Part shown: positions 1 through 64,000 of the stretch, piece after piece
How the letters are laid out: each line of letters opens with the position of its first letter
How positions within the stretch are numbered: position 1 is the first letter of the stretch
Assembly (NCBI GenBank): GCA_020184695.1
Contig: JAANOX010000238.1
Location: forward strand, 503,630-567,629
Direction of reading: 5' to 3'
From: Histomonas meleagridis 2922-C6/04-290x
Lineage: Eukaryota > Protista > Parabasalia
DNA: 64,000 nucleotides
The notes under the pieces: generated by a model
Seen by the model: the letters and a program-made list of their open reading frames with translations, nothing else
Databases searched by the model: none
What the model was told of the DNA's origin: nothing
Translations under genes and position numbers: made by a program

Positions 1-1
1 A

Positions 2-3000
2 CAACTTCAAACACTTTATTCAACTCAAATTCAACAAATTATTTTTTATAAAGAAAAAATCTCACTTTGGATTTTTATTTTAAGACTTATTTCACCAATT
101 AATATAATTACTTTAGATTTCAATAGATCAACAAAAACAAATGAAATAATTTATGAAAAATTATGTAAGTCTATATATTTAGAAATAAATGATAGATTGA
201 GATGTAGAAAGAAAATTGGAACTAAATGGATAAATCTTTTATTATCAACAGTACCTCCTGAATTTATTGATCAAGATATAGGATTATTACATGAGTTTTG
301 GCGTTCATTATCTAACGATAATATGAAATTAAATGAAGTTTTAACTCAGCAAAAAATTGATGGAATTCAAATGTTTGTTGATAAAATTGTAAATATAACT
401 TTTAATGATGATTTCATGAAAATATTATCAATTCTGCATTAAATTCCCAAAACGATAGTTTGAAATTTATAAATGATCCAAATACTTTTAAACAAGAAAT
501 TATAAACTTAAACACAAAAAATAAATTTAATGAAACAAAAAATAAAGAAGAGACAATTAAATTAAAAGATATCCTTGAAAAACAGAAAAATGCTTTTCCT
601 AAATTTATTAATGAATTGGAAGAAATTATAAATAAAGTTATGGATGAAAAAAAAGAATATTTTCAAAATGAAAGGAACAAAAAAATTGAAGAATTAAAGA
701 AAAAATTATCAAGATATCAGGAAATATTTGAAAGATTAGATGATTTTAATCTAGAAGATATTAAAAAAGCCAAGATCAAAATAAAAAATTGTTGTCAACA
801 AAGTGATAAATTATTCGATAAAAATCCTTCTAAAGCTAAACCAAATTTTTATGGCTCATTTGATCTTATTCCTGTTTCACTTCAGTGCTATTATCCAATA
901 GCTGAAAATATTAATTTTGAGGAATTCTTTCCACTTGAATTTGTTTATAAAAGTGTTCCACAACTTTTTTTTGGTTCATGTACACACAATGAATTTATAA
1001 AACTTCTTAACGAATTAAATCAAAAAATGATATTAATGGAAGAATTATTTGACGCGTTTGAAAATGTAGAAAAATTGGAAATACACATTTTTGATATACC
1101 AAAGTATTATCTAAATGTGCAACAAATATTTTTAAAAATGATCTAAATGTAAAATTTTCAGATTCTTCTATTTGTAATACTGAAACTCAAAATAAAGTTT
1201 CCATTCTTCATCAAATTTTAAATCAATTAATTTTATATGTTAATGATTTTAATAAAAATATTATCAATAATATTGAAAAATATTGGAATGATGTTTATCA
1301 AAATAAATTACCAAATATGTTTTCTATTCCTTATAAAATTCCATTTCCTTCATTAAAATCAGAACAAAGTATTCCATCATTTAGAAATATTGTTGATTCT
1401 AATTTCTTTTCTATTCCTATTTTAAGTGTTTCTTCGAAGAAAATTATATGTTGTTTTAAGTCACTTAATTGTTCAATTGGTCCAATAATACCATCATTAT
1501 ATGATGGAAAAATTTTTATTAATTTTATTTCATTTATTGATAAACCATTTTCTATATATGTTGAAACTAATCAAAATGAATATTCAAATATTTTCTTTCC
1601 TCGTCATGATATTAAACAAGGAGAAGTTGTACAACTTCCAGTATCATTTCCTTCACTTATAAACAATGATAAAACAGAAATTGAAATTCAAACAAATATT
1701 CATTTTACATCACATACTTATAATGAATTAATACTTCCATGTAAATTTAATTTTAATCTTGTTCCATTAGCATTACTTATTAAGTGTGAAGAATATGATT
1801 TATCTTATCAAGATGGAAAATATCATTTATGTTGCCAAAAAGCTTTTACTTGTTCAACAATTACATTTAAAATCAAAAATTATTATCTCGAAGAAAAAAT
1901 GAATTATGAAACAAGTATCGAAAGTCTTGATGGTAATACATCAGATAAACCACAAATAGAACCAAATAAAGATCAAGTAACGATTAAACTTCCTTCAGCA
2001 TCTGAATTATCTCGATTCCATTGTAATTTTTATTTAAAGTTTTCATCAAATTTAGAAATCTCTATTCATATGGATTTAATATTAATTCCATTTGATTTCA
2101 AATTTGAAATTTATGATTTTTCAAAGAAAAGTTTTTCGGAGAAAGAGGTTACATTATATTATTCGGAGAAAGTCAAAAGATTCACATTGTACTTTAGCAT
2201 TTCATGTGATCCACATATCAAAGAACAAATAGTCACATTTGATTCATTTTTACCTGATGGAACTATATTACATAATATTCCCAAAATAAAAATAAAAGGA
2301 AAATATGATTTTGAGATTATAATTGATGTATGTTCTAAAGAGTTAAAAAATTCCAAGATGAAATACAATTTTAGAATTGAATCTAATAATATAATAAAAG
2401 AAATAAAAATTAATTTCCTTGAAGCACCAAAAAATATATACAACACGAGGACATCCTCTAATAAAAAAGGAATGAGACCTATAAATCAAATATTAAATAA
2501 TGAAATAATTCAAAAATTCCCAATGTTAGCATATGATTATATTAAAGAAAAATGGGAAAATATTGAATTATTATATCAACAAAATTCAACAAAAATGATA
2601 TTAACAGATATAATTACTCCTTTTGATTATTTACCTTACACTAATCCAATGATTTCTTATGATGAAAATAATATTACCATTTCAAATGGAGAAATTATTT
2701 ATGTTCATGGATGTATAAAAGGATCATATAAAATAAACAGTAATCCATTATATAATGAATTGTTAAATGATTATTTCCCAATAATTGGTTATGATGAGAA
2801 AGGTCAATGGTTCCCTGCTTTTACAACTTATCCTGAAATTGATTTAGTTGAATTAGAACCAAAGAATGAAAGCATTGAAAAAGCAATTGAAATATTAACA
2901 ATGTTAAAAAGACAATTTGCTGTTAAAAAATACACTGATTTGAAGAATGTTCAAATAAGAAAAAGAGATTTTTTAAATTTCATCTTTATGTTAATTTTGA

Positions 3001-6000
3001 AAACTAGAAATAAAATGTTTAGTATAGATAAGTTAATCAAAATATTACCAAATGAACTTCAAGAAATGCTACAAAATCAAAATATGTTTCCAATTCCAGA
3101 AGGAATTCAGAAAAAAGATTTAATCTTAAAAGTATATGCATGTAATTATATATATAAATTTTATAAAATTTTTAAAGAAAGATATGAAATATTATCAAAA
3201 AGAGATTTCATGTTATATAAAGCTCCATCAAATGAACAAATTAAAGAAAAAATGAAATTACTTCAAGAAAAATATTTTCACGTTGAAGAAAATGTTATAA
3301 AAGCTAAAAACACTAAGCAACATAATATATCTATAATAAAAATACGAAATTATAATCAAATTATAAAATCATTAACAAAAATTCCTTCTGAAGGATCAAA
3401 ATGTTATCTTCTTAGTGAATTTAAACAACCTGAGAAAAAAGATAATTTCGAAGAAAGAGATATCGTAAAGCCAATGATAATAAGTCAAGATACATCAATT
3501 GATGATTCTAATGATCTTCGATTTGAATTGCCGACAATTATAATACCACAACAAATAGAAAATGAAACAATTTCCTCATTAATTCAATTTTATCAATCAT
3601 GTACTCAAGGCGCAAAAGTTCTTCCATTTTATATTAGAAGTTTAAAGATGTCTTCACTCCAACTTAAACCTGCTGAAGAATATTTTTCAAAATTAACACA
3701 AATATATCGACATCTTCCACTATATGATTATTCATTTATATCACCATATATAAATCAATTTAATGAATCCTTTAAGTTAATGGCAACTAAATTAAGTAAA
3801 GCAGGTGTTGATTTTACTAAAATTAATTTACCTGAAAATACTATTGGTACTTCTGATAAAATATCAAAAGAATTTATTTATTTGCCACATAAGAATTCGA
3901 TTTTCATTGCTCAAGGAAATTGGAAAAACGAAAATATTAAAGAATGCAATCAAAGAATAAATATAATTAATCAATCAAATGAGTTACATATGACTGATAT
4001 GAAAATACAAAATGATAATAAATTACCCGAATTCCAAGAAAATAAAAAAGAAAATGATAGTTCGATTGTATATGAACAACAAAATATTCAAAAATTCGAT
4101 AATATTAAATATCAAAAAATTATTTCTGATATGCAAAATATAATAAATAAAGAAAAAGATAATAATGAAAATGATGATACAGAAAATCAACCAAAAGTAT
4201 TTTATTCCTTTAATAATGATGATCCTATTAAAGGTGAAGTAGAAGTAGAAAAATTTGATGGAATTGCTTCACAATTTACTGAAATTGATGCAATTGTACG
4301 AGTTATTAATCGTATGAAAAACATTAAAAATGAAGAAGATAATGTAATTACGAAATCTTATGGATATAATATAAGAAATGAATTATTAATTCCTAAATCA
4401 AATAATTATACTATAAAAGATCTTATTCAACAAAGTTATTATTTAAGTTCTTCATTTGTTAAAGTTGCATCAGATTCATCAATTCCATATTCTAACATTT
4501 GTGTAAGTATTTTAGTTGATTGTAGTTCATTCATTTCAGATGAAAATAAAATATTTAATATGTTAATCATTTGTGCTTTAACTTGTGCACTTTCTTCATT
4601 AGAAATTACATATTCAGTATCTTTAATTGCAGATGAAAAGTTTAAATGTGTAATTAAATCATTTGATGAAAGTCATTCATATATTGTTTTACAAAGAATT
4701 TTAGATTGTATATTAATTAAAAGATATAAAACTAATTTAATTAACTCAATACAATTTGCTATTGATTCTATACCTGAATCAATACTTAAAACAAGACCAA
4801 ATGTAGCATTTTTCACATTTACTGATGGTATAGATGAAAATCTTGTTCGAACAAAAGTATGGGCAAAATTATCATCAAATCCTAATTATTCATTTGGATT
4901 TATTTTCATTAAATCTGAACAAATTATAGGTGATAACTTAAAGTTTATTGAAGAAATTTGGCATAATCTTGAAAATGAAATAAAATCCATAAAAATAGCT
5001 CCAATTAATGCAGAACTTAATGAAGAAATAAATAATTCATTAATAAAAATTTTTGCTAATGTTATGACACGTGAAGAAAATCAAAAATTACCTTTGAAAT
5101 ATACCGAAATTACATTTGCTGAATTCCCAGAAGATATTCCTGAATTAAATAATCTAAATAATTTCAAAGAACTTTTGGAAATAGATTATACTAAATTAGA
5201 AGGTGTTTATTCAGGAAGAACAAATGTTTTAAACACTGTTAATAATCATTTTAACAAATTAGAAATGTCACATTATCGAAATAAAACGAATAAAATTAAT
5301 ACAGTTTCAAATATGAAAGATAAAAAAGAATTTGAAACATTTCTTCATGAATTTATTGAAAACAAAAAAATTCATAGTTCTTCATTAGATGCAATATTTA
5401 AGCCAAATAAAGCATCACAAACAATATTATCTTCGAATGGAACTGATTTTGATATTACTGCATTAATATTGAACATATTAAATCCTGTTCCAGATCCTTT
5501 AATATACTAAGTAGAAAAAGGAGGATTAAAACGTAATTATGACGTAACTATTATCATTGATTCATCTATTTCATGTTTTAATGAACTTTCGAGTGCACAT
5601 ACGTTACAAACAATTCGAAATCTTTTATCAATATTAACAAATATTGATTTACCAAGTTTCGATTTAATTATTGCAGGTTCACCAACACCGAATATATTAT
5701 GTTCTGGTGTTAATACATTGGAAGCATTAAATATAAAATCACCACTTTGGGAATCTTTATTTGCAATTTTACAAAATCCTAAAAATAATATCGATTTAGC
5801 ATCAGCTATTCATGCAGCATTTGATTTAAGAAGAATTCGATCCTCAGATCATTCAAGTTTATTATTTGTGATTACTGATGGATTATATCAACTAAATGAA
5901 CGAAAATTAATTATCGAAGAAGTTAATTTATGTGTTCAATATGGAATTAATACAATTGGTATAGGAGTTGGAATATATCCAAAAGGAATTGAAAACTTAT

Positions 6001-8057
6001 TTTCTCAAGTTGTTTATTCACCAAATCCATCATCTTTATAAAGAGCAATTGCATCACTTTTTGGTGATGATCCATTAGATAAACTTGATGAAATACTTCT
6101 TATAGAAAGTTCCAAACCTAATTCAGATAAAATTCATAATATAATTAAGGATTTAATTAAAAATCAAAATAATTTATCGCCATTTTCTGAACTTAAAAAA
6201 GAACTTCATGATATTAAACCAACACTTGATGCATTTTCTGATTTTTATAATGAAGAAAAAGATGTCGGAAATGCAGAAAAAGGATTTATAAATCCAACTG
6301 GAGAAAACACGGAAATGTTTGTAAAAGATTTCTTAAAAGGTCAAAAGATATTAATAGTAATGTTATGGTCAAGTGAATTAAGTAAATTAGAATCATCATT
6401 TATAGATCCTTGCTTTATAGATCAGTCAAGTGAACCAGGTCGTACAGAATGCATTAAAACAGCAGTAGAACATTTTGGCATTGAGATTAAAGTTGTATTA
6501 AATTATTATGATGCAATTAAAGAATTAACAAAACAAACTACACCAGGTTTATGTGATTATTATGCTGTATGGGTAATATGTGGACCACCATATCCAATAT
6601 TACCAATACAAAAAAATCCACACACAGATCCAAATTTAGTTGGACAATTTATTGAAGTTTTGATTTTATTTTGGGAAAATGGCGGTTCAATAGTTTTTTG
6701 GGCTGATGGTGATCCACTTTATTATCAAGTGAATTTATTCCTTCAGACAGCACGCTTTAAAGAATTAGGAAACAAATGTTCCGAATTAAGAATTGGCGGT
6801 GAACATAAAGGAGGAAAAATATTATTTGGAGATAAAACAGGTGAGTTATCAAAGCCACAATCATTTAATCGAAATCCAAAAGTATTTAAAGACTATCAAA
6901 GATTTCCATTAGCTCATAATCTTGGTAAAATATTCGAAGGAATTACAATTTCATATGTACAAAATGAAAATAATCTAAAACCATTTATACCATTTACTAG
7001 AGATTCATCTGGAGGAATAAGTTCATTATTTTATCCAAGTAATGTAACATTTGGATATGGTGATATAATTATTGATTGTGGATTTACTAAATGTTTTACC
7101 GAAATTAATAAAGATGGAACATTTAAATACATACAAAATATCGCAGGATGGACTGCAAGACCTGAAATACATCAATTAACAGATAGAAATATTAAACCTA
7201 AAGATTGGCGTCCTAAAGCAATAAATTATATAATACAAGAAAATGAGATATGGTATGGATTTACTAAAATTGCAAAACATCGTTTGTTTGCTATTGATTG
7301 TTCTGGATCTGTTAAAGATAATGAGTTTTATCATTCCGAACTTCGGAAAATTTTAGAACTTGAATATGAAATAGGAGATAAAATATTTCTATGGTCAGAT
7401 AAAATATGGGAAAAAACACGCGATCAAATGAATAATTTTATGGATCAAAAAGAAGGTAAAAATGGAACATATTCGAATCTTATTGTAGATATTGCAGTTA
7501 AAGCAGGTGTTGAATATCGTGACCATTTAATCATTGTTACTGACGGTGAAGTTCCAATGGAAACAGTACAAAAAGGAGATAAAAAAATGGAAAAGAAAAA
7601 GATTAAATTTAAACATGTTACAACTTATTTAATTAATGGTAACGATGGAAATAATGTTAATTTATCAGTTGGAGCTGCGTACAGTAGAGGTTGTCCAAAT
7701 GAAACATATTTAATTAAAGAGCCAAATGTAAAATTAAAAATATTTGCTTTGATGCAAGAAGATTTGGATACATTAAATGCAATTGGAATGATTACAAAAT
7801 ATAAACAATTTAAGGAAAAATTTAATATGCTTGAAAAAGCAATACAAGCAAAAACAATCGGTACATTTGGTGACCAAAAATTAAGTGACGATTTGCAATT
7901 GTTGAAACAAAGAATTGAAGTTTCAGGAATTCCTGAAAATAAACAGGAAACATTCCATAAAAAATGGAAAGTTTTGGACAGAATGGCTTCAGGTGCTATA
8001 AAAAATGCTTTTACAATTGATACAATAGCAGCTGCTAAATCAAGCACTTCTAATTAA
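2..8057 (+). pseudogene. Giant multi-vWA-domain gene (over 2600 codons, 5' end outside the window), disrupted by 2 frameshifts and 2 in-frame TAA stops
   Basis: The frame is open from nt 2. ORFs 197-442, 460-1146, 1317-5510, 5718-6041 and 6315-8057 join into one protein after a 1-nt shift near 411-418 (gatttcatg) and another near 1128-1137 (atatttttaaaa). ORFs 1317, 5718 and 6315 share one frame, broken only by TAA at 5508 and 6039. Three vWA/MIDAS-type motif pairs: VSILVDCSSF..FTFTDG, VTIIIDSSIS..FVITDG and LFAIDCSGS..IIVTDG. Confidence 0.75.
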
Positions 8058-8535
8058 ATTATGTAAAAATCTGATTTTTGTTGTGAAGCTTCACAGAGGG
8101 GACCATCTTTTTACTCGCTTCTGAGAAAAAAATTCTGTTTGAAAGATTGAATTCGAAATGAAAAACGTTTTTAGTTAGTTATTATTATCAGATTCAATTT
8201 TTTGGGTTCAATGTCGAAATAAACTATTTAAATACAATTTGAAATATTTATTTCTGATATTTACAAATGTTCGATATAATGCCCGTTTACTAAATTGTAC
8301 TTAATCGTTTTGCATTCACTCCATCGAAACTTGGTCAAAAAGGGTTCATGCCCATTATATACATCTATTCTTTTTGAATTCAAGATTAACATCAATTCCT
8401 TTTTGTTTCAAAAGTAATTTAAATTACTATTTGTTGCCACATAATCAATAAAATATTTTATTTCAAATTTATTTTTTTATTTCAAAAAATCCGACAAAAT
8501 TAATAATTTATTACACCAATAATATAAGTTATATA

Positions 8536-9981
8536 TTAATTTGAACTTAATGAGTCGAAGCAATTCTTCAAACTTTCGAACAATTTCAACGCCTTTTTAT
8601 TAAATGGCGAATTTCCTTTCGTCAAATCCTCCAATAAACAAAGTGTTTGCTGTCCACATAGCATTGGCTTTAAGTCGCTAAACGAAATAATAATTTCGAT
8701 CATTTCCAAACAAATTAATTGTAATATTTGTAATTTCTTATTATTAAATTTTATGTTTTTTATATTTAACACTTCGAATATAGTCATGAAAACTTGTGAC
8801 AAGAAACACGACTTATCTCCGCTTTGCGCTTCATTGAAATTCCTCCAGATATTTAATAAACATGAAATTAAATATATCGAAATATCAATTTCATTTCTTT
8901 CATCATTTTCATCAGTTGGACAACATGTACATATTAATTTCACCAAATTATTTAAATCCGATTGCATAATTAACATGGCATCATCAACATAATGTGATAA
9001 CTTCTCTAAAATAGCAGAAGAATAATAACGAGCTGAAAGTGTTGAACTTTTTGTCTTAGGATTTAAGTTATTAAGTAGTAGTGGAATTAATTCTTTCGCA
9101 TTTGAGTAAAATGAGTGTTTAGAAATGCCTTCATCTAAAAGAGTATTAATATCATTAATATGAACTTGAGTGGAAATGGCTGCAAGTAAAAATGAGGTGA
9201 CCCACTTATCGTCTGTATTCAAAAAGTTGTAAAATGGAGGAAGTGTTGATTTTGTTTGCAAAGAATATAGGAGACGTGAGGTGGTGCGTTGTGATATGAT
9301 GGAGTCAGAATGTATTAAAGAAGAAAGAGTTTCTTGTGTAATAAGATCATTTGGGATATCAAATGTATTGGAACTAAGATTAAATAAAGATACAAAAAGA
9401 TCAAGTGACAAGTATTGGACAGAACAATCACAGTGAAGTGCATGATGAAGAACTTTGGGTAAAGCTGATTGTACCATGACTGGTGAATACATAGGGAAAA
9501 GGCGATAAAGAGTACGAACTGTGTTAAAATGAGCTGGATGACAATCAGAATCAAGCATGGAATATAAAAATGCAAATCCGACATTTTTTGAGGATGGTTT
9601 GAGTTTTTGGATTTCAATTTGTTCATTTTTGCTTTGCCACTCATCAAGTGACGTATACTGAGTATCTGGAGAAGGAGGTACAAGAATAGAGGCACAGGCA
9701 TCACAAATTCTATCTATTGAATTTCCAATTAATGTACGATTTGATGTACATTTGCCGCACATAAGAAGACCACAATGACGACAATGATGACGCCTATTGA
9801 AATGTGTGAACTCAGCTCCACATAGCATACAGTTGTTGCTAACTGAATCATCCATCCATTTTTCTGCTGATGAATGTGTAAATGTTGATGGATCTATCGA
9901 CGAAACTGATGGAAATTCATCTATCACTGCAAAAAAATTTTGTTCAAGAGAATCAATTGAGTTTTCGTTTTCTTCTTCCAT
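8536..9981 (-). CDS. FYVE zinc-finger protein with a C-terminal helical (ARM-like) region
   Basis: WMDD..C..C...F..FNRRHHCRHCG..MC..C...R.CD.C is the FYVE signature (WxxD, RRHHCR). The remainder is Leu-rich and helical. Confidence 0.85.
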   Translation of the reverse strand: MEEENENSIDSLEQNFFAVIDEFPSVSSIDPSTFTHSSAEKWMDDSVSNNCMLCGAEFTHFNRRHHCRHCGLLMCGKCTSNRTLIGNSIDRICDACASILVPPSPDTQYTSLDEWQSKNEQIEIQKLKPSSKNVGFAFLYSMLDSDCHPAHFNTVRTLYRLFPMYSPVMVQSALPKVLHHALHCDCSVQYLSLDLFVSLFNLSSNTFDIPNDLITQETLSSLIHSDSIISQRTTSRLLYSLQTKSTLPPFYNFLNTDDKWVTSFLLAAISTQVHINDINTLLDEGISKHSFYSNAKELIPLLLNNLNPKTKSSTLSARYYSSAILEKLSHYVDDAMLIMQSDLNNLVKLICTCCPTDENDERNEIDISIYLISCLLNIWRNFNEAQSGDKSCFLSQVFMTIFEVLNIKNIKFNNKKLQILQLICLEMIEIIISFSDLKPMLCGQQTLCLLEDLTKGNSPFNKKALKLFESLKNCFDSLSSN

Positions 9982-10488
9982 ATTGTACTTGACAGAGTGA
10001 ATTGAACGATAGAAAACGCCCAGAAAAAAATAAACGTATTTTTATTGAGGTTCATTTATAAGACATGTGATGTAAATTTATTTCGCGATGATCGTTAATT
10101 TATCATGAAATACAATTAATCAAATGTCAACATGAAGTCCTAAGACATCTTCTGAAAATTCATAGAATATGGGCTTCATTAAAATATTATTATCTTCTTA
10201 TAAAAATGGGGTTTGTATTGAAAATGCATTTTTAACATTAAATTTAATTGAAACATATTTTCAAACTTAAAAAAAAATCTAAAAGATGAAGTACATTTGA
10301 TGCTGTCATATATTAATGCGTATTCACTAATGAACAAACGAATGGAAGAAAACCAAAAAGCAAAAGTGACAATCAACTGTGAGCATTAGTTTTTTGGGTA
10401 AGATAGAGACATTGTGTTTTCAAAAAAAAAATTTCATCTAAAAAAACTATGTAGAATTTATTGAAATAACTTAATTCCAGCTTCTTCT

Positions 10489-11529
10489 ATGGAAGATTTT
10501 TGTAATGGTATTTTATTGTTAAGACATTTATATTATCATTTCTTTTTAATATTTTTTCTTATTCAGTTAATTTTTTTATCGAAGGAATCATGTTTAAATA
10601 ATGTTATATATATTAAAAATATCCAAAACTCAAAAACAAACATAAATATAAACAAAATGTTTTTTATAATGATTAGTATGCCTAAAGACATAACTCCGAT
10701 GTATATGCATAAATTTTTCTCTTTTTCTTTAAACCAAAAAGCTGGATATAAAGCTTCATATATTGATTGGAAGAATTTCAATATCACTAATAATAAACAT
10801 ATTTTAAATCTTCATTCTCCACAACATTATTCTGATATTGTATCTACAATTCAAACAAACACACGTTATACAATAAAAGACATTGATATATTTCGAAAGA
10901 CATATTTTGCGCTTTCTTATTTTTATTATGAAACAAATTATAGATGGTTTCATAGAGGTACAGTTGACAACATCATAAATGTAAACATCCTTGATGATTT
11001 TTATGAATCATTAGAAACAAAATATGATCCACTTATACAACCTGTTGTATTAGGTGGATGCATTCCAAATTCTGCTACATCATTTCTTCAAGGAGGATCT
11101 GGTTATCTTTATTCTAGAAAAGCAGCTGAATTAATACTTCCCATATATGAAAAAATTATTCGATCATGTACAGAACATGAAGATGTTTGTCATAATGAAT
11201 TTATTGGTTACTTAAACATTACTATGGAAGAAGCATCATCACCAAATTTCTTGGGCCATAACTTTTTAGATGATGATATAAAGCGTCTAATGAATGAATC
11301 ATTTGATGATTTACCTAAATGCCCAAAGCCTAAAGTAAAAAATAAAAAAACAAAATGCAAAGAATTCCATTCACCTGTAAATCAAATTGTCTTTTTGCAT
11401 CAACACGGTAAAGGAATTAGTGATGTTATTGAGATATGTAAAAAGATATTCTGTATAAAAGATGACTTTGTCCATTTTTATTTTCCCAAAGGATCAACAT
11501 CGCCAAAACTCTGCAGATCAACAGATTGA
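10489..11529 (+). CDS. Type II membrane glycosyltransferase-like protein (GT31 / fringe / core-1 galactosyltransferase-like)
   Basis: N-terminal hydrophobic anchor (FFLIFFLIQLIFLS); motifs RWFHRGTVD, FLQGGSGYLYSRKAA and HEDV resemble GT31 GGxGY.xS / EDV. Confidence 0.55.
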   Translation: MEDFCNGILLLRHLYYHFFLIFFLIQLIFLSKESCLNNVIYIKNIQNSKTNININKMFFIMISMPKDITPMYMHKFFSFSLNQKAGYKASYIDWKNFNITNNKHILNLHSPQHYSDIVSTIQTNTRYTIKDIDIFRKTYFALSYFYYETNYRWFHRGTVDNIINVNILDDFYESLETKYDPLIQPVVLGGCIPNSATSFLQGGSGYLYSRKAAELILPIYEKIIRSCTEHEDVCHNEFIGYLNITMEEASSPNFLGHNFLDDDIKRLMNESFDDLPKCPKPKVKNKKTKCKEFHSPVNQIVFLHQHGKGISDVIEICKKIFCIKDDFVHFYFPKGSTSPKLCRSTD

Positions 11530-11598
11530 TAATAAATTACATTTTTTGACAAATTTTTAAATAAAATAGAAAATCGTTTTGTATCACCATTTGTTTAT

Positions 11599-12525
11599 TC
11601 AGATGCGGCCCATCTTCTTCATTTCTTCAAAGATGAACTTGCCGAGGTTTCCTGGATGACGAGAAATGCGAACGCCAGCGGCTTGGAGAGCAGCATATTT
11701 ACCTTCTGCAGTACCCTTTCCACCAGAAATGATAGCTCCTGCATGACCCATACGCTTTCCTGGAGGAGCTGTGGCGCCAGCGATGAAGGTGACAACTGGT
11801 TTTTCTTTGGTCAAATGATTCTTAGCAATCCATTCAGCAGCATCTTCTTCGGATTGGCCACCAATTTCACCAATGAGGATGATACCTTCGGTGTGTGGAT
11901 CCTCTGCAAATCTCTTGACAACGTCAACGTGAAGTTGTCCTGCAAATGGATCTCCACCAATACCAACAACTGTGGATTGACCAAGTCCAGCTAATGTTGT
12001 TGCATATGAGGCTTCGTATGTGAGTGTACCAGAACGAGAAACAATACCAATTTTTCCTGGTGTATGAATATTGGTTGGAATAATACCCATCTTGCAGTGT
12101 GTACGTGGTTGAATGATACCTGGGCAGTTTGGACCAATGAGTTCAACTCCCTTTTCTTTGAGAACCTTCTTAACTTTGATCATATCATGTTGTGGGATGT
12201 GTTCTGTGATGCAAACAACAAGGCCAACGCCTGCATTAGCAGCTTCGATCATGGCTGCTGCAGCACCTGATGCTGGAACAAAAATAAGAGATGCATTAGC
12301 ATCTGTTTTAGCAACAGCGTCCTTAACTGAGGCAAAAACTGGCATGCCAGCAACAATTTGGCCAGCTTTCTTTGGGTGAACACCAGCAACAACTTTTGTA
12401 CCATATTCACGCATTAAGCGGGAATGGAATTGACCTTGATTACCAATACCCTGAACAACAACACGTGTGTTCTCGTCAACAAAAAGAAGTGGTTTGTGGA
12501 GATTACGAACAGGAGATGCAAGCAT
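11599..12525 (-). CDS. SUCLG1: Hydrogenosomal succinyl-CoA synthetase alpha subunit
   Basis: [22 protein letters not shown] and phospho-His motif RMGHAGAI. The real ATG is at 12525 (the track starts at a TTG). N-terminus [15 protein letters not shown] matches trichomonad hydrogenosomal presequences (ML start, Arg at -2). Confidence 0.97.
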
Positions 12526-12528
12526 CTT

Positions 12529-12541
12529 AAATGTGAAGTGG
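12529..12541 (-). promoter_or_regulatory. Trichomonad initiator (Inr) of the SCS-alpha gene
   Basis: CCACTTCACATTT lies 3 nt before the ATG and closely resembles the tandem TCAY(T/A) Inr known from trichomonad alpha-SCS. Confidence 0.7.
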
Positions 12542-12986
12542 TCCCTGTCTCTCAATTTTAACTGAATTGTTTGGTTCCAGTTATCAAAAAATTAAATCAT
12601 ATAACCGCTTACCACGTCACATGTCTGCAAAAATGTTTTCTTGTTTAATTTTTTCATAGAAGTATTATTGTGATATTTTTTCCAAAATCATCATCATATT
12701 ATATAACAAATGCTATGTTAAAGCTAATAATTTTCTAATTTTTAAAGTCAATCTTTGATTCTTATTTGTTAGTAAGTCATACAAAGGGAAAATTTTTCTT
12801 TTATTGTAAAAAACTTAAATTAAAAATAAGAGAGAACAAAAATATTTTTCACAAGAAGATATAAAATCTAAAATTAATTGATAATAATAGCTCTACACAA
12901 AGAATGAAAGATATCGTGAACATAACAGAACAGATTAAATACATGTGAAAGGATATTGACAATTTTGTGTTTTACTTTAATGATAC

Positions 12987-13424
12987 CTAAACTAAAAGTG
13001 GTTTAGCCTCATGAAACATTTCTACATCCGCTACACATGGATCCTGGAATAGCTTTTCTGCATTTCCACCTTCTACAATGTAATATTCATTTGATAAGAA
13101 ATTCTTTTTTTTAGCTATTGCCGATGGCTCACATGCTGCATGAACAAGCAGCTTTTTACCATTGAGCTGTGATAAGTCTGGCTTGTAGTATTCTTTTAAT
13201 GAAAAAATTTGGAAGATGTTAGGATTTGAGACAAGATAATCAATTTGTTTTTGTGTAAAGAATTTTTTATACCACCCTCTTTGTATCATGTCTTTTGGCG
13301 AAAGCTCAATATTGTATTCTGTTTTAAGTGTTCTGATTTGGGTTGAAGATAAAGCTACTAATAAGCGTAAGTAATACCATCCTAATGGAAAAACCATTTT
13401 CATCGAATTTTGAGGAGTAGACAT
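12987..13424 (-). CDS. Small hypothetical protein (about 145 aa)
   Basis: Open frame from ATG 13424 (MSTPQNSMKMVFPLGWYY...), ordinary amino-acid composition, no recognised motif. Confidence 0.35.
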   Translation of the reverse strand: MSTPQNSMKMVFPLGWYYLRLLVALSSTQIRTLKTEYNIELSPKDMIQRGWYKKFFTQKQIDYLVSNPNIFQIFSLKEYYKPDLSQLNGKKLLVHAACEPSAIAKKKNFLSNEYYIVEGGNAEKLFQDPCVADVEMFHEAKPLLV

Positions 13425-14113
13425 TGCATTTATTCGAACACCATTTCGTGTGGAAAGTGTTGAAGAGCTGTATCCCATTCGCAAATTTTACCGATCGAAA
13501 AATTTCGGTTTCTATTACACACATAAAAAAAAGTTAAAAAAGTGACATTTTTAACGGTCGATTCGGCCTTAAGCCCAAAATGTCAAATTCGATTCGAAAT
13601 GGGTAATCGCTAAAAAATACTGAAACTTTTTTATAGCATCAATCGTTCAATAGTCAAAATTGAACCAGTATTTCGGTTTGTAATTTTATTTTCGTATCAA
13701 AAAGTTGAATTGCTTTTTTGTCGGAAAGTTTTGGGTGGTTTTGGCAAGAATGCTTATTATTTGACGCCAAAAGCTATCGTTCTTGTATCGTCTTTTACCT
13801 ATCAAAATGAATATAATTAATATTGTAAAGTATTCAATTCCGACTATCGGGAGACCGTTAATGGGACGAAATCATATTTTAGCTAGGTAATATAATCTTG
13901 GCTGGAGGTACTACTAACGTTATCCGCAAGATGGTGCCTGAAAAAATTCATATATTTAAACGTACTTAGATAACTCCATTTAAAAAAAAGTTTACATAAA
14001 CCCCCATCCCTAGTACACTTTATACTGATCATCTGTCGACGCTCTTATATAGAAAAAGTGCTCCGCGGAGTCGGGCTACGGCAGTATACAATTTGAGAAA
14101 ATTTTAAAATTAA

Positions 14114-14947
14114 AAAAAGTTATAGAAATTACACCTGCAGAATTAATCTATAATATCGATGAGGTGGGTTCATCAGATTGGGAAGATCGAAAACCAAAAA
14201 TAGTTGCAATACCAAAGGAACTTGAAAATAGAAGTCTTCATCATCCAATAAATAGGGGAATAAGACATTCAAACCTTGTTGTCACAATAAATGGAGGTGG
14301 TGATGCTTATTTCCCTTCAATAATTACAACTGATCCAAATTCAGAAGAAATATTTAATACACCAATAAGAAAGGATGTTGATCTCAGCATGAGTATTGAG
14401 GCATCACCTTATGTCACAAAAAAGATATTCACTAAATTTATTCTACAAAAATTTGTTCCACAGATTGAATCTGATCGAAATGGACCAGATTGTTTCGAAA
14501 AACCGGCGATTCTCTTTTTCGATAATTGTTCTTGTCATCTTGATGGAAATAAATTGAAAAAATTAGCATGATTTTAGTTATTCCAAGTATTAGATCGATT
14601 GCTTTTTAGTATTTTGAAAAACCACAGAAAATATATCCCAAATAATGATGACATTCATTCAAATTTCAACATTTATATAAGATATTTCGAGTCTATGAAT
14701 TAAGCACATGTTCAATAAATATCCATGCCTCATTTAAACATACTGGATTTGAATATCATAAAAAAATGGTGTTGATTACTTAAAATTAGATTGTCGAAAA
14801 GTTGAAAATTTTGATGAATTCAAAGAAATCTGGGATTATAACTATTTATAAGAATCCATGTCTTATAAAGAAGAAGCACAAAAATGGGGATGGATAAATT
14901 ATCGCTTTCTTTCTGAAAAATTTCGGAATACAATTGATGGTGAATAA
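14114..14947 (+). mobile_element. Decayed pogo/Tc5-like (DDE_1) transposase, central and C-terminal part (family B, copy 1)
   Basis: IYNIDEVG, ILFFDNCSCH and, after an internal deletion, FQVLDRLLF. 14114-14677 is an exact inverted copy of 22006-22569. Confidence 0.75.
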
Positions 14948-16887
14948 CAAATCATCAATTAATTAATTTTATTTATTTTTGATTAAACAAATGATGTGAT
15001 AAAAAATAACAGTCTAAATTCTAAAATAATATATAATATAATATTTTTAAATTCATTAATCATGAAAATATTTAATATATCTCGTGAAAAATTTTTTTTT
15101 TCTTATGATATCATCATTTGATTAAAGAACCGTCGTTACCATATCTTATACCGTTACCATTTTTTATACATAACTGTATAGTAACATTATAATATTTTTT
15201 AATGTTATGCAAAATAAACATCATGTTTTAGTGAATACATTTTTATATATATTTTTTTGATCGTTAATTTTCCTCTTGACAAACTTCTGTTAACTATCGA
15301 GAAAATCGAAAATAATTAAAGCCATGAATGAATATTAATAGCAAATGAAATAATTAATTTTTTATCAATGAAGAAATATGGATTCAAAAAGTTTAATGAT
15401 ATAGCGGTGGATGCATACAACTTTTTTCATTTTTCAAGTAAAATTGTAAGTAATGTTGCTAATTCGGGATATTTTTTTTGCCCAGAACGAAAAAAATATC
15501 CCAAAATCATTTGAGATTTCTGTAGACAATAAATGTGGTGTGTCAAAAAACGTTAATGGTATTTGACGGATATTTCCTCAATTAAAAATTTAAATATTAT
15601 ATGAGTATATAACACTAGATATGTAATATTTAGAAACATTGTTTTATTATGTTTAAATATATTATATATTAATATATTATGAATTTATTTGATTTTTTAT
15701 TCAATAGTTTATGTAATTTTTGAGTGTAAAATGATCGACTTCTTTCAAATACATCTGTTAATATCTATAGGGAAATATGTTTTAATTTTTTCAATTATGA
15801 TTATTATGAATCCGAGTAATGATGTAATTTTGAAATTATGGGTTGACCTTTAATTTTTTGAGTTGCCAAATCCAAAATTTATAATAATATAATGATGAAA
15901 TTTGCAAATTTTTTAGTGCCATTATCGAATTAAACATACTAATTTTGGTATGACTGTCATATGTCATTCGTTTTGATGGAATTAATTAGTATAATAAGTT
16001 GAGTGTTATAAATAATTTGTTTGGTGGTACGATGGTAAATTTTAATATCATTCATTTAGCCCGTATGGTTGCCCATATCGTTACCCAAGCGGCTGTATTC
16101 AAATTTGAATGATAATACGATCAAAAATCACGTAATTAGCCCATATTGTTGCCCAAAACGGTTATATTCAGAAAATCATATACAATATGGGTAAAACCGC
16201 TTTTAAGTTATTGTTGCGAAAAACATTAGTTATTGCGGTTCATACAAAAATTAAAATTTAGAGTGAATTTATTCAAACAGTAAAATTTTGGTGAGCAAAA
16301 GTGAAATGAGATGACTTCATTTTTGATATAAAATATTGAATTCGGCTTTACCCATTGGGTTGGGTTTTCATTATCCCTGTAAAATTGGGAAAAACTAGCA
16401 TCATTATTGTAAGCTTTCATATATCTAGCTGACCATGGTCTATATCAAAATTATACTTTGTTTGATTGATGAACGCTCAAGAAAATTATAATAAACTTTT
16501 ACATAATGATTTTGAACTTCATAAATATGTTAAAAAAAATGCGTTAATTATATACAATGAATTTTCATAATAATTTACTTTTTGTTCAAACTTAAGTTAT
16601 CACAGATAAAAGCAGAACTACTCAAGACGAACACTTATTTGAAATTGAAATATCTTTCTTTTGATTTTTGAAAAAATAATGCATTTTTATCATAATGTCT
16701 CTAAATTTCCAATTTTTTTCTTTAATATAATTTATCATTTACTTTTAGTGGTTATGATTTGGATAAATTGGATTTACGATAATAATCATATAATAGAAGA
16801 AACATAAAATTTGCCAAATAACAAAAATGTTCGTATTTATTAAATTAATAAACAAATTATAATATTTTGTTCTTAAAATATGTTTAC

Positions 16888-18120
16888 TTATATCTGACTG
16901 ATAAATTTTTCTTCTTTGAAATCGTCTGCAAATGGATCTTCTTCAATATTTGAATTATTAATCCCAAATGAAAATGTATTATCGATTTCATTAATTTTAT
17001 TATTATTTTCATCTGAAATATTCATTTCTTCTTCATTTTGTTTCCGCTTCTTATTTTGATATTTAATCATAAATATTATGATTATCATTATAAATACAAT
17101 AATTATTACAATTACAATAACAATTATAATGATAATTAATGTTATTATCATTAGTGTTTATTATTACATCTTCAATATAAGAAATATAAAAGAAATTTGA
17201 ATAATACGTAAAATATTCTGGATAATATATAATTGTATAATTATAATATATGAAATCAACATAAATATATTTAGTTTCAGATTCAATGAAAGTAACTGAA
17301 TAAGATTTTAAGAAAGTATAATAATAAATCGATAAAGTTTTTATAAACGATAAAGAATAAGTTAAAGTATAAGTGTTAACGAAAGTAAAATTCATCGAAA
17401 ATGTATTAACATAAGTATTTGAATCAAAATTACTTTTTGATTTCGTAAATGTATTCGATTTGATTAATGTATCACTTTTCGTAAATGTATATGAATTAGT
17501 GAATGTATCACTTTGTGTCAATGTGAATGTGCGTGTTGGCGGGAGACATGCGTCAAGTGTTGTTCCCTTAGTAATATTCATATTTCCAAATGTTTTATTT
17601 TGATATATTTCTATTGTCATAACTAATGTCGCATTGATATTAACAAATGCATTTTGTATTTCTGGTGAAATTTCTCCTTTAAAATGAATACATTGAAGTG
17701 ATGTACAATTAAAAAATGCACATGAATTAATATATTGAACATTTTCATCAATAAAAATTCTTTCTAAATTATTACAACTTGCAAAAGCATAATTCATAAT
17801 AGAAATGACTGATTTAGGAATTGTAAATGTTTTACTTTTCATATTCGGATAACTAATAATATATGTAATTTCTTTATTATATAAAACCCCATCATTTTCA
17901 TAATTCTACTACCGATATTTCCAACTGTTTCTCCAATTATTACTGTTGTTAATAAAGGCCATTCTCTGAATGCATCACTTTCAATCTCGCCAACATCAAT
18001 AATTATAACATGTTCTGTATCATTCATATAATCTTTTGAAAAATCAATGGAATCAGATATTGTGAGTGTTTTTGTCTCTTCGTCATATGATTGCTTTGTA
18101 TTAACAAAAAATATAATCAT
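16888..18120 (-). pseudogene. BspA-like LRR surface-protein pseudogene (copy 1)
   Basis: Near-identical to 46870-47850 but lacks about 334 nt of LRRs, causing a frameshift. A second frameshift precedes the TM. It retains the Thr/Ser-rich stalk, Tyr-rich segment, TM and acidic tail EEDPFADDF. Confidence 0.8.
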
Positions 18121-19744
18121 TAAAATCAAAAATATTTTCAAATTTTGTTTATTTTTATCATAAATTAAATAACTTTTATCAAAACATTTAATAAATTGAA
18201 AAAGAATATTAAATATAATTAAAAATGAATTAATATATAAATTGTTAATTGTTGATTTAAATATGAAACAAAAGAAATTCCTAAATAAAATATAAAATAT
18301 TTTGACTTTATTGATTATATAAATATCAAAATAAAATAGAATTTTCTTCAAAGAATAAATAAATTGATTTTTAAATTTAGAAGAAGAAGTTTAATTCGAA
18401 ACATTTTTGAAAGATAGAAAATAAATTCGTAAATAAGTGACTTAATAAATGATAATATTTATAACTTATTTTATGAATATTTTCATATGAGAAAAATAAA
18501 ATTTTGTTATTTGAATGATTTTTGTTATTATTGAACAGATAATGAGGATATTCGTTATGGATATGTTGATTTGCTGTTTCATTTTTGTTTTTGAAATTTA
18601 TATATTTTATATTTTTATAAAAAATATATTCATCATGAAATATGTTGGAAATAAAGTCAATAAAACGAATGCTAAAAGTCATTAATAGATATATTTCATA
18701 TTTTTTCATCAATTTGATGATTGGAATTGGAAGATATATTCTTGATTTTAACTCAAACAAAAAACCTTCAAATTTTCATCAAAAATGTATGAAACCTATT
18801 GTTTTCCATCTGAAATTGAAATTGTCATCAAAAACTTAATCGATACGAGTCATAAACAATGATAAGTGAGATGATAATGTTCTCTTCTCATTTTCTCTTT
18901 TAACTTGATACAAAACATCATTGTAATCATATCAATTTTACACGCAAAACGATCAATACAACAATAATTCAATTCTGAGCTTTCAAATAAAATTTTCAAC
19001 TTTTCTATATAGTCATTTCAATTATTTTAAAATCTAGCTGCCTTTTACAGTCAAATTAAAATCTAATTCATTCAAAAATATTTTCACAGAAATTATCTTC
19101 ATAAACAATGAGCATTTTTAAAAAAAAATTACTTATTGTTTTTTGATGACAGCTCCTTTCTTGTATCCAGCAGTATCTTAGAAGCGAATTATACGTCCAA
19201 AAAAATCGATTTATTCAAAAAGAAAAAACAAATATATTTTCTCGATAAATGAACAACAAAAAAAATGATTTTTTCATTTAGATTTAGAAGCTATTTGAAT
19301 ATTTTAACAAACGCTTATCATCCTTGGTATTCTTAAGCTATTCCAAGTTTTTAATAAGGTTAATCCAAGTTTTATTAGTGTTTCATGCCTTTACATTATC
19401 CACAGAAACAAGGCAACAACAATTAATTTACTTTAAAAAAAAAAATACTTTAAAATTTTAATATCATTTTGTAGAAGTTGTATTTGAATGCCTGTCTTCA
19501 AATAGTTGAATAGAAAAATTATTTTGGTACAAAATAGCATTGGAATAAATTTAATATCTTAGAATTTCATAAAGTTGAAAGTAATTTGACACAAGGGGTC
19601 ATAAACTTTAATCAGGAGGGTAAATTCATCGGGGGTGCGATATACGATGACTTAGGTAGAATTAAAGTATGTTAAAAAAAAATTAATTGCATAAAGATAT
19701 GAAAACAAATATAATATAAGAAAAATAACAAAATTTAGATCCAT

Positions 19745-19812
19745 TTATAAGCAGCTGTCATTGGAGAAAATGTAATAACAATTGGAGATTCTGCATTTTA
19801 TTGTTGTTCATC
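19745..19812 (+). pseudogene. Isolated BspA/TpLRR repeat remnant
   Basis: Translates as AAVIGENVITIGDSAFYCCSS, one TpLRR-like unit with no surrounding ORF. Confidence 0.4.
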
Positions 19813-20733
19813 TGGTAATAAACGGTCGTTTTGTAAAAATGTATTTTTCCTTTTTATTTCAGAAAAAATGTTAAATTCACAAAAAAATTTAAACTCACCT
19901 ATTAGTAGATAGTAATATATTTTGATAACTCAAAAATAATTTACAAAAATTCATTCTGAGAATAACAAGTTGAAAGCTTGATTTCGAATTTATTATGAAT
20001 TTATGTGTTCATATTCACTTACAAGTAAAATTAACAAAGAATAAAATGATTCATTTTCTTTGAGAAAAAAAAATTATATTCATTTCTTGAATTAATTTGG
20101 GAAGAGGTCCACCTTTTTGAGGGTATAATTAAAAATATCTTTTCTCCAACTTACTAAATTTTGTGGCCTAATATATGGAAATAGTTGGCTTTTTTGACAT
20201 AAATATATTTCCTGAATGTTAGTATTATTTTGATATTATTAACATATAATAAATAAAGTTTTCATAAGTTTCGAATTTTTATATGTATGATTGTTTGAAG
20301 TAAAGTATATGCATATCTTTTACCATTTAAAATATATTGAAATATGTTAAATTTATCAATAAATTTAATAAATTTAATAAATTATAATGTAGCACAATAA
20401 CTCATTCTGCATTGAAAATATGTATTTTAATTCCATGTTAAAATTGTAAAGTTAATATGAAATAGTTATATAATGTATATCACCATAGTTGTTCTCAGAA
20501 AAATATTTTGCATATAAAAATAATGTTTATAAATTTTAAAACTGATTTAATATTAAATTTATTGAATAAATTATGCATGCGATAAGATTTTGTTATTATA
20601 AAACTGAATGTTATTGTTGTTTGATGCCCTACTTCCCCATCTTTTTATGTAAAACAAATTTCTTTTCACAATAAGTAATGATTAACAAAAAAAATAAAAA
20701 AATTTTATTACATATCGATTATTTATTACAGTA

Positions 20734-21257
20734 TTAAATCCATTGGTCCTCATCTTCCTTTATCAAACTATTAAATTCATTGTCCACTTCTTCATAATTT
20801 CCTCCCGTATTCGATGACGTATTATTATTTACATTTGACAACGATTTTGTTTTCGTTGTTTGTTTCTTATTTCTCTTCAACATAAATATTACGATTCCGA
20901 CAATTATAAAAACTATCACAATAGCGCCGCATATAATACCAATTAACAATTCATTTGGAATTGAATTATCTTTTGGTGTAACATCAGTGACAACTAATGT
21001 ATAAAAGTCAGAATAATAACTATAATAAGACGAATAATATATAACAGTGTAATCGTAATAAATGACATTTGTCGATATCTAACTATAAGTGGATTCAAAT
21101 GTTAACAATGAAATTGTATTTATGTATTTACTATATAACGTAATCGAAAGTGTAATAGATAATGAGTGTGTTAAAGTGAACGAATGTGTTAAAGATAAAG
21201 TTAAATCAGATGAATGAGCAAATGATGCAGTTAGTGAATCCGATTCAATAAATGTAT
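20734..21257 (-). pseudogene. 3' fragment of a BspA/Pmp-type surface-protein gene
   Basis: The minus frame gives a Ser/Thr stalk, one in-frame TAG, Tyr-rich YYDYTVIYYSSYYSYY, TM LLIGIICGAIVIVFIIVGIVIF, basic KRNKK and tail EDEDQWI. The 5' part is replaced by mariner sequence. Confidence 0.7.
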
Positions 21258-22005
21258 ATGAAAAAAGTTAACTTCAAATGGATCCCACATAAGTTGACTC
21301 CAGAAATTAAAGCCAAAAGAGCTGCCATTGCTTCTGAATTATTTGACTTCCTTTCTAGTTCAAATGACTACAGACTAAGACACATATTGACGCAAGGTGA
21401 AACCTGGATTTATTTTGTTAACGGGAGAAACTCGATGTGGATTGAATCTGGAGTGCAAAAACCATACAAACCCAAACAAACTATTGCCTCCAAAAAAGTA
21501 ATGATATCTGTTATATGGTATATAACTGGTATCAAATCAATAACAATGCTCCCGATAGGCCAAAAATTTAATCGAATTTTTTTTTTCTGAAGTTGTACTT
21601 GGAGATTTGGCGAAAAGAATTTCAACGAAGGGATATTTTTTGCATATGGATAACGCCCGGCCTCATTTGGTTCATGAAAAATTGAATTAATTGGGGATTA
21701 AAAGACTTCCGCAACCCCCGTTTTCGCCAGACCTCGCACCTTCTGACTTTTTTCTGTTCGGATATCTAAAAAAAATGCTCGAAGGTGAGGAGTTTGAAAA
21801 TGAAGATCAACTTTTTCAAAAGGTTGAAACATTACTGTATAATATTCCTAAAGACATTTTCAGAGCCGTATATAATGAATGGATGAACAGACTTTTAATT
21901 ACAATTGAAACTCAAGGTGAATACATATCATAATAAATGAACAAAATTTCATTTACTTTTTTATTTATTAAAAAAAAAACTGACGAACGCACTTTTTCCA
22001 CCCCC
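21258..22005 (+). mobile_element. 5'-truncated, decayed mariner element
   Basis: WIPHKL (WVPHEL-like), TQGETW (degenerate first Asp), HMDNARPH, FSPDLAPSDF. One frameshift in a T-run near 21585 and TAA at 21688. The end ..GCACTTTTTCCACCCCC abuts TA at 22006-22007. Confidence 0.85.
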
Positions 22006-23090
22006 TATAAATGTTGAAATTTGAATGAATGTCATCATTATTTGGGATATATTTTCTGTGGTTTTTCAAAATACTAAAAAGCAATCGATCTAATACTTGG
22101 AATAACTAAAATCATGCTAATTTTTTCAATTTATTTCCATCAAGATGACAAGAACAATTATCGAAAAAGAGAATCGCCGGTTTTTCGAAACAATCTGGTC
22201 CATTTCGATCAGATTCAATCTGTGGAACAAATTTTTGTAGAATAAATTTAGTGAATATCTTTTTTGTGACATAAGGTGATGCCTCAATACTCATGCTGAG
22301 ATCAACATCCTTTCTTATTGGTGTATTAAATATTTCTTCTGAATTTGGATCAGTTGTAATTATTGAAGGGAAATAAGCATCACCACCTCCATTTATTGTG
22401 ACAACAAGGTTTGAATGTCTTATTCCCCTATTTATTGGATGATGAAGACTTCTATTTTCAAGTTCCTTTGGTATTGCAACTATTTTTGGTTTTCGATCTT
22501 CCCAATCTGATGAACCCACCTCATCGATATTATAGATTAATTCTGCAGGTGTAATTTCTATAACTTTTTCGATAAGAACAAAGTACTCTCTCGAGTACTT
22601 CGGAACTTTTAATCTTGTGTCTTCATGTGGACGAATAATGGTTTTGATAATTTCATCAGAACGTCTATAAAAAAAACTATATAACCAGCCCCTCGTTAAA
22701 CTAATACCAAATTTTCCTTATACAAATCGAAGTACCTCAGAAAAGGTCATGTATTCATATGAATTTCTTTCTGATACAATTTCTTGATTAACAATTTACT
22801 CGTCTACTTCAAGTAAACTTAACGGTTGTCCAATTTCTTTTTTGTTTTTGTTGGCTTTGCATATAATTATGCGAACATTTTCATTTGTAATATTAAACAC
22901 CTCTGTCATTGATTTAGCATTTGCTGTAATAAGGCAATTTGTTAATAAAAATTCCAGAATAAAAAGTAATTGTTCATTTCGTTAAGAACTGTTAAAATAA
23001 CAAAACAATATTGTTTATTTCTTGACCACATATTCCGCATCTATACTTTTTTCTCTTTCTTGGCGCACCTTCATGATCAACATTAATTTC
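22006..23090 (-). mobile_element. Decayed pogo/Tc5-like transposase, N-terminal and central part (family B, copy 2), cut at a TA by the mariner
   Basis: The minus frame reads LTRGWLYSF..RRSDE..PHEDTRLKVP..IYNIDEVG..FDNCSCH with several stops; 564 bp are identical to copy 1. Confidence 0.75.
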
Positions 23091-23140
23091 GGGATGAGTT
23101 GCTGATCTTCCAAGCAACAAAAGATGGTCGAGCTGGGTTA

Positions 23141-24107
23141 CCCTAGGTTTCCTACAATTCGCGAATTCTATCGTTGGAACGATAGAAATTTAAGATTTTC
23201 ACGTATATTTCGAATCTCACGATTTAATAGCGCCTAAATTGCAAAATCGAATCAAAAGTGTTAATTTATTTCAAATTGATAGATTGACCATGCTTCGTTC
23301 AAAACATCAGAATTAAGGTGTTTCCATGCCCATATAAGTACCTGAACCGCATATTTCACCTCGATTTTTTTGCCCGGATTTTCATGAATAAATCTATGAA
23401 AATTATCTATGGCAACGTTCTCCAAACCCCCAAAAAACGCGATAATCGAGTGGTTGGTATTTATCTGTTGACCCAGCAGGAATAAAGAACATCTTTATGT
23501 TCAATGAATTTGCCAATTTCATGGACATAGTTGTCTTGTGAACTGAAAATTGGCCTTATCCTGTACCAAGCTCGTCTACTACTTGGTTTATTGCGCTTTT
23601 TAAAATCAGTTACATACTTAGGACTGAACTTCACATCGGGGATTTCATCATCATCCATGTGCTTCTCAAGGAATCCTTGAGATGCGAGGTTAACGAAGTC
23701 TTTGTTTTGAAACAAGAACCCTTGCGTTATAAAATTGGATCGGATGATATCAGCAATTAATTCTTCATCAGCATCGGTAAATATCCAATGATGAATTCCA
23801 TGAACTGAGCTGTCGTAAGGTCGCCATTCTTTGTTCAGTTCCCACTTGTGGTACCACCCACGAATGGTGGATTCTGGAATATTGAATTGTTTGCTTAAAT
23901 GTGTTATTGTTCCTCTTGTTTTATTTGATAAGGAATCGATAACTATGTCACATATTTCCTTGTGTCTATAGTAATATCGATGGGGTAATTTGGAAAAAAC
24001 GAGCTTTTGATTTTTCATCTACAAATGATACCGTTTACAATTTCTCAAACCGAAACAATGCACTCAAATTATAACGATCGAATTCGCTAATTGTAGGAAA
24101 CCTAGGG
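23141..24107 (-). mobile_element. Internally deleted pogo-like element (family A2) with TIRs and TA TSD
   Basis: TA|CCCTAGGTTTCCTACAATT(C/A)GCGAATTC(T/G)ATCGTT at both ends. ORF 23461-24018 encodes only the HTH region (FNIPESTIRGW). The transposase C-terminus (LIWAWKHL..EAWS) survives near 23270-23400; the DDE core is missing. Confidence 0.85.
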
Positions 24108-24297
24108 TATAATGGACAGATTAAATATGTCATAAAAAATGCTTTCTGACATATTATTTAATATTTGGAGATAAAAAAACAATCGTTTTTAGATCAACAC
24201 AAATTTTCTAATAACTTTGAAAAAGTAGAAATTATTGAATGATCATTCAAAGTGTGACAAATTTTTCAGTGAAAATATTTTAATACAAATTGCATTT

Positions 24298-24960
24298 TCA
24301 ACATGATGAGAAATTTTCTCGACAAAATCAACACTACGAAGAATATTTAGAAAATATTTACCTCATCAAATAAAGAGTTTATTCAATGGCTATCAAACAA
24401 TCGATTTATACTTAATATTCATGAACATTATATTTGCTCAATTTGTGGATCTGAAACTAATTGTTGTTTCAGCAAATCTTATCCAGATGGTGCCATATTT
24501 ATGTGTAAAGGTATCCATAGGCACAAATCATCGATAAGGACAAAAACAATTTTTGAAAATTCTAAATTTGATTTAAGAACAGCTATTTTATTATATGCTT
24601 CTTGGGCGCTCGATATGACGCCATCAATGGCAAAGATGGTCATCCATCTTTGCCTGAAATTGATACTATTTATTATTATTATTAAAAATTTAGAAATTTA
24701 TCTGAAATTGCATATTATAATGATTTAACTCATAAGTTGCTAGGTGGCCTTCGAGGCAATGTTCAGATAAATGATACATTGATCTCCAAGGTAAAATATA
24801 ATGTGGGAAGAAATTTAAGTTTATCACAAATGTGGTTTTTGAAGGAATAGATTCTGTAACAGGTCGAGCATTTATTGATTTAGTTGATAAAAAAAATGTA
24901 AATACATTATTTCCGATTATCGAAAAATATGTTAAAATTGATACACATATACAAATATGC
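24298..24960 (+). mobile_element. Merlin / IS1595 (ISXO2)-like transposase remnant
   Basis: Zn-ribbon-like C..CGS...C, then SIRTKTIFENSKF, LGG.RGNVQIND...KYNVGR and GIDSVTGRAF.DLV.KK...TL.PIIEKYV; many stops and frameshifts. Confidence 0.65.
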
Positions 24961-25445
24961 CATTTTATGCCCAAAAAAATTCTATAGATATAAAATTTAT
25001 ATACTTTGAAATTTGCTGATTGATTTTTGGTTAATGCATATGCCCTAATTCAATCTTATATAAAAAAATAGTATAATTTTTACTATGAATTTAATCATTT
25101 AGATGTAAAATTAACCAATGCAAAATTTTTATGAATCAACTAATTCATTTCTACAAAAGATATTTAATGAGTGGTCGTTCTTGTTTGAATTAACTTTAAC
25201 AGTTCATATGATTTCAACCAAGCATATCGACGACCGTTAAACGATAGTGCTTTTGAGTTATCTGTTCATTGAATAAACTGTGTCACCTACTTTTTGAATA
25301 CATTTTCGCTGGGTTCTTTGACTGATTAATTTACCGCGAAAAAAACGGTCTCGTGGAGCGTTTTATTAGTGGAAATACAATTCATCGAATATTTATCATT
25401 CATAAAAATTTATATAAAAATATTTAAAAAAATAATCAAAAAATA

Positions 25446-26618
25446 TGGTACTGTCTTACAACCGTGGGAAATTTGAATTAGTAGTATACAAAAAGTGGAG
25501 ACTTCATTCGATCGAAATGGAGAATAATCTACTATTTACGCCATTTTTCGAACGAAAATAAAATTCGGCATAGATGCTGAAACAAATATTATTAAATAGC
25601 AAGTTATCGAAATTGCATACATTATACATCGCATTAATTAGAATGAATTAATAGAAACAATGGTTATATATTAAACTAAATTACAATCAAAAATTAGGAT
25701 TTTGTAAAATATTTAATCGTCTCTGTATTACAACACGAATTTTATATCAATGTTACATTAAAATTCATTTTTGATTTAATTAATATTTTATAAATTGATC
25801 AATAATATCAATTGCTTCGCATAAAAATTTTTATGAATTGTCATGTTTTACATATTAATTATGCTTTATTAGTTCAAAATTTTATAAAATCCAATCTTTA
25901 CGACGATTAGAGCAATTAAAATAATAAGAAAAAAATATACAATGTTATGTGGAGGTTGGATGGAAATAATTAAATAAATTGCTCATTGTAATGATAATGT
26001 AAACATTGATTTGTAAACTTTTTGAATATAATTAATCATATGAGCTCCATTTCGAAAATTTAAATGAGTTCGAATTCATTTTTAACTAAATTACATGTTC
26101 ACTATGTATTATCTATATCAAATGATGGTCGTTCAAATTATATATTTGCCAAATGATATACGAATGATTTGAGCAGATGTTTGTACATAAAATAATTAAA
26201 AGAAACACATATAGATGAGAATAAACATATATAAGTGATAATCAATAAGAATAAATGAGAATTAGCATAAGACAATAAAATAAATACATATATATGAGAA
26301 CAAATACAGTTAGTGGAAATTAGCACATATAGATGAAAATTAACCTAAAACAAAATGAATCAAAAAGCAAAAAATGAATTATTACAACATTCGTTTCACA
26401 CCATATTTGCCAAATTTTATTTCTATTCAAAAAAACATGGCGAAAAATGTAAATAATTCAAAATAAAATTGAATGATAGTATTTTTTCAGAAAACGAATT
26501 GAGAGTCGATATTTGAATGCAAATTACATATCATTTTAATTCTCCATTATGATTGAATACGACCTCCATATTTCGAAGAGATAGTATTTTAATTTCCCAC
26601 GGTTGTATAATACTACCA
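25446..26618. mobile_element. Candidate non-autonomous element bounded by imperfect 28-bp inverted repeats
   Basis: TGGTACTGTCTTACAACCGTGGGAAATT (25446-25473) versus the reverse complement of 26591-26618, TGGTAGTATTATACAACCGTGGGAAATT. No coding capacity between them. Confidence 0.4.
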
Positions 26619-26760
26619 AAAATATTTCCAAATATCAAAAATATACCCATAATCGTCTTAGATCCGGACAAACCGTCTATCTGGATTTCAATGCAAAGTC
26701 GATCATTTTTCATTCAATTATTAAAATAAAAAATCGACTTATACCGTTTAATCGAAAATA

Positions 26761-27295
26761 ATGAACAGTGTTCCTTGTTTCAAGAGAATTGTAAAACGCC
26801 CTCACCGTACTTATAAAATAAATGAAATCCAAGAAATATTAGAATATCTATCTCAAGAAAATCTTCCATATGGTGCATTATCAAAGATTTCCAATGACAC
26901 AGGAATTCCACAACAAACACTGAGCGACTGGAGAAAACACGAGAGATCTCCAGGCGGCCAGAACTGGATTCCTAATCCATCATCCCAACCTTCAAAATAT
27001 GCACTTTCACCCCAAATAGAACAATCTACCTATGACTACATAAATGATAATTTTTTGAAAATTGGGTTACCTTTAACAAGAAGCGCCTTACATGATGTTG
27101 CATTAAATGCATATTCTTCATCTGATAATTTTCAGGTGGAGAAATTTTCTGCATCTAATTAAATGTATAGATAGATTTTTGGAAACTCATGGTTTATCCA
27201 TTCGCAAACCTCATGTTGAAAGAAGAACTACTGTAAATGAGGAGAGTGTTGAGTACTTTAGACAGAGAATTGATGAAATATTTCCTTTTAAATAA
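26761..27295 (+). mobile_element. Truncated pogo-like transposase N-terminus (HTH plus CENP-B-type HTH)
   Basis: ALSKISNDTGIPQQTLSDWRK, frameshift, then RFLETHGLSIRKPHVERR; alignable by eye to the 45415 and 24018 ORFs. Confidence 0.7.
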
Positions 27296-27354
27296 TCAAA
27301 TTCCAAAAATTATTTTGCCATTTGCTTCAGAATCAGGAAATGTTGAATTTGTGA

Positions 27355-27434
27355 AATATGTTTTAATAAATTGGAATATGTTTTAATAATATGGAATATG
27401 TTTTAATAATTTAGAATATGTTTTAATAATTTGA
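27355..27434. repeat. Four-copy 20-bp tandem repeat inside ankyrin-repeat debris
   Basis: AATATGTTTTAATAA(A/T)(T/A)TGG-like unit x4. Flanks translate as LPFASESGNVEFVKY and TVLHIAVKNNN (ankyrin-like). Confidence 0.6.
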
Positions 27435-27921
27435 AACAGTACTTCATATAGCAGTTAAAAATAATAATAATGATTGATAATGTGAATTGACCATATCCAT
27501 CAAAAATAGCGCAAAACAATTTACTTTCATGGTCTACAAACAACTTGTACCGATTCAAATTAAAAAAAAGTAGCCAAACTTGATGATGGCTTTTTTTGCT
27601 TGTAAATCAATTTCGCGTTCCTAATGTAAATCTTTAATTTAATATTTTAAATACATCTGATGTTTCTCGTATAAATTAAATTATAGCGATAAATAATGTG
27701 ATTGAATTTTTTTATGAAAAACAAAACATATGTCAAAAGTAAATTTAAAAATTCACTTAAAGAGAACACAGAGTTTTATTTGATTCCTTCTACACCAAAT
27801 CCATTTTTTTATAAAAGAATCGAAATGACATGAGAAACCGTTTATAAATTTTATCAAATTAAAAAATAGAATATTATTTATTCAAACATATAATGTTTTT
27901 ACAAAACACTTAAGGATACAA

Positions 27922-28989
27922 TCAAGATCCAAATGTTTTCTGTCGTACAATTCCTTTCCGCTCTGGCTTTTTTTGAATGTATGTCAAATTATTTATTCTT
28001 TTTGGAAGGATTAGATTTTGAGACACAGTTGAAGGAAGCAATGAAGTTGACCTTCGATATGAGGCATTTTCTGTAGTGCTTTTATGTAATGGACAGAGTG
28101 TACTATAATTATATTTTTGAATGTTATCAAATATTGGCGAACTAAGAAGTTTGGTTAATGGCTCTCTTTTTGCTGGATTTATTGCAGTCATAGATCGAAT
28201 TAAACGACAAAATCTTGCATCAGCATATGAAGGAAAAGATACAACGCCTGTTTTGATGGCCATTTCCAGTTCTTCGTTGTTGTGGTATATCCATGGAAGC
28301 TTCCCAAACGCTAAACAATAAAATGTAATTCCAAGTGACCATATATCAGCTAAAAATGGATCTGATTTTTGGTAACTAATGACCTCTGGTGCCATGTATG
28401 GCCGTGAGCCAGCGCATACTTTAGTTGTTTCGCCTTTATCGACTTTTTTGCTCAATCCAAAGTCTGCAAGTTTTGGTCTACCACAATTATCCAAGAAAAT
28501 ATTTGCTGGTTTTATATCCCTATGAGCAACGTTTTGTTCGTGGCAGTATAAAAGAGCTTTCAATATTTGGTAACAATAGGAATATAATTTTGGTGATCTT
28601 ATTGGTCCTTCTCTTTCAAGCAATTCTTGAAATGAGCCACCGCTGCAATACTCCAGTACGATGTACAAATTAGTGTGAGCTTCATCAAAGAAAAATTCGT
28701 ACATTGAAATAATGTTTGGATGACATAATCTAAGTAATGTTATTGCTTCTCCTTTTGTTTCATCAGTTACTGGCTCTCTTTGCTTTATTTTCTTTATGCA
28801 AAATTCTTGGTTGTATTTATCTGAATGTACAAGAAATACAGATCCAAATCCACCTGCGCCAACAGGCTTTAGAAAATGATAGTTGTGTTCTGGGAGAACC
28901 TCTTGTATATCTGAGAAACTAATTTGAGGTTCTGGCTTCAGTTGCATTGTTGCATCCATTGGGTTTCTGGCGAAAACTTGTGAAATCAT
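27922..28989 (-). CDS. Ser/Thr protein kinase (CAMK-like, trichomonad-expanded type)
   Basis: GAGGFG, CIKKI, HRDIKPAN, DFG, YMAPE, DIWSLG; all catalytic motifs intact. Confidence 0.92.
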   Translation of the reverse strand: MISQVFARNPMDATMQLKPEPQISFSDIQEVLPEHNYHFLKPVGAGGFGSVFLVHSDKYNQEFCIKKIKQREPVTDETKGEAITLLRLCHPNIISMYEFFFDEAHTNLYIVLEYCSGGSFQELLEREGPIRSPKLYSYCYQILKALLYCHEQNVAHRDIKPANIFLDNCGRPKLADFGLSKKVDKGETTKVCAGSRPYMAPEVISYQKSDPFLADIWSLGITFYCLAFGKLPWIYHNNEELEMAIKTGVVSFPSYADARFCRLIRSMTAINPAKREPLTKLLSSPIFDNIQKYNYSTLCPLHKSTTENASYRRSTSLLPSTVSQNLILPKRINNLTYIQKKPERKGIVRQKTFGS

Positions 28990-29621
28990 TTACAAAAGTG
29001 ATCGCTTTTAAGTCGGTCATAATTTGACACGCTCAATTAACTGAAAATTTTTCATAATGTTCAAACCCCAATAACAAAAAATTTTATTATCTGTGTAAAT
29101 TCAAATTATTTTATTTTTCCATCATCAAATGCAGTAAGGTTTTTTATGTTGATTTTTCATCATTTAGAGCCAATCTTTCTTTGTGATTTAGAGCAATCAT
29201 CTCATGTTTTTTTTATAAAAATGGAATGTTTAATGCTTTTTGTATGTAAAAACTTTTGGAAAATACCTAATGATGCATTCAAGAGAATAACATTTTCTCA
29301 TTTGAATACATTTTGCAAATAAGTAATTAATGCTATGTCACCAATGTATATGTAAAATTTCGATAATAATATGAGCAGTTTCGTATGTATTTTTGTTATT
29401 TATTAAAGTCAAAAATAATAAATCAGTTTAGTTCAAGAAGGGAAAAAAACAAATAAACCATACAAATTATTAATTCATGAGTGAGAACTGTTTAAGTAGT
29501 GAGTTTTGTTTCAATCTCTTCCTTACGAAGGATTAAAACTGTTAGTTGTTTAACAGTTACCAGAAAAAATTCATGTGTGAATATCAAAAACAAATTAATG
29601 GCATATTTACAACACGTTTAA

Positions 29622-30410
29622 TCAATTTTGATCAGAAGGATTTTCTGCAAAAAGCCCTTTTGCAGTATTTATTAGCTCAAGAACAAGTTTTCCAATTTTA
29701 CTATCAAATGTTCCCGTGTTTAGGATAACATCAAAGTCGGACTCTGTCAGTGGATCATAAACAAGAACTTTTGCAAGTGACAGAATCGAATCTGCACATT
29801 GTTCAAAAGATTCTTTTGTTTCTTGAATAAAGGTTTCATTTTTGTTCATTTCAACAAAGTTTGAACTGTTTTCCATTTTAATAGTTTCCTCTTTGACTCG
29901 TCTGGAATAATCATGAATTTGAGATCTGAGAGTACTTGTCAACTTTTCCATTTTTTCGCTGTACAGTTCCAACTTCCTTCTTCGCTCATTAATTTTTCTT
30001 TTGTTTTCTGTTTTTAATAATTTAAGTTCTTTTTGAAGGATGTTTCTTTGTGTCTTAAGAGCTTCTAGTTTTTCTGTAGCTTCTGATATTATAATTTTTT
30101 GTGAATCTGATTGAAGAGAAGTTAATGTTGAAACACTATGAGAATCTTTATTCTTTTTTTGTATTATTTTTTCTTCTGAAAAATTATGTGCTTTTTGTGT
30201 TTTTCTTTGTTGAAAACTTTTTTTCATCGAGTCTTTTTTTGTTTGATTATTTGCTAATTTCGGAATTTGATAGTTTCTTTTATGATTTTGATTAACATGT
30301 GAAAAACTATCACTATCAGAAGAAGAATCAAGATTTATTGGTTCGGGTAAGACTGTAAACTTTTTTTGGCCATAATTAAAATTCCAAGCTCCTTTTCCCC
30401 TCATAGACAT
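29622..30410 (-). CDS. Hypothetical coiled-coil protein
   Basis: 262-aa ORF with a Lys/Glu heptad-rich centre. Confidence 0.6.
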   Translation of the reverse strand: MSMRGKGAWNFNYGQKKFTVLPEPINLDSSSDSDSFSHVNQNHKRNYQIPKLANNQTKKDSMKKSFQQRKTQKAHNFSEEKIIQKKNKDSHSVSTLTSLQSDSQKIIISEATEKLEALKTQRNILQKELKLLKTENKRKINERRRKLELYSEKMEKLTSTLRSQIHDYSRRVKEETIKMENSSNFVEMNKNETFIQETKESFEQCADSILSLAKVLVYDPLTESDFDVILNTGTFDSKIGKLVLELINTAKGLFAENPSDQN

Positions 30411-30576
30411 ATTTTAAACGTACATTGTAAATTATTCAAAAATATTTTTTAGCAAAAATCAAACTAAAAAGACAAAAAAATATTAGTTTTTACATTTGAG
30501 TTGTAAAAAATATTCACATTTTTTGTTTTTATGGAATCTACAATAAGTTAGCTTTCTTCAGAAAGGTGTTACTTTA

Positions 30577-31668
30577 ATGACTTTCTATTATGGGTGTGTT
30601 GCGCATGGTGTAAAGATTGTAGCAGAATTTTCTGGAATCCAAGGAAATTTTCGTGAGATTATATATAAAATGTTTCCCAAAATTAATTCATCATATTCAT
30701 ATTCTTCATGGGACCAATACAATTATAATATTTTTTCATTTCTTAATGATGAAATGATGTACATTTGTGTGGTTGACTCTACTGTTGATTTAAAAAAGAA
30801 AACGTTTTTTACATCAGAATTAAAAAGGCAATGGAGAGAAATATATGGAGAAAACGGAAAAGGATTTGAAGAAAATGAAAAAAGTTTGGAATTTGGTATT
30901 AATATTTTTTATTTATTAGAATTTTTTAATGTAGAACATACTGAAAAAGAAACTCAAAATGATAATACTGAATACTTTCCAATTCAAAAAATAGAAAAAC
31001 CTTCCTCATATAATGAAAGACTTATTATATCACATTTAGATGATATTATGAATGAATTTTTTGAACTTAATGAGACAGCACAAACACTTCCACAACAGAA
31101 ATATATTTCTCCTTTTTATTTAATTGGAATCAATACAATATTTATTATATTGATAATTCTTTGTTGCATAGGAGCAAATCTTTTTTCTGTAAAAAAAATT
31201 CATATATCAATGGAAAATAAAGTTCCTTATAATTTTTTGCTTATTGTAACTGCTTTTGCTATTTTAGCATCGCTATTTTTATTTCTTGTGTTATTTATAA
31301 ATGAACCAGTTTTAAAATATTTAACAGTTGGCATCTCTGGATTTTGCATTTTTCTAGAAATTATTATGATATTTATATCTTTTCGTAGTAAGAAAATTAC
31401 GATGAATAATATGAAAGAAAAATGGATTAATGCCAAACTGCCATCAAAAGAAATCGAAAAAACGCTTGAATGTTGTGGTTTTGAAGATCCATATGATAAA
31501 AACATGACACATTTATGCGGTTCACCACATTTTTATCATGTAACATGTATAACCAAAATAGAGCAAACAGTAAACACTCTAACCAGTCACAAAGGGATTG
31601 CGGGAATATTTATCTTAATTCTCAATATTCTTCATTTTGGATATATTATGTATGTGATCACAATATAA
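30577..31668 (+). CDS. Longin domain (VAMP7-like) fused to a tetraspanin
   Basis: aa 1-118 resemble a VAMP7-type longin (Y.CVA.G..IVAEF...GNF..I...M.PKI; YICV.D; F..EL...W...YG; EFG..I..LL..FN). aa 180-363 give three TMs, a large loop with LECCGF plus two more Cys, then a fourth TM. Confidence 0.7.
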   Translation: MTFYYGCVAHGVKIVAEFSGIQGNFREIIYKMFPKINSSYSYSSWDQYNYNIFSFLNDEMMYICVVDSTVDLKKKTFFTSELKRQWREIYGENGKGFEENEKSLEFGINIFYLLEFFNVEHTEKETQNDNTEYFPIQKIEKPSSYNERLIISHLDDIMNEFFELNETAQTLPQQKYISPFYLIGINTIFIILIILCCIGANLFSVKKIHISMENKVPYNFLLIVTAFAILASLFLFLVLFINEPVLKYLTVGISGFCIFLEIIMIFISFRSKKITMNNMKEKWINAKLPSKEIEKTLECCGFEDPYDKNMTHLCGSPHFYHVTCITKIEQTVNTLTSHKGIAGIFILILNILHFGYIMYVITI

Positions 31669-31804
31669 TAATTAAAAAATAAATTGTTATACAATATAAT
31701 AATTAAAAAAAATTAATAGTTCTACAACACAACAATTAAAACAAATATTTCGACATGTTCAGCAAAAAATTCTCAACAAAATTTAATTAATAAAATAAAC
31801 ACAT

Positions 31805-34800
31805 TTACTCTTGTGCATTCACAACCGATATGAATTGCGAGAACGGCAAAAACAAGAAATAATTTCCATATCTAACTTGAAACGTAGCGATATTAATAAT
31901 TCCCGGCCTCATGACGAGTAACTGGAAGTCGAATTCCATTGATTGACCCGAATCGATTTTTTCGCATGTGAATTCTTCCTTACCGATCCAAATCGCATTT
32001 GTGCTTCCAGTTTCTTGAAAGTCGACGTGTGACACGGAAATATCCTTAATCACATTCTTCGTCATGTTTAATACTTTCAGCTTAATATTAACAGTTTCAT
32101 ATCCGACATCTTTAAGCTCAACGAAATCGGGCGAAATGATTTGGAATCGAAATGGATACGATAAAAAGATATCGTTTGGAATCGTATATTGCGAATTGAA
32201 ATCGCAATTTTCTTTTGTGTATGTAAGTGAACCAGATGATTTCATATCATTGATAAAATACTCATCTTGATTATTACAGTCGCATTTATCTGTGTTATGT
32301 TCAAATAGAAAACTACGAAATGTATTCGATGTGATGTAATTGTCAGTTTCTAACATTAATGTATAACATTTGTCCTTAATATGTACTTTATGTAAATGAA
32401 TTGGATCTTCTCTTGTTTGGACATCGACAAAATAAAGTAAATCAAAGGTATTTCGTGGATCTAATAAAATTACATTTTTCATATCTTCGGATTTTTTGCA
32501 ATTTATATGAAATAATTGTGAATATGATCTCCACTGAAAGCCACTATTCGCTATATAAAACCATACAAGATGGATTTCAATATCTTTGTCAGCACCATAT
32601 ACATAACCGCTAACTTCTATCGTATCGTCGGTATCGGTTTGTGGTGTGACCATATTAACAATTGACAAACTTTGTTTGTACGTTTGACCGTTATTAAAAT
32701 ACAAATTTTTTGGTGCGTCATGTACAGCTATAATTGATTTTAAGGGACTTTTTCCTTTACATTTTATACTAAACAAAAACGGCCTAATTTCATTTTGCTT
32801 CATTTCCTTTGGGAAATCTTCAATATCAACTTCTATTAAAGATTGACCTTCAAAAGATTGAAATTCCATTTTCGGGAATTGCGTTGTAACATGTAATAAG
32901 TCCCAAAGAGAAAATGAGATTTTATCAATGGAAAACTTCATTTGTTTTGTAACAACGAAAGAACATAAAACAGTAATTTCATAAACATTTTCTTCTATTT
33001 TTAAATTGACCTCAGAAGTTTTATTCCAATTAACAATTTCTTCATCCAAAGTTTCCATTATTAATTTCATTTTCGATAAATAATATGGCGCAGTACCAAA
33101 GTTCCGATGTAACTTTAATTGTAAATAAACAGGTTCGCCGCATGCGACTTTATTAATTTTGGAGACATTATGAATCCATTTCTTAGTGAATGAAATTTCT
33201 CTTTTTGTTTTATTCCAAAACTCAAAGATCGGTTTAAACTTAATGGAATCGAATCCAAATGATTCAGGTGAACCATATTCGAATAAAGAAGTCGAAGAAA
33301 CGCTCATTATCGGAAGAGATATTTTGGAAACAAATGTACTATCTGAATTAGGCAAATTAAAAGCCTTAAAAAAATCCATAAAATTCTTTTGTTGATTTTC
33401 TTTTGCATCATAAACAAATAAATTCAAATATATTAATGACGCAAAAGATGCGCAATTACATAATATTAAATACTCGGCAACATTTTTTAATGTTTTGATA
33501 ACAATTTGTTTCCATGAAACACTTTGGTAAGTTGAAGGCTCTTTTAAATTTTCGATTTTCCCAATACCACAAACAAATATTTTCTTATGTTTCATGTCAT
33601 TTTCACATATTAAATAATGTATATATGATGAACATCGTAACGCATGTCCATAAAATTTGGCTCTCCCATAAAGTATTGATGATCGATATAAATAAAAAGC
33701 TGCTTTTTTCTTTTGTTCTTTTGTTAAGAATAAACCAGCAATTCTTTCATAACAAACAGCTTTTATAGCATCGCTTATCTTTAATGTTAATAATGTGCAT
33801 AAGAACTTTTCTAATATTGTCACATTTTTGAATGTTAAAAATTGAAATGCTTTAAAAAATAAACATAACGCCGTATCCATATCGTTGTCTTTAATGTACA
33901 TAGTTATTAAATCACATATTAAATGCTCAAACTTCGGATTTAGAAATATTTCATTAACTGGAAAATTACTGATCAGAAGGTGAACGTTAAGCAGCAAAAC
34001 GGTTTTTTCTGCGAAAAAGTTCGGAATGCCCAAAAGTTTACGGACGATTTCAGATGCTTCATAATAATGGCCAACATTTATATATGAAAATGCTAATTGT
34101 AATTGTAATAAATTTATGTTGTGTTGGTGAATTCCTTTCCTAGACTTTTTAAATAAGTTTTGTATAAAAGTGCTTTTTTTAACTTCTAATAAAATCGTTT
34201 CGCCTAATTTGGTAATAAATTTTTGTAATGTGTTTGGAACCTTCTCATTAACAATAGGTAGAATACATTTGTTTTGAAGAAAATCAATTAATTCATCTGA
34301 CAAATAAAACTTTTCTTTCCCTTCGTTTTGGTATAATTTCGAAAATATTGAAAAGAATTGTTCTGATAATTGAGTGCTTCCTTCCAAATTACATGTAAAT
34401 GTTTGATCGCCAGTGGTGAAAACAATGGAATTTTCTGTAAATGCCACATGATAAGTTGTTGTAATTGAGTCCAAATCATAATGTAATAAATCATTAAAAT
34501 GTTGGGTTTGAATTTGTGAAATATATTCATGCGCATCTGTTGTGGAGGAAAAGATAAGGTAATGACATGGGTTGTCGTAAAGTTGAAATGGTGGATTTAA
34601 GCTCCCGAAAAATAAATAGAAAATAGAACGAAACCAAAGAGTGGAATGAAGCATACTTTCGATTCCATATGGGTTTCCTTTCGTTGTGAGAAATTGTTCA
34701 GGAAAACTTTTGGTACGAAATAATTCGTCAGATTTTTCAAGAATTGTTTGAATTTGGGATTCAACGGGTATAATAGTTTCATTATCAATAATTCTATTTA

Positions 34801-34969
34801 AGTTAAGATATTTAAAATTAATTTTAAGCTGATGAATTGATTTTGATGCACATGCAAAAAAATATATTAAGCTGAATTTCCATTTGGATAACTTCTTTTC
34901 TATATCTGGGTCAACGTAAATTGCAATGACTGGTGCGAATTCGTAAAAAAAAAATTTTTGGTTCTTCAT
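31805..34969 (-). CDS. TRAPPC8: TRAPP III subunit TRAPPC8/Trs85-like protein
   Basis: LQLAFSYINVGHYYEA, CYERIA, KKAAFYLYRSSILYGRAKFYGHALRC (compare RK.AF..VLAG.R..KAG...HA.RCY) and GEPV.LQL followed by beta-rich domains; 1054 aa. Confidence 0.55.
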   Translation of the reverse strand: MKNQKFFFYEFAPVIAIYVDPDIEKKLSKWKFSLIYFFACASKSIHQLKINFKYLNLNRIIDNETIIPVESQIQTILEKSDELFRTKSFPEQFLTTKGNPYGIESMLHSTLWFRSIFYLFFGSLNPPFQLYDNPCHYLIFSSTTDAHEYISQIQTQHFNDLLHYDLDSITTTYHVAFTENSIVFTTGDQTFTCNLEGSTQLSEQFFSIFSKLYQNEGKEKFYLSDELIDFLQNKCILPIVNEKVPNTLQKFITKLGETILLEVKKSTFIQNLFKKSRKGIHQHNINLLQLQLAFSYINVGHYYEASEIVRKLLGIPNFFAEKTVLLLNVHLLISNFPVNEIFLNPKFEHLICDLITMYIKDNDMDTALCLFFKAFQFLTFKNVTILEKFLCTLLTLKISDAIKAVCYERIAGLFLTKEQKKKAAFYLYRSSILYGRAKFYGHALRCSSYIHYLICENDMKHKKIFVCGIGKIENLKEPSTYQSVSWKQIVIKTLKNVAEYLILCNCASFASLIYLNLFVYDAKENQQKNFMDFFKAFNLPNSDSTFVSKISLPIMSVSSTSLFEYGSPESFGFDSIKFKPIFEFWNKTKREISFTKKWIHNVSKINKVACGEPVYLQLKLHRNFGTAPYYLSKMKLIMETLDEEIVNWNKTSEVNLKIEENVYEITVLCSFVVTKQMKFSIDKISFSLWDLLHVTTQFPKMEFQSFEGQSLIEVDIEDFPKEMKQNEIRPFLFSIKCKGKSPLKSIIAVHDAPKNLYFNNGQTYKQSLSIVNMVTPQTDTDDTIEVSGYVYGADKDIEIHLVWFYIANSGFQWRSYSQLFHINCKKSEDMKNVILLDPRNTFDLLYFVDVQTREDPIHLHKVHIKDKCYTLMLETDNYITSNTFRSFLFEHNTDKCDCNNQDEYFINDMKSSGSLTYTKENCDFNSQYTIPNDIFLSYPFRFQIISPDFVELKDVGYETVNIKLKVLNMTKNVIKDISVSHVDFQETGSTNAIWIGKEEFTCEKIDSGQSMEFDFQLLVMRPGIINIATFQVRYGNYFLFLPFSQFISVVNAQE

Positions 34970-35189
34970 CGAACCCAGATGTCTCTGTAGAACGTTAAAA
35001 GATCATGTAAACTCAAACACAAAAAGTAGCAACCACCCACTTTTTGAATACAAAGAATGATATCATGTCACATGATTAATCATGAAACCGTTTAAATATT
35101 GCTACTTAACGTTTTCTATAGGACAGAACATTGTTTACAATTTCAATCGATTTAGCCTCCAAAATTGATAAAAACCGTTTACAAAAACA

Positions 35190-36323
35190 ATGGAAGAGAA
35201 ACCAAAAAAAAATTATGGTTATGCTATCGCGATTGTTTGCATGCTTATTTTTGGAACTTGTACATCGGTTTTAATGAAAGTCATGCTTACAATAGAATCA
35301 CCAGGGTTTAAAGGCATAAAACATAATTTTGATAAGCCATTTATGCAATCATTTTTAATGTTCTTTGGAATGGCTTTTTCTTATTTCATAGCTAAAGTTT
35401 GGGATCCAGAAAAGAAAGGTAAGAAATTATCTGCATCATGGTCACAAAGAGTCATTATAGCAATTCCAGCAGCATTTGATTTATTTGCTTCCACTCTCAT
35501 GACATTTGGTTTAATTTACATTAACGTTTCAATCTTCCAAATGCTTCGTGGATCAATGGTTATCTTTTCAGCAATCATTTCCATTCTTTTCTTAAAGAGG
35601 AAAATTCCAGCCTACAGATGGTTCAGTATTTGCATTACCATTGTTGCTCTTGTAATGATTGGAGTTGCCGGAATGTATGTTCCATCTGTTAGCTCGAGTA
35701 GCGAAACAAGTGAAGCACCCGAATATTCTGCCACACAAAAACTTCTTGGTGCAGTTTTAGTTGTTCTGTCCCAACTTGTTCAAGCTGCTCAAATTGTCAC
35801 AGAAGAATATGTACTTCAAGATGTCAACATGCCTGCTCTTGAGATTGTTGGATGGGAAGGAATCTGGGGCCTTGTTCTTATGATCATTGTTGGTTTTCCA
35901 TTTGCTTTTATTGTTCCAGGAAATGATCCATCACCACTTGGAACATCACTTGAGAACTTCATAGACTCATTCATCCAGCTCTTCTCATCTGGAAAAGTTA
36001 TCTTAGTATGTCTCTTCTTTGTTTTGGCTGTTCTCTTCTATAATATGTTTGGAATGCTCGTCACTTCACATTCATCGGCGGTTAACCGCACAATTCTGGA
36101 AGCTGCACGTACATTGTTCATATGGATTGTTACATTAATTTGTGCTTATGCAGGAGCCGGATTCGGTGAGCTGTGGGTAAATTGGTCCTTCTTAGAACTT
36201 GGAGGATTCTTTTTATTAGTGTTGGCTACGTTCATTTATAATGATGTGTTCAAATTGCCTTGTTTTAATTATGAAAAGAAGGATGACGAGGCAATCCTTA
36301 ATGGTGCGTTAGGGCAAGAATAA
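35190..36323 (+). CDS. SLC35F6-like nucleotide-sugar/DMT-family transporter
   Basis: About 10 TM segments; KPFMQSFLMF.GM, IPAAFDL.A, SIFQMLRGS.VIFSA, VGWEG.WG, RTILEAART..IW. Confidence 0.8.
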   Translation: MEEKPKKNYGYAIAIVCMLIFGTCTSVLMKVMLTIESPGFKGIKHNFDKPFMQSFLMFFGMAFSYFIAKVWDPEKKGKKLSASWSQRVIIAIPAAFDLFASTLMTFGLIYINVSIFQMLRGSMVIFSAIISILFLKRKIPAYRWFSICITIVALVMIGVAGMYVPSVSSSSETSEAPEYSATQKLLGAVLVVLSQLVQAAQIVTEEYVLQDVNMPALEIVGWEGIWGLVLMIIVGFPFAFIVPGNDPSPLGTSLENFIDSFIQLFSSGKVILVCLFFVLAVLFYNMFGMLVTSHSSAVNRTILEAARTLFIWIVTLICAYAGAGFGELWVNWSFLELGGFFLLVLATFIYNDVFKLPCFNYEKKDDEAILNGALGQE

Positions 36324-36529
36324 ATCATATGACTGGTCACAACTTTTGTTTTCATTAGAAATGTTAAATTTAAATTCCATAAAATATTTTGGTTTTTCTT
36401 TGATAATCATTTATTAAAATTACATAATGTAAAAATATTTTCCATCTTGTTTTATAATATATTTCCTGTTAACAAAAGTGATACAACAAGTCAACATCCT
36501 TCCCATTGGTGCTTCTCATATAGGAAAAA

Positions 36530-37052
36530 TGAGTTTGCTTTTTTTGGCTAGTAATGACACACGCATAACAGAGAGGGAACGAGTACCAAGTTGTATTGAT
36601 GGAAACATTCAGTGACTCAAAAGAAAATTTTTATTTCGTTCTGGGAATGTGGATCTCCCGATGAGCATTATCCTATAGGACATTTACAAGCACAGTACGA
36701 TGCAGCAGATTTGGTAAGAAACTGACTGTTTTCTTCTACTTATCTACTGAAGTAGAAGAAAACTCTACTTATCTAATGATGTTAATTCATTGAAATATAC
36801 TGCTGATACATTTACACCGTTGGTCAATATTGCCACCATCCTAATGGAAAATATGTATCACATGTGCTTATCGGACTCCAAGCAGATAAGAAGATCCCCA
36901 GAGAAAGGCCGAATAACCTTGATATTCAAGATGACATGCAAAAGTGTGGTGGTGTTGGAGCTAAATCTTTTTCTGTTTTTACATCAGATGGACAAGAAAT
37001 AAGAGATTTCCTCATCGATTCATATTTCAATGCAGCTAAATTCAAAAAATAA
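36530..37052 (+). pseudogene. Degenerate Rho-like small GTPase pseudogene
   Basis: Pieces in different frames echo Rho motifs: ERVPSCIDG (EYVPTVFD), FWECGSPDEH (LWDTAGQED), VLIGLQADK (LVGLKxD). Several frameshifts and a fold-back insertion. Confidence 0.35.
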
Positions 37053-37102
37053 GATCAGTTGTTAATTAAATTCACTATAATTTTATTTTCCTACAAAACA
37101 AA

Positions 37103-38482
37103 TTATTTATTTTTTTGATTATTAACATATTCAATGTACTCTTCGGCGGTTCCAAAAGGATTTTCGAGCTGCCAGTCAATCAGTTTCTCGATTAAAGGCT
37201 TTAATTCCTTCCCTGGTTTTATTCCATGTAAATTTGCTAATTCAACGCCATTCATTAGTGGCTTCATTTCCCAAACGTCTTCTAGACGTTGCTCCTTTAT
37301 AAATGGGTCCACAACATTTATATAGAAATTATAAATATCATCATCAAATACAACCAAACTGGAAAACTTCCAAAGTTCTCCAATGTGTCGAATCCACCTA
37401 CCAACATTGAGTCTTGTTAAATTCTTTTCAAGTTTTACAAGTTCATATGCACCTGTCAATATTGATTCAACATCATATGCAACTTTTACAGGCATTTTCA
37501 AATTGCGCGCGATAGCATATTCTATGGCATTTATCTTTTTGTGATTGCGCTCTGGGTCTGATACTTTAGGATTAGAGAGAATAGGAGAGTAAATCGCTGA
37601 TAGGGAAAGCACTAAAAAACGGTCATTTCCGGGGTGCCTTGACACAACGGTTTGGACTCTTTTCAGGGCTTCGTTTGGATCAAGTGACCACTCATCTAAA
37701 CGGTCGAAAACAGGCGAAAAGAGACCTGATTCAACAAGATAAATAAGTGTATCAAGTGGTGCAATACCATCAAAGGCCTTGATTAACTCAGTTGCAATAC
37801 GCTCCCTTGTAATTTTACGTTTGAAGTCACCATGTATTTTTTGTGCTGCTGGAATTATTGATTCATGAAGTTTGAACCCAAAACGAGAAGCAAAGCGAAA
37901 AGCACGAAGAACTCTTAAAGGATCATCTTTAAAACTTTCTATTGGGTCGAGTGGTGTATTTATGATTCCGTTTTTTAGATCTTCAATACCATTTGTAAAA
38001 TCTTCAACTTTTTTTGTATTTATATTAAAAAATAAAGCATTCATTCTGAAGTCTCTTCTTTTCGCATCTTCCATTGGCGTTCCTTGTTTAATTGATGGTA
38101 TTCGAGAATCTTGAGTGTAAGAATCTGATCTGAGCCCACAAAAATCAATCCAAAAATCCGGGAAAATACATACGCGAGCTGTTTCCAAATGTTTAGATTG
38201 ATCAGGATTTGCTTCAATTACTACAATTTTAATATTATCGTTTTTAATTTTGTATTTGAGATTTTCTGCGAATGCTAGTCCAGTGGTGTTTTCAACAGCA
38301 ATATCTATATCATCAGACTCTTTACCAAGTAATTTATCTCTCACCCATCCACCTGCAGCTCTTGCAACAACAGGTGGATTAAAATCATTACAACGTGAGT
38401 ACACCATTTCAAATACTTCTTTTTCTGTTTGTGTTAAGAGATTGCCATTTTCAAGCAATTCTATATTTTTTTCGATTTCCAT
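37103..38482 (-). CDS. CCA1: CCA-adding tRNA nucleotidyltransferase (class II)
   Basis: AGGWVRDKLLG..SDDIDIA, EDAKRRDF.MNALF, F.DDPLRVLRAFRFA. The first ATG is at 38482 (the track start is TTG). Confidence 0.93.
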   Translation of the reverse strand: MEIEKNIELLENGNLLTQTEKEVFEMVYSRCNDFNPPVVARAAGGWVRDKLLGKESDDIDIAVENTTGLAFAENLKYKIKNDNIKIVVIEANPDQSKHLETARVCIFPDFWIDFCGLRSDSYTQDSRIPSIKQGTPMEDAKRRDFRMNALFFNINTKKVEDFTNGIEDLKNGIINTPLDPIESFKDDPLRVLRAFRFASRFGFKLHESIIPAAQKIHGDFKRKITRERIATELIKAFDGIAPLDTLIYLVESGLFSPVFDRLDEWSLDPNEALKRVQTVVSRHPGNDRFLVLSLSAIYSPILSNPKVSDPERNHKKINAIEYAIARNLKMPVKVAYDVESILTGAYELVKLEKNLTRLNVGRWIRHIGELWKFSSLVVFDDDIYNFYINVVDPFIKEQRLEDVWEMKPLMNGVELANLHGIKPGKELKPLIEKLIDWQLENPFGTAEEYIEYVNNQKNK

Positions 38483-38555
38483 TTTAGCCAAACAAAGTCC
38501 CTCAAATCATCAAAAGTGACGTATTTTAAATTGCCAAAACTCCAAAAAATCCAAA

Positions 38556-39743
38556 ATGAGCAAAAAAATACCAACAGTTCTTGTTATTGCCAACCCAGGA
38601 GAAAATTGGTACCAACTTTGTGCAGACTACACTGATGTTTTTACTGTTGAACAAGCATGTTGGGAAGATATTTCATTAACTTCATATCCGAATAATGCAG
38701 TTGTCAATCTTGGGATTGCAAGATTCCCAAATTCCGAAAACCAAAAAAGAAGAAGAACTATCACTCCTGATTTGATTTTAATTCGAATGTTTTGTAGATA
38801 CATCGGTGTCCTTGGAACCAAACCTGATTATAGAAATGTTTTATATGGTTTCATGCATGCCAATATTCCTATGATCAATGCTTTTTCGTCAATTGTATGT
38901 GATCTTGATCGTCCATTAATGATTGGCTGTCTCAAATCCATTGAAAAAAGGCTTGGTTCCGACAACTTCCCTGTCATCCCACAATATTATTATTCTGAGC
39001 CACGTGAAATGTTTATTACTCCATCCATTCCATATGTTCTCAAAGTCTCATATTCGCATGCAGGTTATGGCAAAACGCGTATTAACAACAGTAGTGAGCT
39101 TGATGACGTCAAAAGTATTCTTCATCTTCATCATGATTATGCAATGGCCGAACCGTTTATCACATCAGCATATGAAGTCCGAATTGTTTTTATTGCTCCA
39201 GACTATTATAGGGCGCATAAACGTACTGCAATGGAATGGAAAGTTAATTATGGAATGTCAAATGAACGCGAAGACATTGACATGACGCCGAAGTATAAAA
39301 TGTGGATTGACGAAATACGTAAAGCATTTCCCGACATGGAAACGTTTTGCATCGATTCAATTGTAGCCGAAGATGGAAAAGAATATATTTTAGAAGTTAA
39401 TGGCTCTGCGCATGGACTTGCGCCAGAACATAACGAAGAAGAACTTATCAAAATGCGCGAACTCGTAATGAGTAAGTTGAACGTGTTAAAGGAAGAAGAA
39501 GGAAAAGAACATAAAGCAACGCTTGAAAGTGACAAAGACCTCGAAATATTGAATTTAAAGAACAGAGAAACATATTTAGAGTCATTGCTACAAAGACTCA
39601 AACAAACGCCAGCTCAAGCGCCTGTTGAAAGGAAAGGAAACACTGATAACGATGGAACCTCTGGGATTGTATTATATTTTATAGCTATAATACTTGTGGT
39701 AGTTGCCGTGGTTCAGTTCTTCTTATTAAGAAGACATAAATGA
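38556..39743 (+). CDS. Synapsin-like ATP-grasp protein with a C-terminal transmembrane anchor
   Basis: VEQA.WED, PDLILIR, RLG..NFP.IPQ.YY, P.VLKV..SHAGYGK.RI, AEPFI...YEVRI, WK.N.G, GKEYILEVN match the synapsin C domain; ends IVLYFIAIILVVVAVVQFFLL-RRHK. Confidence 0.75.
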   Translation: MSKKIPTVLVIANPGENWYQLCADYTDVFTVEQACWEDISLTSYPNNAVVNLGIARFPNSENQKRRRTITPDLILIRMFCRYIGVLGTKPDYRNVLYGFMHANIPMINAFSSIVCDLDRPLMIGCLKSIEKRLGSDNFPVIPQYYYSEPREMFITPSIPYVLKVSYSHAGYGKTRINNSSELDDVKSILHLHHDYAMAEPFITSAYEVRIVFIAPDYYRAHKRTAMEWKVNYGMSNEREDIDMTPKYKMWIDEIRKAFPDMETFCIDSIVAEDGKEYILEVNGSAHGLAPEHNEEELIKMRELVMSKLNVLKEEEGKEHKATLESDKDLEILNLKNRETYLESLLQRLKQTPAQAPVERKGNTDNDGTSGIVLYFIAIILVVVAVVQFFLLRRHK

Positions 39744-39989
39744 TAACTATTGATCCAAACCGAAATAAAAAGAGTTAATTAAAATTGTTTAGAAATACTT
39801 TAAATTTTAAACGTATGTTGAAAGGATTTACTGAATCGAAGTAATTCAGCTTTGCCCTCTCGTGGACCGTTATAATCCTTTCAATTTTCATAGGCGATAA
39901 AAGATTGAGGCGTATTTTTGCCCGTACTGTCAATTAATTGACAGCGTATGTGAAAAAAACCGAAATGTTGGGCCTAAGTGAAACATTAA

Positions 39990-42900
39990 ATGTCTGAAGA
40001 AGAACTTGGGCAGGTGATTAAATCCTGTATCCAATGTGGTAATAATATTTCAAAACGTGCGTTATATCGGCTTTCTTCTGCAATTCGAAGTTATTCACAG
40101 AATGCTCCAAATATTTTGATATCATCAATAAAAACAAATATTTGTGATTTTGATTCACCAACTGTTCCAACGAGAATTTTAGCTGCAATGTCTTATGAAT
40201 TAAGTGGTATTGAAAGTAGTTACTTTCTTCCAATAATTCATTCGATAGTTAAAATGGCAATGTCTCAATCGTCCTCTGTTATAGCCCCAATCCATAATGC
40301 TATTTTTCTTCTACCAGCTGGTGCATTATCTAAAGAAAAAGCCCACGAAATAGCGATACATATTCTTGATCTTCTCCAACAATTCATTATCCAAAATGAG
40401 CCTTTCCAAGTTCTTGCCACCGCACTTTCACAATTCATGAAGAAATGGGCCGAAATTCTTCCAAATCCAGAAATCTTTTGTTCGTCCATTTTTTCAATTC
40501 TTACCAACATAGAATCATTTACATATTCAACATTATCGCTCTTATGCCAAGCATTAACATATTTACTTCTTGCACTTGTCGGCTTAGATACTTCTTTAAA
40601 AGAATTAATTGACGAAATAATCGATAAAAAACCAACAGTTTTAGACAAATGTACATTCATTTCCAATATTAGTTTTATTGAATTTGTTCAACAAACATTA
40701 CCCACATCAGCCAAACTTCAACTGATTGCATCTGTAATTTTTTCATTACCTGATGTCAAAATCAGTGAAATAGCAAATCGATTTACATTACTTTCAAGTA
40801 CAATAAAACAACCACCAACAGATGACATTGGTCGTGCATGTTTTTATACTATGTTATCAGCAGTATTAAAAGCGACAGCAAAACAAATTACACCAAAAGC
40901 ATTAAATATGTGTTGTAATGCATTGTTTTCATCACCAGAAGTAAATGATACAGCAAATCGTCGAGCAATGCGATATTGTATTGTAATGTTATTACAATGT
41001 GCATCACATATTCAAAACCCATCAAAGTTTTATGAGATGTTATTTTCAAGAATATTATCATTACCAAAGACATCATTTTTAAGACAAGATTCATTACCAT
41101 TAATTATACCATGTATGCAAATATCGAACATAACAAAAACTTTTTTTCAAGAAATTATTGATATGATTGAAACACATCAAAACTTAGCGCTTCGATGTTT
41201 ATCTGAGTTATATGAAAAGTTTCAAATTCCACAAGAATATTCGAATTTATTATTTAGTAAATTAAAGTTAATGTCACAACAAAACAGAACTATAGTATTA
41301 AATTCTATTGCGAAAACTAATAAAAGTGCAATAAAATTATTAATAGAACATTTAACATCATTTACAAATATTGAAGAAGAAGAAAAGTTAACATTGTTAT
41401 TATTACTTGCTTCAGTTGAAGCTAAAATGACTTTAAGTCCATTTGTTTCATCACAACTTTTACGTAACGCTATACATTCATTTGATTTTCAAGTTCGACT
41501 TTCAGCTTTAAGACTTTTATGTGGTCAACATAACTTTGATAAAGAATTAATAAGTATATTACATGAAACAATTCCAAGAGTTTTCTTATATTTCGATATA
41601 CAATATCAAAAAGAACTTGAAAGATGTTTAGAATTAGTTATCCCACGTTTAAAACCTGAACAATGTACAACTTTTTTAAATGATTTAATGGATCAAATAT
41701 TACCAATTTTAAAATTATCTCAATGTGATAATAAGAAATCATATATATTAAATGTAATAAAAATTATTTGGAGACATAAACCAATACAATTATTTTCGAA
41801 AGAACTTTTACAACAATTAATATTAAAATTATTCGAAAGTAATTATATCCTTCGAGATTTAATATTTCGATCATTAATATTAATAAATAAAATGATAAAT
41901 AATAAAACACAACCAAATATATTCACATTAACATTTAATAAAGATAATGCATTTATAAAGGAATTAATCGATAAATATAAAGGAAGTACACGTTTTAGAG
42001 AAACTGATAGTGCTGCACGATTAATAGCACTTGTACATTTAACTCGTAATGATCAATCATTTGAAGAAATAATTAATAATATGTGGTTAGAATTTTGTAA
42101 TGATCAAAATCAAATTGTTTCACATTTTCCTTTATCAGTAATATTACATATATTACAAAGCACTAATAAGATCCCAATTAGTATATCATTTTTAACTAAT
42201 AAAATGTTTCCAAAATTATGTAAATTAATTCGTGAATCATTAGATTATATCGGAGTGACAGTTAATATCGAATCAATGCCAATTCATTCAATAAAAGGTG
42301 AAATTGTTGAATCACAAACACATACATTAGCTATTAAATATTGGTTAGTCGTACGACAATCATTAAATATAATTTCATGTATAATAAATCGATGTTTTGA
42401 AGATATATCAAAAGAAGTAATTAAAGAAACAGGTGATACATTATTAAACTTTTTAGTTGAATCTTGTAATTATTCATCTGTTTATTATGCACATTTAACT
42501 TTTCAAGCTTTATGTGCAAGATGTTTCACAAGAGAAAATTGTTCAAATTTCCCATATCAATGGACAATATCATTACTTGAAGCATCTGGAAATTTTACTA
42601 AATTAGAGCATAGAATTTCTGGTGGATTTATTCAAGCTGCTATGGCTTTAATACATTCAGAACCTATGAATTTATTTGGCTCTCAACGTTCTATATATCA
42701 TTTAATGGTACAACATTGTTTTACTACTTTGGATAATCCATGTTCTGTTAATGATATAATTTCGGCATTGTTATTAACTGAATCTATAGCTACTGACTTA
42801 ACGACACAAAGTAATTTCGAACCATACGCAGTTAAATTAATAATGTCAGTGTTATTTGTAAATTGTCAACCAATGTCATTCGAACTTAAAACGACTGCTA

Positions 42901-44282
42901 ATCATTGTTTAACTACTTTGTTATTAAGACATTGGGGTCATAAAGAAGAGCCTAAAGAATATAAATGCATTTTAAACACTGACTTCTTTAAATCAGTTGA
43001 AGGCGCTTATGATTTCTTCCTTGAACATTTACTTGAACAAGATCAAGTTACATATATAATCTTACAAATAATTCAAATAATGAAACCTTTCCCAAACATC
43101 GAATTATTCGAAAGAATTTCCGATTTATGTTCTTGTAAATCTTCAAGATTAAGAAGAGCTGCATCGAGAGCTTTATTAGTTGTAATCGATCCATTAAAAG
43201 CAGAAGAATTTGTATCAAAAAGAATTCATAAAATTATTAATATAAAAAATGATACGAATACTATAGATGGAATATTATTACAAATTCAACAATTATCACG
43301 AAAATTTCCAAACGTTGTAAAGAATTTATATCCAGAAGTTTATGAAATGTGCTCAACATTAATTAAAAATCATATAACAGATTATATACAAATTTATATA
43401 TATGTATCGTTAGCTAGCGAATTTGATTGTTTGGATATAATGTATCCGATTTTAATAAAAATATTCCAAGAAAGAAATCGAATTAAACATTTGCCATTTG
43501 GTTATCAATTAATTCGAACATCTTTTTCAATATTAAATGAAGAACAAATTATAAATTTATTGGAATCAAATGAATTAACTTTTAAATTACATTATTTACT
43601 TTCCAGAGCTAAAATGAAAATGATAAAATCGGATAAAATTAAATCGGTTTTATTGGACTTATTACTTAATGATAAAAATAATCAAATTTTCGATATTTTA
43701 TGTCCAATTATTACTAAAGAATTCCAACCAAATGAACTACAAAAAAGACGTTTCATAGCACTTCTATATGAAACTAAAGAAGATGCAAAGTTAACAAGTC
43801 TCTTGAATTTGATTCCAATCTTTTTGTCTGATGTTAAAATCGTTATGCATCGATTTTCAAAGTTTTCCACTTTTGATTACAAACCAATTCAAAACATTTT
43901 GTTCGGTTTATCAAAACTGACACTCGTATTTCATGAACAAATGTATTCAAAGGTTATTAATGATATTCCTTGGAAAATTACTTTAAGGATTTTAAGTGAT
44001 GAAAACCCACAAATTAGAGAACCTTGTTGTAAGGCTTTGTCTTATCATTTTTGTTATAACGAAAATCAAAGAATTGAATTATGCGAATATGACTTGATAA
44101 ATTTAATATATAAAAGAATAGCAAATTATCCAAACGTTATAAACTCGGTCTTAAATGATATGAAGAAAAATAAGGAATGCGAAAAAGAACTGAAATATAA
44201 AAACGAAGTGTCGCCTTTCTTGTTCCCGCCATCGTTCCATATTAAATGCATTAAAAACGCAATTGACTCTTTAAAGAAATAG
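39990..44282 (+). CDS. THADA: THADA/Trm732-like HEAT-repeat protein (DUF2428-like region)
   Basis: 1430-aa helical protein with W.VVRQS..I, F.ALC..C, P.QW...LL, RISGG....A.ALI.SEP, R.AASRALL and a late L.DE.P.IRE motif in THADA order. Confidence 0.65.
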   Translation: MSEEELGQVIKSCIQCGNNISKRALYRLSSAIRSYSQNAPNILISSIKTNICDFDSPTVPTRILAAMSYELSGIESSYFLPIIHSIVKMAMSQSSSVIAPIHNAIFLLPAGALSKEKAHEIAIHILDLLQQFIIQNEPFQVLATALSQFMKKWAEILPNPEIFCSSIFSILTNIESFTYSTLSLLCQALTYLLLALVGLDTSLKELIDEIIDKKPTVLDKCTFISNISFIEFVQQTLPTSAKLQLIASVIFSLPDVKISEIANRFTLLSSTIKQPPTDDIGRACFYTMLSAVLKATAKQITPKALNMCCNALFSSPEVNDTANRRAMRYCIVMLLQCASHIQNPSKFYEMLFSRILSLPKTSFLRQDSLPLIIPCMQISNITKTFFQEIIDMIETHQNLALRCLSELYEKFQIPQEYSNLLFSKLKLMSQQNRTIVLNSIAKTNKSAIKLLIEHLTSFTNIEEEEKLTLLLLLASVEAKMTLSPFVSSQLLRNAIHSFDFQVRLSALRLLCGQHNFDKELISILHETIPRVFLYFDIQYQKELERCLELVIPRLKPEQCTTFLNDLMDQILPILKLSQCDNKKSYILNVIKIIWRHKPIQLFSKELLQQLILKLFESNYILRDLIFRSLILINKMINNKTQPNIFTLTFNKDNAFIKELIDKYKGSTRFRETDSAARLIALVHLTRNDQSFEEIINNMWLEFCNDQNQIVSHFPLSVILHILQSTNKIPISISFLTNKMFPKLCKLIRESLDYIGVTVNIESMPIHSIKGEIVESQTHTLAIKYWLVVRQSLNIISCIINRCFEDISKEVIKETGDTLLNFLVESCNYSSVYYAHLTFQALCARCFTRENCSNFPYQWTISLLEASGNFTKLEHRISGGFIQAAMALIHSEPMNLFGSQRSIYHLMVQHCFTTLDNPCSVNDIISALLLTESIATDLTTQSNFEPYAVKLIMSVLFVNCQPMSFELKTTANHCLTTLLLRHWGHKEEPKEYKCILNTDFFKSVEGAYDFFLEHLLEQDQVTYIILQIIQIMKPFPNIELFERISDLCSCKSSRLRRAASRALLVVIDPLKAEEFVSKRIHKIINIKNDTNTIDGILLQIQQLSRKFPNVVKNLYPEVYEMCSTLIKNHITDYIQIYIYVSLASEFDCLDIMYPILIKIFQERNRIKHLPFGYQLIRTSFSILNEEQIINLLESNELTFKLHYLLSRAKMKMIKSDKIKSVLLDLLLNDKNNQIFDILCPIITKEFQPNELQKRRFIALLYETKEDAKLTSLLNLIPIFLSDVKIVMHRFSKFSTFDYKPIQNILFGLSKLTLVFHEQMYSKVINDIPWKITLRILSDENPQIREPCCKALSYHFCYNENQRIELCEYDLINLIYKRIANYPNVINSVLNDMKKNKECEKELKYKNEVSPFLFPPSFHIKCIKNAIDSLKK

Positions 44283-44640
44283 AAATTTTGTATTTTATCA
44301 ATAAAATATAAAGTATACAGAATTAATTTTGCTTTTTTTTTTTTTTTAGTGTTGAAGCGTTTTTTGATATCAAAATATTAAATTTGAATCCAATTTCGAA
44401 ATTCAAATTTTACATTGTTTGAATCATTTATGCGTAATCATGTGTCTCGTTCGCATTTTACTTAAAAAACCATTTACAGATAACGTGTTATCAAAGAGAT
44501 TAGGGACAAAGTCAGATTGTAAATAAGGTCTTCAAGAAATTTTGGTTGGATTACGAAAAAGTGCTGCACTCAAAACTGGAAAAATGCGGTTAAAAATGGG
44601 ATCTTATAATATTATAGACAACAATTCTTAAGATTTTACC

Positions 44641-45234
44641 ATGATGGTAGAACCAAAAGTTAAACAAGCAAGGGTTGTTATGGTTGGAGATTCTGCTGTC
44701 GGAAAAACTTCAATATTAAATCAACTTGTAGATCATACTTTTAACCAATTTGAACAAAGTACAATTGGTTCAAATTACCAAATATTTGTCGAAGACATAG
44801 GTGATATAAAAGTAGAAATGCAAATTTGGGATACATCTGGTCAAGAAAAATTTAGATCTCTTGGTCCAATTTATTACAGAAATGCAATTGCATCAGTTGC
44901 AGTATACGACCAAACAATACCAACATCATATCAACACTTAGAAAGTTGGGTTCGCGAAGTAATTGAAGTTGCAGGTCCATCAACAATTATTGCTATTGCA
45001 GCAAATAAATGCGATCTTACAGGAAAAGAACAGATATCATTCGAGGAAGCAAAAAGTTGGGCAAAATCAAGAGGATTTATTATCGAACAAACATCTGCTT
45101 TAAATGGAACAGGAATTTACAAATTGTTTTCAAGGTTAGCAGCCTCAATTGTAAACGTAAATCAGGAGCAAGAACTTGGAAAAGACATTAATAGAAAAAT
45201 TAATACTGGTCAACAAAAAAAATGCGAATGTTAA
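44641..45234 (+). CDS. Rab-family small GTPase
   Basis: GDSAVGKT, STIG, WDTSGQEKFRSL, NKCD, TSA and C-terminal CXC (KKCEC). Confidence 0.93.
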   Translation: MMVEPKVKQARVVMVGDSAVGKTSILNQLVDHTFNQFEQSTIGSNYQIFVEDIGDIKVEMQIWDTSGQEKFRSLGPIYYRNAIASVAVYDQTIPTSYQHLESWVREVIEVAGPSTIIAIAANKCDLTGKEQISFEEAKSWAKSRGFIIEQTSALNGTGIYKLFSRLAASIVNVNQEQELGKDINRKINTGQQKKCEC

Positions 45235-45335
45235 TTAATGATTATTAATAAATTAGAAATATTTTACATGAAATAATGTGAATTTGTCATGTTTTTGATT
45301 GTTGTTTTCTTTGTAATTAGAAACAAACAAAATTA

Positions 45336-46797
45336 CCCTGGTATTCCTCCAATTGGTGGTATCGAAAAACGTTTAAACTATTCAAAAAAAATAGTAAACG
45401 GTATTATAAATAAGATGTCAAATTCATTGTTCAGAGGAAAACCCCACAATAATTATTCTAATTATACAAAAAGACAAAAGATATCGTTAATTTTGGATCA
45501 GATTTCAAGGGGAGTGCCCTCAATTTACAAAATCTCAGCTTCAACCGGAATTCCAGAATCAACATTAAGGAACTGGATAAGGTGTTTGATTAAAAACCCT
45601 GAATGGAGGCCATGGCAAACATGCCATGGACAAGGGCACAGAATCTTTACCAATACAGAACAGAAAGCAATCAAGGATTATATCATTGATTGTTTCCTGA
45701 AACCAGGGTATGTCTTTACCAACGATGATTTTATCGAAATTGTAATGAATGCTTATTTGACCAAGTATCAAGACGAAATTAACATCGATGAAAAAAAACA
45801 ATTCATTACATCTCAACATTTTATCACTGACTTTAAGAAACGAAATCACATCTCATCAAGGTCCCTCCATGCGAAGCGAAGGCCAATAGTCTCACAAGAT
45901 AGTATAAATACATTTGTCGAAAGAATCAGGCAACTTCTGTCAACTGTTGACCACGGAAGGATCATTAACTGTGACGAAACAAGTTGGAGAGCATTCCCAA
46001 ATGGGATTCTTACATGGGCAGGAACTGGATCAGATTCGATCAATATCAATGTTATGTCATATGAAAAGGAATCCTTGACTGTCATAGCGAGCATTATAGC
46101 CGATGGTACCAAAATTCCTCTTTATTATATAGCCAAAGGCAAAACGCAGGCTTGTGAAGCATCCCAAATTGGGGATGTCTCACCTCACATGTCAGCTCAT
46201 TCGGAAAACGGTAGGACAACCGCTGAAACATTCTCTGGATATCTCATCTTCCTTCGTCAGCATTTCAACGATGATGATGAAATTCATTTGATTTTGGATT
46301 CATACTAAGCTCATATTTGTGAAACAGTTCGAAATTTAGCAAATGAGCGCAAGATCAAATTATATTATATCCCTCCTGGGATGACTGATATGTTCCAGCC
46401 CTTGGATAAAAGGGCCTTTGGCTGCTTAAAGGCCACGGCAAAGTATCTATTTCGAAAACGTTACAACGAGGATCGAAATGTAAAACTTACAAAATCAATT
46501 GCAGCACAACATTTGATCTGGGCTTGGGAACATCTCCAGAGCCATGTTATCCAGGATTCTTGGTCATTATGCTTTCCAGATCAGTAAACACCTAAATCTT
46601 TAAAATATTTAAAAAATTGATAAATAAATTCATCATATAAATATCATAATAGCTTCTTATCATTAAGCACATGGACCCGACTTTACACAAAATCATGAAA
46701 ACCAGTTTATATTTATCTTTTGAAGTTTTCTTCCTTTCCATTTGAAATGACATCTCCTTAACGGTCACCTATACCACCAATTGGAGGAATACCAGGG
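45336..46797 (+). mobile_element. Full-length pogo-like DNA transposon (1462 bp, family A1) with a single nonsense mutation
   Basis: Perfect 27-bp TIRs CCCTGGTATTCCTCCAATTGGTGGTAT (45336-45362, 46771-46797) flanked by TA. Transposase ATG 45415 to 46587 with HTH, NCDETSW, LDSY*AH (TAA at 46306) and FQPLD, giving DD35D. Confidence 0.93.
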
Positions 46798-46869
46798 TAT
46801 ATTTCGTTACGGATAATTTGTTTACAAATTGTTCATCATTACAATTCCTGATACAGTCACTTCAATATA

Positions 46870-47850
46870 TCAATCAGATGGAAGTGATTCAGTGAATGTA
46901 TCACTTTGTGTCAGTGTGAATGTGCGTGTTGGCGGGAGACATTCGTCAAGTGTTGTTCCCTTAGTAATTTCCATATTTCCAAATGTTTCATTTTGATATG
47001 TTTCTATTGTCATAACTAATGTCGCATTGATATTAACAAATGCATCATTTGAAATTTCTGGTGAAATTTCTCCTTTAAAATGAATACATTGAAGTGATGT
47101 ACAATTAAAAAATGCACATGAATTAATATATTGAACATTTTCATCAATAAAAATTCTTTCTAAATTATTACAACTTGCAAAAGAATAATTCATAATAGAA
47201 ATGACTGATTTAGGAATTGTAAATGTTTTACTTTTCATATTAAGATAACTAATAATTTGTGTAATTTCTTTATTATATAAAACCCCATCATTTTCATAAT
47301 TAGAATATCCAATATTTTCTTCTGAAACATTAATAAATTGAAGATTTGTACATTCTAAAAATGCATTCCCAATCGAAGTAACAGAACTTGGTATATAAAT
47401 ATTCACAAGGTTTGTACATCCTCTGAATGCATCTGAGCCAATATTTCGTACGCCTTCATCTAATGTTATCGTTTCAAGTCCTGTACATTTATAAAATACA
47501 TTATCACCAATGCTATTACAACGAATTGTAATATTATTTAATGAAATAAATTCTGCAAATGCACCACCTCCAATTGAATCTATTAATTTATCTGGAAATT
47601 GGACATATTTTAATTTTGTACATGATGCAAATGCTCTACTATTTATATTTCCAACTGTTTCTCCAATTATTACTGTTGTTAATAAAGGCCATTCTCTGAA
47701 TGCATCACTTTCAATCTCGCCAACATCAATAATTATAACATGTTCTGTATCATTCATATAATCTTTTGAATAATCATTGAAATCAGATATTGTGAGTGTT
47801 TTTGTCTCTTCGTTATATGATTGTTTTGTATTAACAAAAAAAATAATCAT
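46870..47850 (-). CDS. BspA-like LRR protein, 3'-truncated (copy 2, no TM anchor)
   Basis: TpLRR repeats (I...AF..C..L..I.IP.SV.SIG.AF..C). The ORF leaves homology with copy 1 after TFTLTQSDTFT and stops. First ATG at 47850. Confidence 0.75.
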   Translation of the reverse strand: MIIFFVNTKQSYNEETKTLTISDFNDYSKDYMNDTEHVIIIDVGEIESDAFREWPLLTTVIIGETVGNINSRAFASCTKLKYVQFPDKLIDSIGGGAFAEFISLNNITIRCNSIGDNVFYKCTGLETITLDEGVRNIGSDAFRGCTNLVNIYIPSSVTSIGNAFLECTNLQFINVSEENIGYSNYENDGVLYNKEITQIISYLNMKSKTFTIPKSVISIMNYSFASCNNLERIFIDENVQYINSCAFFNCTSLQCIHFKGEISPEISNDAFVNINATLVMTIETYQNETFGNMEITKGTTLDECLPPTRTFTLTQSDTFTESLPSD

Positions 47851-48427
47851 TAAAATCAAAAAAATTTTGAAATTTTGTTCATTTTTATCATAAATTAAAT
47901 AACTTTTCAAAAAATATTTAATAAATTGAAAAATAATATTAAAAATGAATTTATATATTTTATATTTAAATGAAAAATATTTTCATCATGAAATGTGTTG
48001 GAAATAAAGTCAATAAAATGAATACTGAATGTCATTAATATATATATTTCATATTATTTCATCAATTTAATGGTTGCAATTGGAAGATATATTCTTGATT
48101 TTAACTCGAACAAAAAAATTCTATTCCTCCTATAAATGAACAAAATGCTCGTATTCAAATAGTTAGACAGATACCTTATTTTAGTACAAAATGGCATTGA
48201 TATAAATTTAATGTTCTATAAAATTGAAAATGATTTTACACAAGGTGGTAATAAACCTAAATCATGAGGAACCATTCATCTGAAATCCGACACACAATGA
48301 TTTAAGCAAGGCTATAAAAAATTAAATAACAAACGAACATAATTTAATAGAATTGTTGAACCACATTAAATAAAATGTAAAACAGGAAACACATTTGTTC
48401 ATCTCTTGTTATTACTTTGCAGCATGT

Positions 48428-50428
48428 TTACTCATTTCTATTCGACTGTTCGAAGTACATATCCAATATTTGGTGGGAGTTCGTTGCTTGTCTTGGCGTC
48501 TTGTCGTCCCTAAACCTCAGGAACCTTCCGAACCTCAGTGATATTCCTGCGTTTTCCTGCCCGTGCACATCTCCGTAGCACGCCATTGCCTTCGGCGATA
48601 TTGTCAAGTCTGCCGCGCCTATTTCCCATACGACCTCCGGCTTGTAGTATACGTCGGGGGTGTTCTTTCCGTATTGTACTTCTGGCGGCGGCTTCGTCAC
48701 GACCATCTCCTTGAACTTCTCGGTGAAGTCCTTCAGGTCATCGTCGGAGAATCCCGTTCCGACTTCGCATATTGCCTGGAACTTCCCGATCTCCTCGTTC
48801 CATATTGCCACCAAGTAACACCCGATGAGTCCCGCGCGCTTTCCTTTGCCGTACGTACCGCCGATGACGACGACGTCGACGCAGTCGGAGATTTTGGACG
48901 TTTCTTCGGAAGTGCCGATTCCTTGGACGTAGTCCTTCTTAAGCTTCGCCCACAGCTGCGACCTTTTGCCAGGTTCATATGGGCCGGTGCGCGTTTTGAT
49001 CATTAGCCCTTCGGTACGATTCTTGACGGCTTCGTTGAAGAAGTCGGCCATGTTATCTAAATCGGTGTTTAGATAATTCGCAAATTGTAACAGATGTTGT
49101 ACTGGCTGAACGATTTCATGAAGGGTTTGCCGCCTTTCATCAAATGTTTTGGAGATTAAACTCTTTCCGTTACAGTACATACAATCGAATGTGAAACAGC
49201 ATACGTGGATGGGTGATGGCTCATTAGTAGAATCGCCTTTACGCGCGCGATGCATTAATGTTTGGAATGGTAAAATGATATCTTTCTCGGTATCATACGC
49301 AACGATTTCACTGTCGAGGACAAAGTCTTCAGCGTTGACATTGTTCTGGAAAATTGGTATCAAATCTCCAAATTGTTCAGTGATGTCATTAGTGTTACGT
49401 GAGAAAATCCGAATTTTCCCATCCTTTGTCTTGTGTATTTGCGCTCTTTCGCCATCATATTTATATTCGCAAGTGATCAGATCAGTGCCAAGGCGCCTTC
49501 TGATCTCTTGCGTAGATTTCGCAGGCTTAGCAAGCATTGGCATAATTGGAATGCCAACTTGGCAGCCACACTTTTCTTCAAGTTGCGCAAAATCGTTTTC
49601 TAAAAGAAACTCTAATAGTTTGTCAAGTAAAGGCGAACTATGGAACACTTTCTTGAACTCTTTTCCGGCTGTGAGTAGGTCATCTTCTGTTGGGAACTTA
49701 TCCATTTTCCCTAAATAATAATCACGAAGCAAAAATGCGCGTCCAATGGCAATGAGAAGTGTTGACGCTGCAAATCCAATGCTCAAAGAGCCGCCTAACG
49801 AGCGAATTATAAACTTAACTTCATCATCTTTGGTGGATGTAATGAGTTTGGCAACTTTCCCGATTTTGTTCCTTCGCGAATTGCTTCCTTGTGTTTGCGC
49901 TATCTCGAGAAATGACTTGTATACTCCTTGAATGGTAAGACGCTCCTCGGTTTTTCCAAACATAAGATCAATTCGTCCTTGCTTGGCTTTGGAGCTTTTG
50001 GCAATCTTGCTTAAGTCTCCTCCACTAGTGTAGTCTATCTTGATTTGATCTGTGGTTCGCCCTGTTGATGAGGCAAGGGCTTCAATAATGAGAGATTCCC
50101 CAATATCAAGTTTGACACCTTCCATCGTGGGCCGAAGTTCACCGATGCACATAAAAGAAAAAGGAATAACATCCTGTGGCGTTGTACATGAGATGGCAAG
50201 AATGTAATCCCTGACAATGTTGATAATGACATTTCGCTTTGTTTCGGCTTCGACCTTTAAGAACATAGAAACTATAAAGTTATAAGGTGTTGGTGTGCCT
50301 GGCTTCCATGTGATTAATTGTTGAACTTCGTCTGGAAGCTTATGAACTAAGGGTAGGACAGGAATTTTGGTTTGGACTTTGTCTATTTTTTTGGGTTGGG
50401 CCTTAAGTGACTTCGATTTCACTGGCAT
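48428..50428 (-). CDS. LIG1: ATP-dependent DNA ligase I
   Basis: PMLAKP, CEYKYDGERAQIH, EGLMIK, WAKLKKDY, VGTGFSD, SLRFGRFLRFRDDK. The first ATG is at 50428 (track start is TTG). Confidence 0.95.
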   Translation of the reverse strand: MPVKSKSLKAQPKKIDKVQTKIPVLPLVHKLPDEVQQLITWKPGTPTPYNFIVSMFLKVEAETKRNVIINIVRDYILAISCTTPQDVIPFSFMCIGELRPTMEGVKLDIGESLIIEALASSTGRTTDQIKIDYTSGGDLSKIAKSSKAKQGRIDLMFGKTEERLTIQGVYKSFLEIAQTQGSNSRRNKIGKVAKLITSTKDDEVKFIIRSLGGSLSIGFAASTLLIAIGRAFLLRDYYLGKMDKFPTEDDLLTAGKEFKKVFHSSPLLDKLLEFLLENDFAQLEEKCGCQVGIPIMPMLAKPAKSTQEIRRRLGTDLITCEYKYDGERAQIHKTKDGKIRIFSRNTNDITEQFGDLIPIFQNNVNAEDFVLDSEIVAYDTEKDIILPFQTLMHRARKGDSTNEPSPIHVCCFTFDCMYCNGKSLISKTFDERRQTLHEIVQPVQHLLQFANYLNTDLDNMADFFNEAVKNRTEGLMIKTRTGPYEPGKRSQLWAKLKKDYVQGIGTSEETSKISDCVDVVVIGGTYGKGKRAGLIGCYLVAIWNEEIGKFQAICEVGTGFSDDDLKDFTEKFKEMVVTKPPPEVQYGKNTPDVYYKPEVVWEIGAADLTISPKAMACYGDVHGQENAGISLRFGRFLRFRDDKTPRQATNSHQILDMYFEQSNRNE

Positions 50429-50956
50429 TTTTGTTTTCCCTCCATTCGTATGACCGTTTATCAAATGTAGCGCCAAATTTTTCAATAGTTTATTGACTAC
50501 AAAGATGAGAAATACTAATTGCCAAGAAGAGGGATTCGGTATTTGCTAATTGTGGAATTATTTGTGCTCAACGCAGTTGCCGTCTTAAAATATGAAATGT
50601 AGTCAATGCATACATTTATAAATGAAAAATTGTGATATTTTTATTTGATATGATGTCTCTAAGTCTTTGGGCGTAACTCAAAAGTAACAACAAAGATGAT
50701 TTTAATATACTTTGATAGATTTGAAAAAAAAGAAAATTTATCATTCAGCAACTTAGTGATGAATTCATTAGCAAAAATGTTTTAAGTTGAAGCTTTTAAC
50801 ATCAGTAAATATGGTTGAAAGAATGGAAAGCCACTCTTAGAGTTGATAAAGTAAATTTTTTTAGAATAAAAATAACTTTTTGCTTGAAAATTTTTCAATG
50901 TTTATTTGGTCAAATAATATTTTTGATGCTGTTTTTTGATGTGCTGATTATTTTTT

Positions 50957-52420
50957 ATGAAGCGAACTGCTTTAAACTTCCTTGCAACATTGCCAAATAC
51001 GCAAGAAGAAAAAACATTACACGATCAAAGTCAAACAACAAGTAATGAGTCACCAGCGATTAAATGTTTGAATAATGGTATCGAAGAATTAAAAAAAGAA
51101 CTAACATTAATGGATCAAAAACTTGAAGAAGCTAAAAAGAAAAGAGAATTAGAAAAGGAAACAGAAGAAGCACAAGTTGACATGATAAGAAAACTGAGTG
51201 AAAAAAACAATCAATATAAAGAATTTAAATTAATGATCTCTTCAAAAATAGCTGAATTACAAGGACAATATGAAAGTGGCACAGCACAATTTTCAATTGC
51301 TTCTACTAAGTTTAATGATGTTAAACAAAAAATTAAAGAATATGAAACTGAATTAGAAAAATTACAAACAAATTTTTGTCAAGTTGAAAATAAGAAATCA
51401 AAACTTACAACAAAATTAGAATCTCTTAAAAATCAAAAGGAAGAATTAAGTAATGAATATGAATCACTTAAACAAACAAAAGAAAAACTTGAAAATGATA
51501 ATAACAATTTAGCAAATTCATTTCAAAACTTAACAAATGAATTAGAAAATAAGGAAAAAATGTTTAATGACTTAAAATATGAAATGGAAGAATATGAGAA
51601 AAAAATTCGATCTATTAATGCAATGAATGAAATTCTTGAAAATGATATTCAACAAAATCAAAACAAATTAGAAAAGAAACAAAATGAAGTTGAATTAATG
51701 AAAGAACAAATAAATAATTTAACAAATGAAATGAATGAAATTGATAAAGAAATAGAAAAATCATTAAATGATCAAAAACAAGCACAAGAAATCCAAAGAA
51801 GAGATACAAATGAACTTAATCTTTTACAAGAAGAATTAAACCAATTAAAAGAGAAACTTAAAGAAGAAAAAGAAAAAGAACAAAATTTAAAAGATGAATT
51901 ACAATTTGGTCAAAACAATTTAGAAGCTGAAAAACAAAAAGAAATTTCATTACAACAACAATTAAATAATCTTAAAGAAGAAAATGAAAAAATTTCAAAT
52001 GAAAATAAAGAACTTCAAACTCAAATAACAGAAAAAGAAAACAATTTAAATGAACTTAATAAACAACTTCAAATATTAAAACAACAATTACATGAAGAAA
52101 AATTAACAACGCAAACAATACAAAATCAAATCGAAATGGAAACTTCAAAACAAATGGATCAACTAAAGTCAAAGAAAGAAATATTAGCGGAACTTAAAAA
52201 ACAAAAAGAAATTCTCGAAAGACAACTTGAAGAAGAAGCAAAAGTTTTAAATGCACAAGAAGAAAAATGTCAATCAATTCAAAAAGGTTTAAAATTGTCT
52301 TCGAAAAAAGAATATCATATTACGGAAAAACCTAAAAAGAAACAAACATCAAAACCAAATCCTCAAATTCAATCGCTTTCATCTGCTCTTTTTGATGAAC
52401 AATTGTTTGCTTATCATTGA
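50957..52420 (+). CDS. Long coiled-coil protein
   Basis: 487 aa, almost entirely E/K/Q/N/L heptads. Confidence 0.75.
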   Translation: MKRTALNFLATLPNTQEEKTLHDQSQTTSNESPAIKCLNNGIEELKKELTLMDQKLEEAKKKRELEKETEEAQVDMIRKLSEKNNQYKEFKLMISSKIAELQGQYESGTAQFSIASTKFNDVKQKIKEYETELEKLQTNFCQVENKKSKLTTKLESLKNQKEELSNEYESLKQTKEKLENDNNNLANSFQNLTNELENKEKMFNDLKYEMEEYEKKIRSINAMNEILENDIQQNQNKLEKKQNEVELMKEQINNLTNEMNEIDKEIEKSLNDQKQAQEIQRRDTNELNLLQEELNQLKEKLKEEKEKEQNLKDELQFGQNNLEAEKQKEISLQQQLNNLKEENEKISNENKELQTQITEKENNLNELNKQLQILKQQLHEEKLTTQTIQNQIEMETSKQMDQLKSKKEILAELKKQKEILERQLEEEAKVLNAQEEKCQSIQKGLKLSSKKEYHITEKPKKKQTSKPNPQIQSLSSALFDEQLFAYH

Positions 52421-52491
52421 AATTTTCAGATTTGAATATGTTCACATAAAAAATTGAATACTTTGTTTACGCCAAGAAAAAAAAAATTAAA

Positions 52492-53478
52492 ATGCAATCT
52501 TCAAACCAAATCAATAAAATCAGATTAACAGACAACGCGAAATCAATATGTGTTTCGACCCAAAATGGATTTATTGCATATTCAACAAATCCATTAAAAA
52601 TACGATTTCAATGTAATTTTGAAAACACACATTTTGGAAATGCTGTAACAATCTCAGACTCAAACGTTGTTGTCTGTACCGGAGTATCATTAAGCACTAA
52701 ATCAGATTCATTTAATGATTGTACATTTGGAGTTTTTGATGCAAATTTAGGAAGACAAATATTTTTAGTCTGTTCACAAGAACAAATCAAAAATGTGTTT
52801 ATGACGTCGAACATGTTTGGCTATTCAACAAAATCAGAAGTACGAATTTATTCATTTGCACCACCAGTATTACAACATCAATTCCATACGTCACAAAATG
52901 AATTAGCTCCATGTGACTTCGTCGAAGATACCAATGGGTTTACTATGGGTTTTGTTGGTCGTGAGCCCGGATTTTTAAGAATTGTACAGATAAATAAAAA
53001 CGATCGACAAGACATTACTGTACCTGCGCATTCACATCCATTGTCAATTATAAAAGTAAATTCAAGTCGAAAAAACATTGCAACAGCTTCAAATAATGGG
53101 ACTTTAATTCAGGTTTTCGACACCAAATCCGGTGAATTAATTGGGAAATTTAGAAGAGGAACACTTTCGGCAGAAATTACATGTATTGACTTTTCACCGA
53201 ATTCGACGTATTTGGCTGTTGCTTCATCAAAGGGGACAATTCATTTGTTTTCTCTTTTAAATATGAGCGGACCTTCAAATACACCACGCGCAATTATGAA
53301 ATTTTCATTTCCTGAATTAGGGAATTCGCCATTTTGTTTTATGAGTTCTGATACCATTTGCACAGCACTTAAAAATGGCACAATTCATATGTTGAAGATT
53401 GATGAAGAAAACAAATCAATTTCAATTGTATCATCAGAATCATTTGTTGATTTATCAAATGGAAACGCAAAGAATTAA
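52492..53478 (+). CDS. ATG18: PROPPIN WD40 protein (ATG18/WIPI family)
   Basis: AH..PLS, IATASNNGTLIQVF, FRRG phosphoinositide motif, LAVASSKGTIHLF. Confidence 0.88.
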   Translation: MQSSNQINKIRLTDNAKSICVSTQNGFIAYSTNPLKIRFQCNFENTHFGNAVTISDSNVVVCTGVSLSTKSDSFNDCTFGVFDANLGRQIFLVCSQEQIKNVFMTSNMFGYSTKSEVRIYSFAPPVLQHQFHTSQNELAPCDFVEDTNGFTMGFVGREPGFLRIVQINKNDRQDITVPAHSHPLSIIKVNSSRKNIATASNNGTLIQVFDTKSGELIGKFRRGTLSAEITCIDFSPNSTYLAVASSKGTIHLFSLLNMSGPSNTPRAIMKFSFPELGNSPFCFMSSDTICTALKNGTIHMLKIDEENKSISIVSSESFVDLSNGNAKN

Positions 53479-53618
53479 TTTGCAGAAATTTTATTTTAAT
53501 TTTTTTTTTTTTTTTAATACAAATTTTGTAACTTAATTATTAAGTAAAAACTTTATTTGTTTCCTATCGTTTCATTTCGTGACAGCGGGAAAAGAGCATT
53601 CAAAATCATTGGGCATGA

Positions 53619-53981
<363 letters not shown>

Positions 53982-54109
53982 AATAATAAATTTGCTTTCA
54001 TGTTTGATTGTTTTCTATCATCACGCTCTCAAAACTGACGGAATTGTGTTCGCAACGATCGTTTTTAGGGCGGTATTGTCACATCACATATCGTTGAAAT
54101 AGGGTTTAC

Positions 54110-55306
54110 ATGGATCGCAACGCAGCAACAAAACTTGTGGCGCTGATATCGAATGTGGAGGACTCCGTGGCGTCAGTGCTCGAACAGTTCCATTCTGATT
54201 TTAATTTTGGTGAAAGGATTAACGCATTATCACAAATGTCAACACTTTTGATAAATGGAATTTGGAATCATCAACATCAAGTTGCTGTGGCTCTTATCAT
54301 ATACTTTGAATTCAGTGATTCGCCAATTTCTGAAAACCCTTTTTTTGATGCTTTGAATTATGTAAATGAAGTGTTTTCATCAAAACCAAACACTTTTTCC
54401 CCTGTCCTATGCGAGTTATTGCCAGTGATGTTATGCGGTGAATCTATCGATTTTTTAAGACAACTCAATTTCAAACAAATTCTTCAAACTTCGTTTAGTT
54501 CAACTACTCAACTTCCAAAAATTAATGCCCCAGAGCCAGTTGATTCTAGAATACTTATACAAGAATCAGTTCAAAATGATTTAATTTCCAACGATAAAGA
54601 TATCATTATCGAAATATTATCAAATGGATATACATTAAGCCCATTCCAACCACCAATGATTCGTGACATCCCAGATTTATTACCAATAACAAGTGATGAG
54701 CTCCAATATACATATGTTAGCTCATTTAACACAATACCATTCATTTATGACAACGAAACTAATACTCGTGCAATTGCTCTTGGCCTTCTTCAAAAAGGTA
54801 CTGAAGAATTTCTGAATGATGATGAAGTTGAAATTGTTATTGATTCACTAAAAAAATATCCATCACTTATCGAAAAGACCAAATTTTCAAATAAACAACT
54901 AAACTCTCTTGTTGAATATAATAGCAAAGTTGCCACAGAATACTTTGCTCATTCGCTTGCTATCGATTCAAGTTTTTCTTCATTTTTAAGTCAACTTGAA
55001 TTAACGGTTTCTTCGGTTGAAGTCATCAAAAATTTATTTTTTTCAAAGTTAATCTCAAAAGAATTAATGAATAATTTTATAGTACAATCCATCAACAAGA
55101 TATTAAATATAAGTGATTTCCAAACGAAAGCAACAAAGTCACGTTTTTTATGCAGATTTTTAATTTATTTGTTGCAAAATGAATTTGTTTTTTCGACTGA
55201 TGTTTTGGTCGAAGTAACTTCGTTCTGTTTGGAAATTGCTAAAAATCAAAAAATTACAGAGGTACAGGAATTGTATTGTTTGCTCGAAACTCCAATAAGA
55301 AATTAA
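54110..55306 (+). CDS. CNOT11: CCR4-NOT subunit 11-like
   Basis: FQPPMIR..P.LLP (FRP.FIRP.P), LVEYN.KVA, SVEV, FLCRFL..LLQN and EV..FCLE in CNOT11 order. Confidence 0.7.
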   Translation: MDRNAATKLVALISNVEDSVASVLEQFHSDFNFGERINALSQMSTLLINGIWNHQHQVAVALIIYFEFSDSPISENPFFDALNYVNEVFSSKPNTFSPVLCELLPVMLCGESIDFLRQLNFKQILQTSFSSTTQLPKINAPEPVDSRILIQESVQNDLISNDKDIIIEILSNGYTLSPFQPPMIRDIPDLLPITSDELQYTYVSSFNTIPFIYDNETNTRAIALGLLQKGTEEFLNDDEVEIVIDSLKKYPSLIEKTKFSNKQLNSLVEYNSKVATEYFAHSLAIDSSFSSFLSQLELTVSSVEVIKNLFFSKLISKELMNNFIVQSINKILNISDFQTKATKSRFLCRFLIYLLQNEFVFSTDVLVEVTSFCLEIAKNQKITEVQELYCLLETPIRN

Positions 55307-55429
55307 AATAATGTTTGTTTTAAACAATTTGTTATTTTTAAATTTAATTTTTTACAAATAAATGAGTTAATATTTGTACCGACGGCTTTTTTCCATTTCT
55401 ATCTCTTCATAAAACTTATGAACTAAATC

Positions 55430-55981
55430 AACAAAAGGCCGAAGTGTTTGTTAATATTGTTTAGTACTGAAAGTTCAATTAGGTGAAAATCTATATCATC
55501 TCTTTCTGACTGATGATCGAAATATTTTTTAAATTCAATTCGTACATCATCTGGACGAAAGGTTCTTTCGTCAACAATGTCGACCTTGTTGTACACAGCA
55601 ATTACGAGAGGTTCTTAATTTGAAGACATGTTCTCTGATAAAAATTTAAAAGTTTCTAACGAATTTGGTTGGTCAGGACTAACAACAATAATAAACATAT
55701 CTATATAGATATATATTACGGAAGTATATAGGTAAAACTGAAAAATATTTTTCATCACCAGATTTATCCAAAAACCTTAATTTAAAATATTTTTCATCAA
55801 CCTCAAACATATCTGTTACTGCATTTGGAAAATACTCACAAGAATATTCTTTACCACATAAATGTTTCACAAGTGTTGTTTTTCCTGTGGGTCCAAAACC
55901 AATTATACCAATGTTGATGGTAATTATTTCCTCACTTGAACTTTCATATGAATATTTCATCATTGGTTCTGACGCACCCAT
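55430..55981 (-). pseudogene. Ras-superfamily small GTPase pseudogene
   Basis: GFGPTGKTT, FLDKSGDE, then a 10-nt insertion (frameshift), an in-frame TAA, and NKVD in the shifted frame. Confidence 0.6.
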
Positions 55982-56112
55982 TTAACTTTAAAAAAAAAAA
56001 AAATTTTTGTTTAAATAAACGGTCTCTTATTTATCCAAAAATTTGAACAAATTTGCAAATCTTTTGTATTTAAATACAAAACTAAAAATTATCTTAAATA
56101 ATTTATTTTAAT

Positions 56113-56424
56113 TTAATCGAAGAGATCGTCAAAACCACCTGCCAATTCAACAACTTCTTCTTCTTCCTTCTTTTCTTCTTCCTTGACTTCTGTTGTTGCA
56201 GCAGCGGCTGGAGCTGCAGCACCACCTCCAACAACGGCGAGTTTAGATGAACCTTCCTTGATAAGTTCTTCAATGTTTTTACCATTTAATTTTTCGAGAA
56301 GAGCATCAATTGCTTTAGAATCAACTTGGATGCCAACACTTTCGAGGATTGCTGTAATCTTTTCTTTTGATGGTGTTGCATCACCTCCTGCTTGTGCAAG
56401 AAGATATGCTGCAATGTACTTCAT
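56113..56424 (-). CDS. RPLP2: 60S acidic ribosomal protein P2
   Basis: MKYIAAYLLA..GG...PS.E.I..IL.SVG, Ala-rich hinge, acidic tail ending GGFDDLFD; ATG at 56424. Confidence 0.95.
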   Translation of the reverse strand: MKYIAAYLLAQAGGDATPSKEKITAILESVGIQVDSKAIDALLEKLNGKNIEELIKEGSSKLAVVGGGAAAPAAAATTEVKEEEKKEEEEVVELAGGFDDLFD

Positions 56425-56431
56425 GGATTTA

Positions 56432-56451
56432 AAAGGTCGACCACAACCGCA
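56432..56451 (-). promoter_or_regulatory. M3 plus M5 core promoter of a ribosomal-protein gene
   Basis: Minus strand TGCGGTTG (fits M3, DRCSGYTD), then CCTTT (M5) 7 nt later, 7 nt before the ATG; this pairing is described for trichomonad ribosomal-protein genes. Confidence 0.7.
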
Positions 56452-56538
56452 CAAATACGTTTATTAGGGGCACCCGCAATCATACGTTTATTTATATCGT
56501 TTTCCACATAACATTTCTAAATTGAGCACTAAAAATTC

Positions 56539-59220
56539 ATGGAATTAATTAATTTTGTTCATTATCTCGACCAAGTTGCAAATAAAACAAGAATTGAAAA
56601 TAATACAGATAATCCTGAATTTCAACAGATACAATTTTTATCTGATAGAGAAGATGCTCTTCCTCTTGCACAAGCAATTATGCAATATGCAGAAACTGAT
56701 ATTGTTTTGTTTGCTGGAAGCCGTATTTTAAATGATATTGTTCTAAACAAATGGGATATAATGTCTCCACAAGATAGATTAAGTTTTAGATTATTTGTGA
56801 TAAATACATATAATTCTCTATCTCCTTCAATGCCTGTTTATGGAAGTATAGAGAAAGTTTTGTCAGCAATAGCAATTAAAGAATTTCCTGAAAATTGGCC
56901 TGATTTTATCACATCACTAATTCTCAAAGAACAACCAAATTTTCGCTTTTTTTCAGATTTTTTATCGAACCTCCAAACATTACCCTCAATTACAACACAA
57001 AGATATGAATTAATCAAGTCAGCAATTCAATCATTTATTCCAGAAATCATCAAATCTATCATTATGGTATTTCCAAATTTTGATTCGCCAACTCTCCTTA
57101 CACGATTGATCCCATATATGACTCCATCGATGATTAATGAACTTGCATCTTCTCCGATATTCGAAATCAATGACAATCAACTTGTTCAACCATTATGCCA
57201 GCTTCTTTTAAGTACAGAAATTCATGAAAATCTCATTCGTTCACTTTTTAATCGATTAGTATTAATTATTACTACCAGTGGAATTGATGAATCAGATTCA
57301 CTTTCATTAATATCTCTTATGCAACAACACCTTCCAATCCTTGAAACTCTGGAAACCATTCAAGGTGTTCAAATAATCCATCAATTTTTCTTATCACTTG
57401 ATTTTTATGATTCTATTGAATATTGGGAATATTTTATGTTATTAATATATTCCGATTATAAAAACGGAGACAACAAAAGACTGAATATTCACGGGAATAC
57501 AATACAAACACTTATGATAAATACAATTAATAATTTCCCAACTCCAAATGATTTTCTTGTATATAATGAAAACAATAATTTAATATTTCATACTTCTGCT
57601 TTATATGGACAAATGAAAACATTACTTTTATGCTTAATTAATACAATTGGCGAAAGCGCAATCCAATTTATAAATAATGCGTTTGAAGAAATATCAAATA
57701 ATTTTACCGAAATGAAATTTGTTTCTTTAGTTTGGGTATCCGCAACAATATCATTATATAAAGTTAACGAAGAATTCATTGCGAAGTCATTACAATTTGT
57801 TTATAATGTATATATTTCAACACAAGAAAAAATTGCTGCAATATGTTTCATATATTTATCAATGTATTACATAAAAATTAATAAAATTTCAAATGAAATG
57901 GCTTTAATGGCAACTCAAATTGCATTTAAAGGTTTAACAATTGAATCAACACAAAAAATTTCCACAAATTTTATAAATACAATTTCTAAAATAATGCCAC
58001 AAATTTTAGCACAAATTTTTATACCACAAATAATTCAAGACATTTTATCATCATCAATTTTTCCATTGGATATATTTACAATACTTTCGGAATCAATTTG
58101 TCATATTGATTTAATTACACAATTTGATTCCACAAAAATTATAGCTGAAAGATGGAACAAACTTCAAAATATGCAAATATCATTTGAATATACGCATGAA
58201 TTACAAATAATAATTTCTTCTTTAATTGGATTTTCGAAAGTTAATTCGCAATGTATAATCACAATATTAAATCAAATTTTACCAACTTTGCAAAACACTA
58301 CTCAACAATTTTTAAATTTAATTGTTGAAATATATAAAAATAATGGGTCATTATGTAAATCACGTGATGATATACAATTAATGATCGGCTTTATGAAAAA
58401 TGTTACAATACTTTTAAAAGAAACACGTTATGTGAATTGTCAATGGGTAATTTCATTATATTCGAATTTGCAACCTGAATTACGATTCCCTGAAACACTT
58501 CTTTTGGTTGAAGCAATTTTATGTGAAAATAATATTCCAAAAGAAGTTATACAATATATACAAAACATTGTAATTCTACCTGCTGAAGAAATGATAAATT
58601 TCGATAAAACTTTGTTTATGAATCATACGATTTTATTGCCAAAAGTATTATACGCTTTGATTTCAAAACATTTCGAATATATTCAGCCTAATGATATCGA
58701 AACAATTATTTCTTTGTTAAATATTTCAAATACACAAATTGTTCCTTATGTTTTAATGTCAATTCAAATTCTATTTAATAATACTTTCCAACTACAAAAT
58801 TGTCAAACAAAAGAAACAATTATGAAACAATACTTTCCTAAAGTTTTAATAAGTTTAATATCAGTAACATGTGAACCTTCATATAGAGACTTCTTTGTGG
58901 ATATGATAAATTTATGTTTCGAAATTTTGGAAATAATTAAAAAAGTTGAAATAAATTTATTCAATGAAATCGATAATTTAAACGGAATAGTAAATTTAAT
59001 AGCACAGGAATTATGTAAAGAATCTTTTGTACCTTTCGAAGAAATGATACAAATGATTTTGATATTGTGCCAACAAAATAATATTAACAATTTCGAATTG
59101 TTAATGGTACAAATTGTGTCAAAGACCAAACAAAGTTCTCCTGCAGAAACTTTAAGGCATTTACAAATACAAAAAACCAAAAACCAAATACAAATCGATC
59201 TGAATACATCAATTGTTTGA
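56539..59220 (+). CDS. Divergent karyopherin-beta, exportin-1-like
   Basis: N-terminal IBN_N-like segment (..IL.D.V..KW..M...R..FR), IAIKEFPENWPDFI and LYGQMK.LL..L; 893-aa HEAT-like protein. Confidence 0.65.
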   Translation: MELINFVHYLDQVANKTRIENNTDNPEFQQIQFLSDREDALPLAQAIMQYAETDIVLFAGSRILNDIVLNKWDIMSPQDRLSFRLFVINTYNSLSPSMPVYGSIEKVLSAIAIKEFPENWPDFITSLILKEQPNFRFFSDFLSNLQTLPSITTQRYELIKSAIQSFIPEIIKSIIMVFPNFDSPTLLTRLIPYMTPSMINELASSPIFEINDNQLVQPLCQLLLSTEIHENLIRSLFNRLVLIITTSGIDESDSLSLISLMQQHLPILETLETIQGVQIIHQFFLSLDFYDSIEYWEYFMLLIYSDYKNGDNKRLNIHGNTIQTLMINTINNFPTPNDFLVYNENNNLIFHTSALYGQMKTLLLCLINTIGESAIQFINNAFEEISNNFTEMKFVSLVWVSATISLYKVNEEFIAKSLQFVYNVYISTQEKIAAICFIYLSMYYIKINKISNEMALMATQIAFKGLTIESTQKISTNFINTISKIMPQILAQIFIPQIIQDILSSSIFPLDIFTILSESICHIDLITQFDSTKIIAERWNKLQNMQISFEYTHELQIIISSLIGFSKVNSQCIITILNQILPTLQNTTQQFLNLIVEIYKNNGSLCKSRDDIQLMIGFMKNVTILLKETRYVNCQWVISLYSNLQPELRFPETLLLVEAILCENNIPKEVIQYIQNIVILPAEEMINFDKTLFMNHTILLPKVLYALISKHFEYIQPNDIETIISLLNISNTQIVPYVLMSIQILFNNTFQLQNCQTKETIMKQYFPKVLISLISVTCEPSYRDFFVDMINLCFEILEIIKKVEINLFNEIDNLNGIVNLIAQELCKESFVPFEEMIQMILILCQQNNINNFELLMVQIVSKTKQSSPAETLRHLQIQKTKNQIQIDLNTSIV

Positions 59221-59383
59221 ATAAAAATTATTTTTATGTTTTATGTGATATTATCGGCACGTGTAAATCTCTGAATTTGGTGTTTATGAAAGCAAAAATA
59301 ATTATTATGTTTATACCCATTATGTAATACATCTAATGAAGCCAATTATAAACATACGAAAAATATAAAGACATAACAAATGT

Positions 59384-60274
59384 TTAATTATTTATTTCAT
59401 TGAATTTGCATTGTTCAAATTCCAAATCAAGTAATTGTACATCCGTAGCATTGTACACAGTATTTACTTTTGTTATCTTTTGGGTATCAGGTAAATAATC
59501 ATCAAATACACAATCAGTTAAATATAGTCTTGCAGCATTATAAATATAAAATAGTTCATCTTTAGGGTCTTCATTACCACGTAGCCTTACATTATGCATT
59601 GCTAAGGGTGCAATGAAGAGGTAAAATGGTACATTTGAAGGAATAAGAGCTAATGTATTATCAACAAAATTGATATTGGATATGTTGGCTGTGCAACTTT
59701 CAACTGCAGAGGAAGCATAGAAGTAGAAGTGAATGCCGGCATGGTTTTTCAGAAAGTTTCCATATTGAAGTGTTAAACCATCATAAGAATATGCTCCAAG
59801 GCAACTAAAGTAACCACTTGGTATGCAATTATATGAAGAGTTAACGTAGTTAATGGAATGAAAACCACCTCGCAAAATAAGTGGGCCAGATGTTTCAGTA
59901 ATTTCACTGGAATTGGTGGAACATGCATAGATTGTTGTTTGGTTCATTTGAGATGTACCCCCATCAATAATAATAATATTAATAAAATGGCCAGCAGCAC
60001 CAGTACAATACGAAGCACATATACAATCTGACGAATATGAAGGTCCGTAATAATAACCTCCACCATAGCCTTCTGATATTGCTGTGCAGTTGTAAAAAGA
60101 GGTTGATTTTATTTGAAGTGAAATTGTAGAACTTGATATTTCAAATGCTGTCGATCCGAGAGAAGTCCGTATATTTTGGAAAACAACATTTGAAATTTTT
60201 ATTGCATTCTGTCCTGTACCAAGGCTGAATGTAAAAGATTTTGCAATAAACAAACAAGAAAAGAAGGAAAACAT
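59384..60274 (-). CDS. Predicted secreted beta-helix-like protein (trichomonad Pmp-like family)
   Basis: Hydrophobic N-terminus MFSFFSCLFIA; recurring F.N/C.A..GGG and SN.NF..N units; first ATG at 60274. Confidence 0.45.
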   Translation of the reverse strand: MFSFFSCLFIAKSFTFSLGTGQNAIKISNVVFQNIRTSLGSTAFEISSSTISLQIKSTSFYNCTAISEGYGGGYYYGPSYSSDCICASYCTGAAGHFINIIIIDGGTSQMNQTTIYACSTNSSEITETSGPLILRGGFHSINYVNSSYNCIPSGYFSCLGAYSYDGLTLQYGNFLKNHAGIHFYFYASSAVESCTANISNINFVDNTLALIPSNVPFYLFIAPLAMHNVRLRGNEDPKDELFYIYNAARLYLTDCVFDDYLPDTQKITKVNTVYNATDVQLLDLEFEQCKFNEINN

Positions 60275-60540
60275 TTGGCAACTTGACACGTTTACTTTAG
60301 TGTTGTAAATTATTCAATAGAATTTTTCAGTGTATTTTGATCAGATATCACAAATTCTGAGCTGGATGTCACGTTTTTCTATGATTTCGTTTGTAAAAAA
60401 ATGAATGAAAATAATATACCTGTAAGTTTATTAGATGTATCTATTAACAATTATTTGTATATGGTTCAAGCAATTTTACTATTTCTGTTCGATCATATTA
60501 ACATGCTCATGTCAGTGCTGTATTACATTGAAAATTCTTG

Positions 60541-60990
60541 TTATTCGTTTTCTCTGCTAATGAATTTATAAGATATTGATGGAATATGAACATCTTGTTG
60601 AACAAGAAAATTGCCATCATCGAATGGAAGAAAAGAATTCATCCAGACGTCCCATTTATGAATAAAATTCTTCAGTCGTATAATAAAATTATAATATTTA
60701 GTACTTTCCATTTGATCAATGATTTCTACAATTAGTATGTTTGAATTTTCATTACTATGTGATTTAATTGAGTTCATCATTTCTTCTACAACAAGAATCG
60801 CTTGGAAATGAGAAATAATGAAACAAGAATGATTTGTATTTGAATAATCTTATGTAAAGGCTTGAAACTTAGGATCGTATTTCTTCTTGTCGAGTTTCTC
60901 GAGATATGAAAGAATTCTCTGCTCCAGGTCGTTTTGACTAATGAGGACCGGATTTTTTTTCCAGTTTGCATATAAAATAATATGAAGTTA
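60541..60990 (-). pseudogene. Decayed ORF of unknown origin
   Basis: One minus frame runs about 145 codons (ANWKKNPVLISQ...ISRENE) with a single TAA; it lies next to the IS481-like insertion. Confidence 0.25.
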
Positions 60991-61057
60991 TTAACTCAGA
61001 AGGTTTTTGATGATAATCAAAATATCAATTTTTTCGAAAAATGATATTAAAGTTATA

Positions 61058-62398
61058 TGTTGTGTACGGAAATTCTCAAAAATCATTCAATTTCTGAGTA
61101 AACTATTGAACTTAAATTTTTGAGCTTGCAAGGAAGGAAAAAGATCGAAATTTGCCCTTTTTGGCTAGAAGCTACTGTCAAGGCAATTCAGCAAAGGAAA
61201 ACAACAATGCCAGAGTTATCATAAATAGAAGAAAACCTTTTACTCGAATAGTGGTAACGAAAAAAGTACATCCAGGAATAGTTAGAAGGGCGATCGACGA
61301 TAACGGTCTTGATCTACTTATTACCAGAGGAAGACAAAAAGTAGATTTACGCCATAAGCTCAAAGATAAAATCATCGAAATACAAAGAATATACAAAACT
61401 GGCGTTAACATAACATTCTACCAATTAATTTCCAAATCAGAAAGTGTTTCTATGTGCCAAGAAATTACAACACATCATATGATATACGACGTAATGAAGG
61501 ATAACAACGCCTTATCGTACACGGTACCGTTAAAGCCCGAAGAACCCTATCGTTGCCGATATGAAGCATCAAATCCAGATTTAATTTGGCATACTGATTA
61601 TTATAATTATAACGGAGAATATTTAATATCTTTTATAGATGATTATTCTCGTTACGTTGTATATTGTGACGCAATCTCCAACAAATTATCAGCAACTACA
61701 AAAAAGTGTCTCGAATTGACAATTCAATTCTGTGGCAACCATTTATTTTTCGTGTGGACCGATAATGGTCAGGAATTCAAAGGAGATTTTAAGAAATTCC
61801 TCGAAGAAAATGAAATCAAACAAGTTTTATCAGAAGTCAAAAACCCACAGCAAAATGGGAAATGTGAAAGATTTTGGGGTACAGCAGAAAATGCAAAAAT
61901 ATTGAAGAACTTAGAAATTGGATACATGTTTACAACAACACAACTCATTGTGGACTGCCCCAAAAAACCGTCAATGATAGGGAGACGTAACACCTCATCA
62001 AAGGTATTTCTATGGCGTTAAATGGAATCTTACAATATCTCCAACATGGAAAGTCGATGGAGTCGTCAATCCATTTATTCCATATGGGGCAAATTGCGTA
62101 AAACACTCAACAACAATTTATTTTTAGTAATTGCGAGCGGTGGCCAAGCCTGGTTTTTTCGAAAACAAACGATCACAACCGAAGTTCAAGTATGCGGTAA
62201 AATGAATAGTTTACTCAGAAATTAAATGATTCTTGAGCAGTTCCGTACAGCTGGTGTACTTAAAAATGGTCTGAATGTTTAATTGTTTGAACGAAATATC
62301 CAAATATTTCACGACGTGTATGAAAATCTGTTCAATTCGCACTTTTTAAATGATTTATACAGAAATCGAATGATTTTTGAAAATTTCCGTACAGGACA
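61058..62398 (+). mobile_element. IS481-like (rve integrase) DNA transposon, probably of the parabasalid IS481EU type, decayed
   Basis: About 45-bp imperfect TIRs TGT(TG/CC)TGTACGGAAATT(C/T)TCAAAAATCATTC with TGT..ACA ends. Transposase RYEASNPDLIWHTD..FIDDYSR..TDNGQEF..NPQQNGKCERFW (D-34-E); a 1-nt shift restores YNNTTH.GL. Confidence 0.8.
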
Positions 62399-62436
62399 TT
62401 TATCGAAGTAATATGACATATTATAGTCTCCGACAG

Positions 62437-62602
62437 TTTAAAGTGGACAATTTTTAAATAATGACCGATGAATAAAAATTAATGTTATGGCAGGAAATGT
62501 CTAAGAAACGTTAAAAAGTGGAACAATTTCTAGTGTCCAACGGAAAACTTCAACGCCAGAAAGACGATCAAAATTTTTACCAAAAAAGTGGACAATTTCT
62601 CA
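62437..62602. repeat. Three spaced copies of AAAGTGG(A)ACAATTT
   Basis: Copies near 62440, 62515 and 62585, with interspersed CAACGGA(A/C)AA; resembles subterminal repeats of a transposon end. Confidence 0.4.
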
Positions 62603-62790
62603 ACGCTCAACGGACAACCAGAGTGGTTCCTATACATTATTTTCACGAAAAAATGGGAAGTAAAGTTAAGAATTTTACTTAACGTTCATTCATATTATTT
62701 TCTATTTTATTGACTCTGGAGAGCGATCAGAATAATATTTCATTAATTTATTTATATCACCACCAAAGTCGTCGTTCAAATCTTCGAGTT

Positions 62791-63623
<833 letters not shown>

Positions 63624-63692
63624 ATTGAACGGTATAATAAACTATTTAATTCCAAAAAAGTGCATAAATTCGTTAGAAAACCAATTTTGGAA

Positions 63693-64000
63693 ATGCAAAT
63701 ACACATGATCGATTTTAATGAATTTTCTTTTACTCCAACTCAACGATTTGTAATGTTCAAAGGGAACAAAGACGAATTTTGTTTTGTTCCTGTTACTTTT
63801 AAATTTACATTAAATTTTGCATTTCAACTATATGATCAAGGTCTAATTTTTGACTTACCAAAAGCTTTATCTTTAATTGGGTTCATGCAATCAGGAATTT
63901 GGTATTGTTATCTCAAAGAAGAATCAAAAAAACTTTTATCAACCAAAACAAAATCAGAGAAATTACACACACACACAGCAGGGACTCCACTTCGTTTCAT
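63693..64000 (+). CDS. Partial ORF running off the right edge, unknown product
   Basis: ATG at 63693 followed by about 102 stop-free codons to the window end, which is unlikely by chance at this AT content. Confidence 0.4.
   Translation, partial: MQIHMIDFNEFSFTPTQRFVMFKGNKDEFCFVPVTFKFTLNFAFQLYDQGLIFDLPKALSLIGFMQSGIWYCYLKEESKKLLSTKTKSEKLHTHTAGTPLRF

What the first reader, a model, noticed from the sequence alone, without database searches (positions are those of the whole stretch)
30577..31668. Longin-tetraspanin fusion: a SNARE-type sorting domain on a tetraspanin
Seen: one uninterrupted 363-aa ORF. aa 1-118 look like a VAMP7-type longin, aa 120-175 are a linker with at most a vestigial SNARE-like helix (HLDDIMNE..ELNETAQTL), and aa 180-363 form a complete tetraspanin (TM1-3, large loop with CCG at 299-301 plus Cys314 and Cys324, TM4). 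The topology is coherent, because a tetraspanin N-terminus is cytosolic, where a longin must act. Known: the VAMP7 longin binds AP-3 and other sorting factors; tetraspanins organise membrane microdomains and mark extracellular vesicles, including in Trichomonas; non-SNARE longins with one TM exist (plant phytolongins). I know of no described longin-tetraspanin. Inference: a lineage-specific device coupling coat/adaptor sorting directly to tetraspanin microdomains, for example in endolysosomal or exosome cargo routing.
Basis: partly seen in the sequence, partly recalled or inferred. Interest (0 to 1): 0.8.

Follow-up and report, generated by a model that had tools for sequence, protein, structure and literature searches.

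The report
Longin domain fused to a tetraspanin
One intact gene of an AT-rich gut protist, probably a trichomonad-like parasite, joins a cytosolic VAMP7-type "longin" trafficking domain that has lost its SNARE motif to a complete four-pass tetraspanin; I found no other protein with this combination, and its function is untested.

Summary
Window 30577-31668 (+) is one uninterrupted 363-codon ORF.

- **Longin half (aa 1-118):** it matches solved VAMP7 longin domains (E 3e-8) and protist VAMP7-like proteins (E down to 3e-18).
- **Tetraspanin half (aa 180-363):** it aligns along its whole length with stand-alone tetraspanins. It has four TM helices, CCG plus two more cysteines, TM1 Asn and TM3 Glu. 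Its model matches only tetraspanins among Swiss-Prot models.
- **Linker (aa 119-179):** it is stop-free (chance about 0.005) and uses codons like a gene in the same frame. No SNARE motif is detectable in it.
- **Junction:** two DNA samples hold it completely.
- **RNA:** low-depth contigs cover the 5' end and the longin-to-linker boundary, but not the tetraspanin half.
- **Relatives:** none of 53 relatives among 1.84 billion protein representatives spans both halves. No paper found describes the fusion.

The closest precedents are non-SNARE longins: plant phytolongins with one TM, and animal Sec22a/c with several TMs.

My best reading is a real, lineage-restricted fusion in which the longin acts as a built-in cytosolic sorting or regulatory module for a tetraspanin. 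That function is inferred only. An internal start at Met158 is not excluded.

Verdict: a new variant of a known kind, of moderate interest.

The parts
30577..31668 (+). Whole ORF, 363 aa plus stop: a longin, linker and tetraspanin fusion gene
   Evidence: chance of a stop-free run about 3e-14
30577..30930 (+). Longin domain, aa 1-118, VAMP7 type, predicted cytosolic
   Evidence: Matches PDB VAMP7 longins at E 3e-8 and Pfam PF13774 at E 1e-5. phmmer hits reach E 2.8e-18. All residues invariant in relatives are present.
30931..31113 (+). Linker, aa 119-179; acidic, with prolines at 135, 142, 172 and 179; no detectable SNARE motif
   Evidence: A shuffled linker is stop-free in 0.4% of trials. In-frame codon log-odds are +0.61 bits per codon, against -0.64 and -1.11 in the other frames. 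The R-SNARE HMM scores -1.0, and 241 of 500 shuffles do as well.
31006..31089 (+). Predicted amphipathic helix, aa 144-171, with hydrophobic residues at I150, L154, I157, F161, L164, A168 and L171 in 3-4 spacing
   Evidence: The residues were read from the sequence (one search prints them). A low-confidence AF2 model puts a helix at 144-169. That this is a SNARE remnant is not supported.
31114..31173 (+). TM1, about aa 180-199, with the IGxN motif (N186) shared with stand-alone tetraspanins
31174..31236 (+). Small extracellular loop, aa 200-220
31237..31299 (+). TM2, about aa 221-241
31321..31383 (+). TM3, about aa 249-269, with the conserved Glu (E260)
31384..31602 (+). Large extracellular loop, aa 270-342. 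It carries CCG (nt 31471-31479), C314, C324 and an N-x-T sequon at N309.
   Evidence: E, CCG and both later cysteines are invariant across 12 aligned sequences.
31603..31665 (+). TM4, about aa 343-363. The protein ends at the membrane with no cytosolic C-terminal tail.
30523..30674 (.). RNA-library contig over the 5' flank and the first 33 codons (run X1, depth 2.9)
30839..31029 (.). RNA-library contig over aa 88-151, from longin into linker (run X2, depth 2.6). It carries one C>T at 30980 (P135L) and no stop.

Best explanation
This is a real single gene for a chimeric membrane protein.

Architecture:
- The first 118 residues fold as a VAMP7-type longin domain on the cytosolic face.
- A linker of about 60 residues follows. 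It has lost any recognisable SNARE motif and contains one amphipathic helix.
- The rest is a complete four-pass CCG tetraspanin that ends at TM4 without a C-terminal tail.

Origin (inferred): the 5' part of a protist VAMP7-like R-SNARE gene was joined in frame to a tetraspanin gene. Both parents put their N-terminus in the cytosol ahead of a membrane helix, so the topology survived the join.

Mechanism (inferred): the protein cannot drive membrane fusion. The longin most likely acts as a built-in sorting or regulatory handle. It would bind coat, adaptor or SNARE-regulatory partners and so decide where the tetraspanin and its lateral partners travel, for example in endolysosomal or secretory routes. 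It may take over the role that short cytosolic tails play in ordinary tetraspanins.

Shown here: the reading frame, both domain identities, the lack of a SNARE motif and the lack of known relatives with the same architecture. Inferred: the topology, the origin and the function.
For: - Intact ORF.
- Longin: PDB VAMP7 at E 3e-8 and Pfam. In a tree its longin sits inside a clade of protist VAMP7-like proteins. It is sister to P0001 (support 100/98) and next to the SNARE-bearing P0003 group (96/86).
- Tetraspanin: Pfam E 3e-7. It aligns along its whole length with 11 stand-alone tetraspanins, with E-CCG, C and C invariant and the TM1 G and TM3 E shared by most. The AF2 model of aa 174-363 has pLDDT 76 and pTM 0.66. 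Its 30 best Swiss-Prot model matches are all tetraspanins, the best at E 1.7e-4 and TM 0.65. The best PDB matches are CD9, CD53, CD81 and uroplakin. The best Atlas shape match is a tetraspanin cluster.
- Linker is coding: stop-free chance 0.004-0.005 and gene-like codon usage in the shared frame only.
- The junction stretch 30800-31300 is held at 1.00 of sampled 31-mers by two DNA samples.
- An RNA-library contig runs from aa 88 to aa 151 without a stop, and another covers the start codon. Intergenic DNA on both sides has zero depth.
- Precedents for the function: longin domains carry targeting and auto-inhibitory roles, and VAMP7 carries tetraspanins (CD82) to the plasma membrane in mammals (PMC4501207). 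Non-SNARE longins exist in plants and animals (PMC2779197, PMC4861013).
Against: - Both Pfam scores are just below the curated cutoffs.
- No RNA contig covers the linker-to-TM1 junction or the tetraspanin half, and expression is several-fold lower than that of the neighbours. The full-length transcript and protein are therefore unproven.
- No orthologue with the same architecture was found, so conservation of the fusion cannot be shown. The nearest longin relative, P0001, sits on a chimeric contig and says nothing about its own C-terminus.
- The two DNA samples come from one study and may be the source of the assembly, so they are not independent.
- The juxtamembrane cysteines that relatives carry before TM1 and after TM4 are absent. 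These are possible palmitoylation sites, which might weaken classic tetraspanin-web behaviour.
- No partner binding was tested.
Confidence: 0.6

Rival explanations
1. The ORF is real, but the working product is mainly an ordinary stand-alone tetraspanin. It would be translated from an internal transcript starting at Met158, 22 residues before TM1, which is a normal N-tail length. The longin part would then be a rarely used or relict upstream extension.
For: - Met158 would give a 206-aa protein, the size of the stand-alone relatives of 201-251 aa.
- RNA contigs do not connect the longin to the tetraspanin half.
Against: - The longin keeps every residue that is invariant among its relatives.
- The linker has strong in-frame codon usage.
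- Transcripts covering the first ATG and the longin-linker boundary exist.
- With no stop in between, any ribosome starting at Met1 must make the fusion.
Confidence: 0.12
2. The longin and linker act as a membrane-tethered regulator of fusion rather than a sorting signal. The amphipathic linker helix would either fold back on the longin, like VAMP7's closed state, or pair with Q-SNAREs as an inhibitory decoy at tetraspanin microdomains.
For: - The hydrophobic 3-4 pattern at I150...L171 ends 9 residues before TM1, roughly where layers +2 to +8 of an R-SNARE would lie.
- VAMP7 longin is known to bind its own SNARE motif (PMC4501207 introduction).
Against: - An HMM of the relatives' R-SNARE motifs scores the linker no better than shuffles, and there is no Pfam Synaptobrevin match.
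- The zero-layer Arg is absent.
- Prolines at 172 and 179 separate the helix from the membrane (sequence).
Confidence: 0.12
3. The gene is a young, selectively neutral or decaying fusion made by a deletion between two neighbouring genes. It would have no function beyond that of its parts.
For: - It is known from a single lineage only.
- RNA depth is low.
- Both Pfam scores are below the curated cutoffs.
- The cysteines next to the membrane and the C-terminal tail are lost.
Against: - Both halves are far from their nearest relatives, at 41% and about 24-29% identity. Yet they keep all the family-invariant residues and an open frame in a genome where stops arise easily, at 0.083 per random codon.
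- That pattern suggests long-term constraint, not recent decay.
Confidence: 0.12
4. The fusion is an assembly or sequencing artefact that joins two separate genes.
For: AT-rich genomes are prone to indel errors, and the DNA samples may be the assembly's own source.
Against: - All sampled 31-mers across 30800-31300 are present in two DNA samples.
- An RNA contig from another study matches 30839-31029 with a single substitution.
- There is no room for a second TM, a stop, an intergenic spacer and a start in the 183-nt linker, which itself looks coding.
Confidence: 0.03

Closest known systems
VAMP7 / TI-VAMP-type longin R-SNAREs, including a protist radiation of VAMP7-like proteins (P0002, P0003, P0005 and others)
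   Same: The N-terminal longin domain is 33-41% identical to the protist members and matches solved human VAMP7 longin at E 3e-8. The N-terminus is cytosolic and is followed by a membrane helix.
   Different: There is no SNARE motif and no zero-layer Arg. The protein has four TM helices instead of one tail anchor, so it cannot act as a fusogenic v-SNARE.
Phytolongins (plant non-SNARE longins, PMC2779197, PMC4861013)
   Same: Both have a longin domain of VAMP7/VAMP72 ancestry and a non-SNARE middle region, and both are membrane-anchored. In phytolongins the longin serves trafficking and localisation rather than fusion.
   Different: Phytolongins are plant-specific, descend from VAMP72 and have a single C-terminal TM. 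Here the anchor is a full tetraspanin and the lineage is a protist one.
Mammalian Sec22a / Sec22c (non-SNARE longins; PMC2779197; Yamamoto et al. 2017, cited as ref. 76 in PMC6523435)
   Same: Both have a longin domain, no SNARE motif and several C-terminal transmembrane helices. This is the nearest precedent for the overall layout.
   Different: - Their longin is of Sec22 type. This protein gave no match to any Sec22 chain in the PDB sequence search at E up to 10, only to VAMP7.
- From memory, not tested here: their TM region is not a tetraspanin and has no large CCG loop.
Stand-alone tetraspanins of protists and fungi (P0015, P0017, P0034, P0038, P0045, P0025; Dictyostelium tspA-E; Trichomonas TvTSPs, PMC3708881)
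   Same: Four TMs, a short EC1, a large EC2 with CCG plus two cysteines, a polar Asn in TM1 and Glu in TM3, and the same fold by model comparison.
   Different: The stand-alone proteins have N-tails of about 10-40 residues, often with cysteines next to the membrane, and a short C-tail. This protein has a 179-residue folded N-terminal region, lacks those cysteines and has no C-tail.

Membership tests
Tetraspanin (PF00335) | Four transmembrane helices with a short first and a large second extracellular loop | tested here: met
   The hydropathy segments are at 180-198, 221-241, 249-269 and 343-361. The loops are about 21 and 73 aa. AF2 gives helices at the matching positions.
Tetraspanin (PF00335) | CCG motif plus at least two further cysteines in the large loop | tested here: met
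   CCG is at 299-301, with C314 and C324. All four Cys and the Gly are invariant in the alignment with 11 tetraspanins.
Tetraspanin (PF00335) | Conserved polar residues in TM1 (Asn), TM3 (Glu/Gln) and TM4 (Glu/Gln) | tested here: inconclusive
   N186 in TM1 and E260 in TM3 align with those of relatives. In TM4 the aligned position is Asn (N350) where most relatives have Glu.
Tetraspanin (PF00335) | Score at or above Pfam's gathering cutoff | tested here: not met
   The scores are 29.2 bits (whole protein) and 30.7 bits (C-half) against a cutoff of 32.1. E-values are 9e-7 and 3e-7, covering profile positions 4-219 of 225.
Tetraspanin (PF00335) | Tetraspanin fold | tested here: met
   The model has pLDDT 76. 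The 30 best Swiss-Prot model matches are all tetraspanins, with TM up to 0.71. PDB matches to CD81, CD53 and uroplakin have TM 0.54-0.65 but weak E-values of 0.16-0.3.
Tetraspanin (PF00335) | Cytosolic cysteines next to the membrane, the palmitoylation sites used in tetraspanin webs | tested here: not met
   There is no Cys within the cytosolic flanks of TM1-TM4. Relatives carry CC or C before TM1 and after TM4. Palmitoylation itself cannot be tested here.
Longin domain (PF13774), VAMP7 subfamily | Sequence match to the longin profile and to solved VAMP7 longin domains | tested here: met
   Four PDB VAMP7 longin entries match at E 3e-8 to 9e-8 over aa 2-95/107. Pfam gives E 1e-5 and 25.7 bits against a 26.2 cutoff, marginally below. 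All invariant residues of 11 relatives are present.
Longin domain (PF13774), VAMP7 subfamily | Alpha-beta-alpha sandwich fold | tested here: inconclusive
   The single-sequence AF2 model shows the order strand, helix, strand, strand, helix, helix, but at pLDDT 28-50. No alignment-based model of this half was made.
R-SNARE (longin SNARE such as VAMP7, Sec22b, Ykt6) | SNARE motif of about 60 residues with heptad layers and a zero-layer Arg | tested here: not met
   There is no PF00957 match at E up to 10. An HMM of 15 relatives' motifs scores -1.0 bits, and 241 of 500 shuffles do as well. Tyr or Ser stands where the zero-layer Arg would fall.
R-SNARE (longin SNARE such as VAMP7, Sec22b, Ykt6) | Single C-terminal tail anchor or lipid anchor | tested here: not met
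   There are four TM helices, and the C-terminus lies at the end of TM4.
Phytolongin | Plant VAMP72-derived longin, non-SNARE PhyL region and a single C-terminal TM | tested here: not met
   The protein has four TMs and a tetraspanin loop. Its longin groups with protist VAMP7-like proteins. No plant sequences were in the tree, so descent from VAMP72 was not tested directly.
Sec22a/Sec22c-type non-SNARE longins | Longin of the Sec22 subfamily followed by several TMs | tested here: not met
   The 'several TMs' part is met. However, the PDB sequence search returned only VAMP7 longins and no Sec22 chain at E up to 10. Sec22a and Sec22c sequences themselves were not compared.

The most novel reading that the evidence does not exclude
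This would be the first tetraspanin with a folded cytosolic trafficking domain. In this reading the fusion hard-wires a link that mammals make between two separate proteins: VAMP7 carrying tetraspanins such as CD82. The longin would recruit adaptor or coat complexes, for example of AP-3 type, directly to tetraspanin microdomains. That would make the microdomain sort itself into endolysosomal, secretory-lysosome or extracellular-vesicle routes of a parabasalid parasite.
Probability: 0.3. Interest if true: 0.7.

Novelty: new variant of a known kind. Interest (0 to 1): 0.48.

Why it matters
Gene fusions often reveal which proteins work together. A natural longin-tetraspanin chimera would be independent evolutionary support for a functional link between VAMP7-type longin sorting and tetraspanin microdomains, a link reported in mammals between two separate proteins (PMC4501207).

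It also extends the small set of non-SNARE longins (phytolongins, Sec22a/c) to a protist lineage and to a new kind of membrane anchor.

It offers a simple experiment: the same tetraspanin with and without its longin, to ask what a longin domain does when freed from a SNARE.

Nothing here shows a role in disease.

Tried and rejected
- **Word-index homology search with the whole protein:** none of 2882 candidates was significant. With the tetraspanin alignment it returned only two of the alignment's own members.
- **Two metagenome scans** (whole protein; query plus P0001 alignment) found no relative.
- **Full-length alignments for a better whole-protein model:** MAFFT laid the tetraspanins over the longin. 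I modelled only the C-terminal half with an alignment. The single-sequence full-length model was too poor to use (pLDDT 42).
- **P0001 as an orthologue with extra TMs:** rejected. Its 870-nt contig is a chimera. The antisense strand at 327-506 encodes a bacterial Peptidase_S11 fragment at E 2e-9, so its 'TM' tail is an artefact.
- **Linker as a vestigial SNARE motif:** not supported statistically. The heptad pattern is only what an amphipathic helix would show.
- **Synteny as a clue to origin:** the P0002 locus has Myb genes and no tetraspanin beside it. The 1005-aa neighbour of P0055 is unrelated to the window's 1054-aa neighbour.
- **Paralogues:** the 64-kb window holds none.
- **Promoter or initiator motifs upstream of Met1, Met158 and Met212:** no usable consensus emerged from 19 genes.
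- **VIA-align re-ranking** was dominated by generic helical bundles, so I did not use it as evidence.

Full report
**What is in the sequence.**
Window 30577-31668 (+) is one open reading frame of 363 codons with an ATG start and a TAA stop. The window is 71% A+T, and a random codon is a stop with probability 0.083. A stop-free run of this length therefore has chance about 3e-14. The flanks of 166 and 136 nt are 15-20% G+C and full of stops in all frames.

**N-terminal half.**
- phmmer against all PDB chain sequences returns four VAMP7 longin entries (2dmw, 4b93, 2vx8, 4afi) at E 3e-8 to 9e-8, aligned over aa 2-95/107. It returns no other SNARE family.
- Pfam Longin matches aa 32-94 at E 5.8e-5. 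For the N-half alone E is 1e-5 and the score is 25.7 bits, just under the 26.2 cutoff.
- An exhaustive phmmer search of 1.84 billion representatives gives 53 hits. Forty-six are longin or VAMP7-like proteins, the best at E 2.8e-18 and 41% identity.
- Every residue that is invariant in an alignment with 11 relatives is present.
- In a maximum-likelihood tree of 50 longin domains, this one is sister to P0001 (support 100/98). Both sit in a clade with the SNARE-bearing P0003 group and P0043 (96/86), within a non-animal VAMP7-like radiation.
- A separate clade of SNARE-less, single-TM longins (P0006, P0041, P0011, P0012, P0013; support 99/94) is not its closest kin.

**C-terminal half.**
- Pfam Tetraspanin matches aa 181-359 against profile positions 4-219 of 225. 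E is 9e-7 for the whole protein and 3e-7 for the C-half. The scores are 29.2-30.7 bits against a cutoff of 32.1.
- Seven phmmer hits are stand-alone tetraspanins of 201-251 aa, aligned to aa 180-360.
- Hydropathy gives four TM segments.
- Aligned with 11 tetraspanins, the half lines up through all four TMs. The loop Glu, CCG and the two later cysteines are invariant. The TM1 Ile-Gly is nearly invariant, and the TM1 Asn and TM3 Glu are shared by most.
- An AF2 model of aa 174-363 built on that alignment reaches pLDDT 76 and pTM 0.66.
- Its 30 best matches among Swiss-Prot models are all tetraspanins. The best is Dictyostelium tspC at E 1.7e-4 and TM 0.65.
- Its best PDB matches are CD9, CD53, CD81 and uroplakin, with TM up to 0.65 but weak E-values. 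Its best Atlas shape match is a tetraspanin cluster.
- There are three differences from the relatives: no cysteines on the cytosolic side of the membrane, no C-terminal tail, and Asn instead of Glu in TM4. The large loop carries an N-x-T sequon at N309.

**The linker, and whether the two halves are really one protein.**
- aa 119-179 contain no stop. Shuffles of this stretch are stop-free in 0.4% of trials, and the other five frames have 2-11 stops.
- Scored with codon frequencies from 14 other long ORFs of the window, the linker gets +0.61 bits per codon in the shared frame. The other two frames give -0.64 and -1.11.
- For comparison, 61-codon windows of other genes average 0.42 ± 0.14. Five intergenic stretches are all negative. 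The linker is therefore coding sequence in the same frame as both domains.
- There is no room for a second gene end, a spacer and a new start.
- All sampled 31-mers of 30800-31300 are held by contigs of two DNA samples. These come from one study and are possibly the assembly's own source.
- In four small RNA libraries from another study, the neighbouring genes are covered at depth 4-19 with sharp ends (30347-30367 and 31787). The spacers on either side of this ORF (30426-30496 and 31633-31774) have zero depth.
- This gene is represented by two low-depth contigs. One spans 30523-30674, covering the 5' flank and the first 33 codons. The other spans 30839-31029, covering aa 88-151.
- The second contig carries one substitution, C>T at 30980 (P135L), and no stop.
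- Nothing covers the junction with TM1 or the tetraspanin half. The gene is therefore transcribed at a low level from upstream of Met1, but a full-length transcript is not demonstrated. An additional internal start at Met158 (nt 31048) or Met212 (nt 31210) is not excluded.

**No SNARE motif.**
MAFFT places the linker opposite the SNARE motif of VAMP7-like relatives. Hydrophobic residues at I150, L154, I157, F161, L164, A168 and L171 follow a 3-4 spacing that ends 9 residues before TM1.

Three results argue against a SNARE remnant. Pfam Synaptobrevin gives no match at E up to 10. An HMM built from the R-SNARE motifs of 15 relatives scores aa 113-178 at -1.0 bits, no better than 241 of 500 shuffles. 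The zero-layer Arg is absent, and prolines at 135, 142, 172 and 179 break the region up.

The protein is therefore a non-SNARE longin. Whether the helix is a relic of the SNARE motif cannot be decided.

**Is the architecture known?**
- None of the 53 phmmer hits matches both halves, and each has a single matched stretch.
- The 120 best hits of a profile search all carry Longin plus Synaptobrevin and never Tetraspanin.
- Among the 100 nearest Atlas clusters by features, none carries both families.
- Two metagenome scans found nothing.
- The closest longin relative, P0001, looked like a longin followed by TM helices. Its 870-nt, 1.26x-coverage contig is a chimera: the opposite strand at 327-506 encodes a bacterial Peptidase_S11 fragment at E 2.3e-9, above the cutoff. 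The tail is therefore meaningless.
- Of 54 papers that hold both words, none of the 20 listed treats a fusion. No paper found in the longin and Trichomonas search treats one either.
- These searches cannot exclude a very divergent or unsampled example. The window's own protein is absent from the protein collections, so close relatives of this organism may be missing too.

**Closest known things.**
- Plant phytolongins are VAMP72-derived longins without a SNARE motif and with one TM (PMC2779197, PMC4861013).
- Mammalian Sec22a and Sec22c are non-SNARE longins (PMC2779197) with several C-terminal TMs that influence localisation (Yamamoto et al. 2017, cited in PMC6523435).
- New here are the VAMP7-type longin, the protist lineage and an anchor that is a genuine CCG tetraspanin.
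- In mammals VAMP7 mediates Golgi-to-surface transport of tetraspanins such as CD82 (PMC4501207). A covalent fusion of the two kinds of module is thus biologically sensible.

**How it most likely works (inference).**
A 179-residue folded N-terminal region ahead of TM1 will stay in the cytosol, as in all tetraspanins. The cysteine-rich loop with its sequon faces outside or the lumen. Without a SNARE motif the protein cannot drive fusion.

Longin domains elsewhere bind adaptors and regulators and set localisation. The most economical reading is a tetraspanin with a built-in sorting or regulatory handle. I give this about 0.6, counting the architecture as about 0.85 and the function as much less.

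The rivals are:
- an internal-start stand-alone tetraspanin as the main product (0.12);
- a tethered fusion regulator that uses the linker helix (0.12);
- a neutral or decaying fusion (0.12);
- an artefact (0.03).

**Organism.**
Run names are coded. The base composition (28% G+C), the uninterrupted genes and an Atlas neighbour cluster that is mostly Parabasalia fit a trichomonad-like protist. I did not verify that.

**Verdict.**
This is a new variant of a known kind: a non-SNARE longin, and equally a tetraspanin with an unusual cytosolic domain. So far it is known from one genome, its expression is low, and nothing about its function has been tested.

Noticed in passing
L001:1-870 (ENA metagenome contig carrying P0001): The contig is a chimera. 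Its + strand at 19 to about 370 encodes a longin domain 41% identical to the query. Its - strand at 327-506 encodes a bacterial D-Ala-D-Ala carboxypeptidase fragment (Peptidase_S11, E 2e-9), followed by a bacterial-looking hairpin terminator. The predicted 196-aa protein P0001 is therefore an artefact beyond about aa 115.
   Followed up: yes
P0006, P0041, P0011, P0012, P0013 (Logan assemblies; loci L004, L005 for P0012): These form a well-supported clade (99/94) of non-plant longins. They have no SNARE motif, an acidic Pro-rich middle region with a shared NPFPxQ motif in three of them (P0011, P0012, P0041), and one C-terminal TM. They look like phytolongins outside plants. The query has a similar EYFPIQ at aa 132-137 but is not in this clade.
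   Followed up: partly
L006:281-1284 (locus of P0055, in the P0003 group): The nearest SNARE-bearing relatives of the query's longin end at 185 aa, right after the SNARE motif, with no TM. Hydrophobic ORFs lie in other frames just downstream (870-974 and 937-1284). The anchor may be reached by a frameshift or a small intron, or may be lost. The same 185-aa form occurs in several samples.
   Followed up: no
window 31805-34969 (-): The downstream neighbour is a 1054-aa protein with a weak match to TRAPPC13_C (E 4e-5, below the cutoff). It may be another membrane-traffic gene beside the fusion. It is well expressed, and its RNA contigs end at 31787.
   Followed up: no
window 29622-30410 (-): RNA-library contigs for the upstream neighbour (262 aa, no Pfam match) stop at 30347-30367 in three runs. 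That is 43-63 nt short of the ORF's first ATG at 30410. Either coverage fades there or the gene model's start is too far upstream.
   Followed up: no
window 30980: RNA run X2 has C>T here (codon 135, Pro to Leu, inside the FPIQ motif of the linker). It is probably a strain difference, and it shows that the RNA study used a different isolate from the assembly.
   Followed up: no
window 30533-30553: A 6-codon upstream ORF (ATG GAA TCT ACA ATA AGT TAG) lies inside the transcribed 5' flank of the fusion gene, out of frame with it.
   Followed up: no
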